Source: Candidatus Altimarinota bacterium
Lineage (GTDB): Bacteria > Patescibacteriota > Gracilibacteria > CAIRYL01
Direction of reading: 5' to 3'
NCBI GenBank assembly: GCA_965250085.1
Contig: OZ252287.1
Location: 960,001 to 1,024,000, forward strand
DNA: 64,000 nucleotides
Shown here: in pieces, positions 1 through 64,000 of the stretch
Layout: the number at the start of each line of letters is the position of its first letter
Position numbering within the stretch: the stretch's first letter is position 1
Notes under the pieces: model-generated
Databases searched by the model: none
What the model was told of the DNA's origin: nothing
The model's input: the letters and a program-made list of their open reading frames with translations, nothing else
Translations under genes and position numbers: made by a program

Positions 1-374
1 AAGCAAATGATGGACAAGAAATTTTTCTCAGTTTCGAAACGTCAAACAACAGGCTTATTGCTCTTTTGAGACTTCGGATTCCTTCTTGGTTTTTTCCAGA
101 AAAAAATCCAGGAAAGCCAATTTTTACATCTTTGAAGAGTTGTGCGCTTATTAGAGAATTGCATACCTATGGAGAACTAACTCCTATTGCTCAGAAGAAG
201 GGCACTTCACAGCATCGTGGATGGGGAAAAAAACTCCTCAAGGAAGCAGAACGGATCGTGCGAGAAGAATTTGGTATTCCCCAAGTGGCAGTTATCTCTG
301 GCATCGGCACCAAAGAATACTATCGGAAACGAGGATACCATGACGAAGCGACCTATATGATTAAATCGCTTTGA
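1..374 (+). CDS. elp3: Elp3-family tRNA U34 acetyltransferase (radical SAM/GNAT), C-terminal part; begins upstream of window
   Basis: Frame open from position 3 (ANDGQEIFLSFE...LLRLR); GNAT motifs IRELHTYG, QHRGWGKKLL, VISGIGTKEYYRKRGY. Confidence 0.9.
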   Translation, partial: ANDGQEIFLSFETSNNRLIALLRLRIPSWFFPEKNPGKPIFTSLKSCALIRELHTYGELTPIAQKKGTSQHRGWGKKLLKEAERIVREEFGIPQVAVISGIGTKEYYRKRGYHDEATYMIKSL

Positions 375-377
375 TTT

Positions 378-698
378 TTAAGCAGCCTTCCTCTTTTCTT
401 CATTGTTAAGAAAACTGGTGATTCGACCTACCGTTTTTCTAAGAATAGGAGGATGAGAATCTTTTCCAGGGAGACTCAATAGCGACTCGATTTCATGAAG
501 ATAATTTGAAAGAAGTGCAGCAATAATATCCGTTTCAGAGCTCTCCAAATTTATTCGCTGCAAATCTTTACGAGAAAGACGGATGCCACAAGTATTACCC
601 AATTGACACTCATTATTAATATACGATTGAGTACGAGTAGCGCCTCCTGACCTTGCTAAATCTTCTTGAATGCATTGCTTGATATCAGGCGATGGCAT
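378..698 (-). CDS. Orphan hypothetical protein (~106 aa)
   Basis: ORF with ATG at 698 and its own sigma70-like promoter upstream; no family recognised. Confidence 0.6.
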   Translation of the reverse strand: MPSPDIKQCIQEDLARSGGATRTQSYINNECQLGNTCGIRLSRKDLQRINLESSETDIIAALLSNYLHEIESLLSLPGKDSHPPILRKTVGRITSFLNNEEKRKAA

Positions 699-730
699 AA
701 ATAAAATAAACAAATATTAAAAACAAAGCA

Positions 731-759
731 ATTTTAACAATAATAAAAATATATTGCAA
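731..759 (-). promoter_or_regulatory. Sigma70-like promoter TTGCAA-N17-TAAAAT for the 378..698 gene
   Basis: Near-consensus hexamers with 17-nt spacer read on minus strand. Confidence 0.5.
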
Positions 760-867
760 TAAAAAAGCGAATGTACGAACAGTTGAATATTTAGAATTAA
801 TATTCCATTTTTGTCAAATATGTGTCATAATAGAGAGAAGAAAAATAAATGAATTCTTCCCTTTTCT

Positions 868-1752
868 ATGCCACAGATCTTTACATGGACAGCAGCGGTC
901 TTTTACGCCATTTTGCCAGCTATTTTTTGGCTCATCATATGGTACAAAAAAGATTCTCTCCAGCCGGAACCAAAAACTATGATTTTGAGAGCTTTTTTCT
1001 TAGGAATGCTGGGAGTACTTCCCTTTTTTGGTATTCAGTTCATGCTTCAAGACAGCTCACACCTTATTTCACTTTGGGAAATTCTTCAGACAAAATACTT
1101 TCTCCTTTCTACCTTTTTCTTTGTGCTGGTATTGGCGGGGCTAGAAGAATTTTTTAAACATTTTTCAGTGGTCTGTATGGGGCGAAAGCTCGATATATAT
1201 TTTGATCAGATTGTAGATGGCATTGTATATTCTGTATCTGCAGCACTGGGATTTGCTTTTATGGAAAATGTTGTGTATTTCGCCAATGCACTCATGCTTG
1301 ATGGTATCTCTCCCTCTTTTCTGAGAATCTTTATTTTTAGAAGTTTTGGAACAATGCTGGGCCATACTATCTTCTCCGGTATTTTTGGGTATTTCTGGGG
1401 ACACGCTCGACTTTCACACACTGTATGCAAAAAAGAACGAAGAATGCACTTTCCTCATTGGCACAATGCACTTCAGACCCTCGAACTCCATATTATTTTT
1501 CACCACATCCTCCACCATCATTCCACAAAAACACACCATCATCGCAGGAGAGATCTTGTCCGAGAAGCCTTTTTCCTCGCGACCTTTGTGCACACAGTCT
1601 TCAATCTTCTCATTATTTTTGAAATCTTTGGCACTACGCTTACACCGCTGATAGCCCCCTTTCTCCTTTTGGGATTTCTCTATCTTTCCCATCAATTTTT
1701 GATCAAGCAAAATATCAAGATTTGGAAGATTCCAAAGCCCAAAAGAGTATAA
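868..1752 (+). CDS. prsW: PrsW-family intramembrane glutamic protease with His-rich loop
   Basis: D...PEP motif, LEEFFK, DGIVYSVSAALGFAFMENVVY, GHTIFSG, HTVFN; multiple TM segments. Confidence 0.85.
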   Translation: MPQIFTWTAAVFYAILPAIFWLIIWYKKDSLQPEPKTMILRAFFLGMLGVLPFFGIQFMLQDSSHLISLWEILQTKYFLLSTFFFVLVLAGLEEFFKHFSVVCMGRKLDIYFDQIVDGIVYSVSAALGFAFMENVVYFANALMLDGISPSFLRIFIFRSFGTMLGHTIFSGIFGYFWGHARLSHTVCKKERRMHFPHWHNALQTLELHIIFHHILHHHSTKTHHHRRRDLVREAFFLATFVHTVFNLLIIFEIFGTTLTPLIAPFLLLGFLYLSHQFLIKQNIKIWKIPKPKRV

Positions 1753-1770
1753 TACTTTTTGTAAGAACAT

Positions 1771-2151
1771 ATGGCAGACAATCAGACGACATCGGCAGGA
1801 GTTGTCATTCCAGATGACGCGAAGCAAAAATACCCAAAACTCGTAGAATTCATTCTGCAGAGTGAATCAATGAATACAGAAGAGCGGAACTACTGGCTTC
1901 AGGTTCTCCCAGTGATGACTCCAGAGCAAGTAAAAGAGCTCGAAGATATTCTTACAAATGAAAAGAAAAAGCTGGCGGCTATAGATGAAAAATATTCTGT
2001 AAAAAAAGCGGAAGAACCAGCAATTGATATCGAAGAAATAGAAAAGAAGCGAAAAAAAGCCAGAGAAGCAAGACGGACAAAAGAAGAACAAAACAAAGTA
2101 ACTGATGAAAAAACAGCAGAAGCACTTTTAGAACAATTGGAGAGTCTATAA
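1771..2151 (+). CDS. Hypothetical protein, small helical domain plus charged coiled-coil tail
   Basis: 126-aa ORF directly after prsW; shares a motif with 28731..29042. Confidence 0.75.
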   Translation: MADNQTTSAGVVIPDDAKQKYPKLVEFILQSESMNTEERNYWLQVLPVMTPEQVKELEDILTNEKKKLAAIDEKYSVKKAEEPAIDIEEIEKKRKKAREARRTKEEQNKVTDEKTAEALLEQLESL

Positions 2152-2229
2152 GAAGCAGTAGACAAAAATATATTTTAGTCTTGTGTAAAACATGATCGAA
2201 TGTATACTCAAGACGTATTTTAAAAGAAT

Positions 2230-2763
2230 ATGACTGAAATTGCCATATCCCCAGAGTCCGATATTTCTGGATCAGCAAGAGACAATTCTGAATCAGTAGA
2301 AAGAAAATCAAGACTACAGATAGCGAGGAATCTTATCTCGAGCACAAATCAACTTGTAGCCGACACTAAAATCCCACCAATAGAAGGTGCTGTGTCGGAA
2401 AATTTGACAGAACAGGAGGAAGTCATTAGAAGGGCAGTCAATCGCTTTCATTGTGCGTTTGCGGTATTTCTCGGTTCCATGCCCTTTTTCCTAAAAGATT
2501 TCATCGCTTCATCAGGACCTGATGAAGTGACAATGGGAATAATAGCGGCAGCTGCAAGTGGAATAGCCTTGGAGGTTGCAATGATTCTTCAAAAGAGACA
2601 AAAAAGCAACATTAAGGATCAATTTAGAGATATAGCGCCAATCGTAAGGAAAAAATTACAAGAACTTAATGTGAGTATGACTTTGCCAGAGGCAATCCGA
2701 TGCCAGATAGAACAATTGACAGAGCAAACAGAGTCTTTGACAGAGGAGAGATACACGTGCTAA
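2230..2763 (+). CDS. Orphan hypothetical membrane protein (two hydrophobic segments)
   Basis: 177-aa ORF; candidate promoter TTGTGT-N16-TATACT at 2181..2208. Confidence 0.65.
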   Translation: MTEIAISPESDISGSARDNSESVERKSRLQIARNLISSTNQLVADTKIPPIEGAVSENLTEQEEVIRRAVNRFHCAFAVFLGSMPFFLKDFIASSGPDEVTMGIIAAAASGIALEVAMILQKRQKSNIKDQFRDIAPIVRKKLQELNVSMTLPEAIRCQIEQLTEQTESLTEERYTC

Positions 2764-2791
2764 CTCTTTTCAAAAAGATCACATCATAAGA

Positions 2792-3454
2792 TTATATGAG
2801 AGAAATTATACTTCCATTTCTTTTTGAGTCCCCATTTCTGTGGCTCCAAAATCTTTGTTGTGAGTCACTGTGAGTACAAAATGCAGGCATTTCAATATTG
2901 CTTGCAGCTACGCCATTTTCTAAAAGCTCCTTTTTTGCTATCTGCCAGAGATCAATTTGATTTTTTTGATGTATAAAGGGATGAAAAAACTCGGGAGTTT
3001 CTTTTTGAGGATTTGTAAACTCCGGAAGATGAATGCTGGGAGAAAGGGCAAGGACAATGTTATGAGGGTGTACAAAATATCTTTTTTGCAAAACGCCAAT
3101 TGTTTTAGTAAATATTTTTTGAGCTAAGCCACGCCAGCCGGCATGGACAGCAGCTATTACCTCTGTTTTTGGGTCATACATAAGAGCTGCCATGCAGTCA
3201 GCAACTTTTACCAAAAGCGGCAGATTTTTTTCAGTCGTAATAAGGGCATCGGTGTTCTCATTTTTTCCAGAAACATCGACTCTTTGGACACTATCGCCAT
3301 GGGCTTGTTTCATAAAAGCAGGAGCAGGAAGATCAAGCTTTTTCCAATCAGAAATATTGTCATTTTCATCTTCCAAAAAGTTGAGTGGCTTCCCACAAAA
3401 CCGGACAAAGACTTTGTCTAAAAATGGCTGAAAGATTTGAGGAGATATCATCAT
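2792..3454 (-). CDS. pgeF: PgeF/YfiH (multi-copper oxidase-like) family protein
   Basis: QAHG, DALIT, VADC, AAVHAGWRG, LSPSI, FWSHR motifs. Confidence 0.88.
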   Translation of the reverse strand: MMISPQIFQPFLDKVFVRFCGKPLNFLEDENDNISDWKKLDLPAPAFMKQAHGDSVQRVDVSGKNENTDALITTEKNLPLLVKVADCMAALMYDPKTEVIAAVHAGWRGLAQKIFTKTIGVLQKRYFVHPHNIVLALSPSIHLPEFTNPQKETPEFFHPFIHQKNQIDLWQIAKKELLENGVAASNIEMPAFCTHSDSQQRFWSHRNGDSKRNGSIISLI

Positions 3455-4245
3455 TTTTTGTATTCTTCAAAAAGAACCTTTGGAAAAATATTGAGCATTT
3501 CTTCTGCAGAAAAGGAGGACTGCTTTTTTGCAAGGATTTCACCACACCTGCCCCAAAGACATGCACCCGATACACATGCATCAAGAGCAGGTATTCCTTG
3601 GGCAACAAAACCAGCCACGATACCGGCAAGAGCATCGCCAGTACCACCAATGCTCATTTGAGGCACTCCAGTTGTGTTGTGAACATCTTTCCCACTTGGG
3701 TGGGCGATGATATCCATCGGGCCTTTTTTTAAAATTATACAATTATATTTTTGGGCCATTGATGCGATATTTGCCTCGCCTGCCTCTCCTCCAAATATTC
3801 TTTCAAATTCTCCTGCATGAGGTGTCAATATCCACTGAGATGTTTTTGGTATTTGCAAAATTTCTAAAATCAGAGCGTCAGCATCAATGACCACCGGGAC
3901 TGATACTTGAGAGAGAAATTGTATAATAGCAGAATGTGTTTCCGGATGCTTCCCCAGTCCGTTTCCAATGACAAAAACATCAGAGTCCGTTTTTAAAATA
4001 GAAGGTAAATCCTTCTGAGTAAAATGCGAATCCTGGAATTCATGGAGAACAAAATTAAGACCCGCCTTTTCCACAGCTTTTCGATGCTCAGAAGGAAATG
4101 CCACAAAAACAAGGTCTACTCCACTTTTTTCCGCACCAAGCGCGGTAAGAATAGGCGCTCCATAAAAATGCTCACTTCCTCCAATGACATAAACTCTGCC
4201 ATTTTGCCCTTTGTGCGATGATGACTTTCGAACAGGGAGTTTCAT
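3451..4245 (-). CDS. nnrD: ADP-dependent NAD(P)H-hydrate dehydratase (stand-alone YjeF_C)
   Basis: HKGQNGRVYVIGGS..YGAP, IGNGLG, VIDADAL, LTPHAGEF, GGTGDALAG. Confidence 0.92.
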   Translation of the reverse strand: MKLPVRKSSSHKGQNGRVYVIGGSEHFYGAPILTALGAEKSGVDLVFVAFPSEHRKAVEKAGLNFVLHEFQDSHFTQKDLPSILKTDSDVFVIGNGLGKHPETHSAIIQFLSQVSVPVVIDADALILEILQIPKTSQWILTPHAGEFERIFGGEAGEANIASMAQKYNCIILKKGPMDIIAHPSGKDVHNTTGVPQMSIGGTGDALAGIVAGFVAQGIPALDACVSGACLWGRCGEILAKKQSSFSAEEMLNIFPKVLFEEYKK

Positions 4246-4284
4246 GACCTAGAGTGTGTCATATTTTATGTACTCCGAAAAGGA

Positions 4285-4313
4285 TTGCCAAGTGCTAAAA
4301 ACAGTAACATAAT
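4285..4313 (+). promoter_or_regulatory. Sigma70-like promoter TTGCCA-N17-CATAAT
   Basis: 17-nt spacer, about 33 nt upstream of ATG 4346. Confidence 0.55.
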
Positions 4314-4345
4314 ATCGCCATTTTAAATCAATTTTCGTAATACAC

Positions 4346-4768
4346 ATGGGAAAAAGAAGACTTCTGAGGGTCTCTCATTGCACTGAAGTGGATGATATCT
4401 TTGAAACAGAAGAGGGAATGCATGCTGTTGAAAGAGTGACAAAAAGTTTTTTCCGTTCGTCAAATAATGATCGAAAAGAGAGTGGAGAAGGTATCAAAAA
4501 TAAAAAATGCCAATATATCACGGGTTCTATCATGCAAGCCGCCTATTTACGAGATATGGATACATTATGGAAATGGGAAGATGATCCCGTTGGACGTCAA
4601 AATCTAAGAGAACTATTAGATAAATTGCCTGAATTGAAGCAGTATGTATTAGACGCCAGCCGATTTTCAAGATCCCATTCTCATCAAGAAAGTATGGACT
4701 TTATAAAGCTATTAGATAAAGCTTCGAATAAAATAAAAAAAGCTATTGTGGCTGTCCTTTGTAGTTGA
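4346..4768 (+). CDS. Orphan hypothetical protein (140 aa)
   Basis: ORF with its own promoter; no family recognised. Confidence 0.65.
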   Translation: MGKRRLLRVSHCTEVDDIFETEEGMHAVERVTKSFFRSSNNDRKESGEGIKNKKCQYITGSIMQAAYLRDMDTLWKWEDDPVGRQNLRELLDKLPELKQYVLDASRFSRSHSHQESMDFIKLLDKASNKIKKAIVAVLCS

Positions 4769-4823
4769 AAAATAATTTGATAATTTATCAATAATAACTT
4801 TTAATACGCTAGACTTTTAAATC

Positions 4824-5865
4824 CCCGCATTCTGTGGTGAAGTGCACCACTTGGGATAAAAAGATATTAGAGATTGTTATAGAAGTCAAAGACATGGGTG
4901 GGAGTTCTAAAGCCGAGAACTTTCATGGGAGTGTTGTTAAGAGTATCAACAAAGGATTGTAACTGGTTTTGAGAGAAATTCTTGAGGTCAGCTTTCTTAG
5001 GGACAAATTTTCTAAGTTTTCCAATGGCGTTTTCTACAGAGCCTTTTTGCCAAGAAGAGTAGGGGTCACAAAAATAAATAGGGATTCTTAAGTCTTTATA
5101 TCTGGTGTTTTCTACACCGTTGTCCAAGGTAAGTGAGTATGCAGGGAGTTGGTGCAGAATGTCTCCAAATCCCTGCATGGATTCTCTGAGCCGAGACACC
5201 TTCTTCACGAATATTTTACGAGAGAGTCGTTCTCTAACGATGACAAGAGTTTGTGGGGAAGCTTTCTTGGGTCTGCCCATGGTATCTCCTTCGTAGTGTC
5301 CAAATCTTTTCTTCTGGTTGATATGCTGAGGTCTTTGGGCAATAAACACTCTATCTTTGATGATTTCATGCTTTGATTTCTTCTTTCTCCGTTTACGCTT
5401 CCTATATCTCTTGCGATAAAGAAGAGGACATAGGTCTTGTCCGTGTGCACTGTAGAGATATGTATAGATGGCATCTTTCCCAATACGAACTCTCTTCTCC
5501 AAGTACAGTACTCCTGCAATCTTCTCTGGTGACCATTTTAACAACATCTTTTCTCGCATATACTTCTCTATCTCATCATCCTCACGTACCTTCATTCCTT
5601 GGTATTTACTAAATCTTCTTTTGTTCTGTGCTTTTTGATGAGCCTTACACGCATCGTATCCTCCTCTCTTCATCTTCCGCTTGAGCTCTCTGCTGATTGT
5701 AGAGTGACTCCTGTTCATCGCTTTGGCTATCGATCTCATCGAATACCCTTTGGAGTGGAGTATTAAGAGTTCTTGTCTCTCGCTCTTACTGAAGTGTTCA
5801 TAGTTGTTCATGCACCTAGAGTATTAAATTCTTCCGAGGTGGTGCACTTCAAACTCGAATTGAGG
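4824..5865 (-). mobile_element. IS30-family insertion sequence, 1042 bp, with imperfect ~27-bp IRs and 3-bp TSD ATC
   Basis: One end cccgcattctgtggTGAAGTGCACCAC (4824-4850), other end reverse-complemented cctcaattcgagttTGAAGTGCACCAC (5865-5839); ATC at 4821-4823 and 5866-5868. Confidence 0.88.
4867..5811 (-). CDS. IS30-family DDE transposase
   Basis: N-terminal HTH (SMRSIAKAMNRSHSTISRELKR), WSPEKIAG, YEGDT, TLDNGVE, PYSSWQKGSVEN, PMKVLGFRTP. Confidence 0.95.
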   Translation of the reverse strand: MNNYEHFSKSERQELLILHSKGYSMRSIAKAMNRSHSTISRELKRKMKRGGYDACKAHQKAQNKRRFSKYQGMKVREDDEIEKYMREKMLLKWSPEKIAGVLYLEKRVRIGKDAIYTYLYSAHGQDLCPLLYRKRYRKRKRRKKKSKHEIIKDRVFIAQRPQHINQKKRFGHYEGDTMGRPKKASPQTLVIVRERLSRKIFVKKVSRLRESMQGFGDILHQLPAYSLTLDNGVENTRYKDLRIPIYFCDPYSSWQKGSVENAIGKLRKFVPKKADLKNFSQNQLQSFVDTLNNTPMKVLGFRTPTHVFDFYNNL

Positions 5866-5884
5866 ATCCATTTCATCTGAAACC

Positions 5885-6034
5885 ATGCAACCAATGGATA
5901 AACTCTTCGGACCTGACGATAGACCGGTAGATCAAAAAGAAAATTTGATCCAAGAATTGTACACGAGATTCTCTCAAAAGTTATCAAAAATAACACGAAG
6001 CACCAAAGACAAAATAGCGCGATTTTTGCATTAA
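5885..6034 (+). CDS. Small orphan protein, 49 aa (below ORF-track cutoff): MQPMDKLFGPDDRPVDQKENLIQELYTRFSQKLSKITRSTKDKIARFLH
   Basis: ATG 5885 to TAA 6034 translated by hand; candidate promoter TTGATA-N17-TTTAAT (4777-4805) lies on the other side of the IS. Confidence 0.5.
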   Translation: MQPMDKLFGPDDRPVDQKENLIQELYTRFSQKLSKITRSTKDKIARFLH

Positions 6035-6139
6035 GCTCTCCGTCAAGAAGGTTCTTGTGATGAAAAAGAAGAATCTCAAAAATGAGAAGAAGAAAAATCC
6101 ATTTTCTTCTTCCTCAGAACATGCAAAACTACTATCCGC

Positions 6140-7261
6140 ATGAATTTTGAACCACCCAAAAAACGATTACCAATATGGCTTGTTTTTTTGGCGCTCCTTA
6201 TCATCTTCCCGTTCTTAGGAAGATTATTCCCACTCCTCATTCTTTTTTGGCTTTTTTCCAAGACAAAGTTGTATGATGTGTGGAAAAAAAAATTTACAGA
6301 AGCGCAAAAACGGGGGTTCGACATTTCTCGCTTTCAAAACAAGGCTTCTTCTGTGCCTTCTGAAAAATCAGCTCAAAGTTCGCCTTTTTCATCATCTTTT
6401 TCTTCTCCCATGAATGATTTTCGTCTTCAACCAAAGCATATCTTTGGCGCCATAGGAACACTCCTTCTTGCATTTCTTATCATTGATGGATTTTACAATG
6501 TCCCCCCGGGGCATGTGGGAGTGATTTATGATCGAGGAAGGGGGGTCCTCGACGAAGAAAGGCCAGAAGGACTCCATGTTAAAGTTCCTTTTTGGCAGGT
6601 GGCAACCATCATGGATACGAGGCTTCAGGCCTATACAATGAGCATTGCTACACATGAAGGACAAAGATCCGGAGATGATTCTATAGAAGCACTCACCAAA
6701 GACGGACAAAAGGTAGATATTGATGTTACGATTCAATATCGGATTCAGGGAAAAAAAGCCTCTGATATTTTCCAAACAGTAGGACTCGACTATGAAATCA
6801 AGATCATTCGTCCAGAAGTACGAAGCGTGATTCGTGAAGTTGTGACAGGATATGAATCCAAACAGCTTTTTAATTTGGAGTCGAGACAAGAAGCCTCCAG
6901 TCAAATGGAAGTCAAGCTTTCTGAGCAATACAGAGGCAACGATATTATTTTAGATGCACTGCTTTTGAGGAATGTACGATTTTCTGATGTATACCTCAAT
7001 GCAATTGAAGAAAAACAAGTGGCACAACAGAAGATAGAAAAAGCAGAATTTGAACGCCAGGAAGCAGAGATCATTAAGGAAAAAGTAATCATCGAAGCCC
7101 AGGCAGAATCTGAATCTATCAGGCTCAAGGGAGAAGCGCTTTCTCGTAATCCGGAAGTTATTCAACTCGAATTTGTAAACAAAATGTCCGACCAGGTCAA
7201 TTGGGGCATACTTCCAGATGGAGTATTGCCACTACTGGATTTGAAAAATTTACAAAATTAG
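6140..7261 (+). CDS. SPFH/band 7 (prohibitin-like) membrane protein with N-terminal extension
   Basis: VPPGHVGVI, EGLHVKVPFWQ, TKDGQKVDIDVTIQYRI, AIEEKQVAQQ..EKAEF, IEAQAE. Confidence 0.92.
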   Translation: MNFEPPKKRLPIWLVFLALLIIFPFLGRLFPLLILFWLFSKTKLYDVWKKKFTEAQKRGFDISRFQNKASSVPSEKSAQSSPFSSSFSSPMNDFRLQPKHIFGAIGTLLLAFLIIDGFYNVPPGHVGVIYDRGRGVLDEERPEGLHVKVPFWQVATIMDTRLQAYTMSIATHEGQRSGDDSIEALTKDGQKVDIDVTIQYRIQGKKASDIFQTVGLDYEIKIIRPEVRSVIREVVTGYESKQLFNLESRQEASSQMEVKLSEQYRGNDIILDALLLRNVRFSDVYLNAIEEKQVAQQKIEKAEFERQEAEIIKEKVIIEAQAESESIRLKGEALSRNPEVIQLEFVNKMSDQVNWGILPDGVLPLLDLKNLQN

Positions 7262-7428
7262 TCGTTAACTACGAGTCTTTCACTTTCTTCAATGAGAGCG
7301 ATGAAATGAATGTTCTCATCAAGAAATTGATGACAAACGACAAACGACTGACAACTGACGACAGATGACTTTTCCGGTATCATCCTTCTGAAGCTACTAT
7401 ATATTAATCTCTCTTACACCCACACCCT

Positions 7429-7980
7429 ATGCGCGTTGCACTTTTTATCGATGGCTCCAATATTTTTTATACCGAAAAGACACTCGGGTGGAAAATTGAC
7501 TTCTTTAAAGTGTATAAATACTTTGATTCAAAATTTGCTGTCTACAACGCATTTTACTACACCGCCGAACCAGAAGAAGAGGAAATACGGAAAAAATATC
7601 AAGAATACAGTCTGGCGAGTTACACTATGAGGCTCAAAAAAACGAAGGAAATTCGTGACAGTCGCGGCAAAATTGTCGCCAGAAAGGCCAATCTTGATAT
7701 CGAAATGGTGTTGGATATGTTTAATGCCAAGGACAACTATGATCTTGCTGTTCTCTTTACGGGAGACTCTGATTTTATGAGACCAGTAGAACTTCTCAGA
7801 ACCCATGGGAAGCAGGTGTTTGTTTTCTCGACCAAAGGACACTCCTCTGTGGAGCTGATCAATGCTGCTGATAAGTTTTTTGATTTCACACAGACAAAGA
7901 AAATGTTTGCTGAAACTGAAGAAAAACCGAAAGCAACTGCCAAGAGAACGAAAAAATCCACAGGGGCGAAAAAGAAATGA
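7429..7980 (+). CDS. NYN domain (LabA/DUF88, PIN-fold) protein
   Basis: FIDGSNI, KANLDIEMVLD, LFTGDSDF..PVELLR..GK.V, ELINAAD.F. Confidence 0.92.
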   Translation: MRVALFIDGSNIFYTEKTLGWKIDFFKVYKYFDSKFAVYNAFYYTAEPEEEEIRKKYQEYSLASYTMRLKKTKEIRDSRGKIVARKANLDIEMVLDMFNAKDNYDLAVLFTGDSDFMRPVELLRTHGKQVFVFSTKGHSSVELINAADKFFDFTQTKKMFAETEEKPKATAKRTKKSTGAKKK

Positions 7981-8006
7981 GAATATGAATACAGCTCTTA
8001 GTCTTT

Positions 8007-8060
8007 AGCAATAAGCAATAAGCAATAAGCAATAAGTACTCAGTACTCAGTACTCAGTAC
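8007..8060. repeat. Tandem heptamer repeats (AGCAATA)x4 followed by (AGTACTC)x3.7
   Basis: Counted directly from the sequence. Confidence 0.9.
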
Positions 8061-8151
8061 CTCATGCGTAATTCCCCGAAGAGAATTTTTTTTACAATTT
8101 TACATTTAAAATTTAAAATTTTCTCGATACAATCCTTGTACTTAATTTCTC

Positions 8152-8177
8152 ATTCGTAATTCATAATTCGTAATTCG
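8152..8177. repeat. Heptamer repeat ATTCRTA x3.7 immediately before the V-ATPase D start
   Basis: attcgta attcata attcgta attcg. Confidence 0.8.
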
Positions 8178-8181
8178 CTAT

Positions 8182-8853
8182 ATGGCAATTCTCAAAGTAA
8201 ATCCAACGCGAGTGAATCTTCTTTCACTCAAAAAGCAAATAAAAACTGCTTCTCGGGGCCATAAGCTTCTCAAAGACAAGCGTGATGGACTGATGAAAAA
8301 ATTTATGGAGATTATTCGTGAGGCTCGAGAACTCAGGCATCAGGTAGAGGAGCAAATGGGAGAGGCCTTTAATCTATTCCTCTTTGCCAGTAGTGCGATG
8401 CCCAAGCATGCCATTGAAAACGCACTGCTTTCTCCCACTACAAAAGTAGACTTGAGTGTTTCCACAAAGAATGTAATGAGTGTCCATATCCCCGAATTTG
8501 ATGTGGAGTTTTCTGGAGATACGCTCACGTATTCTGCAGTAAATACTTCCGGAAATCTCGATCTGGCACTTCTGAAATTTCAAGAAATTTTTCCGCATCT
8601 TCTCAAGCTCGCAGCAGTAGAAAAAGCGGCCGAAGCACTGGCCGATGAGATTGAAAAAACCAGACGTCGAGTAAATGCACTCGAACACATTATGATCCCA
8701 AATCTCAAAGATACGGTAAAATACATCGTCATGAAACTGGAAGAACAGGCGCGGGATGCACTGGTAGGGGTGATGAGGATAAAATCTATGATCGAAGAAA
8801 AAGAAAAAATCGCGCGGAGAAAAAAGAAGTCAGAAGCGATGGCGATGGCATAA
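8182..8853 (+). CDS. ntpD: V/A-type ATP synthase subunit D
   Basis: VNPTRVNL..LK, RGHKLLKDKRDGL, EIEKTRRRVNALEH.MIP. Confidence 0.95.
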   Translation: MAILKVNPTRVNLLSLKKQIKTASRGHKLLKDKRDGLMKKFMEIIREARELRHQVEEQMGEAFNLFLFASSAMPKHAIENALLSPTTKVDLSVSTKNVMSVHIPEFDVEFSGDTLTYSAVNTSGNLDLALLKFQEIFPHLLKLAAVEKAAEALADEIEKTRRRVNALEHIMIPNLKDTVKYIVMKLEEQARDALVGVMRIKSMIEEKEKIARRKKKSEAMAMA

Positions 8854-8867
8854 TTCTCCCTCTTCAT

Positions 8868-10082
8868 ATGCACCATTTTTTTTTGAAAACAACAAGCATC
8901 TTTGTCTTTTTGGTGTTTTTTTCTGGATGTACTTTTTCTTCTTCGAATCAACCAAACAAAGACACGACAGAAGACACAGTTCAAGAAATTCTTTCCTGGA
9001 GTGACGAAGAATTCCATGAAAAGGTTCAAAGCTCATATGAAGCAGGAAAAACATGGTTTCTTCAGAGTTTTCGCGCAAAAGGCCTCTTTGCATATCAATA
9101 TGATCCTCAGACGGATACCTCTTCTTCTGAAAACAATATGATACGCCAGTTGATGGCGTCTCGACTTCTCGCTGAGATAAGTCAGGAAGAAATAGGTCTC
9201 AGGAAGATGCATCGTACCAATTTGGAATTTATAAGAAAATACTGGTATCGAGAAACAGAAAATGGGAAATATGGATATATTTTTTTCAACAACAAATCCA
9301 AACTGGGGGCAAATGCGATGGCACTCAGAACACTCGTTTGGAGTCCATTTTTTGAAGAATATACTCAGGAAGCCCAAAAACTCGCTGATGGGATCATATC
9401 TCTTCTTCATGAAGATGGATCTTTCGAACCATGGTTTATAGAACCTTCTTATCAATATGATAAAAATTATCTCCTTACCTTTTATTCAGGAGAGGCAATT
9501 CTTGCTCTTGTAGAATATGGATCACTGGAAGGGAATGATCGATACAGAGAGCTTGCAGAAAAGGCTCAAGGTTTTTATATCGATCGATATGTAGCCAATA
9601 TGGACAAGAACTATTATCCTGCCTACGTCCCATGGCACACACTTGCGCTCAATAAGCTCTATAAACTTACGGGAAATGCTGAGTATTCAAATGCTCTCTT
9701 TGCACTTAATGACAAGCTTCTTGAATTGCAAGATGTCAAAGAACATATCGGAAGATTTTATAACCCCCAAACACCTGAATATGGCAGTCCACATGTGGCA
9801 TCTGATGGAGTGTATACAGAAGGACTCATATATGCATATGAAATTGCCGAGATCACAGGAGACAAAAAACATCAGAAGAAGTATAAACAGGCATTAAAAC
9901 TTGCCTTTTCTCATCTTTTAAAGTTGCAATACACACAAAATAATCTCCTGAAAGGGTTTAACAGTCACAAATCGATAGGAGGATTTCATGCGCGGAAAGA
10001 AAGATACAAGATTCGTATTGATAATGTGCAACATACACTCGATGCATATCGAAAGATTTTGGAAGTATTTCCAGACGAATAA
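8868..10082 (+). CDS. Putative lipoprotein with alpha/alpha-toroid (six-hairpin-like) domain
   Basis: Lipobox FFSG-C; KLGANAMA, FYSGEAILAL, IRIDNVQH motifs; fold is inferred. Confidence 0.6.
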   Translation: MHHFFLKTTSIFVFLVFFSGCTFSSSNQPNKDTTEDTVQEILSWSDEEFHEKVQSSYEAGKTWFLQSFRAKGLFAYQYDPQTDTSSSENNMIRQLMASRLLAEISQEEIGLRKMHRTNLEFIRKYWYRETENGKYGYIFFNNKSKLGANAMALRTLVWSPFFEEYTQEAQKLADGIISLLHEDGSFEPWFIEPSYQYDKNYLLTFYSGEAILALVEYGSLEGNDRYRELAEKAQGFYIDRYVANMDKNYYPAYVPWHTLALNKLYKLTGNAEYSNALFALNDKLLELQDVKEHIGRFYNPQTPEYGSPHVASDGVYTEGLIYAYEIAEITGDKKHQKKYKQALKLAFSHLLKLQYTQNNLLKGFNSHKSIGGFHARKERYKIRIDNVQHTLDAYRKILEVFPDE

Positions 10083-10084
10083 AA

Positions 10085-10118
10085 TTTGCAGGAGACACAA
10101 ATTCGTATCTCCTGCAAA
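10085..10118. terminator. Hairpin between convergent genes (bidirectional terminator / REP-like)
   Basis: TTTGCAGGAGA...TCTCCTGCAAA with A/T tails. Confidence 0.65.
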
Positions 10119-10144
10119 AAGAAAAAGGGGAAGAAGGAACGAAA

Positions 10145-11608
10145 TTAAAAACTATTCCACAACATTTGATTTGTCACTTCATGGTGATATATAACTTCAC
10201 CAGTTTTGATGATTGTTCCCAATTCTGCTGGACTTCGATGAGCAATTTCTTGTTTGAGGTCTGTATACTTTTTGTGATTCTCTGTTCCGAGAGCTTTTTG
10301 TAAAAATCCTGATGCCTTAAATGCCTTAAGAGCACCTCCGACATTTCCCCAAAGCACACGTTTTTTTCCAAGGGTTTTTTCTATCTCTGCATACATTTTT
10401 TTAGAAGAATCCATACCAGAAAGTCCAGCTTGAAGAAGGCAAAAAGAAGCAAGATATGGATTGGAATCAGGGGCTACAGAGCGGACCTCGATTCGTGCTG
10501 ATTTTTCATTCCCAATAGGAACTCGTATCATCGCACCTCTATTACTGGGAGACATCATTATTTCATTAGGAGCTTCGTAGTTTGGATCCAGCCTTCTGTA
10601 AGAATTTACACTCGCATTGATGGTAAGACATAGATCATTTGCATAATATAAAATACCATGCGCAAATTTGATCGCACTCTCTGAAAGAGAATCTTTTCCG
10701 CCTTTGGAATAAAAAATATTTTTAGTTCCTTTGGAAATACTGATATTGCAATGCATCCCGCTCCCATTAATTCCTACGACGGGCTTGGGAAGAAAACTTG
10801 CCGTGCATCCCATAAGTTTCGCAACTTGGCGCGCAATGAGCTTGTAGAGCAGGATTTGATCACATGTATTGAGTATCTCTGTGTACTTAAAGTTAATTTC
10901 AAATTGTGCTGGTGCTACTTCCCCATGATCTTTCTCATTTTCAAATGCCATAGCCCGCTGTACTTCGGCTGTAGTATCAATAAATTGTCGAAGTTCATCC
11001 TTTGGTAAAGCATTAAAATATCCACCACGCGTTGCGAGTTCAAATCCATCTTGGCTGTGATAGTTTTGCTCCGCATCTATTCCTCTCATAAGAAAACCTT
11101 CAATCTCTGGAGACATGAGGACCGTATGCCCCTTTTTCTTGTAGAGTTCATCCGTAAGATCCTTAAGTCTTCCACGAAAATCACCGGAATACTGAGACCC
11201 GTCTTGATTGCGTACAAAGGCAAAAATAAACACCTTTCCTGGCCCAAAAATATCAGCTGGCATCCATCGGAATGAACCCCAGTCAACTTTAAATCTTAGA
11301 TCAGATTCCCCTAGATTAGAAAATCCATGTATGGACGATCCATCAAAAGTGAGATTGTCATGTGAAGTTAAAAAGAATTTTTTGTCATAATCAAGCATAT
11401 GAAGCCTCCCTTCCAAGTCACAAAAAGCAACCGTTACTGCCTTTATACGCATTTCACCTTTTAGATATTTTACGATTCTTTCCCGAAAAAACCCTTCAGA
11501 TTTTCTTTGCAGCCTAAATTTTTTCATTTCCAAATTCTTTTTCTCTAATTCGGAATATGAAAGTAATAAAAAATCCCTCAGGCTTTCAGAAAAAGGCGGA
11601 ATAGTCAT
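10145..11608 (-). CDS. glnA: Glutamine synthetase (GS I-like)
   Basis: FDGSS, HGEVAPAQFEI, FLPKP..GINGSGMHCNIS, NSYRRL.P.YEAP, NRGAMIRVP, RIEVRS..PDSNPYL. Confidence 0.93.
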   Translation of the reverse strand: MTIPPFSESLRDFLLLSYSELEKKNLEMKKFRLQRKSEGFFRERIVKYLKGEMRIKAVTVAFCDLEGRLHMLDYDKKFFLTSHDNLTFDGSSIHGFSNLGESDLRFKVDWGSFRWMPADIFGPGKVFIFAFVRNQDGSQYSGDFRGRLKDLTDELYKKKGHTVLMSPEIEGFLMRGIDAEQNYHSQDGFELATRGGYFNALPKDELRQFIDTTAEVQRAMAFENEKDHGEVAPAQFEINFKYTEILNTCDQILLYKLIARQVAKLMGCTASFLPKPVVGINGSGMHCNISISKGTKNIFYSKGGKDSLSESAIKFAHGILYYANDLCLTINASVNSYRRLDPNYEAPNEIMMSPSNRGAMIRVPIGNEKSARIEVRSVAPDSNPYLASFCLLQAGLSGMDSSKKMYAEIEKTLGKKRVLWGNVGGALKAFKASGFLQKALGTENHKKYTDLKQEIAHRSPAELGTIIKTGEVIYHHEVTNQMLWNSF

Positions 11609-11694
11609 ATCTTAGAAAGATTAAAAAATAAGAAACACGATCATTATCCATATTCATATATGAAGATCAATCTTGAGAAGGGCCAAAAATAAAC

Positions 11695-11722
11695 TTGTAG
11701 AAATCTTCTACAACACTATAAT
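11695..11722 (+). promoter_or_regulatory. Promoter TTGTAG-N16-TATAAT overlapped by palindrome TTGTAGAA-ATC-TTCTACAA (candidate operator)
   Basis: Perfect 8-bp inverted repeat 11695-11713; TATAAT at 11717-11722; lies between divergent glnA and trmB-like gene. Confidence 0.6.
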
Positions 11723-11790
11723 GAAGTCATTCTGCGGGAATAAAATCGCATACAAATTGTATCCGTTAAGAAAAAATTACACATTGACGA

Positions 11791-12534
11791 ATGGACAAAA
11801 ATATTCTTACTCAAAAACTGCAAAACATCGGACTTCAAAAAAATGAAGCCAGGATATATCTCTCTACCCTTGAGAGCAATACCAGTCCGGTTTCTCAAAT
11901 TGCAAAATGCGCTCAAATGAACAGAGTAAGCACTCATAGCATTCTTCTCAGGCTTTTGGAAAAAGGGATGGTGATACGAAGTGAGCGAAAAGGGATCAGC
12001 TATTTTACCGCTCTGAACCCAGAAATTCTTATCAGAAATACTGAACAAAAGGCACACTCCCTCGCAGAAAGTCTTCCGTTTTTAAGATCCATCGCAGGAG
12101 AGAAGATCGTGCACCCCAGTGTTCGATTTTTTGAAGGAATAGAAGGCATTAAAGAGGCCTATTATGAATCACTTACATCACAAACAGAAATACTCAATTA
12201 TGCAAATTCAAAGAATATTCGGGATCACTGGAGCCAATATGATGAAGAATATGTCTTGGGAAGAGCTGAAAGAAACATATTCCTCAGAGGCCTTGCCCCA
12301 GACGACAAAGATGGAAAAATAGTACAAAACCAAGATGCGAAATATCATCGCGAAACACGACTCATTCCAGTTGAACATTTTCAGATTGAGAATGAGATCA
12401 AGATTTTTGATGAAAACATGCTTATTACTTCCTTTGAACCCTTTCCATTTGCGCTCATTATTACTTCCAAAGCAGTAGCAGACACTCAGCGACAGATATT
12501 TCAAATCGCCTGGAACTCTGCTCAAAGATCTTGA
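11791..12534 (+). CDS. TrmB-family HTH transcriptional regulator
   Basis: LQNIGLQKNEARIYLSTL...IAK...NRVSTH.IL.RLLEKGMV; PSVRFFEGIEGIK; C-terminal PLD-like effector domain. Confidence 0.88.
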   Translation: MDKNILTQKLQNIGLQKNEARIYLSTLESNTSPVSQIAKCAQMNRVSTHSILLRLLEKGMVIRSERKGISYFTALNPEILIRNTEQKAHSLAESLPFLRSIAGEKIVHPSVRFFEGIEGIKEAYYESLTSQTEILNYANSKNIRDHWSQYDEEYVLGRAERNIFLRGLAPDDKDGKIVQNQDAKYHRETRLIPVEHFQIENEIKIFDENMLITSFEPFPFALIITSKAVADTQRQIFQIAWNSAQRS

Positions 12535-13766
12535 GAAGTGGCTTGAAAAATAAGAGCAACAAAAAACGCAGAGAGAAAAAACCCTATCTCTGAAGTCAGA
12601 ATAAGGTGTTCAAAAAACAAAAATGAAGCAAGAACTCCAGAAAGACCAAGAAACATTGTTTTCCTTCTTCTCTTTTTTTTGAGAGACTTGATGAGAGACC
12701 AGAGACGTACAAGAAAAGCGCTAAAGATAACAAATGCCAGGATGCCCAATTCACTCATAACAAGGAGAAAAGTATTATGAACCGGTTGCAATTGCCAAGG
12801 AAAGAAAGTATCAAATCGAGCCATAAAATAAGAAAAATTCCCCCAACCGATACCGATAAATGGATGAGAAGTAACCAAATCAAATGCAATAAAAGTTTGA
12901 GATATTCTCTCAAAAGAAGAGGTGGAGAAATCATCCAAAAGAAGTCGGAGTATAACTCCTACCAAAGCCACGAAAATTAAAAGAAAGAAGTGCTTATGTG
13001 ATTTTTGTGAAGAATCCTTCCTCAACACATATGCCAAAAATCCACCCAAAGAAAGCGCTACAAATGCTGAACGAGAAAAGGTACACACAAGACCCAAAAG
13101 AAGAACACCCCTGAATATCCACCATTTCTTTTCGAGAATTTCTGAAAGAAAAAAAATACTTACCAGAAAAAATCCAAGAATATTCGGATGCAAAAAGCTT
13201 CCATGGGCCCTCAATACTTCACGAAATTCAGACTTAAGAAGAAATGCTCCCGGAGGAAGATCTACTGAAGAGAGAAGAGTGGGAAATGTTTGCAGGATTC
13301 CAAAGATAGCTTCTGCAACTCCAGCGATCAGAAGAACTATTACAATGTATTTTGTTCGCACGGAGTGAAACCATAGCAAAAAGACAAATAATCCGCCCAA
13401 AAGCCATAAAAGGAGAAAAAAAGCACCACTCTCCCATGCAGTGTTGAGCCATATAGAAATGCCGCTGAGAATAAAAAATAATCCCCACAAAAGGCTTTCT
13501 CTGTAAAAAAGAGCAAGAAAAGAGGAGGATGTTTTTTTTTGAAAAAGCTCAATACCCGAGAAGACAAGTAAGAGAGAAAGCACACAAAGACTTGCAGACC
13601 AAAAAAGAGTAGAAAGCGAAGAAAACCCACCTTGCCAAAAAGAAGCAGCTTCACCGATATGAGTTTGAAGAGGAAAAAGAAGAGAAAGGAAAAAGACACT
13701 TGTGAAAATCTCAAATTTCCACTTGTCGTACACAGAAACTAGATATTTCCAAGAGAAAAAATTCAT
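12522..13766 (-). CDS. O-antigen ligase / Wzy_C family membrane protein
   Basis: RAHGSFLHPNILG, TFSRSA, HPFIGIGWGNF, PVHNTFLL..SELG. Confidence 0.88.
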   Translation of the reverse strand: MNFFSWKYLVSVYDKWKFEIFTSVFFLSLLFPLQTHIGEAASFWQGGFSSLSTLFWSASLCVLSLLLVFSGIELFQKKTSSSFLALFYRESLLWGLFFILSGISIWLNTAWESGAFFLLLWLLGGLFVFLLWFHSVRTKYIVIVLLIAGVAEAIFGILQTFPTLLSSVDLPPGAFLLKSEFREVLRAHGSFLHPNILGFFLVSIFFLSEILEKKWWIFRGVLLLGLVCTFSRSAFVALSLGGFLAYVLRKDSSQKSHKHFFLLIFVALVGVILRLLLDDFSTSSFERISQTFIAFDLVTSHPFIGIGWGNFSYFMARFDTFFPWQLQPVHNTFLLVMSELGILAFVIFSAFLVRLWSLIKSLKKKRRRKTMFLGLSGVLASFLFFEHLILTSEIGFFLSAFFVALIFQATSQDL

Positions 13767-15205
13767 CAGAGATCAAAACAGTTTTCATCAAGTTCGGGCT
13801 TTGAACGCTTTGCCAGAATACAATTCATTCTTCGTTCTGCTATCTTAACGCCTTCTTCTGGAGATATTCTATTTTTGACTATATTGTCGTTTATGTCGGC
13901 AAAAATGGCAAAAAATGATCCAGGGTCAAGGGTCTGTAAACTCTTTGCATATGCAGCTTGGAGTGCAAATATTCCAAAGAATTTTTCGATAGACTGTTCT
14001 TCTACCATGTCAAGCCTGGATGTGGGTTTTTTTGTTTTTTCATGGTACAAAGCAAGGCTTTCTGGAGAGGTAAGAAATTCCAAAAGTTGCCAAGATTCTT
14101 CGGGGTACTGGCTATTTCGAGAAACTACCAAAGGATAATATTTCGCAAAGGCTTCTCGTTTTCCAGATTCCGCAGTAGCTGAAAACTGAGGTACTGGGGC
14201 AATACCAATATCTTCCACCTGAATAGAGTATTTATTGGCACGAGCGAATCCATCAATGATGACTTTGACCTGATCATATGTTGATGAAAACCCGAACATC
14301 ATAGCTGTTTTTCCACGAGCAAATGCCCCTAGTTCCTTTTGATCCGTATACAGTCCCGTAAGTGGCAAATTCCAAGAAAAATGACGAGAGCTGGGGAGTG
14401 CAAATCCCGTATAGAGTTTGAGAGATTCTAAAACGGGGAATGACTGCTGACCAGTGCTGGGATTTACTCCTTTTGCTTTTGAAAACAGGGCTCTTTTTTG
14501 TTCTGCATCATACAAACTTGCTTCTTGTTGAATAAGCAGAAGAGAGAGGATGTCCGGAAAATGCAGTATATTGGCAGCGTACCCCAAAGCAATTCCAGAA
14601 AGAGAAAATCGTTCGATACTATTGTCTGTTTTCGTAAGCCCAAAAACTTGTTCCTTGAGAGCGGTCCATGTTTCGGCTGGCTTATTTGTGGAAGGAAGGA
14701 AATCTCGAAAAAGCTGCTTATTGTAGTACAGTGCGAGTGTATCCACAAAGAGTGACACGCCCCAAATTCGATCATTGCCTTGTTCGTCAGGGAGGATTAA
14801 ATCTTCATTTACTATCGGAAGGAAAATATCTGAAAATTTTTCAGGAACATAGAGAGAATTTGGAGCGGGGAAAAGCTTTCCTTGATAGCTTGAAATCCAG
14901 TCATTACGAATGGCAAAAATATCAGGCCCTCTTCCTTCTGCCAGCTCGTTGAGCAGGAGAGCTTGATATTCATCTATATTATGAAATTTTTTATACGTAA
15001 TCTTTACATCTTTGTACGTGCTTTGAAATGCCTGAATTTGTCCCTTAAGCGTGTCCTCCGGATCGAAGAGATTATAGAAAACAATCTCTTTTTTTTGAGT
15101 TCTGACCTGTTCTGTATCGTCAGGGCTTTCTGCTTGCTTGCGTTCACACGCCCCAAAAGACAAGACAAGTACACTGCTCAAAACAAGAGAAACCAACTTT
15201 TTCAT
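13766..15205 (-). CDS. Extracellular solute-binding lipoprotein (sugar SBP family 1)
   Basis: Lipobox FGA-C; GRGPDIF, DTLALYYNKQLF, FARGKTAMMFG; start chosen at MKKLVSL. Confidence 0.85.
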   Translation of the reverse strand: MKKLVSLVLSSVLVLSFGACERKQAESPDDTEQVRTQKKEIVFYNLFDPEDTLKGQIQAFQSTYKDVKITYKKFHNIDEYQALLLNELAEGRGPDIFAIRNDWISSYQGKLFPAPNSLYVPEKFSDIFLPIVNEDLILPDEQGNDRIWGVSLFVDTLALYYNKQLFRDFLPSTNKPAETWTALKEQVFGLTKTDNSIERFSLSGIALGYAANILHFPDILSLLLIQQEASLYDAEQKRALFSKAKGVNPSTGQQSFPVLESLKLYTGFALPSSRHFSWNLPLTGLYTDQKELGAFARGKTAMMFGFSSTYDQVKVIIDGFARANKYSIQVEDIGIAPVPQFSATAESGKREAFAKYYPLVVSRNSQYPEESWQLLEFLTSPESLALYHEKTKKPTSRLDMVEEQSIEKFFGIFALQAAYAKSLQTLDPGSFFAIFADINDNIVKNRISPEEGVKIAERRMNCILAKRSKPELDENCFDL

Positions 15206-15265
15206 AAAATCTATTCTCAATGATATACATTTTCTATTTTCTCCTTTTTTAGAGGGTGGCGCAAA

Positions 15266-16606
15266 TTATTTTCTCCAAAGCTTTTGATATAGCTTCTGAA
15301 AAAAGGCTCTTCCACCTCTTTCCTTGTAAAAAGCTACAGCGGAAAAAATATGATTCTTCACATTTGTTTGTAAAAAAACTCTTTTTGTATGAGCAAGATT
15401 GTAATTAGATTTTTTTGTCCATTCCCGAAAAGATTTCATAGTTTTTTGAGGAGACCAAAGAGAGATTGCTACTTTTTGTGCATTTTGAGAGAACCGAAGT
15501 CGCAATTCAGGACCTTGTTTCATTGTCAGAATCGCCTCTGCGAGAAGTTCAATATTGCCACTTTTGACAACCTTGCCACCTTCAAAGGATGAAATGTCGT
15601 ATGAAATTTCGCTTCCCTCTGTCATTAGGACCGGAATACCGTATGCAATCATCTCGTTTATTCTGTTTCGGGCACCTGTCTCTGTTTCCGTGCAAAAAAT
15701 ATCTGCGAGAATACCAATGTCGCTTTCATGGTATACGAAAGGCATTTTTTCTGAATCGACCCATCCCAGAAAATGGAAATGATCTCGAAACGAAGAAGCG
15801 TCCACTCGTTTTTTAAATCGCTCAAATGGATGTTCAGCAATGTGATCAATTGCTCCACCTGTAGACACAAAATATATATTTGAATCTTGAGAGATGGCCT
15901 TTTCAAGTGCATGAAACAACGTTTTCTCATCACACCAGTTATTAAAACCTCCTATTTGAGCTACGACAAAAGCTTCTCTTGGCACTATTTTTCCTCTAAA
16001 CAGAGAATCTTTCTCTGAGTTCTGAAACTCATGTGCTTGAGCGGAAGGCAGTGCATTGGGAATTACATGTATCCATTTTCTTCCAAAATGAGATCGATTT
16101 ACTCGCCCGAGAGAAGCGGCTTCACCGAGAACGGCAAATTTTTGAGGAGTAGAAACGGTAGAAATCTGATCTGCTCGCAAAAGAATACTTCGTTCCTGAT
16201 TCCAGCCATGAGAGAGATAAGAGTCATGCCCAAGGCCTGCGCTTTGCGCTTCCATTTCTGCCATAATCCATCCATTGAGATCCGCCCAAAAGGGCGTATT
16301 GCGATTGAGGCACTTAGAAGCAACATACGCTGGGAATGTATTAACCCCAAGAACCAAATCATACGCAGAAGAATGCAACCATTTTTTAGCACATTTAAAC
16401 AGATCTTGGTGGCTTCGAGAAATAAGAAGATACTTTTCTCCTTCTTTGTAGACACCTTGTTGATCCGTAATCAAAAAAAGAAAATAAGAATGCCCCTCTT
16501 CCTCGAGAGAGTCTACGAACTGCTGAGTCCTGAGTTGAACTGCAGACCTGAAATGAGGAGACATTTCTGGTAAAGGGCCATTTCCAAAAACAAGAATTTT
16601 TTTCAT
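15266..16606 (-). CDS. Glycosyltransferase family 4 (GT-B)
   Basis: FLGWV, SDIG, RINEMIAYGIPVL, LAEAIL; start at MKKILVFG. Confidence 0.85.
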   Translation of the reverse strand: MKKILVFGNGPLPEMSPHFRSAVQLRTQQFVDSLEEEGHSYFLFLITDQQGVYKEGEKYLLISRSHQDLFKCAKKWLHSSAYDLVLGVNTFPAYVASKCLNRNTPFWADLNGWIMAEMEAQSAGLGHDSYLSHGWNQERSILLRADQISTVSTPQKFAVLGEAASLGRVNRSHFGRKWIHVIPNALPSAQAHEFQNSEKDSLFRGKIVPREAFVVAQIGGFNNWCDEKTLFHALEKAISQDSNIYFVSTGGAIDHIAEHPFERFKKRVDASSFRDHFHFLGWVDSEKMPFVYHESDIGILADIFCTETETGARNRINEMIAYGIPVLMTEGSEISYDISSFEGGKVVKSGNIELLAEAILTMKQGPELRLRFSQNAQKVAISLWSPQKTMKSFREWTKKSNYNLAHTKRVFLQTNVKNHIFSAVAFYKERGGRAFFQKLYQKLWRK

Positions 16607-16693
16607 TAAATACAATTGACTATGAACTGTATATGAATTCTTGCCGAAAAGTGCTATTTTTGCAAAGATTTCCCTCAGATTGTCTTTCCATAC

Positions 16694-18094
16694 ATGGAGT
16701 TTGTTCTTTACAACACTCTTTCACGCGCAAAAGAAAAATTTGTTCCACTTCACAAAGACCGAGTGGATTTTTACTCTTGTGGCCCTACAGTGTACAACCG
16801 AGTGCATATAGGGAATTTGCGTGCATTTTTAATGGCAGACACGCTTTATAGGTGGCTTCGACATGGTATGAAATATAATGTCAGATGGGTCATGAACATC
16901 ACAGATGTAGATGATAAGACTATTCGTGACTCGAAAGCGAAATATCCAGAAATAGAACCAAAAGCAGCGCTCAAAAAACTCACGACTTCTTACGAGGAAG
17001 AGTTTCTTCAGGATCTTGAGGCTCTCAACATATCTCAGTCCTCGTTTTATGCTCTTCCAAGAGCGACAGAGCATATCACTGATATGCAAGACCTTATACG
17101 GAAAGTGTATAAAAATGGATATGCGTATGAAAAAGAGGGATCTCTCTATCTTTCCATTGAAAAATATGCCAAAAGTCATGTCTATGGACGGCTTAAAAAT
17201 ATTAGTCGTTCCGAACTAAAATCTGGCACACGCACACTTGCTGACGAAGGGAATAAGGATTGTATTGATGACTTTGCCCTCTGGAAGACACAAAAAAAAG
17301 GAGAGCCTTATTGGGATTTTGATCTCAATGGGGTCAATTATCCGGGTAGACCGGGGTGGCACATTGAGTGCAGTGCAATGGAGCACAGTACATTTGGGAG
17401 TCTCCCCTTTGACATTCATTCTGGAGGAGTGGACTTGTGCTTTCCTCACCATGAAGATGAAATCACACAATCAGTCGCCGGATACAAAGAAGAGCCAACC
17501 AAATATTGGTTTCACAATGAGCATCTCATGGTAGAGGGAAAAAAAATGTCAAAGTCACTTGGAAATTTTTATACCCTTGAAGATTTACTTCAAAAAGGGC
17601 ATTCAGCAGATGCCATTCGATTTTTTCTTATTACCAATCACTATCGAACGAAACTCAATCTTACTCAAGAAGCGCTCATAGCGACCGCGCAGTCACTACA
17701 GCGAATCCGAAATGCACTCTTGGATCTTCCACAAAACCCTTCAAAAAAGAGAGGATCATCTCACGCAGAAAAAAAACTCGAACAATCTTTCTGTGACGAC
17801 TTAAATACCCCTGCCGCTACAGCGGCTATTTTTACGGTACTAGGCGAAAAAAAATATTCCCATCAGGAAAAACGACAATTTTTTGAGTATGCAGAAAAAC
17901 TTTTTGGAGTACGATTCTTGGCAAAGAATCATATAGTTCCTTCAGAAATAAAGCTTCTCGCAGAACAGAGACAACAAGCCAAAAAAGAAAAAAACTTTGA
18001 AAAGGCTGACTTCCTGAGAAATGAAATAAGTGCCAAAGGATTTGAAATTAGAGATTCGGGAAACGATTTTACTCTCGTTCCCAAGCAACTATAA
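16694..18094 (+). CDS. cysS: Cysteine--tRNA ligase
   Basis: CGPTVY, HIGN, NITDVDDK, DFALWK, GRPGWHIECSAM, HHEDE, KMSKS. Confidence 0.97.
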   Translation: MEFVLYNTLSRAKEKFVPLHKDRVDFYSCGPTVYNRVHIGNLRAFLMADTLYRWLRHGMKYNVRWVMNITDVDDKTIRDSKAKYPEIEPKAALKKLTTSYEEEFLQDLEALNISQSSFYALPRATEHITDMQDLIRKVYKNGYAYEKEGSLYLSIEKYAKSHVYGRLKNISRSELKSGTRTLADEGNKDCIDDFALWKTQKKGEPYWDFDLNGVNYPGRPGWHIECSAMEHSTFGSLPFDIHSGGVDLCFPHHEDEITQSVAGYKEEPTKYWFHNEHLMVEGKKMSKSLGNFYTLEDLLQKGHSADAIRFFLITNHYRTKLNLTQEALIATAQSLQRIRNALLDLPQNPSKKRGSSHAEKKLEQSFCDDLNTPAATAAIFTVLGEKKYSHQEKRQFFEYAEKLFGVRFLAKNHIVPSEIKLLAEQRQQAKKEKNFEKADFLRNEISAKGFEIRDSGNDFTLVPKQL

Positions 18095-18507
18095 AAAAGC
18101 ACGAGACAGACTCCAATCTTTTCGCTTGCAAATATCGTCGTCAAAGGACAGAAAAATACAATCCTTCAAAAAATAAAGCATAGCGCTTCTCTTAAGGGCT
18201 GAGACAGGATATGGATTGATAAATGTCGACACCATAGACAACTGGTTCTTTTTTGTCGACAACAATACACTGTTTTACAAATAACAAAAAGCATTGAAAA
18301 GTATATTTTTATAGAAACAAACTGCTTTTTAGGCTCGTTAGACACGAGACACATTCACGTGAAACGCTCTTTTTAAATTTTAACACTAAATTGTAATATA
18401 AATTTTTATATATTCCCTTTTTAAAGCCAAAAAATGAAGACTTATATTGTTTCATTTTTTCTTAAAAAATACGTTTCACTTTGCTCAAAAAAGCCCCTCT
18501 GTTTTCA

Positions 18508-18536
18508 TTGACTCACTACTCTGGATTTTCTATCAT
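18508..18536 (+). promoter_or_regulatory. Sigma70 promoter TTGACT-N17-TATCAT for the S-layer gene
   Basis: Near-consensus hexamers with 17-nt spacer; implies TSS ~18543 and a ~297-nt leader. Confidence 0.65.
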
Positions 18537-18542
18537 ATGAGA

Positions 18543-18839
18543 CGGTGATAAATGAAGAGCTGTATACGCAGTGATTCAGGCGAGGAATCTTTCGATTTTG
18601 CCTTGCAGGTGGCCAAACGGTCACAAGAAGAGTTTGCCCTTTGACATCACAAGAGAGACAGATACACCTGTCTTGAAACGGAAGAAGCACTTGGAGAAGC
18701 TTGTAAGAACTGTGTGCAATACGGTTTCTTGTAGAAAAATATGTATTCCCTGAATTACAAATGCAAGTGGGGGTCCGCCTTAGGCGGATCAAGAAGGCCT
18801 GCTTGTAGGTATTATTTTTATTCTTTTATTTTTTTATTT
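18543..18839 (+). ncRNA. Candidate structured 5' leader / cis-regulatory RNA upstream of the S-layer gene
   Basis: GC-richer than flanks; at least 5 local hairpins plus long-range helix GTGATTCAG(18571-79)/CTGAATTAC(18750-58); no known Rfam family recognised by eye. Confidence 0.55.
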
Positions 18840-21800
18840 ATGAGTACACTCAAAAGATTATTTGCGGGTGTTGCTGGTATAGCCATCCTTATGGCTGCTT
18901 TGTCATTCTCTGTATTTGCATACGATGACACCGCAGGACACTGGGGAGAAGACTATATTAACGACCTTGCAGATCTTGGGATTGTAGATGGTTCAAAAAC
19001 CAACTATTTCCCAGATCAAAATCTAACACGAGCCGAACTCACCAAGATGGCTGTAGAAGCTTGTCTTGGAGGTATCGACTCAGATGTGCTTCCTGATACT
19101 CCAACATTTAGTGACCTTGATGGTCATTGGAGTGAGGATTATGTAGAAACTGCATACGCATATGACGTAGTAGGAGGTTATGACGATGGAGCATTCCTTC
19201 CAGAAAACCCTATTACTCGTGCAGAAACAGTAAAAATCCTTTCAGAAGCATGTCAAACACCAACTGACCTTGACCCCAGTTCACCATTTGGTGATGTCGG
19301 AGCAGGAGATTGGTTTCACGACTATGTTGTCAGTGCAACCAATCACTGTATCGTACATGGTATGGGTGGAGCATCTGACGTGTTTGCCCCAAATAACCCT
19401 ATGACCCGAGCAGAAGTTGCTAAAGTAGTGTCCAACACTATGAGAGTAGCTGATGGCGAAGATATTTGTGGAGTAGTAGCACTTCCTGGAGATCAGGACG
19501 GTGATGGTGTAGCGGATGCTGACGATAACTGTCCAGACGATGCTAACGCTGATCAAGCAGATGCTGATAGTGATGGAACAGGAGATGCCTGTGAAGCCGG
19601 ACCTACCGCTTCTGATGGAACGGTAGAAGTTAGCCTGAATGCTGATAGTCCAGGAGAAACAACTATTCCTAAAGGAGGATTCAATATTCCTTTTATGTAT
19701 GTTGATATTACCGCTGGTCCGGGAGAAGACGTGGAATGTACTAATTTCATTGTTTCCCGATCAGGACTTGGTGATGAGGCTGATATTGACAAGGTAAAAA
19801 TCTTTGAAGGATTCACTCAGCGTGGATCTGATAGAGGATTTACTTCTGACGAAGAAATTGCCGCTCTCAATCTCAATGCTGATCCGGTTATGATTCCAGC
19901 GGGCAGTACTACCCGAATAGGAGTACTGGCAGATATTGATGCAGGTGCCATTGCACAAGGAGAGCACATGTTCTCTTTTGACCTTTCAAGCGACGTTCTC
20001 TGTTTTGGGGCTGATACTGGTGGACCAGTACCGGTTACGGGAGATTTCCCGATCATGAGTGAAACCATGGCTATTGGTTCTGTTGCCGTTGGAACTCTGG
20101 ACTTTGAGTTCAAAACCGTTGCCGATGACGAAATTGAAGTCGGGGACACTAGTTCTGAACTGTGCCGCGTACAAGTAGAAGCTGGAGCAGCAGAAGATGT
20201 TCTTCTGCGGGCAGTAACTCTTGAATTTGACGGACTCAATGACGGAGAACTGGTAAATCTATTCCTGAGCCATCAAGGAGAAGCTATCTCTGATGTAGTT
20301 GATTCAACTAGCAACGAGGAAGCAACCTTTGATTTGACAGGTCTTCCTGATGGAGGATTCTTCTTTGAAGATGGAGACAGCAGAGTGCTCCGATGCTTTG
20401 GAGATGTTGTCGGTGGTGTAGATGACACTTTGAACGTTGCATTTGATGACGTTCAGAATGATGTTGTTGCCACTGGTCTTCGATTTGGATTTGGAGTAAC
20501 CGTGACCGAATCAGGTCTTCTTGCTGGAGATCCTATTGATATCCTCGGAGGTGACATCACTTTTGCGATAGATTCTACTATCCGTGATGTGGCGACCGAT
20601 ACTGACCAGGTCAGTTTTGGAACTCTTACGATCAGTAACCTTGGTGAAGCGGTAGAATTCCAGGATGGAATGACGCTTTTCCTTGATACTCTTGGTATAG
20701 TTGGAGGTGATGCTGTTGCAGCGGCTTCCTTTACTGATATCAAGTTGACAGACGTTGAGTCAGGAGCCACTATTTTGGGTCCAGATGATCTTGTTGATGG
20801 TGGTGGTGCCAATGATGTTTCTGTTATATTCAGCGATGAATTTGTAATGGAAACAAACGAAACCCTCGTTCTTGATATCATTGGTGATATTGAAGACGCT
20901 GGCTTTGGACTCCTTGAAGGAGACGAATTCTTCTTCACACTCGATATGGATACTGTCATGGTAGAAGGAATTGAATCTGGTGATAATTCTGGTGGAGGTG
21001 GTGGTGCATTCGGACCACATGAGATTACTCCTATTGGAGATCCAACCACTCAGACATACACTATTGAAGATCCAACTCTTACCGTCAGTATTCAGTCTGA
21101 ATCTGATGATATCTATGTTGCGAAAGCGGATGATAAACTTCTATGGAACGGTACTGTCCGCGCTAATAGCGTAGAAGACCTGATTATACGGAGTATTAGC
21201 TTTGACAACACTGGAACATCAGTTGACGCAGATGTGGATCAATTCTCTCTCTATACCGTAGATGGTGCTACGAGCACTCTTCAGGAAACTGGTGAAGACC
21301 TCTCCGGAGGAACTCTCACGTTCTCTGAACTCGATTCAGATGGTTCTGCTGGTATCCTTGTTGGTGCCGGAGAAGAACTCGGACTTGAGATCCACGGTGA
21401 CATTGCTTCTACCCTCAGTGGTCTAGGAGTTACTGTCATCCTTGAAGTAGGTGCAGCTATCGATGCTGAGGTTGAAGATGATGAGGGAGATGAAGCAGCA
21501 GTAGACGGTACCTTTACCGTTACTGGTGCGACCTATACTCTCATCGATTCTGGTGTGCTTGACGTAAGCATTAAGGCAAACGAAACACCAGATTCTATGG
21601 CCTTCTCAGCTGAGGGTTCTGACACCTGGTATGATGTTGGTGTCTTTGAATTTGAAGCAGATGACGAAGATGTCAAAGTTGCTGAAATGACCGTTGATAT
21701 TGTAGGCGTTTCATTTGACATTGGAGGCAGTGGTGGCGATGACAGTTATGACTGTGATGGTGTACCAACTTCTCCTCCGGATGACATCACCTGTTATCCA

Positions 21801-22712
21801 GATGCAATTGATGCATTGGCTCTCTTTTATGACGACGGAACACCAGTTCTGAAGGACGGAGGAGCTGCTGCTGAAACCAGCGACGTTGCTGATGGAACTG
21901 CCCTCTTTGAAGACCTGGACTTTCTTGTCGCAGCTGATCAAGACATGCTTATGTTTGTGAGAGCGCGACTCAACGAAGTATCTGATAGTCAACCAGGACG
22001 AAGTGGTATGACATTTGCTGTCAATCTCTCATTTGACGACACAACAGATGAAAGCCAGATACAGGGTGAAGAATCCGGTTCTGAGCTTACTGTTGGTGGT
22101 GGAGAACTCACTGTAGATGGCGCTGGCTTTGATACTCTTGCCGGAGACACTATGTTTGTCTTCCGCCAACGTGTTACCGCAGAACTTTCTGGTAGTCAGA
22201 CGACTACTCTTTCTGCAGGGACACGAGAAGGTCTGAAGTTTGACGTCATCGCTACTGGTGGCGAAGAAGCATACCTCAAAGAAATAGATGTCAATGTTGC
22301 GACATCAGGTGCTGATTTGGGAGTATGTGAACTGTACCTGAAAGATGGATCTGACATCCTTGCTGATGTCGACACAGGAGCCGCTCTTGTTGGAGATATC
22401 CTCCTGACAGTTGGTACTTGTGCCAACGGTCCTTGTGCTCCATCTGAGCCAACCCGTCATGTAGTTGATACCGGTGGAGACACCTTTACACTTGAGGCAG
22501 TTATCGAAAATGCAGCTTGTGCTGGAGTACCTGTCTTTGGTGATAATGACGACCTTACTTTCGAGCTTGATGTCAACGGAACCCTTCCAGGATTCGATGA
22601 TATCCTCTGGGAAGATTATGGTACTGACGGTACTGACGGAGCTTTGGTCCGATGGATTGACCTTGGTGAAGACGATGAGTCTACCACTAAGGTAACCAAT
22701 ACTCTTGAGTAA
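18840..22712 (+). CDS. Major S-layer-like protein: signal peptide, three SLH domains, thrombospondin type-3 Ca-binding repeat, acidic Ig-like beta domains (1290 aa)
   Basis: True start MSTLKR at 18840; SLH motifs (FPDQNLTRAE, FLPENPITRAE, FAPNNPMTRAE); DQDGDGVADADDNCPDDANADQAD.DSDGTGDAC; very D/E-rich. Confidence 0.88.
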   Translation: MSTLKRLFAGVAGIAILMAALSFSVFAYDDTAGHWGEDYINDLADLGIVDGSKTNYFPDQNLTRAELTKMAVEACLGGIDSDVLPDTPTFSDLDGHWSEDYVETAYAYDVVGGYDDGAFLPENPITRAETVKILSEACQTPTDLDPSSPFGDVGAGDWFHDYVVSATNHCIVHGMGGASDVFAPNNPMTRAEVAKVVSNTMRVADGEDICGVVALPGDQDGDGVADADDNCPDDANADQADADSDGTGDACEAGPTASDGTVEVSLNADSPGETTIPKGGFNIPFMYVDITAGPGEDVECTNFIVSRSGLGDEADIDKVKIFEGFTQRGSDRGFTSDEEIAALNLNADPVMIPAGSTTRIGVLADIDAGAIAQGEHMFSFDLSSDVLCFGADTGGPVPVTGDFPIMSETMAIGSVAVGTLDFEFKTVADDEIEVGDTSSELCRVQVEAGAAEDVLLRAVTLEFDGLNDGELVNLFLSHQGEAISDVVDSTSNEEATFDLTGLPDGGFFFEDGDSRVLRCFGDVVGGVDDTLNVAFDDVQNDVVATGLRFGFGVTVTESGLLAGDPIDILGGDITFAIDSTIRDVATDTDQVSFGTLTISNLGEAVEFQDGMTLFLDTLGIVGGDAVAAASFTDIKLTDVESGATILGPDDLVDGGGANDVSVIFSDEFVMETNETLVLDIIGDIEDAGFGLLEGDEFFFTLDMDTVMVEGIESGDNSGGGGGAFGPHEITPIGDPTTQTYTIEDPTLTVSIQSESDDIYVAKADDKLLWNGTVRANSVEDLIIRSISFDNTGTSVDADVDQFSLYTVDGATSTLQETGEDLSGGTLTFSELDSDGSAGILVGAGEELGLEIHGDIASTLSGLGVTVILEVGAAIDAEVEDDEGDEAAVDGTFTVTGATYTLIDSGVLDVSIKANETPDSMAFSAEGSDTWYDVGVFEFEADDEDVKVAEMTVDIVGVSFDIGGSGGDDSYDCDGVPTSPPDDITCYPDAIDALALFYDDGTPVLKDGGAAAETSDVADGTALFEDLDFLVAADQDMLMFVRARLNEVSDSQPGRSGMTFAVNLSFDDTTDESQIQGEESGSELTVGGGELTVDGAGFDTLAGDTMFVFRQRVTAELSGSQTTTLSAGTREGLKFDVIATGGEEAYLKEIDVNVATSGADLGVCELYLKDGSDILADVDTGAALVGDILLTVGTCANGPCAPSEPTRHVVDTGGDTFTLEAVIENAACAGVPVFGDNDDLTFELDVNGTLPGFDDILWEDYGTDGTDGALVRWIDLGEDDESTTKVTNTLE

Positions 22713-22730
22713 AATAACTCTATGAGTAGT

Positions 22731-22771
22731 ACTGAGAATGAGTCCTTCCCTTTTGGAAGACTCTTCTCAGT
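22731..22771 (+). other. 3' stem-loop after the S-layer gene (possible mRNA stabiliser)
   Basis: ACTGAGAA-tGAGTCcTTCC...GGAAGACTC-TTCTCAGT. Confidence 0.55.
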
Positions 22772-22833
22772 TTAGGACCTTCATCTTTCTCGTTGATCTT
22801 CCTTCAGATCATTTAAGATACCAAAAACTAGAG

Positions 22834-22866
22834 ACCCCTTGATCATCCCTGATCAGGGGGTTTTTT
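22834..22866 (+). terminator. Rho-independent terminator
   Basis: ACCCCTTGATCA-tccc-TGATCAGGGGGT followed by T-tract. Confidence 0.8.
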
Positions 22867-22878
22867 GGGGTAAGGGGT

Positions 22879-22972
22879 GAATTACGAATGTACAAATTAT
22901 CCACCTTCGTCCCGCATTGCGGGACTGCCTGCCTGTCGGCAGATACGGTGGCGGACAGGCGAATTACGAATG
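22879..22972. repeat. Nested REP-like palindromes flanked by direct repeat GAATTACGAATG
   Basis: GTCCCGC-att-GCGGGAC and CTGCC-tgtc-GGCAG inside CCACC...GGTGG; GAATTACGAATG at both ends. Confidence 0.65.
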
Positions 22973-23293
22973 AGAAAAGGAATCATCAAGACCTTCTTCC
23001 CTTAACAAGGGGAGATAAGAGAGGGTTTTCTTTGCTGGCTTTCTGCCCGTCGGAGTCCTTTTCAAGAGATTCCAGCGGGAAGGAATTGAGAGAGCTTTAA
23101 ACCCACCTAACCTCCCTCCCTTTGGGCAATGGAGGGACAAAACGACACTGGTGACAAGTACTTAATTGCAATCAACTTAAAGTTTTTTTCATTCAACATT
23201 TAGAATTCATCATTTCTTCCTCCAGCTTGAAATTCGTAATTTGTCATTCGTAATTCGTAATTTTTTTGTTCTGCTGAACTCTTTACTGTTTGT

Positions 23294-24589
23294 CTATGGA
23301 AGCATCTTCCCATCTCTCATTTTCTCCTCCCCTCCCACAAACACCCGCTCCACCTTTCCCTGCAGCTCCATGCCTTCAAAGACACTATTGCCGCCTTTTG
23401 TTTCCATGTCATCAACCCGCACCGTCCATTGTTTCTGCAGATCAAAGATAGCAATATCGGCATCAGCACCGAGAGAAAGTGTTCCTTTGGGAATATCAAT
23501 CACTTTCGCGGGAAATGTAGTCATTTTTGCAATCACATCTTTGAGTTCTAAGAGCCCTTTTTGCACCAAAGAGGTATATCCCAGCGCAAAACTGGTTTCG
23601 AGTCCCACAGAGCCCCAAGCGGCCTCCTGAAAAGTAATCTCCTTTTCTTCCTTTGTATGAGGAGCGTGATCAGTACTGATAATGGAGAGGGTTCCATCCT
23701 GCAAGCCTTCAATCACTGCCTGACGGTGACTTTCAGACCTGATGGGCGGATACATCTTGCCGTAGGTGTTCATTCCATCGCATATCTCATCCGTCAGGCA
23801 GAAATACTGCGGACAGGTTTCTGCTGTGACCTGAACTCCTCGTTGTAATGCTTCCCGAACATATTGAATTGCTTGTTTTGTGGAAACATGGAGAAGGTGA
23901 AGCTTTACTCCTGCTTCTTCGGCAACTGCAATATTTTGTCGCACCGCTTCATCTTCTGCTTCTGCCGGCACTCCTTTCAGGTTCAATTTTTGTGAAATGT
24001 TTCCTTGGTGCACCACTCCGCCATCGGAAAGATCTTTTGCTTCCGAATGAGGCATGACCACCAGATCGAGTTCCTTTGCTTTTATCATCGCTTTTCTCAG
24101 GAGATCTTTGTTCTGCACATCGCTCCCATCATCGGTGATACCCACTATTCCGGACTGTTTCATATTCTCCATGTCTGCCAGTTCTTCACCGTTTTGCCCC
24201 TTAGTGATGGCTCCAGCCACAAACAGATTTCCCAAATGGAGATCCTTTGCTTTTTTGAGTTGGTATTCCACTGTTTTGCCTGCATCAGTCACCGGATCGG
24301 TATTAGGCATGGTAACCACTGAAGTCACTCCTCCAGCAAGAGCAGATTTGAGACCCGTTTCAATCGTTTCTTTTTCTGGAAATCCCGGATCACGAAAGTG
24401 TACCTGCAGATCAATAAGCCCTGGCACCACGAGTTTTTCACTTACATCAATGCATTCACACTCTGATGAAACATCTTGTTTCACTCCCACGTGGATAATC
24501 TTGCCATCTTTGACAATGACATCACCCACCATGTCGATATTGTTGGCAGGATCAATGATATGGCCATTGGTGAGAACGAAGTCATGCAT
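23294..24589 (-). CDS. pyrC: Dihydroorotase (type I)
   Basis: PGLIDLQVHFRDPG, AGGVTSVVTMPNT, LHVST, MYPPIR, STDHAPH, GADADI; start at MHDFVL. Confidence 0.93.
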   Translation of the reverse strand: MHDFVLTNGHIIDPANNIDMVGDVIVKDGKIIHVGVKQDVSSECECIDVSEKLVVPGLIDLQVHFRDPGFPEKETIETGLKSALAGGVTSVVTMPNTDPVTDAGKTVEYQLKKAKDLHLGNLFVAGAITKGQNGEELADMENMKQSGIVGITDDGSDVQNKDLLRKAMIKAKELDLVVMPHSEAKDLSDGGVVHQGNISQKLNLKGVPAEAEDEAVRQNIAVAEEAGVKLHLLHVSTKQAIQYVREALQRGVQVTAETCPQYFCLTDEICDGMNTYGKMYPPIRSESHRQAVIEGLQDGTLSIISTDHAPHTKEEKEITFQEAAWGSVGLETSFALGYTSLVQKGLLELKDVIAKMTTFPAKVIDIPKGTLSLGADADIAIFDLQKQWTVRVDDMETKGGNSVFEGMELQGKVERVFVGGEEKMRDGKMLP

Positions 24590-24745
24590 GTACAATTTTT
24601 AATTTTGTAATTTTTGTATCCTTCTGAAAGATTCTTCGGCTTATGTTTCACCGTATTGCTGTACACTCAGATATATCATGAAGTAATTGAAGCCTCAGAA
24701 TGACGGAGAATTAAAAATGAAGCATTAAAAATTTCAAAAATCTTT

Positions 24746-25720
24746 TTAAGATTTTTGCTTCCCATCTTTTCTATCACAGGCAAGCCAGAGAAGCGCCTTT
24801 CGGACAGCAAGCCCATTTTCTACTTGCCTGAGGACTCGATTTCTCTCATGATCCATCAGTCCATCGGCAATATCCCGATTTCGAACAACAGGACCAGCAT
24901 GCATCAAAATTGCTGTATCTTTTGCTTTGGCAAACCGATCAGCAGTCATGCAATATTTCTGAGCGTACTCTTTCATACTGCCAAAATCAGCAGACTTTCC
25001 TCGTTCGGTTTGTACTCGAAGCGCATACACAGCATCACTACCTAGTAAGGCATCTTCAACAGTTTCAAAGTGTTTCACTGGCAATGAATCGATGCTTTCT
25101 GGAAGAAAGATCTCAGGACAACTCACTCTGATCTCAGCGCCCAAGCGAGGCAATATTTTTACCAAAGAGCCAAATACTCGTGAATGACTCACATCTCCTA
25201 CAATGGTCACAGTTCTTCCTTCCAGACCTCCAAATTCATCCAGCATTGTACGCGTATCTAGGAGAGCTTGTGATGGATGCTCATTGCCCCCATCTCCCGC
25301 ATTCAAAATTGCTGGGGAGACTTCTTTACAAAGTGGCTTCAATACTCCTGATTCTGCGATTCGGATGACCAGTGCGCTTGGTTGCAAGGCGGCAAGTGTT
25401 TGAGCTGTATCAAGCAGGCTTTCTCCTTTTTTCACAGAGGATCCCACCGCTGAAATGTTGGTTACATCGGCACCCAAATGTTTCCCTGCCAGTTCAAAGC
25501 TGGCTCTGGTACGAGTTGAATTTTCATAAAACAGATTTATTACTGTTTTTCCGCTCAGCAGTGGAATTTTTGCAGAGCCACTTTTCCGAAAGATGTTTGC
25601 CAGCTCAAAAATTAAGGCAATGTCATCATCAGCCAGGTCATCAATTGATACAATATCAAAAACAGAAAGATCACGACCTGCGCGAGCTTTTTCCAATGTT
25701 TCTTTCCAGTTTGTAGACAT
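24746..25720 (-). CDS. pyrB: Aspartate carbamoyltransferase catalytic subunit
   Basis: FYENSTRTRASFE, KGESLLDT, NAGDGGNEHPSQALLD, HSRV, RVQTER, MHAGP; start at MSTNWK. Confidence 0.95.
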   Translation of the reverse strand: MSTNWKETLEKARAGRDLSVFDIVSIDDLADDDIALIFELANIFRKSGSAKIPLLSGKTVINLFYENSTRTRASFELAGKHLGADVTNISAVGSSVKKGESLLDTAQTLAALQPSALVIRIAESGVLKPLCKEVSPAILNAGDGGNEHPSQALLDTRTMLDEFGGLEGRTVTIVGDVSHSRVFGSLVKILPRLGAEIRVSCPEIFLPESIDSLPVKHFETVEDALLGSDAVYALRVQTERGKSADFGSMKEYAQKYCMTADRFAKAKDTAILMHAGPVVRNRDIADGLMDHERNRVLRQVENGLAVRKALLWLACDRKDGKQKS

Positions 25721-25895
25721 GGTGCAAAGAGGTTTTTTGCTACACAAATGGTAGCGCAAAGGGGGGGATTTGGGGAAGAGGAAATGAAGGATCTTCTTTT
25801 TGAAGCCAAAAAGAAGCAATCCGCCACAGGCGGACTCCTGTGGAAAAACAGAAAAAAAATAAATAAAATCCAATCCAATTAAATTCAATTTTCTT

Positions 25896-26951
25896 CTATG
25901 CTATGTATTCAAAAATTTCTGCGAAGGTAATTTTTCCATTCAAGAACTTTTGCACCGCTTCTGTATTTTTCTGACACAGTTCTGCACATGCTTGTTCTCC
26001 TCTTTTCAGCGCTTTCCGAGCTAACTGGAGAGATGGGAATCGTCCTTCATCTGGCAAAAACAAGTGTCCAATTTGGTCTAGAGAATCCATTTTGTGCAGA
26101 TATCCAGATGATTTTTTTCCTTCAAAAAGAGCATATTTTGCAAATATTTTCATGTCAGGAGGCGCACGGTGTGCCCAAAGACTCCCATTCTCAAATTCAA
26201 CTGCTGCATGCAGCCTTCCCTCTGGATGAATCACCACTTCTATTTTTTCTTGCGATATTCCAAAAAGCCTTACGAGTGAGATAATTTCAAATGCTTTGTT
26301 CATAAGTGTTGCCGAATCTATGCTGATTTTTGGCCCCATATTCCATACGGGGTGTTGAAGAGCTTGATGAGGTTCAACAGTTTTTAGTTTTGTATCTGGC
26401 CACTGTTTCGCATCAACAAATGGTCCTCCGGAACAAGGAAGATATACTTTTTTTATTTTTTTCCGAGGATTTTTTTGGAGAATCTCCCACAAGGCCGTTT
26501 GCTCTGAATCCAAAGGATAGACAGGAATATTATTTTTTTGAGAGAGTCGCATCAATTTCTCTCCTGCCATCACTAAAGACTCCTTATTCGCCAATATGAG
26601 CTTCTTTTTTTTCTTGAGGACCAACAAACTGGAGTCTACACCAGTAATATCGGCAAGAGCATTAACCACAATATGAGACGTGTGCACATCAATGATTTCT
26701 TCATATCCATTTTTACCGCTCACAACTTTTGTATGAGGATATTTTTGGGAAATCATTTTTGCAATTTCCACATTGAAGACATGAGCACATTCAGGAGAAA
26801 ATTCAGAGATGATATTTTCTAGTTTCTTTGGATCTGACCCATATGCAGAGAGTGCTCGAAGTTTCAAATTGCTTGGAAATTCTCGGAGTACCTTCAAAAC
26901 AGAGCTCCCGATAGACCCAGTAGCACCCAAAAGAGTAATGGAAGTAGGCAT
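25896..26951 (-). CDS. dxr: 1-deoxy-D-xylulose-5-phosphate reductoisomerase (divergent)
   Basis: LGATGSIG, LANKESLV, DSE, SGGPF, HPVWNMGPKISIDSATLMNK..E, PDM. Confidence 0.9.
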   Translation of the reverse strand: MPTSITLLGATGSIGSSVLKVLREFPSNLKLRALSAYGSDPKKLENIISEFSPECAHVFNVEIAKMISQKYPHTKVVSGKNGYEEIIDVHTSHIVVNALADITGVDSSLLVLKKKKKLILANKESLVMAGEKLMRLSQKNNIPVYPLDSEQTALWEILQKNPRKKIKKVYLPCSGGPFVDAKQWPDTKLKTVEPHQALQHPVWNMGPKISIDSATLMNKAFEIISLVRLFGISQEKIEVVIHPEGRLHAAVEFENGSLWAHRAPPDMKIFAKYALFEGKKSSGYLHKMDSLDQIGHLFLPDEGRFPSLQLARKALKRGEQACAELCQKNTEAVQKFLNGKITFAEIFEYIA

Positions 26952-27078
26952 TTATATGAAAAAGCGCATCTCGTATAATGTACAGTCCTCAATTGCGAAT
27001 GACAAATGAGACAATTTTGCAGTTTTGCAGAGAGCTTTTCATTTGTATTGGGAGATGATACAATACAAAGAAGGGTGT

Positions 27079-27106
27079 TTGACAAAGATGCCCTTGAGAA
27101 TATAAT
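27079..27106 (+). promoter_or_regulatory. Sigma70 promoter TTGACA-N16-TATAAT
   Basis: Both consensus hexamers; places the true start of the next gene at 27129. Confidence 0.7.
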
Positions 27107-27128
27107 ACGCACCTCTTTTAAGAAAAAA

Positions 27129-27674
27129 ATGAAGACTCTTCCTCAGAAGGATGAACAAGCGGCAGACCAGGTACAAAGCAAAGGTTCTCCTGAAGGACTC
27201 AATATGAAAAAAATTGAATCTCATACAGCTGAAAATGTGGTAACAGTAGAGGCCACTTCTGGAGCGAGTGAAATACTCGCAGGAATGGAGGGAAGCGAAA
27301 TAAATGAAAAGGATCATTCGATTTCTGAAAAAAAATCAAATACATCTCAGGCATCTTCTGCTTCCTCCAAAAAAAATGAAGATGCAATTCGATCTCATTT
27401 GAGCAAAGGAGTTCTTCTTCCTACACAAAAGATAATGGTGCGAAAAGTAAAAACTGCTCTCCATCACGAAGTTAAGCAGGTACACAAGCAGGTCAAAAAA
27501 CTCAAACGAAACTCAATACGTTTTGCTCACGAGCTCGCAAAGGCTTTTCAAAAGCTCAAAACGCTCAAATATCTTCTTAAAAATATTACAACCTTTGCAC
27601 TAGATTTTGTGCAAATGCTTTTTGAGAAAGTCCAAAAGAATGAATCTTTGGCGCAGGTCACCATTTCAGAATAA
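27129..27674 (+). CDS. Hypothetical protein (disordered N-half, basic helical C-half)
   Basis: In-frame ATG at 27129 downstream of promoter; S/E/K-rich N-half. Confidence 0.7.
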   Translation: MKTLPQKDEQAADQVQSKGSPEGLNMKKIESHTAENVVTVEATSGASEILAGMEGSEINEKDHSISEKKSNTSQASSASSKKNEDAIRSHLSKGVLLPTQKIMVRKVKTALHHEVKQVHKQVKKLKRNSIRFAHELAKAFQKLKTLKYLLKNITTFALDFVQMLFEKVQKNESLAQVTISE

Positions 27675-27731
27675 AAGTATTTGCAATGATATAGATGGAG
27701 CATCACAATGAGTTCACTCTTTTTGGTGTAC

Positions 27732-28658
27732 ATGGGAAAAGAAAGATATACACCATCGGTAACCCAGCAAAAGCTGATAGATGAAATTAGAAAACTGAAG
27801 AAGAAAAAAAACGCTATTCTTTTGGCTCATAACTATATGCGTCCTGAAATTTTTGAAGCCGCAGACTTTTGTGGAGACTCTTTTGATCTGTCTCAAAAAG
27901 CATCTGAAACAGATTCAGAAATTATTATTTTTGCAGGAGTCCATTTTATGGCTGAATCAGCAAAACTCTTAAGTCCACAAAAAAAAGTTCTCCTTCCCTC
28001 TCTTAGAGCAGGGTGTTTTATGGCCGATATGATCAGCGCCGAAAGACTCCAAAAAATGAAAGAGAAATATCCAAAGGCTGGAGTATGCCTGTACGTGAAT
28101 TCTGCAGCAGCAGTAAAGGCTCTCGCAGACGTCTGCTGTACCTCTGCAAACGCAGTGGAAGCAGTCGAGAGTTTGCCACATGAAGAAGTCATTTTTGCTC
28201 CAGACAAGCATTTAGCCGAATATGTTGCTTCCAAGACAAAGAAGCGAATCATTCCGTGGACAGGATTTTGCCATGTCCATACAAAATTTTCTGAAGAAAA
28301 AATTCTGCGAGCAAAAGAAAAATATCCAGATGCTAAGATCATCATGCACCCAGAAACCCCAGAAGAATTTCACCACTATGCTGATTATATTTGTGGTACT
28401 GGTGGCATGATTTCCTATTCTCAGAAAGATTCTGCAGAGCAATATCTTGTTGCAACCGAAGAAGGGATGGTGTGGAGGCTCAGGAAGGAAGTACCCGAAA
28501 AAGAGTTTTATCCAATTATGGGGAGCTGCATCAACATGAAGCAAATTACTCTAGAGAACATTCGAGACTCACTTTTTCAGGAAAAATATGAAATCACTAT
28601 TGCTCCAGAGATTTTTGAACCCGCTCGAAAAAGTCTAGAGCGAATGATGAAGATTTGA
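27732..28658 (+). CDS. nadA: Quinolinate synthase
   Basis: LAHNY, GDSF.L, GVHFMAESAK, AGCFMAD, YVNS, CCTSANA, FCHVH, HPE, C.NMK. Confidence 0.95.
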   Translation: MGKERYTPSVTQQKLIDEIRKLKKKKNAILLAHNYMRPEIFEAADFCGDSFDLSQKASETDSEIIIFAGVHFMAESAKLLSPQKKVLLPSLRAGCFMADMISAERLQKMKEKYPKAGVCLYVNSAAAVKALADVCCTSANAVEAVESLPHEEVIFAPDKHLAEYVASKTKKRIIPWTGFCHVHTKFSEEKILRAKEKYPDAKIIMHPETPEEFHHYADYICGTGGMISYSQKDSAEQYLVATEEGMVWRLRKEVPEKEFYPIMGSCINMKQITLENIRDSLFQEKYEITIAPEIFEPARKSLERMMKI

Positions 28659-28730
28659 AATTAAAAGGCTAAAATCCATTGATTTGAAGCCAAAAAAATG
28701 AGATAATGGAAGGAATAAAAATACAAAAAC

Positions 28731-29042
28731 ATGAGTCACTCTCATATCCATAAAAAATTGCGACTACAACGCTTGAAGCATTCAGTTTCGGAGCACTCTC
28801 TTCATGCGCAAAAAAAAGAAGAAACAGAGCAACAGCTGAGAAACCTTATTTCCGGAGCCATTTTTTTGGAACATGAAGAAAAAAGGAAGCAGATATGGAC
28901 AGATGCACTCCCTTCACTCACGTTGACAGAAATGAGAGTGCTATCCGGAGCCATCATACGCGAGAACCTCCGCGCAAAAAAACGCGAACGGAATCTGCAA
29001 TTTGAAAAAATTCCTCAAAACATTTCAGCCATAGCCGCATGA
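28731..29042 (+). CDS. Small hypothetical protein, paralog-like to 1771..2151
   Basis: 103-aa ORF overlapping the next gene by ATGA. Confidence 0.7.
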   Translation: MSHSHIHKKLRLQRLKHSVSEHSLHAQKKEETEQQLRNLISGAIFLEHEEKRKQIWTDALPSLTLTEMRVLSGAIIRENLRAKKRERNLQFEKIPQNISAIAA

Positions 29043-32000
29043 GTACTGCTCCTAATCCACAGGCACGAAATCCGGAATCTCCAGAGGAATCTTTAGCACA
29101 AGATGACGAGAGAGTGTTAGAAGCGTTTGACACAAAAGCACTTCAAAAGGCTGAAGAACAGAGCGTGGAAGTAGCAGATAAGATGGGGATAGATCGCCTG
29201 AATGGTGTTCCTGTGAAGATCGATGACGATGATTTTGAAAGAGCTCCTGAGGAAATTGAAGATAAGCTCGATGCCCTTGCGATAAACTCGTTTTTAGCAC
29301 TGGGAGATCTTTTTGATTCATTCGACCCTGAAAGCTTTGACCAACAAAAACAACAGTTAAAACAACAACCAGATGCATTTCTTACACATTTACCTCTCTA
29401 TGAAAAAAATGCTCTGGAAATCATTTCAATGTGCTTCGCTGAAGAGAAATCAGAAACTTCACTGGGGAAATATATCCAAAGCGCGTGGCCAGGACTCGTT
29501 GACTCAGTGTCTGTTTCTTTCCTTCTCGCAAAACAAGCTCAATATGAGGTACAGGGAAGGGAGGGGAGATTTTCTTCGGAACAAATAGATACAGCACTTG
29601 CAAATATTGAGGATGAATCACAAGAAAAAAAAGGAGCATTGAAAACACTTTTTGAAGGAATAGGAGAAAGCGTGAAGGAAGTGGGGAATTTTCTCAAAAA
29701 ACATAAGAAAGAAGTCGGAATTTTCCTCGTGATTACGACAGCTCTCTATGTCGCTAAAGGTCTTTTTGGGAAGAATGACAAAGAAGGAAAGGGATTCTTC
29801 GACTGGATCAAAGGGGCACTTGGCATTGGTACTCTGGGAGGAGCAGGAGTATTGCTGGAAAAATTTCTCTCTGGTGATTTTGAGGGTCTCTTTGGCGCTT
29901 TTCAAAAAAAAGTTGAAGAGTGGGGAGAAGAAAAGGCACAGAAATGGATTGCAGGAATACTTGGAGAAGAGAATGCAGAGAAATTTTTGAATTGGGCACA
30001 GCAAAAGCGTGAGGTTCTTGATGGAGGGTTTGAAAAACTCTCTGATGAGTGGCAGCAGAGAAAAAAACAGATTACAGAATGGTGTAATACCAATGGGATC
30101 AATACAGAATGGTTGCCTGATTTTAAAAATATATACGAAGAATACATTGCTGCAAATCCTGCCCTCTCTGCAACAGCGATTACCCTGACGCCAATTTTGA
30201 CGTGGTGGTTTTTTCGTTCAGTGGGAGGAAGTGGTCTCAAAGTATTTCTGGGAGGATTGATTTCCAAAAAAGCAATTGTAACTGTCGGTACTTTGACAGC
30301 ACTTTCAGTAATTCTTTTTGAAGATGAAGAGTTGATTCAAAATGGACTCAAAAAATTAGGATTTACTCCAAATGAAGATGGAAAAGTGGAGTTTCTTAAG
30401 GAGATAGCAGAAAAAACCATAGATGCTGCCAAGTGGCTCAATGGGAAAGTGAATAGCATTCTCTATGCTTTTGGGTTTGAGCAAGCGGGAGCCAATGTGG
30501 TCAAAGGAGGAGCTGCTTTGCTTACAGCACGATATGGGAAGGAAACTCTGCAGATCGCAAAAATTGCTCTTCCCTTGGGTGTTGTTGCTACCGCGCTTTA
30601 CGGGATTGATGAAGTTATAAAGAATTCAGAAGAATTTTCTGAATTTCCCAATACAATTGATGGTCAAACAGCATTGTTGCAGGAAATTATCAGACAAATT
30701 GCAGAAAAAGATGAAGAAGTCCTTGCATTTAGAGATGAGCTCTTGGAATTTTTGATGAATCCAGAAGAGATGGCAAAATCATTTCGTGAAAGATACGAAG
30801 AAAAAATTGTTTATAAATTAGGAATCAAGGGAACCAATTTTACCGGAAACTTTATCGCTGCATTTGGGATGCAAAGCCTGGACCTTCTGACAACTCTTGC
30901 TGAAGATACAGACGGGAACACTCATACCAAAGAACTTCTTCAGGAGGCATCAGAAAGGGGATTTGAAGGGTTCGACATTTTTCGCTTTATGCGCGCACTT
31001 TATAGTGATGGTCACGAAATCATGATAGACAAAGGACGCATACAAATACTTTGGAAAACAGGGAAATGGGTAGTCCTTACAAAATCCAAGGTTCATATAG
31101 ATGCGATGGTAGAGGCCGTCAAATCACCCTTTTCCAAAGAACATTCTTGGTTGGGGCAAAAAGGAATGCTCGAAACATTTGTCATGGGGAATTCATTTTT
31201 TATAACTATTGGCGCCACGGCAGGGGGTATTAAAAACTTCGCTTCTCCTGAGCATGGAATAGGAAGGATGAAAAGTATGGCAAAGGGGGCGGCACGAGGA
31301 GCAACTTTTGAAATGCAACTGGCCAAAGCTCCATTCCTTACAGAAAGAATCTGGCGTGAACCGGCAGAATGGGCAAAGCTTAAAAGACTTAATGTTGAAT
31401 ATAGAACCCTTCGTGCTCTTGAGGGAACTCGAGTAGTAGGATTAATGCCAAAGCCAACACAAGTAAAAGCTCTAGAAGAAATGTATCGCGTTGCCTATAA
31501 AAATAGACTCTTTTGGGAAGAAGGAAAAGGAAAGGGAAAACAAAGCTGGACAAAGCAAGGACGTGTAAATGTGTGGGCAAAGAAAATGGACAATATAGAG
31601 AAAGTCTTAAAAACAAAACGATTTGGAATGAACGATGCAGATGTTGAGGATTTTCGAAACAAGGTTCGTAATACTCCTGAAATGAGAGAGCTTGCAAAAA
31701 GATGTGCAGAACAAAACGCACGTCGCGTATCTCTCAGAGAACGCATTCAGTCACGTTTTTCTCGTTCGACTTCATCACAAAAAACATCCCCAAATCCCCA
31801 TCCACAAGCAGTGTCAAAGCCAGTAACGGTAGAATCTCCAAAAGTTAAGGCAGCTCTTAATGAAGCAACTCCAACTGAAAAAAAAGCCATATTAGAAATA
31901 TTAAAACATCCAAAGTATCAATCATTTCTTCAAAATGCGATGAAATATGGAGGCGTCACTCTGACGTGTACGTTTTTGTATTCTTTTGAACAAGCCGACG

Positions 32001-32920
32001 ATAAAATTGAATTTTTGGTACACGCAGGAAAAAGTTATGGCGCTCTTGCCGCCGGTATTGAAGGATTTAAGAGATCTCCAGGGCATCCTCTGGCAAAACT
32101 CACAGTAGCCATTGCAGTAGCAGGAACCACTTGGATTGCAGGAGATTATGTGAGTGGAAAACTGGACAAGTGGATGCCCAATAGAAATCAGGATGTTACT
32201 GGATGGATTCAGGCTCAAAGAGGATTTGAGTCACTCGGAATGACGCTTGGCGGAGGAGCGATGTCTCTCATAGACCTTGGATTTGAATCTGCTGGGATCA
32301 AGGGCGGAGTAGATGAACACATAGATCCATTAGAGTATCTCAGTAAAACGGTAACCCTCGGCTCCCGATTTCGGAATTATAGAGAAGGAGTGTTTGCAGA
32401 ATACCTGACTCGAAATATGACAAAGCTGAAACAAGAAACACAAAAGACTCTCGATGAATACAATCGTCAACTGGGACGTCTTGATGAAGAATTGCAACAT
32501 ACACAAGTTGATGGTTGGGAAAAGCGGGCTGATTACCTTAGAGAACAAGCGATACCAAAGCTCACATCATTTATCGATGGCACTTGGGTCGAAGAGAAGC
32601 AATTAGAGCTTCTGATACAGCAAGATATGATCCTGCAGCCAGCAACAGATGCATTCATTCAGAAAGCTGAAGAGATTGATCCAGAACAGGGGAAAGATTT
32701 TATTCCACATCTTCTCAATCGAATTGAAAGAAATTCAGCACTTGTGACATCGGACTCAGAAAATGTACTTTGGGGAAAATTGCTCGAAACATCAGTTGAA
32801 ACAACGGGACACAATATAAACTTCAGAGATTATGTTTCCTACTACACACTTTTGAGCAGTCAACTTCGAAAAATTGGAGAGATTCAAAAAGAAGGGAATA
32901 TTTCTGGAAAAAGACTGTAA
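29039..32920 (+). CDS. Large hypothetical protein (1293 aa) with many Gly/Ala-rich hydrophobic segments
   Basis: Long ORF, no N-terminal signal peptide; no family recognised. Confidence 0.8.
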   Translation: MSTAPNPQARNPESPEESLAQDDERVLEAFDTKALQKAEEQSVEVADKMGIDRLNGVPVKIDDDDFERAPEEIEDKLDALAINSFLALGDLFDSFDPESFDQQKQQLKQQPDAFLTHLPLYEKNALEIISMCFAEEKSETSLGKYIQSAWPGLVDSVSVSFLLAKQAQYEVQGREGRFSSEQIDTALANIEDESQEKKGALKTLFEGIGESVKEVGNFLKKHKKEVGIFLVITTALYVAKGLFGKNDKEGKGFFDWIKGALGIGTLGGAGVLLEKFLSGDFEGLFGAFQKKVEEWGEEKAQKWIAGILGEENAEKFLNWAQQKREVLDGGFEKLSDEWQQRKKQITEWCNTNGINTEWLPDFKNIYEEYIAANPALSATAITLTPILTWWFFRSVGGSGLKVFLGGLISKKAIVTVGTLTALSVILFEDEELIQNGLKKLGFTPNEDGKVEFLKEIAEKTIDAAKWLNGKVNSILYAFGFEQAGANVVKGGAALLTARYGKETLQIAKIALPLGVVATALYGIDEVIKNSEEFSEFPNTIDGQTALLQEIIRQIAEKDEEVLAFRDELLEFLMNPEEMAKSFRERYEEKIVYKLGIKGTNFTGNFIAAFGMQSLDLLTTLAEDTDGNTHTKELLQEASERGFEGFDIFRFMRALYSDGHEIMIDKGRIQILWKTGKWVVLTKSKVHIDAMVEAVKSPFSKEHSWLGQKGMLETFVMGNSFFITIGATAGGIKNFASPEHGIGRMKSMAKGAARGATFEMQLAKAPFLTERIWREPAEWAKLKRLNVEYRTLRALEGTRVVGLMPKPTQVKALEEMYRVAYKNRLFWEEGKGKGKQSWTKQGRVNVWAKKMDNIEKVLKTKRFGMNDADVEDFRNKVRNTPEMRELAKRCAEQNARRVSLRERIQSRFSRSTSSQKTSPNPHPQAVSKPVTVESPKVKAALNEATPTEKKAILEILKHPKYQSFLQNAMKYGGVTLTCTFLYSFEQADDKIEFLVHAGKSYGALAAGIEGFKRSPGHPLAKLTVAIAVAGTTWIAGDYVSGKLDKWMPNRNQDVTGWIQAQRGFESLGMTLGGGAMSLIDLGFESAGIKGGVDEHIDPLEYLSKTVTLGSRFRNYREGVFAEYLTRNMTKLKQETQKTLDEYNRQLGRLDEELQHTQVDGWEKRADYLREQAIPKLTSFIDGTWVEEKQLELLIQQDMILQPATDAFIQKAEEIDPEQGKDFIPHLLNRIERNSALVTSDSENVLWGKLLETSVETTGHNINFRDYVSYYTLLSSQLRKIGEIQKEGNISGKRL

Positions 32921-32996
32921 TTAAAAAAAGAAAAACGTTCCTCTCGACAAGAAATTATGACACACTTGGTGAGCGTTTTTAGGGCAGTCAAATAAC

Positions 32997-33479
32997 ATGA
33001 TAGAGGCACTTATCGAATGGGCGAAAGAAATGATGCTGGAGTACGGGCTCTGGTTTTTGGCGTTTTTTAGCGTTACAGAAGCTTTTATTCAGCCCATTCC
33101 AGTAGAGCCGGTGTTAGCTGCTTCAGTAGGATTTAATATTGCTTCTCCTCTCGTGATACTTCTGGTTGCCGGTGGAGCTTCTGTGCTCGGGGGATGTATT
33201 GGATTTCTTTTGGGACATAAATATGGACACCCAGCATTTCTCTATGTATTTCGAAAAAATGGAAAAAAATGGATGAGCACAGGAGAAATTTTTTTTGAAA
33301 AATGGGGAATATGGGCAGTATTTTTCTGTGCTTTTACTCCTATTCCATTCAAAGTGGCAGCATGGCTTGCAGGTATTTTTGAAATGTCGTTTCCAGGATT
33401 TCTTCTTGCGGCTGCACTAGGACGATTTTTGCGTTTTGCACTCGTAATTTATGGATTAGATTTTTTCTTTGGATTATGA
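32997..33479 (+). CDS. DedA/YqaA (VTT domain) membrane protein
   Basis: EAFIQPIPVE, SVLGGCIGFLLG, FTPIPFKV..W.AG, GRFLRF. Confidence 0.88.
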   Translation: MIEALIEWAKEMMLEYGLWFLAFFSVTEAFIQPIPVEPVLAASVGFNIASPLVILLVAGGASVLGGCIGFLLGHKYGHPAFLYVFRKNGKKWMSTGEIFFEKWGIWAVFFCAFTPIPFKVAAWLAGIFEMSFPGFLLAAALGRFLRFALVIYGLDFFFGL

Positions 33480-34234
33480 GTTTTTTTGAGTCTATTATCC
33501 TTGGCATAGTACAGGGAATTACAGAATTTCTACCGGTATCCTCTTCCGCGCATCTCTGGATATTCGAGGAGCTTGTTTTTCAGAAAAATTCCAATCTGGC
33601 CCTGGAAGCATTTTTACATTTTGCAACCCTGCTCGCGGTAGTTATCTTTTTTCGAAAAAAACTTTGGAGTCTTTGTAGAGGATTGTTCTCTTCACAAAAA
33701 GATCGTGTGTTTGTAGGGAAGCTCGCACTCGCAACAGCTTGTACCGTCATTGTTGCCCTTTTTCTCAAGCCCTTTTTAGAATCGGAACTTACTAAAAACG
33801 TAGTTATCATTACTCTTCTGGTTACGGGTATATTGGTATTTTTTTCTGACAAATACTCTCTCTCGTCCATAAAAAATTTTTCATGGAAAACAGCTCTTAT
33901 TCTTGGCATTGTGCAAGGTGTTGCAGTGATACCAGGGATTTCTCGATCAGGAATCACCATTGCACTCCTTTTGTTTCTGGGTTTCGAGCGAAAAAAAGCA
34001 GTAGAAATTTCCTTTCTTCTCTCTATTCCTGTGATATTGGGAGCATTTGTTTTTCTTTTCTCAGATCTGACATCCGCAAATTTTTCTGCCCCCACTCTGT
34101 TTTTCAGTGCAACGGCAGCATGCGTATCGGCAATTTTTGCTATTTGGGGAATGCTTCAATACATAGAAAAATATTGGAAATATTTTGCTCTTTGGTGCTT
34201 TGGCGTTGCAGGAATGCTCCTGACATTCTCTTAG
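33476..34234 (+). CDS. uppP: Undecaprenyl-diphosphate phosphatase
   Basis: ILGIVQGITEFLPVSSSAH, H.ATLLAV, PGISRSG.TI, SFLLSIP. Confidence 0.95.
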   Translation: MSFFESIILGIVQGITEFLPVSSSAHLWIFEELVFQKNSNLALEAFLHFATLLAVVIFFRKKLWSLCRGLFSSQKDRVFVGKLALATACTVIVALFLKPFLESELTKNVVIITLLVTGILVFFSDKYSLSSIKNFSWKTALILGIVQGVAVIPGISRSGITIALLLFLGFERKKAVEISFLLSIPVILGAFVFLFSDLTSANFSAPTLFFSATAACVSAIFAIWGMLQYIEKYWKYFALWCFGVAGMLLTFS

Positions 34235-37200
34235 ATATTTTCTGCCAGAAAAAAGAATTCATACACTCCAGGAAGAGCATTTTCCATTTTGAGTCTTATC
34301 AGCTCATGATCAGCGCCTTCAAAGATGACTCCTTTTTCGATTGAAAGCGGAGCGACAAATTTTTTACCCTGAGGAAGTATCTCGGATATGTTCACAAGAG
34401 GGGTCTCTTCGGACACGAAAATAAGCAGTCTGCCTTTTATCTCGTCCCCTCTGGAATCTTTATCTTCCAAGAAAAGGAGAAGAGTTTCAAAAAATTCAGA
34501 AGACGCTGCTCTTTCTTTCCCGACTTCAGCAGTTTGTATTTCTGCGAGTTTAGAATTTGAAATTCTAAAATCTTGAGAAACTTCTCCCACAAGTGTGTCA
34601 TCCGTGAGAGCAATAGCATATATGGTGTATTCAGTACTTTCTCCTGGAAGCAAAAAGGAAAATTCGGATCTTCCATTTTCATCAGTAGAAATATTTGGAG
34701 CAACAAAATGAGTATGAAGAGATGGGAAGATTTCAGTTTTTTCCTGCACATGTTCTTGCTTTGGTGCAGAAGAGTTTATCACTCCAAGGGTATCTGAAGT
34801 TTGGACGTCATGAAAACGAGTACTCCAAAACACACCTCCCACATCCTGGTGCCGAATTTTTTCTGAGGGCGTGTCTGTGACAAACACAGATATATGTGAG
34901 GGAACACCAGTCCCATAGACGTCTTTTGTTTTTATGTTCATACGAACTATATTCTGAGAATTGATGCGCACGTTTTTTGCTTCAAGAGTTATATCAATTT
35001 TTTTCTCCTTTGTGCTCATGGGAAGTGATGTTAGTACTGATGCAACTTTTGGAATAAAACGTACAGGGTTCATGCCGGAAGTAATTCGTGAAAGGAGGCT
35101 CGCCTTTTGTTCTTCAGGAATAGTATCGCCCAGTTTTTGTATTTCTTCTTCGAGCATTCCACTCTCTTTTTCAAGAGAGACAATCTCTTCCTGCACAGCA
35201 ACCAGTCGTTCGCGTGCTGTTTCCTCGCGAACAGTCGCCTGTCTCAGCTCGAGATCAGCAGCATTAAACGGAAGGATTAAAAGATCTTTCTGAAATACTT
35301 CCCATTTTTTTTGAAGAGAAACCTCTTCTTCTTTTTTTTCAAAAATAACTCTTTGTGTCATCATTTTTTGATACGCTATATCTTGAAATTCGTTCAAATT
35401 CTCCTTTCCCTGTACGGCAGAAATCGAAACAGTAGTACTGGGAAGCAAATTTTTGAGGACCGGTATCTCTAAGATATTTTCTGCATTCAGAGTGAGTATT
35501 TGTGTCTCAAGAATGTCTTCTTGTTCTAAAGAAAACAAGGCATGTACTGGCTTCAGAAATGGCGATACTACAAAAAGCTCTGCAGTATCTCCTACACTAT
35601 ATTCCTCTTGATCAAAGGCGACTGTAAGCTGAGGAGAAGTTTTTTTCTCTTCAAAAGGAATCTCTGAAAAGTGTCCTGACTCGATGTCGCCTATGAAGAA
35701 ATACTTTGAAAAAAATAATGAAGAGTCCACATTCCCAGAGAGAAAATATTCCCCGGAAGAGAGAGATGAATCGAGAGAAATACTCCCCCAGAAAGCTCCA
35801 TTTTTATCTACAGGCACGGTTATGGCATGAAATTCTTCCATAGATTCGTTCTGAAGAACAACAGTCACCTCTTCCGCCTCGGAGAATTGGAAAAGACTCC
35901 CTTCCCTTTGCCGTAGAGCACCTGTAAAGAAAACATGATCATTGGGCTGATAGAGAAACCGATCAGAGGTGAGAAATCCAGAAATGTTTGAAGGACTTGA
36001 TTTTTCTAATAGAGCAGATTCGTTTATAAGTTCAGGGCTCATAGCAAAAGAAGCAAAAGCACCATTTTTCTTTCCCAGAATAAAATACTCCTGATGAGTT
36101 TCGTTGCTCCTGGCGACAGAAGCAAGACCATCCGTATCGCTTAAGAGAGTATCGAAGAGAGTAAAGGTATCAGCGTCCTTTGCGAATATATGGAACTCCA
36201 TATTGGACATTGGCTTTCCTGATTGAAAATCTGTTGCCCAAAGAAGAAGAGATTTTAGAGATTGTTTCAGAACTATTTCACTTTCCGTAACAGCAAAAAT
36301 TCCAGTGAGAGGGTCTTCTGAAGGCAAAAAAGAAGCCTCATATGCATAGATACCTGATACTATTTCGAGTGTCTCGGGAAAGGGAATACTCTCTTTTTTT
36401 GGATGAGAGTCTGAGTCTAAGGAAGCCTTCCAAAGAGTTCTCTCACGAGGAGAACCATCTGTGCATGGATTCCCTAAAGAAGAAATATTGAGCTCATGTT
36501 GAATCAATTCATCTTCCGATATTTTACAAACGGAAAAGGAGACATCTCCTTTAAAATTACGGTGCTCAGTAGTGATCTCAACAAATCCTCCTAAGTCAAC
36601 TGCGGATACATGCTTCCCAGGTACAGGAGAAAGAATACGGAACTCAGGCACATCTTCTCTAACCGTAAACATTTCTTGCACACTTTCTGCAAGTACTTCA
36701 TGAGGAAAGCTTTCACTCTGTAAAGCTGAATCAATAAACCAAGTATATTGCTGATTTTTTAAGAAAGGGGCATGTATTTGATAGGTATACTCTCCCTTTT
36801 TTTCTTCCAAGAGTTTTATATCCATATTTTCTGGCGCAATATCTGGAGAAAAGGAAAGATGTTGCAGTACTTGTTCAGGAAGAACCCTTCTGTTAAATGT
36901 GAGTGCCATAGCATTATCTGTAGTCATCGCTCCCTTCTCTTTTGGCCAAAAAGCAGTCATCCTAAAATCAGAAAGAGTCATGAAAGAAAAAATGGATTTG
37001 GCAGTGCTCACCTTATTTCCCGTTCCACTTTTCACACCTGGTGACACTGTGAGATGGACTTCTGCACTTTTAGGAAAATATGGATCGAAGCTCACAAAAA
37101 ATGTATTTAGAGCTCTGTCTTGATCCCACTCTACTTTGAGATTTCGCGATGTATCGGAAGGGAGATCAGGAGTGATAGACAAATGATTAAAGAAGGACTG

Positions 37201-38082
37201 ACTTTCAACCGCTTGATTCCATGTCACTTGGATACGTGATGTGGGAGCAATATTTTCAGAATCATATTCCGGCGTAATACCCAGAATTTTTGGCTCTTCT
37301 GTCTCCAAGTGCCATATGATTTCTTGATCTAAGTGGCTTCCATCAGCAAAAAAATTGTCTGTAGAAATAGTCGCAGTGAGAGTGTTTCCAAAAGGAAAAG
37401 CCTGTTCTTCAGGGATAAATTCTAAAACATGAGTGCTGAGTAATTGGAATTTTCCAGAAAGAGAGGGAGAAAAATGGATAACATCAGAAAAATTAGATGA
37501 AAACTGAGGAAATTGAGACACTTGTTTTTCAAAAACTAATGGTCGATTAAAAACAAGCACAATAGAATCATGGGGATTGAACGAAGGGAAAGAAGAAGGA
37601 TCAGAACCTCCTAAAGAAGTGATTTCATTTTGAATACTTTGCACATAATCCCATTCTGCTGAGGAGATAGGAGAAATAAGTTGGACCCGAGGAGGTCCTA
37701 CGACAGTAAATTTTTGTGAAAAATTAGTTTTTATATGTTTCCCAAACTTGTTTTTTGCCCCTGTTCCAATCTGCACTTCAAATACTTCATTTTCGACGAA
37801 AGAATCTTTTGGTTCAAAAACAAAGGAAGTAGGATTCTCCCAAACAAAATCTCCATGTCTCTCAGGGGAAAGGGTGAAGGCGTTTTCTACACTGCCTTGG
37901 TTCATGGATTCAGAAAACTCAAATCGCAAAGGAGCATTTACAGATATCTGATACATATCGCCCTGTGGAGCATTCCAAAACATGACAGGCGACTTTATGC
38001 TCACAAAAAAGAGAACGATCCCTCCTAAAAAAAAGAAAAAAGCGAGAAGAGCAAAAAGAAGTGTTTTTCGAGAGTATCGCAT
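34231..38082 (-). CDS. Membrane-anchored Ig-like (Big_5) plus alpha-2-macroglobulin MG-domain protein, lacking thioester domain
   Basis: N-terminal TM; Big_5-like repeats; TSDRFLYQPNDHV (MG2-like), DQEEYSVGDTAEL, TDENGRSEFSFLLP; no CxEQ; start at MRYSRK. Confidence 0.75.
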   Translation of the reverse strand: MRYSRKTLLFALLAFFFFLGGIVLFFVSIKSPVMFWNAPQGDMYQISVNAPLRFEFSESMNQGSVENAFTLSPERHGDFVWENPTSFVFEPKDSFVENEVFEVQIGTGAKNKFGKHIKTNFSQKFTVVGPPRVQLISPISSAEWDYVQSIQNEITSLGGSDPSSFPSFNPHDSIVLVFNRPLVFEKQVSQFPQFSSNFSDVIHFSPSLSGKFQLLSTHVLEFIPEEQAFPFGNTLTATISTDNFFADGSHLDQEIIWHLETEEPKILGITPEYDSENIAPTSRIQVTWNQAVESQSFFNHLSITPDLPSDTSRNLKVEWDQDRALNTFFVSFDPYFPKSAEVHLTVSPGVKSGTGNKVSTAKSIFSFMTLSDFRMTAFWPKEKGAMTTDNAMALTFNRRVLPEQVLQHLSFSPDIAPENMDIKLLEEKKGEYTYQIHAPFLKNQQYTWFIDSALQSESFPHEVLAESVQEMFTVREDVPEFRILSPVPGKHVSAVDLGGFVEITTEHRNFKGDVSFSVCKISEDELIQHELNISSLGNPCTDGSPRERTLWKASLDSDSHPKKESIPFPETLEIVSGIYAYEASFLPSEDPLTGIFAVTESEIVLKQSLKSLLLWATDFQSGKPMSNMEFHIFAKDADTFTLFDTLLSDTDGLASVARSNETHQEYFILGKKNGAFASFAMSPELINESALLEKSSPSNISGFLTSDRFLYQPNDHVFFTGALRQREGSLFQFSEAEEVTVVLQNESMEEFHAITVPVDKNGAFWGSISLDSSLSSGEYFLSGNVDSSLFFSKYFFIGDIESGHFSEIPFEEKKTSPQLTVAFDQEEYSVGDTAELFVVSPFLKPVHALFSLEQEDILETQILTLNAENILEIPVLKNLLPSTTVSISAVQGKENLNEFQDIAYQKMMTQRVIFEKKEEEVSLQKKWEVFQKDLLILPFNAADLELRQATVREETARERLVAVQEEIVSLEKESGMLEEEIQKLGDTIPEEQKASLLSRITSGMNPVRFIPKVASVLTSLPMSTKEKKIDITLEAKNVRINSQNIVRMNIKTKDVYGTGVPSHISVFVTDTPSEKIRHQDVGGVFWSTRFHDVQTSDTLGVINSSAPKQEHVQEKTEIFPSLHTHFVAPNISTDENGRSEFSFLLPGESTEYTIYAIALTDDTLVGEVSQDFRISNSKLAEIQTAEVGKERAASSEFFETLLLFLEDKDSRGDEIKGRLLIFVSEETPLVNISEILPQGKKFVAPLSIEKGVIFEGADHELIRLKMENALPGVYEFFFLAENI

Positions 38083-38153
38083 ATTTCGTGTTACGAGGGA
38101 GATATACAAAATGTACCACAAGAGAGAAATGGAATTGTATCTGTTTAAAAATA

Positions 38154-38627
38154 TTAAGTAGCAGTAAGGGCAATTGCCAAAGCATCAGCCGCGTCATCTG
38201 GCTCTGGCAGAGCATCAAGAGAAAGTATTTTCTGGACCATGGTTTGTATTTGAAGCTTAGGAGCTCCACCATTACCGGTAACCGCTTTTTTTACCGCTGT
38301 TGGTAGAAATTCTTGTATAGGAATTTTAAAAAATTCACTTCGTTCAAGAATGATGCCGCGAGCTTGCGCTACCAGAAGGCCACTCGTCACATTTTTCACA
38401 AATACCAGTTTTTCAACAGCAATCAAGTCAGGTTTCCACATGTGAATGATTTCTTCAAAGTCTTCTCGTATTTGACAGAGTCTTTTGGGAAGAGAAGAAG
38501 TTTTTCGAGTTATGAATATCCCAAAGTCTTTGGAGATACAAGAATTTTTAGTCACTTCGATTACTCCAAAACCAGTTTTTTCCAATCCAGGATCAATGCC
38601 GAGTATAATTTTTGATTTTTTTTGCAT
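38154..38627 (-). CDS. ruvC: Holliday junction resolvase RuvC
   Basis: ILGIDPG, AVE, QARG, VKKAVTGNG.A.K.Q, PDDAADALAIA. Confidence 0.96.
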   Translation of the reverse strand: MQKKSKIILGIDPGLEKTGFGVIEVTKNSCISKDFGIFITRKTSSLPKRLCQIREDFEEIIHMWKPDLIAVEKLVFVKNVTSGLLVAQARGIILERSEFFKIPIQEFLPTAVKKAVTGNGGAPKLQIQTMVQKILSLDALPEPDDAADALAIALTAT

Positions 38628-38729
38628 GTTGCAAGCAAATTTTCTGCAATTTTCTTAAAAAAAGCGACAGAATATCATTGATAATACCGTAAGAATATGC
38701 TAAAATAGAGGGAAAAATAGAAAAAACAT

Positions 38730-41570
38730 ATGCTTCATGAAGAAATGCCACATTCTCAACCTTCTCCAGGAAAAAATATCCTTCCTGATATAAATTCTCA
38801 CGAGAAAAAATCTGCTCCTCAAAATCTTGATGAACTTCTGAAAGCCCCGCGTAAAGAAGCCCAAACTTCTTTATTCACGAAAAAGAGAAAAAATCATAAG
38901 CAAAAAAGAAAAGCAAAAGAACGGGATAACTCTTTTGAGTTTTTGAATGTTTCTTATTCTCCTCTTTACAGGTCCTTTCGCGCAATTTTTGGCTTCCTTC
39001 TTCTGATGCTTACGATTTTTATGGGGGTGGTTTTTGCAAAAGAACAAGTTGATGCAGAAAGATCGATCTTACTTTCTATACGAAGAGGGCAAACGTTTGT
39101 TTCTGATGAATTTCAAAATAAAGAAATACAAGTGAGAGGGACCGAATACACACTTTCTTCTGGAGAAAAAGTCAGAACGGAAGGAGAAGAATCAGAAATT
39201 CTTTTGGATGTAGCAGGTCAAGCAGAGATACGAGGGTATGGGGCAACAGACTTTATTTTTAAGAAAGATGGAGGAGTAATTACTATCGATCATTTTGCAG
39301 GAGACATATGGGTATTTGCTCCTCAGACAGTAAAGATTTCCTTTCAGCCATATTCTTTTACACTTCAAGATGGATCGGCGCGTTTTGTTGCTCAAGAAAA
39401 TATGATGATAGTAAAAGCTTGGGAAAACAGTGTGACAGCTGTTTTGCGGGACGAAGAGACAGAAGAAGAGTTTCAAATCGTTTTAGCTCCTATGAGCCAG
39501 GCAATATTTCCAATTTCAGAAAAGAATCTTCCAGAAATGGATGTTCTCAAGCAGCTTAGATTCTCAAAACTTTTAAAAGAATTTCATATCACGAGCATCT
39601 CAGAAGACAGAAAAGATAAAAAAAACTTGCGTCGTGACGAGTATCTTTCTCAAGAAGTTGCTCGAAGTATATTGCAGAATGGAAAAAAAACTGGGGACAT
39701 TAGAGAATTTCTTAATAGATATTTTGCATTTTTCCCTTCTCGCCGAAAGGCAGCAGCAGAGAGAACTGTTGAAGGTCAATATACAGCGCTTTTGGAATCG
39801 ATTTTCTTAAAAACATTTCAAGAAAACCAAAATATAGATTTTTCTGGAAGCAAAGGAGACCTTCTGAGCTTCCTTTGGAAATTACAGATGGTGGAGGATG
39901 TCTCTCTCGCAACGGATTTACGACATCAAACGGAGGATGTCATCCTTTTACAAAGCAGGGAAGACCAGAGACCTCAATTTGAGAAAATAGCACTGCAAAA
40001 TGCAACCCATGCTCTTCAAGAGGCGTTCACAAGGCAAGATGCTCAGTGGGCAGACCTTGAAATACAGAGAATCCAATATTTGTGGCCCAATATCCAGAAA
40101 AGACATTCAAAAGACCCATCTTTTTTGAGCTTTTATCGAGAAGTATTTTTCAGATTATTTCTTTCATATCCAGAACAAGTAAGTGAACGGCTTTTTGCTT
40201 TTTTAGATTCGCTTGATACAAATGAAGTTGCTGTAGCATTTGGAACAGAGAGAGCAACTACCCTCATTGAGATTATCCAGAAAAATCTTTCACTTTCTCA
40301 AGCTCTTACGGTTTCAAAAAACCTTACCTTAGCGCAGGATATCTTGAGAAATGCAGATAAAAAGATAGATCGTATTGCGGTACTTGAGGATGACCCCTTA
40401 TATCGCAACACGCTTCAGCAAAGAGAAAATGTAATGATACGACTTAAAGTATGCCGCATATTTGATCAATGCGCAGATGCAGATTTTGCTAAATGGAGAA
40501 AAAAACAAAAAGTTTTAGCATGCCATATTGATAATATTTGCACCTCAAATGGATTTTCTGAGTGGCTCAGAGAATATGTGTCAGATGGAACACTTAAGGC
40601 ATCTCCAATTGAGTTTGATGAGACACCAGAAGACATAGATGTCGCGATTATAGGACAGCAAATGTTACAAGCAGCTGAAATCGAGATACACAGTGGATAT
40701 ACTACAGACAACAACTTTTTCTTTATCTCAAAAGCCATAACAAAAAATGGGTTTGAGTTCTCAGGACGCCTTTCCGTAGAGCACGGATACTTGGAAGATG
40801 TACTCTTGCTCCAAGATCCTCAAGTAGAAGTTTCAGGAAGACATACTCTTCAGACACTGGAGAGAGCTATTTCTTTTACTCTTTTTCCAGAAGAAGAATA
40901 TGAGCCACCTTCAGAAGAAATATTGTCTTCAGCACCGACTCTTGACCCGGTGGTTGCAGATGTGACCATTCGTAATCTCCAGAAAGAATTGGCAGAACAG
41001 AACATCATCGTACTACTCATAGATATGAATCCTCTCAGCACTCGAAATGTTTTGATAGACCATGCTATCGTGGGGGAACAACAAATCCCAGTACAATTTG
41101 AGTATGTGTTTCGAAGTTCTACAGGAGAACATATCTTGAAAAACATAATTCTCAAAAGCTATTCAAATGTATCAACAGAAGAAGTCGCTCTTAGCAGAGC
41201 CGTTCAGCACATTTATATTCTCGATGAACAAGGCCAAAGAAATAATACTCTTATTCAAATGGCCAGAGGGCTTCTCGTAGATGCCCGTTTCCAAATATCT
41301 GAAGAAGACTTCTCAATGAAGGTTGAAGAAAATCATATTGTTTTTTCTGCAGTCAAAGATATGTATAACAACAGAATTAAAGGAGAATTAGAAGTCGAAA
41401 CAGCCGTATTTCTTGAGGTGCAAAATATGGATAACTCATGGTCAGCACAAAATATTACTCTCAGTGGATACGAAAACTTTTTAAACCCTCCTGAGGCCGT
41501 CGAAAATGTCTTAGGGAACGTGTCTGAGGACGACTTGGCTCTTATAGATGATATTTTGAATCAAAACTAG
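38730..41570 (+). CDS. Large single-pass membrane hypothetical protein (FecR-like beta region after TM)
   Basis: 946-aa ORF; basic N-terminus, TM ~aa 85-103; domain call is weak. Confidence 0.7.
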   Translation: MLHEEMPHSQPSPGKNILPDINSHEKKSAPQNLDELLKAPRKEAQTSLFTKKRKNHKQKRKAKERDNSFEFLNVSYSPLYRSFRAIFGFLLLMLTIFMGVVFAKEQVDAERSILLSIRRGQTFVSDEFQNKEIQVRGTEYTLSSGEKVRTEGEESEILLDVAGQAEIRGYGATDFIFKKDGGVITIDHFAGDIWVFAPQTVKISFQPYSFTLQDGSARFVAQENMMIVKAWENSVTAVLRDEETEEEFQIVLAPMSQAIFPISEKNLPEMDVLKQLRFSKLLKEFHITSISEDRKDKKNLRRDEYLSQEVARSILQNGKKTGDIREFLNRYFAFFPSRRKAAAERTVEGQYTALLESIFLKTFQENQNIDFSGSKGDLLSFLWKLQMVEDVSLATDLRHQTEDVILLQSREDQRPQFEKIALQNATHALQEAFTRQDAQWADLEIQRIQYLWPNIQKRHSKDPSFLSFYREVFFRLFLSYPEQVSERLFAFLDSLDTNEVAVAFGTERATTLIEIIQKNLSLSQALTVSKNLTLAQDILRNADKKIDRIAVLEDDPLYRNTLQQRENVMIRLKVCRIFDQCADADFAKWRKKQKVLACHIDNICTSNGFSEWLREYVSDGTLKASPIEFDETPEDIDVAIIGQQMLQAAEIEIHSGYTTDNNFFFISKAITKNGFEFSGRLSVEHGYLEDVLLLQDPQVEVSGRHTLQTLERAISFTLFPEEEYEPPSEEILSSAPTLDPVVADVTIRNLQKELAEQNIIVLLIDMNPLSTRNVLIDHAIVGEQQIPVQFEYVFRSSTGEHILKNIILKSYSNVSTEEVALSRAVQHIYILDEQGQRNNTLIQMARGLLVDARFQISEEDFSMKVEENHIVFSAVKDMYNNRIKGELEVETAVFLEVQNMDNSWSAQNITLSGYENFLNPPEAVENVLGNVSEDDLALIDDILNQN

Positions 41571-41637
41571 AACAGGGAAGATCACTCTTTCTTTTTCTTA
41601 TTTTGCCATACAATGTGTAAGGTTCTTATTGTAAAAT

Positions 41638-42075
41638 ATGAATATTCTAGCGCTTGATCTCGGAGAAAAAAGAATTGGCATTGCCCATGGGAGTACTCGA
41701 GAACGAATTGCTTTTCCTACTCAAGTTATTGAAAAAGAAATTTCCACGAGAAAAGAGGATATTTTTAAAGAAATTGTAGAGATCTGTCATAACAGACAGA
41801 TACAAAAAACTTTGATAGGACACCCTGCTCCACTCTCAGAAATTGGATCCCATCAAACACAAACGTGTCGTGATTTTGCAGATGATCTAGAAGATTTTTT
41901 TGTTTTTCAAAAAGAGGATATTTCAGTGGAATTGGCAGATGAAACATTTTCCACCAAAATAGCTCAAAAAAAACTCAAGGATATCGGGTATTCCTCAAGG
42001 GAGCAAAAGTATAAAAAAGACGCAATTGCAGCGGCAGAATTCTTACAAATGTATTTTGATCTTCAAAAAGCCTGA
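41638..42075 (+). CDS. ruvX: YqgF/RuvX pre-16S rRNA nuclease
   Basis: ILALDLGEKRIGIA, DETFST, DAIAAA.FLQ.Y. Confidence 0.93.
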   Translation: MNILALDLGEKRIGIAHGSTRERIAFPTQVIEKEISTRKEDIFKEIVEICHNRQIQKTLIGHPAPLSEIGSHQTQTCRDFADDLEDFFVFQKEDISVELADETFSTKIAQKKLKDIGYSSREQKYKKDAIAAAEFLQMYFDLQKA

Positions 42076-42081
42076 CAAAAA

Positions 42082-42158
42082 TGGTGTCCCCGATGCGATT
42101 CGAACGCACGACCTTCAGATCCGCAATCTGACGCTCTATCCAGCTGAGCTACGGGAAC
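42082..42158 (-). tRNA. tRNA-Arg (anticodon GCG), CCA encoded
   Basis: GTTCCCG acceptor; anticodon arm TCAGA-TTGCGGA-TCTGA; GTTCGAATC T-arm. Confidence 0.95.
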
Positions 42159-42265
42159 ATGATTCGTGAAGAATGGTCCTTCGACAAGCTCAGGACATTC
42201 GACTTTTCACGCATTATTCGGTCGGAGACCATGAGCGAATCTGAGGTTGTCGAAAGCGAGTCGAA

Positions 42266-42340
42266 TGGTAGCGCCAAGGGGAATCGAACCCCTGTTACCA
42301 GGATGAAAACCTAGCGTCCTAACCACTAGACGATGGCGCC
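42266..42340 (-). tRNA. tRNA-Glu (TTC), CCA encoded
   Basis: GGCGCCA acceptor; CTAGG-TTTTCAT-CCTGG; GGTTCGATTCC. Confidence 0.95.
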
Positions 42341-42389
42341 ATATAAAACCGCTTGGAATAATGTAAAGAACAGTACGAAAGAAATCAAG

Positions 42390-42464
42390 TGGTGGGTGAG
42401 GTGGGGATCGAACCCACGGCCAATGGCTTAAAAGGCCACTGCTCTACCACTGAGCTACTCACCC
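42390..42464 (-). tRNA. tRNA-Lys (TTT), CCA encoded
   Basis: GGGTGAG acceptor; GTGGC-CTTTTAA-GCCAT; GGTTCGATCC. Confidence 0.95.
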
Positions 42465-42522
42465 AAAATCGGCAGAAAGTCTAAAGTAGAACGACAAAAG
42501 TCTCAACTTTTTTTTCTGTATT

Positions 42523-43086
42523 TCACTCTTCTGTTCCAAAAAGACTAGAGATCATAAAGACAATCGCGGGAAGTGCAAACCAGACACTGTAGTTGGATAT
42601 CATGGTTCGCACCAATGAAGACTGTTCTGCAATACCAATAATAGGGCTTTCTCCAAGTTCTATAAAGGGAGCAGTGAAAATAGATATTCCAGAAATATAG
42701 ACGAGTATCGTACTGACAATAAGTCCTGCGCTCAGGATGCCATATGCGCCTGTCAAAAATATAGAAAAGAACCGGGAGCGATCCTGCAAGAGATCAATTT
42801 CAAATGCACCTCGGATAGTGAGCAAAACAGTAAGCACCACAAAAATAGAAATTTTCATAATAATAAAACCGCTATTGTCTGTTTGGATAGAAATAATATC
42901 GAGAACAGGATCTGTTCCTAAAAAATATTTTTGCACTAAGTTCCCTACTCCATCTGCCGCAAGAATAGCAACATAAGAGCTGAGAATCACTTTCATAGTC
43001 TGATTCTTTCCAATAACAAAACTATAGGCAACAATTACCAGAAAAAATACAATTACAAAGAGGTCCCAGGTCAGATTGATTTGCAT
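42523..43086 (-). CDS. Hypothetical multi-pass membrane protein (CvpA-like topology)
   Basis: About 5 hydrophobic segments; family is a guess. Confidence 0.7.
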   Translation of the reverse strand: MQINLTWDLFVIVFFLVIVAYSFVIGKNQTMKVILSSYVAILAADGVGNLVQKYFLGTDPVLDIISIQTDNSGFIIMKISIFVVLTVLLTIRGAFEIDLLQDRSRFFSIFLTGAYGILSAGLIVSTILVYISGISIFTAPFIELGESPIIGIAEQSSLVRTMISNYSVWFALPAIVFMISSLFGTEE

Positions 43087-43155
43087 GTATCGCTTTTGAA
43101 GAAGAAAGAGTTTTCAGCGCATAGTATAACGAGATAATCAAAAATGAGGCAACTC

Positions 43156-43416
43156 TTAAGTCTTTTGAGAGTTTGTTTTCACCAAAAGCTCTTTTTTCTT
43201 CTTTGAGAACTGCTTCACTTGGTATTCACGCTTTCTTGCCGCAGTATCACTTTCAAACTCTTCGATATGAATCATTTTTATGGGAAGCCGAGACCTTGTG
43301 TACTTTGCTCCTTTGCCAGAATTATGAGCCTTTTCCCTCTTTGCAGGATTTGTGCAGTACCCAGTATAGAGCGACTCATCGTTGCAACGAGCCACATAGC
43401 AATAATATTTTTTCAT
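43156..43416 (-). CDS. GIY-YIG nuclease family protein (UPF0213/YazA-like)
   Basis: YCYVARCNDESLYTG, R...HNSGKGAKYTRSR.P, A.KRE..VK. Confidence 0.93.
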   Translation of the reverse strand: MKKYYCYVARCNDESLYTGYCTNPAKREKAHNSGKGAKYTRSRLPIKMIHIEEFESDTAARKREYQVKQFSKKKKELLVKTNSQKT

Positions 43417-43709
43417 TTTTTAGTTCTTCTGGTTATATTTGAATGTTTTGTCCATCGCTGTCCACCACACTCCTGAATTTACGCAAAGTTCTCCATTATA
43501 ATGAGCACAATCGTTTTCTATGAGGTTTCCATGCCTACAAGACCGGAAGGTCAACCCCCTTTCTCCATCCTTCGCTTTCAGCTTTGGAGGGCACTACAAA
43601 GGGGATTTCATTTCATGATTCGGGTCGCACAAAAGCTTGACATTACAGATAATAAGTCACAAGATACTATCTTTTAGATAGTTTTTAAAATTTTCCTATC
43701 TTATTGCCT

Positions 43710-44987
43710 ATGTCAAAAACACACGAAATGCAATCAAGTCAAGTAACTGTTCCTGAACCGGATGGACCTGAAATTACAAAACTTCTCGTTGGACCGGCTA
43801 AAATACATCCCGTTTCTCCGGAACAAAGGGTAGAATTCTTCGCTGCTCATTCAATGTCACACAGAGGAGAGTTTGCCAGAATACTTATAAAAAGTGTAAA
43901 TGCAGGAGTGTTTGATATGATAGGAGTGCCGTTGGAATTACGAAATCATGAATTCACTAGTCTCTCGGAAACTCCGGAAGGTTGGCATGTTCTTCATACG
44001 GGAGGAGGAACCGCAGGAATGTATGCAGCAATTGCGGGTGCATGTTTGCCCGAAGGAACGCTTTTGGTAGACAATGGGTTCTTCGCAAACCTTGCCGGAG
44101 AGAAGATGGTAACAACGGGAAGATCGATTCAAGAAACAGTAAAATTTGAGAGAGGACAAGGACTTATTATTGGTTCTCCTGAATTTAATAAAATTGCTAC
44201 AAAAATTAGAGAGAGGAGCATCAGCTCCATATATTTGGTAGAAAATGCTACTACTACCGGAGTCAATCAATCCAAAGCCATACAAGAATTGGTAAAAATT
44301 CGGAATGAAGCAGGAACAGATGTAATTATTATTGTTGATGCTGTATCAGGATTCATAATGGGAGGAGAAGAAGAAAGAGAACAATTACCAGATATTATTT
44401 TTTGGGGCAATCAAAAGCAGACAGCCATAGGAACAGGAAGTGGAGAACTTTTATTTAATAATCGCGCATTGTCAAGGGCTATACAGATAGAAGATATACT
44501 ACACCTTGATGCTGGAAGATCATTTGGCATTCGAGGCGCTTACGGCACGGAGCAAAATCGCATGGCAAAAAGAGGCCAAACAAAAAATACTCCTCCGATG
44601 GCAGAACTATATAGACAATTATTGGTGCTTCAAAATATGTACGGGGAAAATCAAAAATGGAGAGATATAGCAGAAATGCAACTGGAGGCAAGGAAATTGG
44701 TTCATGAATCTCTTTGTGAAGGAGGAGCATTAGGAGGATTTGGATTGGAATTATTGACTTCTGAATCAGATTTGCAATCCTCTACTGTTCATGTTCTAAA
44801 ATTTCCTGAAGGAGTAGATGCAACGAGAGTCTTAGAAAAAGCTCTAGAATTAGAGGGTGTGAAAATTGCTCCCGGATTTGGCCCAGAGAGAGAAAGAGAA
44901 GTAAGGATTGGTGTGTATTCTGCGAATCTAGTAGGAGAAGTGGCTAGAGGCATTAAAGGTATGACAAGAGGATTGGAAGCCATTTAG
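43710..44987 (+). CDS. Divergent class V PLP-dependent aminotransferase
   Basis: GP near N-terminus, TGGGTAGM, ENATTTGV, VDAVS, WGNQK (PLP lysine), NTPP, S.TV, VRIG. Confidence 0.75.
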   Translation: MSKTHEMQSSQVTVPEPDGPEITKLLVGPAKIHPVSPEQRVEFFAAHSMSHRGEFARILIKSVNAGVFDMIGVPLELRNHEFTSLSETPEGWHVLHTGGGTAGMYAAIAGACLPEGTLLVDNGFFANLAGEKMVTTGRSIQETVKFERGQGLIIGSPEFNKIATKIRERSISSIYLVENATTTGVNQSKAIQELVKIRNEAGTDVIIIVDAVSGFIMGGEEEREQLPDIIFWGNQKQTAIGTGSGELLFNNRALSRAIQIEDILHLDAGRSFGIRGAYGTEQNRMAKRGQTKNTPPMAELYRQLLVLQNMYGENQKWRDIAEMQLEARKLVHESLCEGGALGGFGLELLTSESDLQSSTVHVLKFPEGVDATRVLEKALELEGVKIAPGFGPEREREVRIGVYSANLVGEVARGIKGMTRGLEAI

Positions 44988-45293
44988 TCAATAAATGCCA
45001 CTTGGTAGCACCAAGAATTTATTAGATGATTTGCAGGGAATTTTAGAAAAGCATTCAAGTGAAAAATACTTGAACGAACGGCGGGCTTTCCGAGAGTATG
45101 AAAATCTAGAAGATGATCGTATGGTTCATTTTCTGAGTAATGCTTTGTTGAATATGGATGGTGTTCTTTACGCCATACAGGAAGAGAGGTGTGCTTAAAA
45201 GAGAACAATTCCTCTTTTTTCTTCCTCCGTGCTATGATTCTGTTACATATTTTTTCTTTAAATATGTCTGATCTTGTTTTATAACTATATTTT

Positions 45294-46691
45294 ATGACAA
45301 AGAAAATATCCATAACTGATTTTACGAGATCAAAGAACCAATTAGCGTTAACTTATTTTGCAGACGATATTAAATTTACTGCTTCACATTGGTATCCAGA
45401 CATAGATTTTTTCGAGCTTGAGAAAGAATATGGTTATCCTTTCATGGAAAAAATATATTTCCACATAACAATCTTCAATTTCAGTCAGCTTATTAATTTA
45501 CGTCCGGAAACGGTTGATCTTGGTCCTTTCTCAAAATATCATACTGCTGATTTTGAGATGTTGTGGAACTCTATATTTAAGGGGGGTTGGGCTCAGTGGC
45601 GTTATGAAAATGACCTCCCCAATTATAAAGGTCCTAAATTTATAAGTAACCAAGCGGATGTATCCATACCTCCAATTTCTATTGAAGTAAAGGAAGTGGA
45701 AGTTCTGAATCTAGTGGGCGGTGGCAAAGACAGTCTTGTATCGATGAAATTATTTGAAAAAGCAAAGATTCCATTTTCTACCTTTGCAAGATCTCAATCG
45801 AAGATGGGGCGGGCAATAGTTCAGCACGACCTCATTGAAACGAGTATAAAAGGATGTTCGTCTAAACAACACCATAAGTACTATGTATATGATGATTTTT
45901 TGGATTCCCCAATCGCAGATTTACATCCTGAATATGAATCAAAGCGTTTTGATTTTCCTGAGACAGTGATGTGTGTGTTTTCAGTGTTTCCATTGATGCT
46001 TAAATATGGTTATAAGTATGTATCAATGGGAAATGAACGCAGTTCCGATGTAGGAAACCTTGTTTGGAGTGAGACTGGAGAGGAGATTAATCATGCGTGG
46101 GCAAAAACATTTGAGGCAGAGAAGCTCTATAATGAATACATTAACAAACATTTGATTACAAATTTCTCATCTTTTAGTATACTTCGCCCGATATATGATG
46201 TTCTTATTTTTGGATTACTTAGTGAAAATGAATCACTAGTAGAAAATATTTTCTCATGTAATATTGAGAAACCATGGTGTTATAAATGTCCGAAGTGTGC
46301 GTATATCTGGCTTTGCTACATGGCATATTTACCAACGAGTCTTGTTAATACAATTTTCCAAAATAGAAATTTGTTTGATGTTGAGGAAAATCAAGAATGG
46401 TATGCTCAGCTTCTTGGTTTGGACGAGCATAATGCATTTGAATGCGTTGGACAAATTTCCGAGTCGCAATTAGCTTTTGAAATGTGTAGCCGGAAGGGAA
46501 TCACTGGAAAAGCAATGGATCTCTATCATCAAAATATAAAAGATGTTGATTTTACAAAAATTGTAGACAAGTATCTGAATGTCGCCACAGACACTCACAT
46601 GATTCCAGAACCACTTTCTAAGATATTTGATATTTTTTATGATTCATCAGCCCGAACAAGAATGAAAATTTTAAAGGGCATTGCCAATTAA
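45294..46691 (+). CDS. MurL-like PP-loop ATP-dependent enzyme (UDP-MurNAc-L-Ala-L-Glu epimerase family)
   Basis: GGGKDS, GNERSS, INH.W.K, FSILRP, FSCN, WCYKCPKC, FECVG match the motif order I recall for MurL. Confidence 0.7.
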   Translation: MTKKISITDFTRSKNQLALTYFADDIKFTASHWYPDIDFFELEKEYGYPFMEKIYFHITIFNFSQLINLRPETVDLGPFSKYHTADFEMLWNSIFKGGWAQWRYENDLPNYKGPKFISNQADVSIPPISIEVKEVEVLNLVGGGKDSLVSMKLFEKAKIPFSTFARSQSKMGRAIVQHDLIETSIKGCSSKQHHKYYVYDDFLDSPIADLHPEYESKRFDFPETVMCVFSVFPLMLKYGYKYVSMGNERSSDVGNLVWSETGEEINHAWAKTFEAEKLYNEYINKHLITNFSSFSILRPIYDVLIFGLLSENESLVENIFSCNIEKPWCYKCPKCAYIWLCYMAYLPTSLVNTIFQNRNLFDVEENQEWYAQLLGLDEHNAFECVGQISESQLAFEMCSRKGITGKAMDLYHQNIKDVDFTKIVDKYLNVATDTHMIPEPLSKIFDIFYDSSARTRMKILKGIAN

Positions 46692-47088
46692 AAAAAATAT
46701 AAAGCAAGTTCTTTGTGGATAAAAAGTAGAATAGTGGCTTCTATCATGCGAATTGTCCTTGAGTAGCAGTATGTTTTTCGATGAAATCAAGCGAAAGAGT
46801 CTCTCACAAGAGATTATTGACGCCTTCGACTCGGACTGGTCCCCTCGTTCGTTCGAGTCTTTTGGACTCGAATGCTAGTGGATATTGACAATTAAAGTTC
46901 AAGTGAATTTATCCGCCTTTGGAGGAAAATACTTGAACGAACGGAGGAGCCCACACGAGGCGGGGTTACTACAGAAGAGGTCCTCTTCGGCTCCCCCGAC
47001 TTCGTCGAGATCGCTCAGGACACAGTATCTTTCCGATTCGCTTCCTCTCCCGCCAAGGCGGGATCGTCGCTCATCGCAAATTCAACTC

Positions 47089-47163
47089 TGGAGCGGGTAA
47101 CGAGACTCGAACTCGTGTGACCGGCTTGGAAGGCCGGGGCTTTACCAACTAAGCTATACCCGC
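47089..47163 (-). tRNA. tRNA-Gly (TCC), CCA encoded
   Basis: GCGGGTA acceptor; CCGGC-CTTCCAA-GCCGG; GTTCGAGTC. Confidence 0.95.
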
Positions 47164-47203
47164 AAAAGAGCAGATGAATTGTAGCGAAGAATTTTTAGAC
47201 TGG

Positions 47204-48061
47204 TCAAGAACTTTCTTTGTCCTGCCTCTCTTTGGCATGTATGGTGTTTTCAATCAGTTTTGCGACTGTCATGGGCCCCACTCCTCCAGGCACAGGAGAA
47301 ATATGGCTCGCCTTTTGAGCAACGCCCTCATACTCTACATCGCCCACAAGTTTTCCGTCTTTATTTCGATTAATACCCACATCAATCACAACAACACCAT
47401 CACTCACCATGTCAGAGGTGAGAATATTTGGTTTTCCCACAGCAACTATAATAAGGTCAGCACCGAGTGTGTATTTCACAATATCTTTCGTATGAACATG
47501 ACACGTGGTTACTGTTGCATTTCTGTTCAGCAACATCATAGAAATTGGCTTTCCGACGATATTTGAATGACCAATCACTACTACATCCATTCCTCGAACA
47601 TCGATATTATATTCTTCCAAAAGTCGCATAATACCTGCTGGAGTAGCAGGAGGAAGATCTTCAAACTCTGGAGAGAGAAACATTTTTCCTAAATTATACG
47701 CATGGAATCCATCTACATCTTTATGCGGATCAATAGCACGAATAACATCGGGGACATATAAATGATGAGGCAGGGGAAGCTGGACAATCATCCCTGTGAC
47801 GCTTTTATTGGTATTTAATTCCTTAATTTTTTGAACGAGTTCTTCTTGCGTAGTGCTTTCGGGCAAATCTAAGATCTCTGAATCAATACCAGCCTTTTGG
47901 CATGCCTTTTGCTTGTTTTTTACATAGAGAGAGCTCGCGGCATTTTTTCCCACCATGACAACTACTAACTTTGGAGGCACATCAAATTTTTGCACCTTTT
48001 GCGACGCTTCAGAAATCATTTTTTGAGAAAGCTTTTTGCCATCAAGAACAATTGCACTCAT
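47204..48061 (-). CDS. folD: Methylenetetrahydrofolate dehydrogenase/cyclohydrolase
   Basis: YVKNK, VQLPLP, KDVDGFH, PATPAG, SNIVGKP, DVGIN, PVPGGVGPMT. Confidence 0.97.
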   Translation of the reverse strand: MSAIVLDGKKLSQKMISEASQKVQKFDVPPKLVVVMVGKNAASSLYVKNKQKACQKAGIDSEILDLPESTTQEELVQKIKELNTNKSVTGMIVQLPLPHHLYVPDVIRAIDPHKDVDGFHAYNLGKMFLSPEFEDLPPATPAGIMRLLEEYNIDVRGMDVVVIGHSNIVGKPISMMLLNRNATVTTCHVHTKDIVKYTLGADLIIVAVGKPNILTSDMVSDGVVVIDVGINRNKDGKLVGDVEYEGVAQKASHISPVPGGVGPMTVAKLIENTIHAKERQDKESS

Positions 48062-48095
48062 TTTTTTTCAAAAAAACTTTGAAAGGAACCCAAGG

Positions 48096-48686
48096 TTACA
48101 TGAGAGAAAATTTCTTTTCCACCACATCGAAAATCTCAGTACCAAGATCTTCGATACTCCTTGTTCCATCGAGAACGACAGAATGAGGGTCTTTTGATTG
48201 TAGTTTCAAGAAGACGTCTCGTACTTTTTGTAGTTTCTGGTGTTCTTCAAAAAGTTCATTCTTCTTCCCTCTCTTTTCTATTCGCTGTAAACAGTCTTTG
48301 ACTGGCACATCGAGAAAAAAAGTATAATCAGCAGCCCGAAAAGTCCTATTTATTTCACTCAGCCACTTTTGATCACATGACAGCGCCCCATAGGCAAGAG
48401 TACTCCAAATATATCGATCACATACAACAGTCGCTCCTTGGAGCAAAGAGGGGTCTATTTTATTTGCTATGTGATGTGCTCTGTCGGCGGTAAAGAGAAG
48501 CTGGAGCGCCTCAGGAGCAGGGGTCCATTCTTTTTGTAACGCACTTCTTATAAAAAGACCAATCGTATCTTCTGATGGTTCAGAGGTGTGAAAAGCGGTA
48601 ATACCTTTCTTCTGTAGGTTTTTTACGAGCAGGGCTGCTTGTGTGGTAGATCCACTGCCATCAAGTCCTTCAAAAACAAGAAACAT
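48096..48686 (-). CDS. tmk: Thymidylate kinase
   Basis: FEGLDGSGSTTQ, EP, LFTADR..H, VCDRY..S.LAY. Confidence 0.95.
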   Translation of the reverse strand: MFLVFEGLDGSGSTTQAALLVKNLQKKGITAFHTSEPSEDTIGLFIRSALQKEWTPAPEALQLLFTADRAHHIANKIDPSLLQGATVVCDRYIWSTLAYGALSCDQKWLSEINRTFRAADYTFFLDVPVKDCLQRIEKRGKKNELFEEHQKLQKVRDVFLKLQSKDPHSVVLDGTRSIEDLGTEIFDVVEKKFSLM

Positions 48687-48694
48687 AGGGTATA

Positions 48695-51600
48695 TTAACG
48701 ATTTTTTAAAAATTGGTATAAAGCTCTGGCGACTTCATATCGAGAAAGTTCGTGCGCTGGAAAAAGATAAGATCCCCTGTCAGGAAAGAGCTCATATTTT
48801 TGCGCTATGCCAACATATGGAGCGAACCAATCGTTTCCATTGACATCAAAATATCGAAAAGGAAGATTTGTTTGGAGGTCGAAGGTGAGGGTTAGCATTT
48901 TTAAAAATTCAACAGTATTGACGGTATTTGCCGGGCGAAAGGTTTTGTCTGGATATCCATTAATAATTCCCATATTTGTGGCCATATTTACGTATCGGAT
49001 ATACCATGCGTCATGGTCTGTATCAAGATATCGGAACCCACTTTTTTCGTCAGAAATATCTTCTTCTGCATATTTTGTAAGGAGCAAAAACTTTGCAGAT
49101 TGCACCCTGTTGACACTTTCTTCTCCTTTAAAGTCTCCATCAGGGAAACCATTAATGACACCTCGTCGGAAGAGTTCGAGGGCAGATTTCCCCTCTTCAG
49201 AAGTAATATTGATATCTGGAAATGGTATTTGAAATCCTTCAAAACTCTCCATCACAATGTCTTCGAATCGCGCTGATGGAATATCAGGTAGCTTTTCAAT
49301 GCATTCACCGTCGTATTGAAAATATGCAAGATCTTCACGGAGTTTGCACTCATTTATGTATGTTATTTCTTTTGTCAGACATGGAAACTCAGAACACGTT
49401 TCATATATTTTTCCACAGACAGGTGCTGAAACAGTATCGCAATACAAATTTGTTTTATAAAATATAACTGTCGCAGCCGGAAGAGAAAGAGGAAAGTTCC
49501 CCATAATATTCGCATCACCCCCACCAAATCTTTTCGCATCTATATATCCTGGAGAGACAATGCTCAGCTGCAAAGATTTCCCTAGGTCGACGTCCCGGGA
49601 AATATCAGCTAAAAATGTCACCACTTTTTCTTCACCAGGTTGAATACGGATAGTCTCTTCGAAATCATCAAAAATAATGATTTCATTTTCAAATACACCA
49701 TTTTCTTGTGCTAACAGTTCTCCCAATTCACCTCGTAGAGATATGCGTTCGATACCCCTATAAACTTCTCCAATTTGCTGCATAATAAGTTTTTCTATCA
49801 TCACCTCTTTCGGTTCGGTGTTGCGCATTGCTAATTGTCCAAGGAAAACATCAGAAGATCCTCTTGTGACATTTTCTGGAGGAACACCTCGAGAAGAGAA
49901 AAACACACCTGATTCAAAGGAACTTTGCTGAGGAGTAACTTGAAGAGACTGCATTGGAAAATTGCCTACTACGCTTGCAGTGACGTGCGGCTGAATATTT
50001 TTTATCGTGACATTTTTTGGTGATGTAATTTGAAAAGAAAGAGTTCTTCCAGACGAGGCATTGCCAAGATCTCCATAGAGAAAAATCTCTTTTGAAGAGT
50101 TCTCTCTTACAGGGAGAAGAAAGTCAAAGACAAGAAGATTGTCTGTAATTTCTTTCCTTGCAGAAAGTATATGTCCAAGGTTATCCCTGAAATGAAGATT
50201 TGTTATTTCATCTGACAAAAAAGAGCCATTATAGGAAAGAATTATTTGAGAAAGCTCGATATCACTTTCCCGAGCTTGTAAAAAAAGTTTGGACAAAGGA
50301 ACATTTTGAGAATTAGCTGAAAAAATTCTATTTTGTGGCTCATGTGGAACAAAAGAAACTTCGAACACACCTTTACTCTCCTGATTGGAAGTAGTCATAA
50401 TGTTTCCTTGGAGAGGAAATTCGCCCTGGATGTCTACATTGTATTCATCTTTCACCGTCGTGATTCGTATATCGCGAGCAGATTGCATCTCATATCCAAT
50501 GCTTTTTCCAACCGGAAGACCATAGTCAAAACTTGCTTTCAGCAAGAGTGATATCTCTTCAAAAGGTTCAAGTTTTAGAATCCCTGTAAAAGTAATAGCA
50601 TCTTCCAAAGAAAGCTCCAAGGAATCCATAAGGGTTTTTCCATTGATGTCAGTGATTTTTAGCCGAGAGAGAGTACTGGGGTTCAAACTCCCTCTCTTGT
50701 GGAGCGTAATCCTTGAGAGAGTGACGGGCTCTGTGCCAGCATGTAACGTAAAGAGAGCGAGAGGGACACCACTTTCACCACCTGTAATAATTCGCCCCTG
50801 TGGAGTTTCAGAATTGAGCTCAAACCTTACAAAGGGATCAGAAAGTGTAAAAAGGGGAGTTCGGAGAGGAAATGTATCTCTCAAGACAAGAGTAGTATCT
50901 CCATCATCTGGCACCGCTGTAACACCTGCTCTGGAAAAGATTTGAAATCCCACCGTTTCTCCATTAACGGCAAAAGATGAAACATCTCCCCTTAAAAAAA
51001 ATATTTTTTCTTCTCCCTGCTCAAGTGTCAGTACGTCTGAAAAATATACCTTCCCCTCTTTATAAAAAGAAGGAGTTGAAATAATACTTCCAGAACTATC
51101 AGCAAAATGAAGATTTTGTATAACATTTTCTGGAGTACTTCCGAATCGTTCCAATATGATTTTCTGAAAAGAAATACCATCTATTCCATGAGTAGAAAAT
51201 TGAAATTCACCAAGCACTGCTTTTTCTTGCCCGCGAAAAATTTGTGCAATTGTGTTTTCTGTATTTTGCAAGGAGAAGGAAGCAATTGTGTCGGTTTGAG
51301 AATCAATTGCAGAAACCAATTGTGTTTGGGCTGGAAAATTTATAGAGACTTCAGCATTTCCGCCAAAATCTTCTTCAGCTTCAATATTGCCATTACTGGC
51401 GAAGTACAATCCGAACTCATCTCCTTCTGGAGTACTGGGGGTAATTTCTGCAAAAATTTTAAAAGTGCGAGTTGTCCCTGAGGGCACCATAAAATCCTCT
51501 ATGAATACCGCAACATTCCCTTCTGCATTTTCGGGGCCGAGAGTGATACCCCCCGGTTCTTTCAGCCATATTTGATGAATATTGCCACTTTTCATATCTC

Positions 51601-51844
51601 CGTATGGAGAAAAAATCATACGATTGACATCAATCGAACCAGATTCTGCAGTAAGAGCAAGAGAACCAATTTCCGTCTCTTGACCACGGACAATAACATC
51701 CGGCAAGCCATGAGAAGACAAGGAAACATGCAGTGTTGGAGTTATTGCTGCAAAAGTTGAAAAAGCACTTATAACGCATACAACACTGAAGACAAGACAG
51801 AGCTCTATGTAATAATATTTAAATTTTTCTAAGAGATGACGCAT
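48695..51844 (-). CDS. Surface protein: ~5 Ig-like repeats, Kazal-like Cys motif, C-terminal SLH domains
   Basis: Repeats ending GNFP/GEFP; C..VSAPVCG...TYINEC...GEC; GVINGFPDG.F, GIINGYPD.TFRP.N.VN..E. Confidence 0.82.
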   Translation of the reverse strand: MRHLLEKFKYYYIELCLVFSVVCVISAFSTFAAITPTLHVSLSSHGLPDVIVRGQETEIGSLALTAESGSIDVNRMIFSPYGDMKSGNIHQIWLKEPGGITLGPENAEGNVAVFIEDFMVPSGTTRTFKIFAEITPSTPEGDEFGLYFASNGNIEAEEDFGGNAEVSINFPAQTQLVSAIDSQTDTIASFSLQNTENTIAQIFRGQEKAVLGEFQFSTHGIDGISFQKIILERFGSTPENVIQNLHFADSSGSIISTPSFYKEGKVYFSDVLTLEQGEEKIFFLRGDVSSFAVNGETVGFQIFSRAGVTAVPDDGDTTLVLRDTFPLRTPLFTLSDPFVRFELNSETPQGRIITGGESGVPLALFTLHAGTEPVTLSRITLHKRGSLNPSTLSRLKITDINGKTLMDSLELSLEDAITFTGILKLEPFEEISLLLKASFDYGLPVGKSIGYEMQSARDIRITTVKDEYNVDIQGEFPLQGNIMTTSNQESKGVFEVSFVPHEPQNRIFSANSQNVPLSKLFLQARESDIELSQIILSYNGSFLSDEITNLHFRDNLGHILSARKEITDNLLVFDFLLPVRENSSKEIFLYGDLGNASSGRTLSFQITSPKNVTIKNIQPHVTASVVGNFPMQSLQVTPQQSSFESGVFFSSRGVPPENVTRGSSDVFLGQLAMRNTEPKEVMIEKLIMQQIGEVYRGIERISLRGELGELLAQENGVFENEIIIFDDFEETIRIQPGEEKVVTFLADISRDVDLGKSLQLSIVSPGYIDAKRFGGGDANIMGNFPLSLPAATVIFYKTNLYCDTVSAPVCGKIYETCSEFPCLTKEITYINECKLREDLAYFQYDGECIEKLPDIPSARFEDIVMESFEGFQIPFPDINITSEEGKSALELFRRGVINGFPDGDFKGEESVNRVQSAKFLLLTKYAEEDISDEKSGFRYLDTDHDAWYIRYVNMATNMGIINGYPDKTFRPANTVNTVEFLKMLTLTFDLQTNLPFRYFDVNGNDWFAPYVGIAQKYELFPDRGSYLFPAHELSRYEVARALYQFLKNR

Positions 51845-51880
51845 GCAAAGTAAAAAAGATAGAACAAATGATCTTCACAA

Positions 51881-52951
51881 TTATAGTCCACTGCTCTGCA
51901 GCCTCTTGAGGCGTTCAGCCTCCTGAAGAGACTCGATGAGGGCATTTAAGTTCCCTTCCATAATACTGGGAAGGTTAGAAAAATTTTTTCCAATGCGATG
52001 GTCAGTGACACGATCTTGAGGAAAATTATATGTTCTAATTTTTTCACTTCTATCGCCCGTACCGATTTGGGCCAGACGCTCAGCACCAGCTTCTTTTTGT
52101 CGCTTTTCTTCCTCTATTGCATAGAGTCTGGATCTGAGGACCTTAAAGGCTTTTTCTTTATTCTTGTGTTGTGATTTCTCATCCTGACAGGTCACGATTA
52201 TTCTAGTAGGAACGTGTGTGAGGCGTACTGCAGAGTCAGTTGTATTGACTGACTGCCCTCCTGGCCCAGAGGAACGAAATACATCTACTCGTACATCGGC
52301 AGGAGCTATTTCAAATTCAATTTCTTCTATTTCCGGCAGGACAATAACAGTGATAGTAGAAGTATGCACACGCCCCTGAGATTCAGTCTTGGGAATACGT
52401 TGGACCCTATGGACACCACTTTCAAATTTTAATGCAGCAAATGCGCCTTCACCGCGTACAGCAAAAATCATTTCCTTGACCCCCCCTGATTCAGAATCTT
52501 GTTTGGAGAGCAACTCCACATTATATCGATTCTCTTCTGCGTACCTGAAAAGAGCACGAGCGTATTCTGCGGCAAAAAGTGAAGACTCTTCTCCTCCAGC
52601 AGCTGGTCGGACTTCTATGATGACGTCTTTGTGGTCATGCGGATCCTTAGGAATAAGGGCAATTTTTACTTTTTCTTCTAAGTCCTGAAGAGATAACATC
52701 TCTTCCGTTAACTCTGCTTTTGCCATCTCAGCTACCTCAAGGTCAGCGTCTGTTTGGAGCTTTGTGAGTTCTTCAATATTTTTTTGTTTTTCCAAGTATT
52801 CTCTGCCAAGTTCAACTATTTCTCTCAGGGAAGAAAGCTTTTTTCCTAAAACTTTCATTTGAGAAGGGTCAGAGGTAACTTCTGGGGAACTCATTTGTTT
52901 TTCCAGATCTTCGTATTCAGTGATGAATGAGGTGAGCTTTTCGGTAAGCAT
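51881..52951 (-). CDS. prfA: Peptide chain release factor 1
   Basis: ESGVHRVQRIPKTE (PxT), GRVHTST, GGQ, DRSEKIRTYNFPQ. Confidence 0.96.
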   Translation of the reverse strand: MLTEKLTSFITEYEDLEKQMSSPEVTSDPSQMKVLGKKLSSLREIVELGREYLEKQKNIEELTKLQTDADLEVAEMAKAELTEEMLSLQDLEEKVKIALIPKDPHDHKDVIIEVRPAAGGEESSLFAAEYARALFRYAEENRYNVELLSKQDSESGGVKEMIFAVRGEGAFAALKFESGVHRVQRIPKTESQGRVHTSTITVIVLPEIEEIEFEIAPADVRVDVFRSSGPGGQSVNTTDSAVRLTHVPTRIIVTCQDEKSQHKNKEKAFKVLRSRLYAIEEEKRQKEAGAERLAQIGTGDRSEKIRTYNFPQDRVTDHRIGKNFSNLPSIMEGNLNALIESLQEAERLKRLQSSGL

Positions 52952-55843
52952 TTATTTCTGTGAAAAAAACCACTTCTTCAAAAACTGTCCGGTATATGAT
53001 TTTTTTACTTCTGCTACTTCTTCAGGAGTGCCAGTAGCGAGGACTTCACCTCCATTATCTCCTCCTTCTGGTCCTAAATCAATGAGGTGGTCACAGCTTT
53101 TAATAACGTCTAAATTGTGTTCGATTACAAGAACCGAGTTTCCTTTTTCTACCAAAGCACTGAGAACATTTAGAAGTTTCTGCACATCTTCAAAATGAAG
53201 CCCAGTAGTTGGTTCGTCAAGAATAAAAAAGGTTTTCCCAGTGCTTCGCTTAGAAAGCTCTGTGGCCAATTTTACCCTTTGCGCTTCTCCTCCGGAGAGA
53301 GTGGTAGCGCTCTGTCCAAGGTGAATGTAGCCAAGGCCGACATCTTCCAATGTTTGCAATTTATTCTTGATATTTGGAATTTTTTCAAAGTATTCCAACG
53401 CTTCTGAGACCGTCATGTTGAGAACATCTGCAATATTTTTTCCTCTCCAAGTGATCTCCAATGCCTCAGCATTATATCTCTTTCCTTTGCACACTTCACA
53501 GGGGACGTACACGTCTGGCAGGAAATGCATTTCTATTTTTACGATCCCATCCCCTTGGCAAGATTCACATCTTCCTCCTTTGACGTTAAAAGAAAATCGA
53601 CCAGCTTTGTACCCTCTGAGCTTCGCCTCAGGGCTTTCTGCGAAGAGATTTCTGACATCGGTAAAAACACCGGTATACGTTGCAGGATTAGATCGAGGAG
53701 TACGACCAATAGCGCTCTGATCAATCACAATCACTTTATCCAAGTGTTCTATTCCCTTAATCTCCTTATGCTTTCCAGCTTTTGTTTGAGCCCTATTGAG
53801 TTTGACGGCAAGAATAGGCCCCAAGATCGTATTAATTAGTGATGATTTTCCAGATCCAGAAACTCCTGTTACTCCGACAAAACATCCAAGAGGAATTTGT
53901 ACGGAAATATTTTTGAGATTATTTTCTTTCGCTCCAATAATTTCTAACTGCTTTCCATTTCCAGAGTGTCTTTTTTTTGGGATGGGAATTTCTTTTTTTC
54001 CAGAGAGATATTCACCAGTACTAGATGAGCCACTTTTCATCATTTCCTTAGGGGTCCCAGAAAAAACAACCTCTCCTCCATATTTTCCTGCCGCTGGACC
54101 TATTTCTAAGATATAATCAGCGCTTCGCATGGTTTCTTCGTCATGCTCTACTACAAGTACAGTATTTCCAATTTCCTGAAGGCTTCTGAGTGTTTCAATA
54201 AGCTTGGAATTATCTCTTTGGTGGAGCCCAATGGATGGTTCGTCCAGTACATACAAAACCCCCTGCAATTTGGATCCTATTTGTGTTGCCAAACGAATAC
54301 GCTGTGCCTCTCCTCCAGAAAGCGTGTTTGCCGCTCTGTTGAGTGTGAGATATTTCAGCCCTACATGGTCGAGAAAAGAAAGACGATCAGTAATTTCCTG
54401 TAAAATAAGCTTTGCAATTTTCATTTGCCGCTCATTAAAAATCTTTGGAAGATGATCAAAAAAATCTCGTGCTTCAGCGATAGAAAAACTAGTGGCATCA
54501 ATAATATTTTTGTCTCCTACTGTGACACCCAAAATTTCTTTTCTGAGCCTTTTTCCTTCGCAGGTGGGACATGTTTCCTGTTCCATAAATTTCTCAATTT
54601 GTTTCCGAGAAAACTCACTTTCTGTTTCTCGATATCTTCTTTCAAGATTTTTGATAACTCCTTCATATTTTGTCGCAAATTCACCACTAAAACGGTCAGA
54701 ATCCATTTGGACTTCATATTCCTCATCACCAGTTCCGTTTAAAATAATATCAATATTCTCTTTTGAGAGATTTTTGACAGGAGTATTCAAATCAAAGCCA
54801 TGTATTTTTGCAACAGCTTCAAGAATTCGGATATACCATGACATTCCCGAAGTACTCGTTGCCCAGGGCATAATAGCTCCTTCAGCAATGGTAAGCTTTG
54901 GATTTTCCAAAATCTTCTCTTGTTGTACTACCAGTCTACTGCCAAGTCCATGACAATCCGTACAAGCACCGTACGGAGAATTAAACGAAAAATTCCGTGG
55001 CTCAATCTCTGGAATGACAGATCCGTGCTCTGTGCAGGCAAACCGTTCAGAAAATGTCTCAAGTGTGCCAGTGTCTGGATTCAGAATAATCATTCGACCT
55101 TCTCCATGTCGAATAGCGAGCTCTATGGAGTCGGCAAGTCGTGTGCGATCTGGATTCGGTTCTTCAATTTTTTCTCCAGTGGAAAGTGTTTTATATGTTT
55201 TTCCAAGATCCTTTACCACCAAACGATCCACCACAGCTTCAATATCATGTTTCTTCTTCGGATCCAAATTCACCTCGTCAGCAATTGAATAAATCTCACC
55301 ATCAACTCTCAAGCGAAGAAATCCAGCCTTCTGAATATTTTCGAGTACTTTTAAATGCTCTCCTTTTTTCCCACTTATGAGCGGAGCAAGGATCATAATC
55401 TTAGAGCCTTCTTCCAGAGAAGCAACTTGTTCAATGATTTGAGAAACACTCTGCTTTTGAACCTCTTTTCCACATTCAGGACAATGAGGAATTCCAACTT
55501 TTGCAAAGAGCAGTCTGAGATAGTCATAAATCTCTGTAACGGTTCCTACGGTAGATCGCGGATTGCGAGAAGCCGTCTTTTGATCAATGGAGATAGCGGG
55601 AGAGAGTCCTTCTATGGTGTCCACTTCTGGCTTTTCCATCAATCCCAAAAATTGCCTCGCATACGTAGAAAGACTCTCTACATACCGACGTTGACCTTCG
55701 GCATAGATCGTATCAAACGCGAGGGATGATTTCCCGGAACCAGATACTCCAGTTACCACCACAAACTGATTGCGAGGGATTTCCACATTTATATTCTTCA
55801 AATTATGCATGCGCGCGCCTTCTACTCGTATGTTTTGTGACAT
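52952..55843 (-). CDS. uvrA: Excinuclease ABC subunit A
   Basis: Two ABC cassettes ([17 protein letters not shown]), zinc fingers; start at MSQNIRV. Confidence 0.98.
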
Positions 55844-55934
55844 AGTTTTTATACATATACAAAAAAAGTGCCCTCGTTTTGGCACCCGAGGAGCTTAGCA
55901 AGAAAAAAGGCAGAAAGCAACTTTTCGTTATCCC

Positions 55935-56222
55935 CTAATGAATATTGTTATCGCCAGAAGTGATATTTGCTGCGACAGCCTTCCGAAAGCAACTTGATAC
56001 AGAGGCTGGGTCAATTGCAACATATACTTTCCTTGCATCATTCAAGTTTCGCGTTGCTTCTTCCTCCATTTCGGACGACACTGGTTCTCCATTTTTTCTC
56101 ATAACAGAAGGCACATCGGGATTACTACCTATCCATTCTGATCCTATAGGGGCCCGCTGAGGGACTTCGTCTTTGGGAGCGAAGGTATGACCTGGAAAAA
56201 GGGAGTTTTGGTCTGAAGACAT
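55935..56222 (-). CDS. Orphan hypothetical protein (95 aa)
   Basis: ORF preceded by a perfect sigma70 promoter. Confidence 0.65.
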   Translation of the reverse strand: MSSDQNSLFPGHTFAPKDEVPQRAPIGSEWIGSNPDVPSVMRKNGEPVSSEMEEEATRNLNDARKVYVAIDPASVSSCFRKAVAANITSGDNNIH

Positions 56223-56251
56223 TGTAATGCATTTAAAGAGGCTATATTGGC

Positions 56252-56280
56252 ATTATAATCCTTTATATTTTATGTGTCAA
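56252..56280 (-). promoter_or_regulatory. Perfect consensus sigma70 promoter TTGACA-N17-TATAAT
   Basis: Minus strand TTGACA cataaaatataaaggat TATAAT, ~30 nt before ATG 56222. Confidence 0.8.
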
Positions 56281-56415
56281 ATAATTTTAATATATGCCTA
56301 ATAAATTCTTACTCTTTTCTTTAGAAAAAGGCAAGAAATGAAATATGTCCTTTGAGTAAAACCCCCTGCCCTCCCTTCCTCCTACGGCGGACAAGTATCA
56401 GGGGAACAAAAAAAG

Positions 56416-58866
56416 TTATTTCACTACAAATCCTACTATGCGTTCGGGGACAAAAACCTCTTTCACAATTTGACTTTGCTCCAAGTAAGCTTGCACCTTA
56501 GGAAGTTTTTTCGCTTCTGCAATCACCTCATCTTTTTTTGCATCTTTCGCAATCTCAAAATCTCCTCTTACTTTTCCGTTTACCTGCACCGCATATGTCA
56601 CCACATCTTCCACCAGATATTTCTCATCATATTCAGGCCACTTTTCATAGGCGATAGTACCTTCATTTTTCAATACTTCATGCCAGATCTCTTCTGTCAT
56701 ATGGGGTGCGAATGGGGAGAGGAGCAGGGCAAATGTTTGGAGTGCTTGTCTTGGAATTTTGTCTAATTTGGTGAGTTCGTTCGTCAGAATCATCATCTGT
56801 GAAATGGCGGTATTAAACCGAAGTTCATCAATATGATCGGTCACAATTTTAATGGTCTGATGGAGTAAGGGCTGAAAATTTTCAGCCCCTACGAAAGTAC
56901 CTTGTATTGATTTTTGAGACACTCTATACACTCTGTCTAAAAATCTTTTAATTCCTTCCACTCCACCAGTCGACCATACCTTTCGTTGATCAAATGGTCC
57001 CATAAACATCTCATAGCACCGCAGAGTATCAGCTCCAAATTTTACTACAATATCATCAGGATTAATCACATTTCCGAGTGACTTGGACATTTTACGTCCA
57101 TCTTCCGCAAGGATCATTCCTTGGTGTCTCAGTTTTGCAAATGGTTCATCATAATTGATGTATCCATGCTTATGGAGTGCTTTGGTAAAAAACCGTGCAT
57201 AGAGGAGATGTAATACCGTATGTTCTGCACCTCCCACATAGAGATCTATAGGACCCCAATGATTTAAAAGTTTTTCAGAAGCAAATGCGATTTCATTCTG
57301 TGGATCCATAAAGCGAAACATATACCACGAACTGCAGACAAAGGTATCCATGGTATCTGATTCTCGTTTCACAAGTGTTCGGTCCTTTGGCATATCACCA
57401 GATTTTTTGAGTTTCTCTTCAATACGTTTCAAACACTTTGCGTTATGAAATTTTTTCGATTGCTGGAGGGGAGACTCTCCATGCGGCACGAAATCTACAT
57501 CGTTTGGTAAATGCACCGGTATTTCATCTTCTGGAAGGAGATATTCATTTCCTTCATCGTCATAGGCGATAGGAATGGGAGCTCCCCAATATCGTTGACG
57601 TGATACCAGCCAGTCGCGGAGCTTATAGTTTATTTTTTGTTTTCCACATCCATTTTCTTCCAGCCATGCAATTATTTTTTCTTTCGCTTTTGAAGTAGAG
57701 AGATTGTCGAGAAAATCTGAATTCACAGCAGTCCCTTCTCCACTGAAACATTTTTCATCAGTTTTGTGTGATACAACTTCTCGTATTTCAAGTTTATATT
57801 TTTTTGCAAACCCGTAATCCCGCTCGTCATGTGCCGGCACCGCCATAATGGCTCCGGTGCCATAGCCCATCATCACATAATCAGCGATCCAAACAGGAAT
57901 TTTTTCTTGATTCACTGGATTGACAGCAAAAGCTCCGGTAGGTACTCCCGTTTTTTCTTTGCTGAGTTCGGATCTCTCGAGTTCAGATTTGGAAGTAGCA
58001 ATTTGTATATATTTTTGTACAGCGTCTTTATTTTCTTCTGTTGTAATTTGTTCCACGAGTGGATGTTCTGGGGCCAATACAAAGTATGTGGCTCCAAAAA
58101 GGGTGTCTGGACGAGTGGTAAAGACGGTTACTTTCTCTCCATTGATTTCAAAGTCCACTTCGGCTCCTTCACTTCTTCCAATCCAATTCCTCTGTGAAAT
58201 CTTGGTGGAGTTTGGCCAATCTATTTTTTCAAGTCCACTTATAAGTCCACTGGTTTTTCCATCATCTTCAATAAAATCTGTAATGCGAAAAAACCACTGC
58301 TCTAATTTTTTTTGCACCACCTCATTTTTGCACCGTTCACACTTTCCATTTATCACCTGCTCATTTGCGAGCACTGTATTACAGTCGTTACACCAATTGA
58401 CCGGTGCTTTTTTGCGATAGGCGAGATTGTTTTTGTAGAGGAATGCAAAAAACCACTGCGTCCATTTGTAATATTCTGGATAGCAGGTGCCAATCTCTCG
58501 ATCCCAGTCATAGCTAAATCCGAGTTCTCGAACCTGTCTCTTGAATGTCTTTATATTATCCGTTGTACTTTTTTCTGGGTGAACCTTTGTTTTGATCGCA
58601 TAGTTTTCCGCTGGCAGGCCAAAAGCATCCCATCCTATGGGATGGAGCAGTTCATATCCTTCATGGCGTCTTTTTCGTGAGACCACATCGGTGGCGGTGT
58701 ATCCCAGAGGATGTCCCACGTGGAGCCCTGCCCCAGAGGGATAGGGAAACATATCGAGCACATAGTACTTTTCTTTCTTTGAGTCATCTTTAGCTCGAAA
58801 CGTCTTATTTTCTTGCCAAAACTTCTGCCATTTTGCCTCTATCTTGCGATGATCGTACTGATTCAT
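56416..58866 (-). CDS. leuS: Leucine--tRNA ligase
   Basis: MFPYPSG, HVGH, GWDAFGLPAENYA, FTTRPDT, RQRYWG, GG.EH...HLLY, KMSKS. Confidence 0.98.
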   Translation of the reverse strand: MNQYDHRKIEAKWQKFWQENKTFRAKDDSKKEKYYVLDMFPYPSGAGLHVGHPLGYTATDVVSRKRRHEGYELLHPIGWDAFGLPAENYAIKTKVHPEKSTTDNIKTFKRQVRELGFSYDWDREIGTCYPEYYKWTQWFFAFLYKNNLAYRKKAPVNWCNDCNTVLANEQVINGKCERCKNEVVQKKLEQWFFRITDFIEDDGKTSGLISGLEKIDWPNSTKISQRNWIGRSEGAEVDFEINGEKVTVFTTRPDTLFGATYFVLAPEHPLVEQITTEENKDAVQKYIQIATSKSELERSELSKEKTGVPTGAFAVNPVNQEKIPVWIADYVMMGYGTGAIMAVPAHDERDYGFAKKYKLEIREVVSHKTDEKCFSGEGTAVNSDFLDNLSTSKAKEKIIAWLEENGCGKQKINYKLRDWLVSRQRYWGAPIPIAYDDEGNEYLLPEDEIPVHLPNDVDFVPHGESPLQQSKKFHNAKCLKRIEEKLKKSGDMPKDRTLVKRESDTMDTFVCSSWYMFRFMDPQNEIAFASEKLLNHWGPIDLYVGGAEHTVLHLLYARFFTKALHKHGYINYDEPFAKLRHQGMILAEDGRKMSKSLGNVINPDDIVVKFGADTLRCYEMFMGPFDQRKVWSTGGVEGIKRFLDRVYRVSQKSIQGTFVGAENFQPLLHQTIKIVTDHIDELRFNTAISQMMILTNELTKLDKIPRQALQTFALLLSPFAPHMTEEIWHEVLKNEGTIAYEKWPEYDEKYLVEDVVTYAVQVNGKVRGDFEIAKDAKKDEVIAEAKKLPKVQAYLEQSQIVKEVFVPERIVGFVVK
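56865..56892 (-). repeat. GTAG-type REP-like palindrome inside the leuS coding sequence
   Basis: GTAGGGGCTGAAAA/TTTTCAGCCCTTAC, 28-nt near-perfect palindrome encoding VGAENFQPL. Confidence 0.75.
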
Positions 58867-59118
58867 ACCGCGCAAAAAATCGAATTGATTTTAGCAAAAC
58901 CTCGCTCTCAAATACATTCGTTTTGACCATGACACTTTGCACTGTAGATTTTGTTATACAAAAATCACGGCAATAGATATAAATATTGAATTTTAAATGG
59001 TACATTCTTAAAAGAAGTATGGAGTTTTAATTTTTTGAAAATTAAAAAATTGAATATTGTTTAGAAATTAAAAATTGGGAATTGAAAATTTTTCAGTTTA
59101 TTTCCATGTAGTGAGTTC

Positions 59119-59152
59119 AAAACCCCGTAGCTTTAGCTCGTGAGTAGTTCAC
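59119..59152 (+). mobile_element. Solo IS200/IS605-family end-like hairpin remnant
   Basis: AAAACCCCGTAGCTTTAGCTCGTGAGTAGTTCAC resembles the pattern CCCC-x-CTTTAG-x-GGGG-TAGTTCAC; no transposase nearby. Confidence 0.45.
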
Positions 59153-59170
59153 TTTTTTATCCGCACATTT

Positions 59171-59629
59171 ATGAAACTTCAAAATATATCAAAAACACTT
59201 TTCATCACTGGTTTTTCACTCCTTTTTTTCTGCCTTGATCGAATTTCAAAACTTTGGGCACAAATATCTTTGTTTGATGGAGATATTGCTCTCTGGGGTG
59301 ATGAGATACGCCTTCAATTGGAATATAATGCCAATCTCGCTCTCTCCCTTCCAGTGCCGCTGTGGGCACAAGTTGGCATTTCCTTTGTCGTACTGATTGC
59401 CCTGATTGTCTATATTATTCGAGGGAATCATACCGGAACTGAGATAGAAAAATTTGCTTTTGCCATGATCTTTGGTGGTGCACTCGGGAACCTCTACGAT
59501 CGTGTTACTTTTCACCAAGTAGTAGATTTTATCGCAGTGTGGAAGTTTCCTGTCTTTAATGTGGCAGATACGCTTATATTCTGTGGAGTGTTTATTCTTT
59601 TGGGAAGAGAAATCCTCAAGAGCAAATAA
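59171..59629 (+). CDS. lspA: Lipoprotein signal peptidase II
   Basis: D..SK, GGALGNLYDR, VVDFI, FNVAD. Confidence 0.93.
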   Translation: MKLQNISKTLFITGFSLLFFCLDRISKLWAQISLFDGDIALWGDEIRLQLEYNANLALSLPVPLWAQVGISFVVLIALIVYIIRGNHTGTEIEKFAFAMIFGGALGNLYDRVTFHQVVDFIAVWKFPVFNVADTLIFCGVFILLGREILKSK

Positions 59630-59636
59630 GATCATG

Positions 59637-60092
59637 TTAGAAAGACCAAACATTTCGATCATCAGGGTTTTGTATAAGTCCTAATTCTTCTAATTTTTTT
59701 ACAAATATTAAAAATTCGTTTTGCTGAGCAATAGAAAACGCAGAATCATCAAAAAATAATCCTGAATTAAAATACCGGTAGAGAGCCATTTTCATAACGT
59801 CCGGATTATTTATGTTTGAAATTCTACGCTCTGCTCGAAAGGCTGCTAGTGCTTCACAGACTGTGAGATGAATAATTTTGGGAGCATTGCTAGCGAGAGC
59901 GCTGATAATTTCGACGCAGTCAGGAGTTTCTAAAATTTCAAGAATATCCAGGTGTTGGAGATGTTGTTTTACACGAGGATCTATAAAGACATGCTTTTTG
60001 GGCGGAACACTGAGCCCTTTCAATGGATAATCGGAATCAAACGGAAATGACAACTCTCCATAATCATAATAAGGTTCTCCAGTTCCTTGCAT
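59637..60092 (-). CDS. Orphan hypothetical protein (151 aa)
   Basis: ORF with upstream TTGACA at 60146-60141 (minus strand). Confidence 0.6.
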   Translation of the reverse strand: MQGTGEPYYDYGELSFPFDSDYPLKGLSVPPKKHVFIDPRVKQHLQHLDILEILETPDCVEIISALASNAPKIIHLTVCEALAAFRAERRISNINNPDVMKMALYRYFNSGLFFDDSAFSIAQQNEFLIFVKKLEELGLIQNPDDRNVWSF

Positions 60093-60200
60093 ATGTAAGG
60101 ACTAAAACATAGAGAAATAAAATATTACTTTCTACTTATTTGTCAACATCTTCCCCTCTATTTTCTTTTCTGCCATACTGACAGCATCAGCTTTTGTTTT

Positions 60201-60848
60201 ATGAACTCTCCTCTCACCACTTTTCTTACTCGGCTTTTTGCAGGAATTTCCGGAGGATTACTGGGAATGGTTGCTGCGCTTTTAGTATTTCTCCTTTCTT
60301 CATTTGCAAATCCTACAGAAGCAGGGCTTGCAGAGTCATACTCTCTTGTTTCAATTCTTGCTATGGTGTTTGTAGGAACAGTGGTGGCGAATTTGGTAGT
60401 AGGCTTTATATTGGGAAAGTTTGAAAGTCACAAATATCATCAGATGCGGGGAATGATGTTTCAGATCTTTTTCTTTACCCTCAGCCTCTTTCTCTTCATG
60501 ATTCCATTCTATCTCTTTACAACAGAATCACTTCTGACGACGGCTGGAATTCATTTTCTGGCAGGATCGCTTCTCTGTGCTTTGGTATGTGAGATTATGA
60601 GTTCTCGTACTTCAGCTCTCACTGGACTAATGGGAGCTCTGTTAGCGGGGTGCTTTCTTTATGGATTACTCAGTCTCTTATTTTCTGCTGAAGCAACACG
60701 TTCAGTACTTCTCATATTTTTTCTGCCAATGGCTTGGATATGTATTATGACAGGAATATTTCTTGCAGAGGTCTTGCACAGCGGAGTGAAGAATCTGTAT
60801 GGTATAGACCTCTTTGAAGCTGAGCCTTCAGACAACAACCCTCATTAG
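60201..60848 (+). CDS. Hypothetical multi-pass membrane protein
   Basis: About 6 hydrophobic segments; directly upstream of murA. Confidence 0.75.
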   Translation: MNSPLTTFLTRLFAGISGGLLGMVAALLVFLLSSFANPTEAGLAESYSLVSILAMVFVGTVVANLVVGFILGKFESHKYHQMRGMMFQIFFFTLSLFLFMIPFYLFTTESLLTTAGIHFLAGSLLCALVCEIMSSRTSALTGLMGALLAGCFLYGLLSLLFSAEATRSVLLIFFLPMAWICIMTGIFLAEVLHSGVKNLYGIDLFEAEPSDNNPH

Positions 60849-60852
60849 GAAT

Positions 60853-62130
60853 ATGAATGAAAAGTTTTTTATTGAAGGCGGTGCCACATTATCAGGCACG
60901 GTAGAGATTTCCGGCTCTAAGAATGCTGCTTTGCCGATCCTTGCAGCAACACTCTTAGTAGCTGGATCTTCTACGGTGACCAACGTTCCCAACATTGATG
61001 ATATTGCCGCCTTTTTAGAAATTTTAGAGAGCTTGGGAACCCAAATATCTGAAAAAAACGGAACGCGAACCCTAAACACTCAAAACATTGCACCTCATAC
61101 AAAGGCTCTCAATCATCCACATATTCGTTATATGCGGGCGAGCATTCTTCTGCTTGCTCCTCTTTTGGTTCGATTTGGAGAAGTAAAAATTCCTTTTCCA
61201 GGAGGATGCGTACTGGGAAAGCGTTCTGCAGAGAGTCATTTAAAAGCCCTTGTAGGCTTTGGTGCAGAAGTACAAGAATCTTCAGATTCCATTCACCTCA
61301 CCTCTACAAGAGGCCTGACCGCAGGATCAGTGGTACTCCCTGAGCGATCGGTAACAGCGACTGAAAATGCGGTAATGATCGCCTCCACACTACAAGGAGA
61401 AAGTGAGATTCGCATGGCAGCAGCAGAGCCACATGTACAAAATCTTTGCCATTTTCTGGTTTCTGCAGGTGCAAAGATTGAGGGAATTGGAACTCATACA
61501 CTTCAAATCCAAGGAAATCCAGATCTTCAAAACGGAAATATCGCTATTACCCCCGACTATCTGGAGGCGGGAACATTTATTCTTGCTGGAGCGCTGACTG
61601 ACAGCACAATCACAGTACAAAATGTAGAAGAACATCATCTGGATTCCTTTTTCCAAAAACTTTCTGAAGTCGGGATCTCATGCTCATTCGATCACATACA
61701 AAAATCAGTAACAGTTTCTTCCCACTCAGGAGACCTCACTCCAACGAATATTCAAACCGGTGTCTTTCCCGCATTCCCAACGGATCTCCATCCACAATTT
61801 GCAGTACTGCTCTCACAATGCAAGGGGACATCAAAAATATTTGAAACACTTTTTGAACGGAAATTTGGATATCTGCTTGAACTTGAAAAAATGGGAGCAG
61901 ACATAGAAATTATGAACCCTCATCAATTTCTTATTCATGGAAGTAAAAAACTTGTGGGAACTCCTGTTGCCAGCCAGGATATTCGTGCTGGTGCAGCGAT
62001 GCTTTTGGCAGCACTCATTGCAGAAGGAACGACAGAGATTTCCAACATACACTATATCCATCGCGGATATCAGCACATAGAAGATAAACTCCGTGCACTC
62101 GGAGCAAAAATAAAGAGAGTGGAAGGATAA
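60853..62130 (+). CDS. murA: UDP-N-acetylglucosamine 1-carboxyvinyltransferase
   Basis: SGSKNAALPILAA, MRAS, PGGC.LG.R (catalytic Cys), SVTATEN, FPTD, D.RAGA, RGY; start at MNEKF. Confidence 0.97.
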   Translation: MNEKFFIEGGATLSGTVEISGSKNAALPILAATLLVAGSSTVTNVPNIDDIAAFLEILESLGTQISEKNGTRTLNTQNIAPHTKALNHPHIRYMRASILLLAPLLVRFGEVKIPFPGGCVLGKRSAESHLKALVGFGAEVQESSDSIHLTSTRGLTAGSVVLPERSVTATENAVMIASTLQGESEIRMAAAEPHVQNLCHFLVSAGAKIEGIGTHTLQIQGNPDLQNGNIAITPDYLEAGTFILAGALTDSTITVQNVEEHHLDSFFQKLSEVGISCSFDHIQKSVTVSSHSGDLTPTNIQTGVFPAFPTDLHPQFAVLLSQCKGTSKIFETLFERKFGYLLELEKMGADIEIMNPHQFLIHGSKKLVGTPVASQDIRAGAAMLLAALIAEGTTEISNIHYIHRGYQHIEDKLRALGAKIKRVEG

Positions 62131-62208
62131 TGAAAATTAAAAACTCCCTCTTTATGAAAAGAAAAGGGGAGAAAAATCTAAAAACACTTTGAAATCCCAA
62201 ATTGAGAA

Positions 62209-62877
62209 TTACGATTTGCTCTTCTCTTTTTCTTCTTGGTGTAGTTCAGCAGAAACCTTCATTCCTTCACGAGAAATATTTTTCCAATCATAAGGGAAGC
62301 GATAGTTCTCTATAGCTCGTACAAGTGAGGCAAATACTTGCCATCCATTGTAGGAAGGAAACAGGAAAGAATTGCCTTTTTCTTGGTTTGGATTATAGTC
62401 CTCGAGGAGGATGGAGGAATCTTCTTTTGCCAAAGGAACCACTCCATAGGACAACATATTTTTTAACGCTTGCTCTCCATTTGTATCATCAGTAAGCAGA
62501 AGCATGGCATCGCTGGCGGAATAGAGTTTTCTCATATTTTCTTGTGTGTTTTCCAAAATTACAATTGAATCATTTTCTTTCGCAAATTCTGTCAGAATCA
62601 TTTGATATTTTTCCGTTCCAATACCAAGAAGTGCTAATTGAATACCAAGAGCTTCAATGCCAGGAAGAATCTTTGCAAGAAGGTCAGCACCACTTTTTTC
62701 TGTCAATGGCATCCCAAAACCCAGCAAAAATATTTTTGATTCTTGCAAAAGTCCAAATTCACTTTGAAACTCTTCTTTGTTTGTCGCTTTTTTTTCAAAA
62801 GTATGTACGGCAAACTTTGCATAGATTTTGTTGTCATACGCCGCCGAAGGCAATTTTATGACTTGAGAGGAATTCAT
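62209..62877 (-). CDS. Stand-alone glycogen-synthase C-terminal-like domain (probably non-catalytic)
   Basis: NKEEFQSEFGL, LTEKSGADLL, LYSASD, YGVVP, DYNP..EKGNSFLF, W.NI..EGM; lacks N-domain and PS.FEPCG. Confidence 0.65.
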   Translation of the reverse strand: MNSSQVIKLPSAAYDNKIYAKFAVHTFEKKATNKEEFQSEFGLLQESKIFLLGFGMPLTEKSGADLLAKILPGIEALGIQLALLGIGTEKYQMILTEFAKENDSIVILENTQENMRKLYSASDAMLLLTDDTNGEQALKNMLSYGVVPLAKEDSSILLEDYNPNQEKGNSFLFPSYNGWQVFASLVRAIENYRFPYDWKNISREGMKVSAELHQEEKEKSKS

Positions 62878-63008
62878 ATTTCTTTTTGTGTGATTTTTGA
62901 AAAAAATGTATCTGAACATAATAGCAGAAAACTTCTTTTTGCTGAAGTAAATACCCTTGCCAAACCATGCAGATTTCTGCAAAAAACATATTTCCTATTT
63001 TGTCCAAT

Positions 63009-63602
63009 ATGACCTCTATAAAATCTCAAATTCGAAAAAACATACTCCACAAAAGAAAAGAGCAATCGTTTGAAGACAATAAAACAAAGTCGCATATCAT
63101 ATGTCATTTTCTTTTGCAGAACATCCAAAAATCTCTCCCTCAAGGGGGACGAATACTTCTCTATGCTCCCCGACAATCAGAAGTCGATATTTTTCCTCTT
63201 TTCGAAATGCTAAAACAAGAGAGCACAGTCGAATATCACTGTTTGTTTCCAAAAATAACTGATGAAAGAGCCTGCGCCCTGGAAGCTGTACAGGTTCGAA
63301 ATAGAGATTCATTTACAGACCATGGCAACAGCTTTGGTATTCAGGAGTCAAGCAATACTGACTATGAAGACCCCACATCTCTTGATCTTGTTCTGGTGCC
63401 ATCTATTGCGATTGACACACAAGGCAATCGCATTGGGCATGGGAAAGGATTTTATGATCGATTCTTGAAGAGGATTTTACCAACTTGCTATAAATGGGCA
63501 CCTGTCTTTTTCTTCCAAAGGGTTGAAAAAATTCCAGTCGATTCTTATGATGTTCCTGTCGGTGCTATTATTGATGAAACCGGCTTTTTCTCTCATTTGT
63601 AA
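63009..63602 (+). CDS. 5-formyltetrahydrofolate cyclo-ligase
   Basis: [39 protein letters not shown]. Confidence 0.92.
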
Positions 63603-63610
63603 ATTCCCCC

Positions 63611-64000
63611 ATGGATTATTCTGCTATAAAAACTACAGATCCAGCACTGTATGATATTTTGCTTCTAGAAGAACAGAGGCAAAAGGAAGGCCTCGAACTC
63701 ATTCCATCGGAGAACTATACATCACCAGCTGTAATGCAGGCTATGGGAAGCATCCTTACCAATAAATATTCAGAAGGATATCCATACAAAAGGTATTATG
63801 GAGGACAAAAAAACATTGATTCTATGGAAGAACTCGCTATTAAGCGAGCAAAGGAAATTTTTAAGTGTGAACATGTGAATGTTCAGCCATACTCTGGTTC
63901 TCCGGCCAATACAGCTGTATATTTTGCCCTCCTGGAACATGGAGACAAAATCATGGGAATGAAACTCGATCATGGAGGTCATATTACTCATGGCCTTCCT
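63611..64000 (+). CDS. glyA: Serine hydroxymethyltransferase, N-terminal part (runs off window)
   Basis: Hand translation: [43 protein letters not shown]. Confidence 0.96.

Follow-up and report, generated by a model that had tools for sequence, protein, structure and literature searches.

Few bacterial genes are expressed as strongly as those for S-layer proteins, whose leaders have found further use as expression tools. For the slpA leader of Thermus thermophilus, feedback by S-layer-related proteins has been reported. Hairpins in the 5' UTR of Escherichia coli ompA prolong the half-life of that mRNA, which has a Shine-Dalgarno (SD) site and is subject to RNase E-based decay. Within the Bacillus-type decay system, 5' structures and bound ribosomes stabilise mRNAs, and the 5' stabilisers of Gram-positive mRNAs include the STAB-SD of B. 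thuringiensis cryIIIA and the leader of B. subtilis aprE. Among the lactobacilli, according to the parts of PMC3666127 that deal with these genes, S-layer transcripts have half-lives of 14-15 min, and in at least two strains the long half-life has been credited to a long 5' UTR that forms a stabilising structure; tandem promoters are also described there for Lactobacillus S-layer genes. Long structured S-layer leaders are already known, and what is new at the locus described here is an unrelated sequence, a conserved box and an SD-independent context. We encountered no description of such a leader in the literature searched, and none of gene-expression signals in Peregrinibacteria-type bacteria, with which the source lineage may be grouped; the relevant part of PMC4736985 merely mentions S-layer genes as existing.

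The stretch of DNA that was analysed, hereafter the window, comprises 64,000 nt (positions 960,001-1,024,000 of contig C1) of the source genome, G000, which is a single contig of 1.37 Mb with 40% G+C, and which belongs to a small-genome lineage seemingly known only from sequence. Gene calls in this genome are crude ORF calls of at least 120 codons. On the forward strand, to which all features given below belong, a gap of 745 nt separates a cysteinyl-tRNA synthetase gene (16694-18094) from a gene (18840-22712) whose translation predicts a secreted product of 1290 aa. The product carries SLH domains (PF00395, E 2e-28), a signal-peptide-like N-terminus and a sub-threshold thrombospondin-type-3 match, and from these domains it is presumed to be an S-layer subunit. 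The ATG is located at 18840 and not one base later (18841), as an initial sequence-only reading of the window had implied.

Upstream of this SLH gene, the same reading had picked out a promoter at 18508-18536, and a promoter scan bore this out. The site is of the sigma-70 type, with a -35 element TTGACT (18508-13), a 17-nt spacer and a -10 element TATCAT (18531-36), and with a score of 10/12 it is the best between 17900 and 19100. The scan listed 5 promoter-like sites, compared with 2.9 +/- 2.2 in shuffles, and within 18543-18839 simple scans gave neither promoter-like nor terminator-like sites. Transcription is predicted to start at about 18543, which would leave a leader of about 297 nt (18543-18839). 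Further upstream there is a GTGAAAC motif (18359-18365), with an inverted copy, GTTTCAC, at 18473-18479. Across 25 orthologous upstream regions, 12 contain TGAAAC-N16/17-CGT at 70-135 nt 5' of the TTGAC -35 hexamer, set against a genomic background of 0.0046 per 900 nt; the CGT half is missing in the source genome. GTGAAAC was also considered as a general intergenic motif of the source genome and was rejected, there being no enrichment (20 of 160 copies are intergenic, compared with 13% of the genome).

A search of the window against Rfam 15 returned four tRNAs, all located elsewhere, at gathering thresholds, in agreement with the initial impression that the leader belongs to no recognised riboswitch family. 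Relaxing the limit to E<=10 for positions 18100-19000 gave sub-threshold matches to AfaR (20.3 of 100 bits), CRISPR-DR46 (17.7 of 50) and frnS (15.4 of 60), and all three are chance-level. The leaders of six orthologous loci had no Rfam match either. A tRNA-like reading of the leader in genome G004 was discarded, as ARAGORN finds no tRNA or tmRNA in seven loci.

Orthologues of the SLH gene were identified by protein search (E<=1e-25) in 14 of 20 genomes of the order, and 11 loci, comprising that of the source genome and those of 10 relatives, had usable upstream sequence. All 11 share one layout. A TTGAC[AT] hexamer lies 286-494 nt 5' of the ATG and is followed, as judged by eye, by a plausible -10 element, so placed that the predicted leaders range from 251 to 459 nt in length. 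Inspection by eye also revealed, in every orthologous leader, a hairpin that lies 20-45 nt before the ATG and is followed by a U-rich tract. The leader body has no nucleotide homologue in the source genome or in 40 relatives, in which the U-rich tail alone gave matches, and whole-leader MAFFT alignments left the hairpins out of register. One exception in this nucleotide search was a single 23-nt match at query positions 43-65. When the leaders of G008 and G013 were used as queries in 10 further genomes, the one close homologue was that of G006. The source genome is without close relatives among the genomes searched. Locus L048, which came from a protein-based metagenome scan, was excluded because it encodes a repeat protein and is not an orthologue of the SLH gene. 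With SLH domains in the downstream product, and with a comparable leader and box in the orthologues, the earlier proposal of a long leader in front of an S-layer-type gene is supported, and 18543-18839 is most likely the untranslated leader of the mRNA for the main surface-layer protein, and a member of a lineage-wide family.

The box just mentioned is a conserved 12-nt segment, GCCCUUUGACAU in the source genome (18636-18647), with the consensus G-N-Y-C-Y-U-U-N-A-M-A-Y. Its distance from the predicted start is +76 to +124 in 11/11 loci, and it aligns without gaps over 10 lineages (G006 was left out as a near-duplicate of G008), among which G, C, U, U, A and A are invariant at the columns corresponding to 18636, 18639, 18641, 18642, 18644 and 18646. 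Partition functions predict the box to be mostly unpaired, especially in its 3' half (0.58 in the source genome versus a leader mean of 0.39). A hairpin is located within about 60 nt 5' of the box in all 11 leaders, separated from it by 7-30 nt, and another is located 3' of it; these flanking hairpins are of unrelated sequence and length in different leaders.

From 46 nt around the box we built a covariance model of sequence only (R1), which was trained on the order and run against 87 kb of loci outside the training set. At E<0.05 it matched 5 of 13 class-level loci (L078, L071, L075, L074 and L077), each time on the sense strand and 190-315 nt upstream of the gene, and it also matched G006. 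Run on the whole source genome, R1 gave the leader as its sole match at E<0.01. The second-best match there (E 0.066) falls within a 4-kb region free of ORFs.

Several other roles for the box and its surroundings were considered and rejected. The box does not mark the end of a leader peptide, given that an ATG ORF stops inside it in just 3 of the 11 leaders; leader-peptide attenuation was discarded as well, since those three peptides are unrelated and two box variants contain no stop codon. A purine motif, ACGGAA, can be read at 18678-18683, and ACGGA occurs shortly 3' of the box in G000, G002, G004, G008/G006 and G015. CsrA, which binds GGA motifs, was rejected as a factor acting at ACGGA because no CsrA was found in the source genome.

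The individual helices that the sequence-only reading had listed for the leader were all found, on re-reading the sequence, to sit where they had been placed. The predicted sense-strand fold reaches -84 kcal/mol (z -2.3), which 1 of 100 shuffles equalled, and the antisense strand reaches -58.3 kcal/mol (z -0.47). As a control we folded 32 (out of 182) other 297-nt upstream stretches of the source genome, chosen where the intergenic region before the gene is long. The mean z of these controls was -0.96 and 6 of the 32 reached z <= -2.3, so thermodynamics alone does not distinguish the leader.

The elements of the fold differ in how well they are supported. A long-range helix (18571-79/18750-58; 9 bp, one of them G-U) has a mean pair probability of 0.44 and is present in the centroid but not in the MFE structure. 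The first hairpin, H1 (18579-18602, holding GCGAGGAA; -5.8 kcal/mol alone), is the weakest element, with full-leader pair probabilities of 0.03 for its outer GGCGA/TTGCC helix and 0.31 for its inner helix. Hairpin H2 (GUGGCC-AAAC-GGUCAC, 18609-18624; -7.5 kcal/mol, pair probability 0.93) ends 11 nt 5' of the box, and H3 (AGACAG-AUACAC-CUGUCU, 18656-18673; -6.5 kcal/mol, pair probability 0.98) lies just 3' of it. H4 (18702-18733; -8.0 kcal/mol alone) requires a 1-nt bulge, has pair probabilities of about 0.3-0.6 and competes with pairing to 18572-78. The terminal hairpin H5 (18762-18807; -23.4 kcal/mol) has an outer stem of 10 bp, three of them G-U (18762-71/18798-18807), and contains an inner hairpin, UCCGCC-UUAG-GCGGA, at 18772-18790; its pair probabilities in the partition function are 0.98-1.00. 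H2, H3 and H5 alone are robust, and closure of the multi-branch is one alternative among several. The leader had been described as a multi-branched structured RNA, and of this description the three robust hairpins (0.93-1.0) stand, whereas the long-range helix (0.44) and outer H1 (0.03) are less probable. Nor is the specific multi-branch fold conserved in the orthologues, in which just hairpins at equivalent positions recur.

Whole leaders of the family also fold well on their sense strands, with z <= -1.96 in 8 of 11 and a mean z of -2.5. The antisense strands fold well too (mean z -2.1), and the RNA strand is therefore not marked out by thermodynamics. In aggregate, the windows flanking the box fold better than dinucleotide shuffles, with combined Fisher p values of 0.002 on the 5' side, where 2 of 10 lineages were individually at p<0.05, and of 0.0004 on the 3' side, where 3 of 10 were. 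The source genome on its own was not significant in either window (p 0.20 upstream, p 0.12 downstream).

The leaders of G008 and G006, 85% identical, are the sole pair close enough for a direct look at covariation. In two places, about 54 nt around the box and about 57 nt before the ATG, the pair shows 100% identity, which indicates constraint at the level of sequence there. Their consensus fold has 87 pairs, with 6 compensatory changes and no broken pair, a count that is biased by the consensus method. The hairpin equivalent to H3 contributes 3 compensatory and 2 one-sided changes and no broken pair. When the MFE fold of G008 alone was taken as the reference, 15 of 28 changed pairs were kept in G006 (5 of them compensatory) and 13 were lost; in the reverse test, with the G006 fold alone, 14 of 30 changed pairs were kept in G008. 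Covariation in homologues, which had been named as a check on the RNA structure, is thus present as compensatory changes in G008/G006, yet it is confined to that one genus pair. Taken together, these predicted folds provide modest structural evidence for the leader. Pairing of a purine-rich linker plus the box with the U-rich start region was considered as a further structural element and was dropped, being exceptional in G008/G006 only.

The 3' end of the leader is a U-rich initiation region (18818-18839), which holds UUAUUCUUUUAU at 18818-29 and an overlapping second copy at 18826-37, followed by the ATG at 18840. No other k-mer is as well conserved among the leaders as this tract (at k=14 it has 10 mismatches in total, versus at least 16 in shuffles), and it gave matches in the genomes of 17 of the 40 relatives. 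The U-rich run without an SD site had been noted as a trait of this leader. It is not specific to it, and is a genome-wide initiation signal. TTATTCTTTTAT, allowing up to one mismatch, occurs in 57 copies in the source genome, 14 of which are followed at +8 to +11 by an ATG that opens at least 60 codons, with a peak at +10 (8 cases). Judged by eye from their N-termini, the genes that follow it include rplL-, cold-shock (csp)-, HU-, ATP-synthase-c- and argininosuccinate-synthase-like genes in addition to the SLH gene. The sequence upstream of the 1059 crude ORF calls drops to 8-12% G and reaches 40-47% T, and SD enrichment is absent genome-wide, GGAGG being found in 2 of the 1059 upstream windows. 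The 16S rRNA of the source genome still ends in ...GGAUUACCUCCUUU, and its complementarity to the U-rich motif amounts to G-U-rich, chance-like matches. Candidatus Peribacter riflensis is tabulated among "SD-scarce" organisms in the part of PMC10783764 that covers it. A hairpin directly 5' of the U-motif is also found at the csp-like gene and at one other gene of the source genome, from which the combination of H5 and motif looks like a reusable high-expression module.

The inner hairpin of H5 had been flagged as a genome-wide REP-like unit. The exact 19-nt unit occurs once in the 64,000-nt window, and a looser form, TCCGCC-N4-GGCGGA, occurs in 7 copies in the 1.37-Mb genome, against 0.07 expected from block shuffles. 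Five of these copies lie outside the ORF calls, one lies in the leader and one at the edge of an ORF call. The unit is indeed repeated, but seven copies are too few for a repeat on the REP scale; TCCGCC-N4-GGCGGA is a small hairpin family, without the many dispersed extragenic copies that define the REP type. The copy at G000:C1:487229 is flanked by runs of T and A and resembles a bidirectional terminator.

The same sequence can be read in other ways. As a conditional attenuator, H5 and the U-rich tract would form an intrinsic terminator that is read through when an upstream element or a bound protein blocks its folding. The great stability of H5 (-23.4 kcal/mol) fits such a role, as do the position of UAUUAUUUUUAUUCUUUU 2 nt after it, the hairpin and U-rich tract before the ATG in every orthologue (with the look of a classical terminator in e.g. 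G005, G015 and G004) and the CAAAGC segment shared by two alternative hairpins of G008/G006. However, the simple terminator scan calls none in the leader, and the U-tract, as a genome-wide initiation motif, also precedes genes that have no long leader, so that a hairpin and a U-run can arise without attenuation. A search for conserved alternative pairing found none: between the linker plus box and the last 45 nt, pairing is exceptional (3rd percentile) in the G008/G006 genus only and near the median outside it, and where G008 differs from G006 in the upstream alternative hairpin, the differences do not compensate each other. Attenuation at this locus is, on these grounds, quite unlikely. A riboswitch that senses a metabolite or an ion and so controls S-layer expression would account for a leader that is long, conserved and without an Rfam match, and the hairpin near the start could serve as its expression platform. 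The conserved core, however, consists of about 12 single-stranded nt plus hairpins of unrelated sequence and length; no conserved multi-helix junction was found, and the leader varies in length from 251 to 459 nt. The motif also stands before one gene type and once per genome, which is more typical of gene-specific, protein-mediated control, and we regard a riboswitch as very improbable.

A further reading places the conserved features in the DNA. The box would then be the -35 element of a second promoter or an operator, the hairpins would be incidental palindromes or operators, and the main start might be elsewhere. The box does hold -35-like hexamers (TTGACA in G000 and G013; TTGAAA, TTTACA, TTAAAA or TTAACA elsewhere), and this resemblance leaves room for a DNA-level role. 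In the leaders, folding of the antisense strand is about as good as that of the sense strand (mean z -2.1), and TGAAAC-N16/17-CGT is conserved upstream of the promoter in 12 of the 25 loci, a sign of dense DNA-level regulation at this locus. Against this, neither G000 nor G013 has a TAnnnT-type -10 element 15-19 nt past the hexamer, and the other lineages show no consistent one; the promoter scan gives no site at the box, and the box is not palindromic. Its conservation also includes G(-3) and the following pyrimidine, which are outside any -35 element. The changes between G008 and G006 in H3 are compensatory, some of them to G-U, and such changes make sense only in RNA. A purely DNA-level explanation is accordingly unlikely. 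The sequence-only reading had ended on an undescribed cis-regulatory RNA, acting through stability, antitermination or SD-independent initiation. That proposal is partly supported, by a conserved leader and box without an Rfam match; ligand sensing and antitermination, by contrast, gained no evidence from the analysis.

With moderate confidence, we interpret the region as the leader of an S-layer mRNA, one that makes the message more stable and increases its expression, with the box as a site for a trans-acting factor or for processing; the steps from a conserved leader to a stabiliser and to a binding site are ones that we infer. The strong sigma-70-type promoter at 18508-18536 would drive a 5' leader of about 297 nt with a common layout: H2, then the mostly single-stranded 12-nt box some 90 nt into the leader, H3, a middle part that is variable and rich in hairpins, and H5. 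The last of these would be set directly against a general U-rich, SD-independent start signal, UUAUUCUUUUAU-N9/10-AUG. Such a leader may raise and sustain expression, as do the long structured 5' UTRs of other S-layer mRNAs. Its hairpins would protect the mRNA against RNase Y and RNase J, decay enzymes of the Bacillus type, both of which the source genome encodes (557 and 512 bits, each over its curated cut-off); a search of the same genome found neither RNase E/G nor CsrA. H5 would in addition keep the U-rich ribosome landing site open, and the box could be where a trans-acting factor that tunes S-layer output docks or cleaves.

A bolder version of this interpretation, in which H2, the box and H3 together are a new class-wide cis-regulatory RNA module and the box is read by a dedicated trans-acting factor, is put forward tentatively, and we hold it to be doubtful. 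RNase Y, an RNA-binding protein and surplus S-layer protein are candidates for such a factor, which would couple S-layer synthesis to envelope assembly in bacteria where a phased U-rich signal also takes the place of the SD site. With a leader family that extends over the order and partly over the class, the main envelope gene in these organisms gains a predicted promoter and 5' UTR, and the family indicates a candidate site for protein binding or processing. Should the leader be a passive stabiliser and nothing else, it would be an ordinary case of a known strategy in a new lineage. Perhaps more general as a result is UUAUUCUUUUAU-N9/10-AUG, the start signal of the lineage itself, which the analysis also exposed.

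Set beside the described systems, the leader is most readily compared with those of the Lactobacillus slpA genes (L. acidophilus ATCC 4356 and L. crispatus K313), with which it shares a strong promoter, a predicted structure and a major S-layer gene downstream. As in the slpA type, a long 5' UTR separates a strong promoter from the S-layer gene in 11/11 loci, the transcript start being predicted. The tandem promoters of Lactobacillus have a possible parallel in the second promoter-like element upstream in 12 of the 25 orthologous loci. Unlike the slpA leaders, to which there is no sequence relationship, the leader described here is longer (about 300 nt, and up to 459 nt in relatives), carries a conserved 12-nt box and has a U-rich start signal in place of an SD site.

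The comparison with the 5' stabilisers of Gram-positive mRNAs rests on the decay enzymes, RNase Y and RNase J being present and RNase E/G not found, as in the hosts of those stabilisers. In 5 of 10 orthologous leaders the first 85 nt hold a strong SD-like site (starting at nt 11-41) that pairs with the 16S tail at -11.4 to -11.8 kcal/mol; just 9% of background windows reach -9 kcal/mol. The best such site in the first 85 nt of the source genome's leader is weak (-7.1 kcal/mol), and this leader thus lacks the defining feature of STAB-SD. Rfam riboswitch and attenuator leaders share with it the position in the 5' UTR, the several hairpins and a hairpin with U residues near the start, but no conserved junction or alternative pairing was found in this leader family. 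The ompA 5' UTR likewise precedes the coding region of an abundant envelope protein and holds a single-stranded, U-rich ribosome-binding segment flanked by hairpins; it differs in its SD site and in RNase E-based decay, and there is no homology of sequence or structure between the two. The slpA leader of Thermus thermophilus, finally, belongs as this one does to an SLH-type S-layer gene, and by analogy with it the control proposed here may be post-transcriptional and mediated by a protein.

The leader of the SLH-domain gene ends in a U-rich element, UUAUUCUUUUAU (window 18818-18839), immediately ahead of the ATG. Throughout the source genome (G000), 14 of the 57 near-exact copies of UUAUUCUUUUAU are followed by an ATG at a fixed distance of 8-11 nt, with a peak at +10. 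Further copies located ahead of an ATG are found at G000:C1:100900, 119006, 132548, 169845, 503898, 556642, 625703, 850106, 1199835, 1226284, 1269374 and 1290990. No Shine-Dalgarno (SD) enrichment was detected in the G000 genome, despite the retention of CCUCC in its 16S rRNA. UUAUUCUUUUAU looks like a phased, sequence-specific stand-in for the SD site.

The inner part of the terminal leader hairpin (window 18774-18789) belongs to a seven-member family, UCCGCC-NNAG/ACAG-GCGGA, every copy of which lies in non-coding DNA or at its edge. One other copy is within the window (25820-25835), and the remainder are at G000:C1:44508, 369123, 487229, 541537 and 888667. One of the seven looks like a bidirectional terminator. 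Comparable CCGC-loop-GCGG hairpins were read from the leader sequences of two relatives, G013 and G004.

Of 25 orthologous upstream regions, 12 (L026, L033, L022, L023, L049, L051, L052, L050, L077, L074, L081 and L078) carry a second promoter-like element, TGAAAC-N16/17-CGT(TT), upstream of the leader promoter; the background frequency of this motif is 0.0046 per 900 nt. In these loci it is positioned 70-135 nt upstream of the TTGAC -35 element. G000, G001 and G004 have kept the TGAAAC part alone, without the CGT part, and the G000 counterparts are at window 18359-18365 and 18473-18479. The full motif resembles ECF-sigma promoters, such as those of sigma-W, and points to tandem promoters.

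By eye, a similar ORF of no known identity ends just upstream of the regulatory region in several orthologues (L021, L027, L022/L023, L049, L052 and L079). In G000 its place is occupied by cysS (window 16694-18094), and thus the neighbourhood upstream of the leader has undergone rearrangement. Elsewhere in the window, the minus strand at 42085-42464 and 47092-47163 carries four tRNA genes, of which three form a cluster. The longest G000 stretch free of ORFs of 120 codons or more (C1:1114172-1118230, 4 kb) may be an rRNA operon; it contains the second-best match to the covariance model of the conserved leader box, which is non-significant (E 0.066).

One orthologue, L076 (G060:C30:6084-8231), from one genome of the class, contains 46 in-frame TGA codons, and TGA is probably a sense codon in that lineage.

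Strong SD-like sites are located near the 5' end (first 85 nt) of 5 of 10 orthologous leaders (L026, L033, L049, L051 and L050), with pairing energies to the 16S tail of -11.4 to -11.8 kcal/mol, whereas the same portion of the G000 leader reaches -7.1 kcal/mol and has no strong site. In this respect the G000 leader differs from those five, whose 5'-end sites recall STAB-SD stabilisers.
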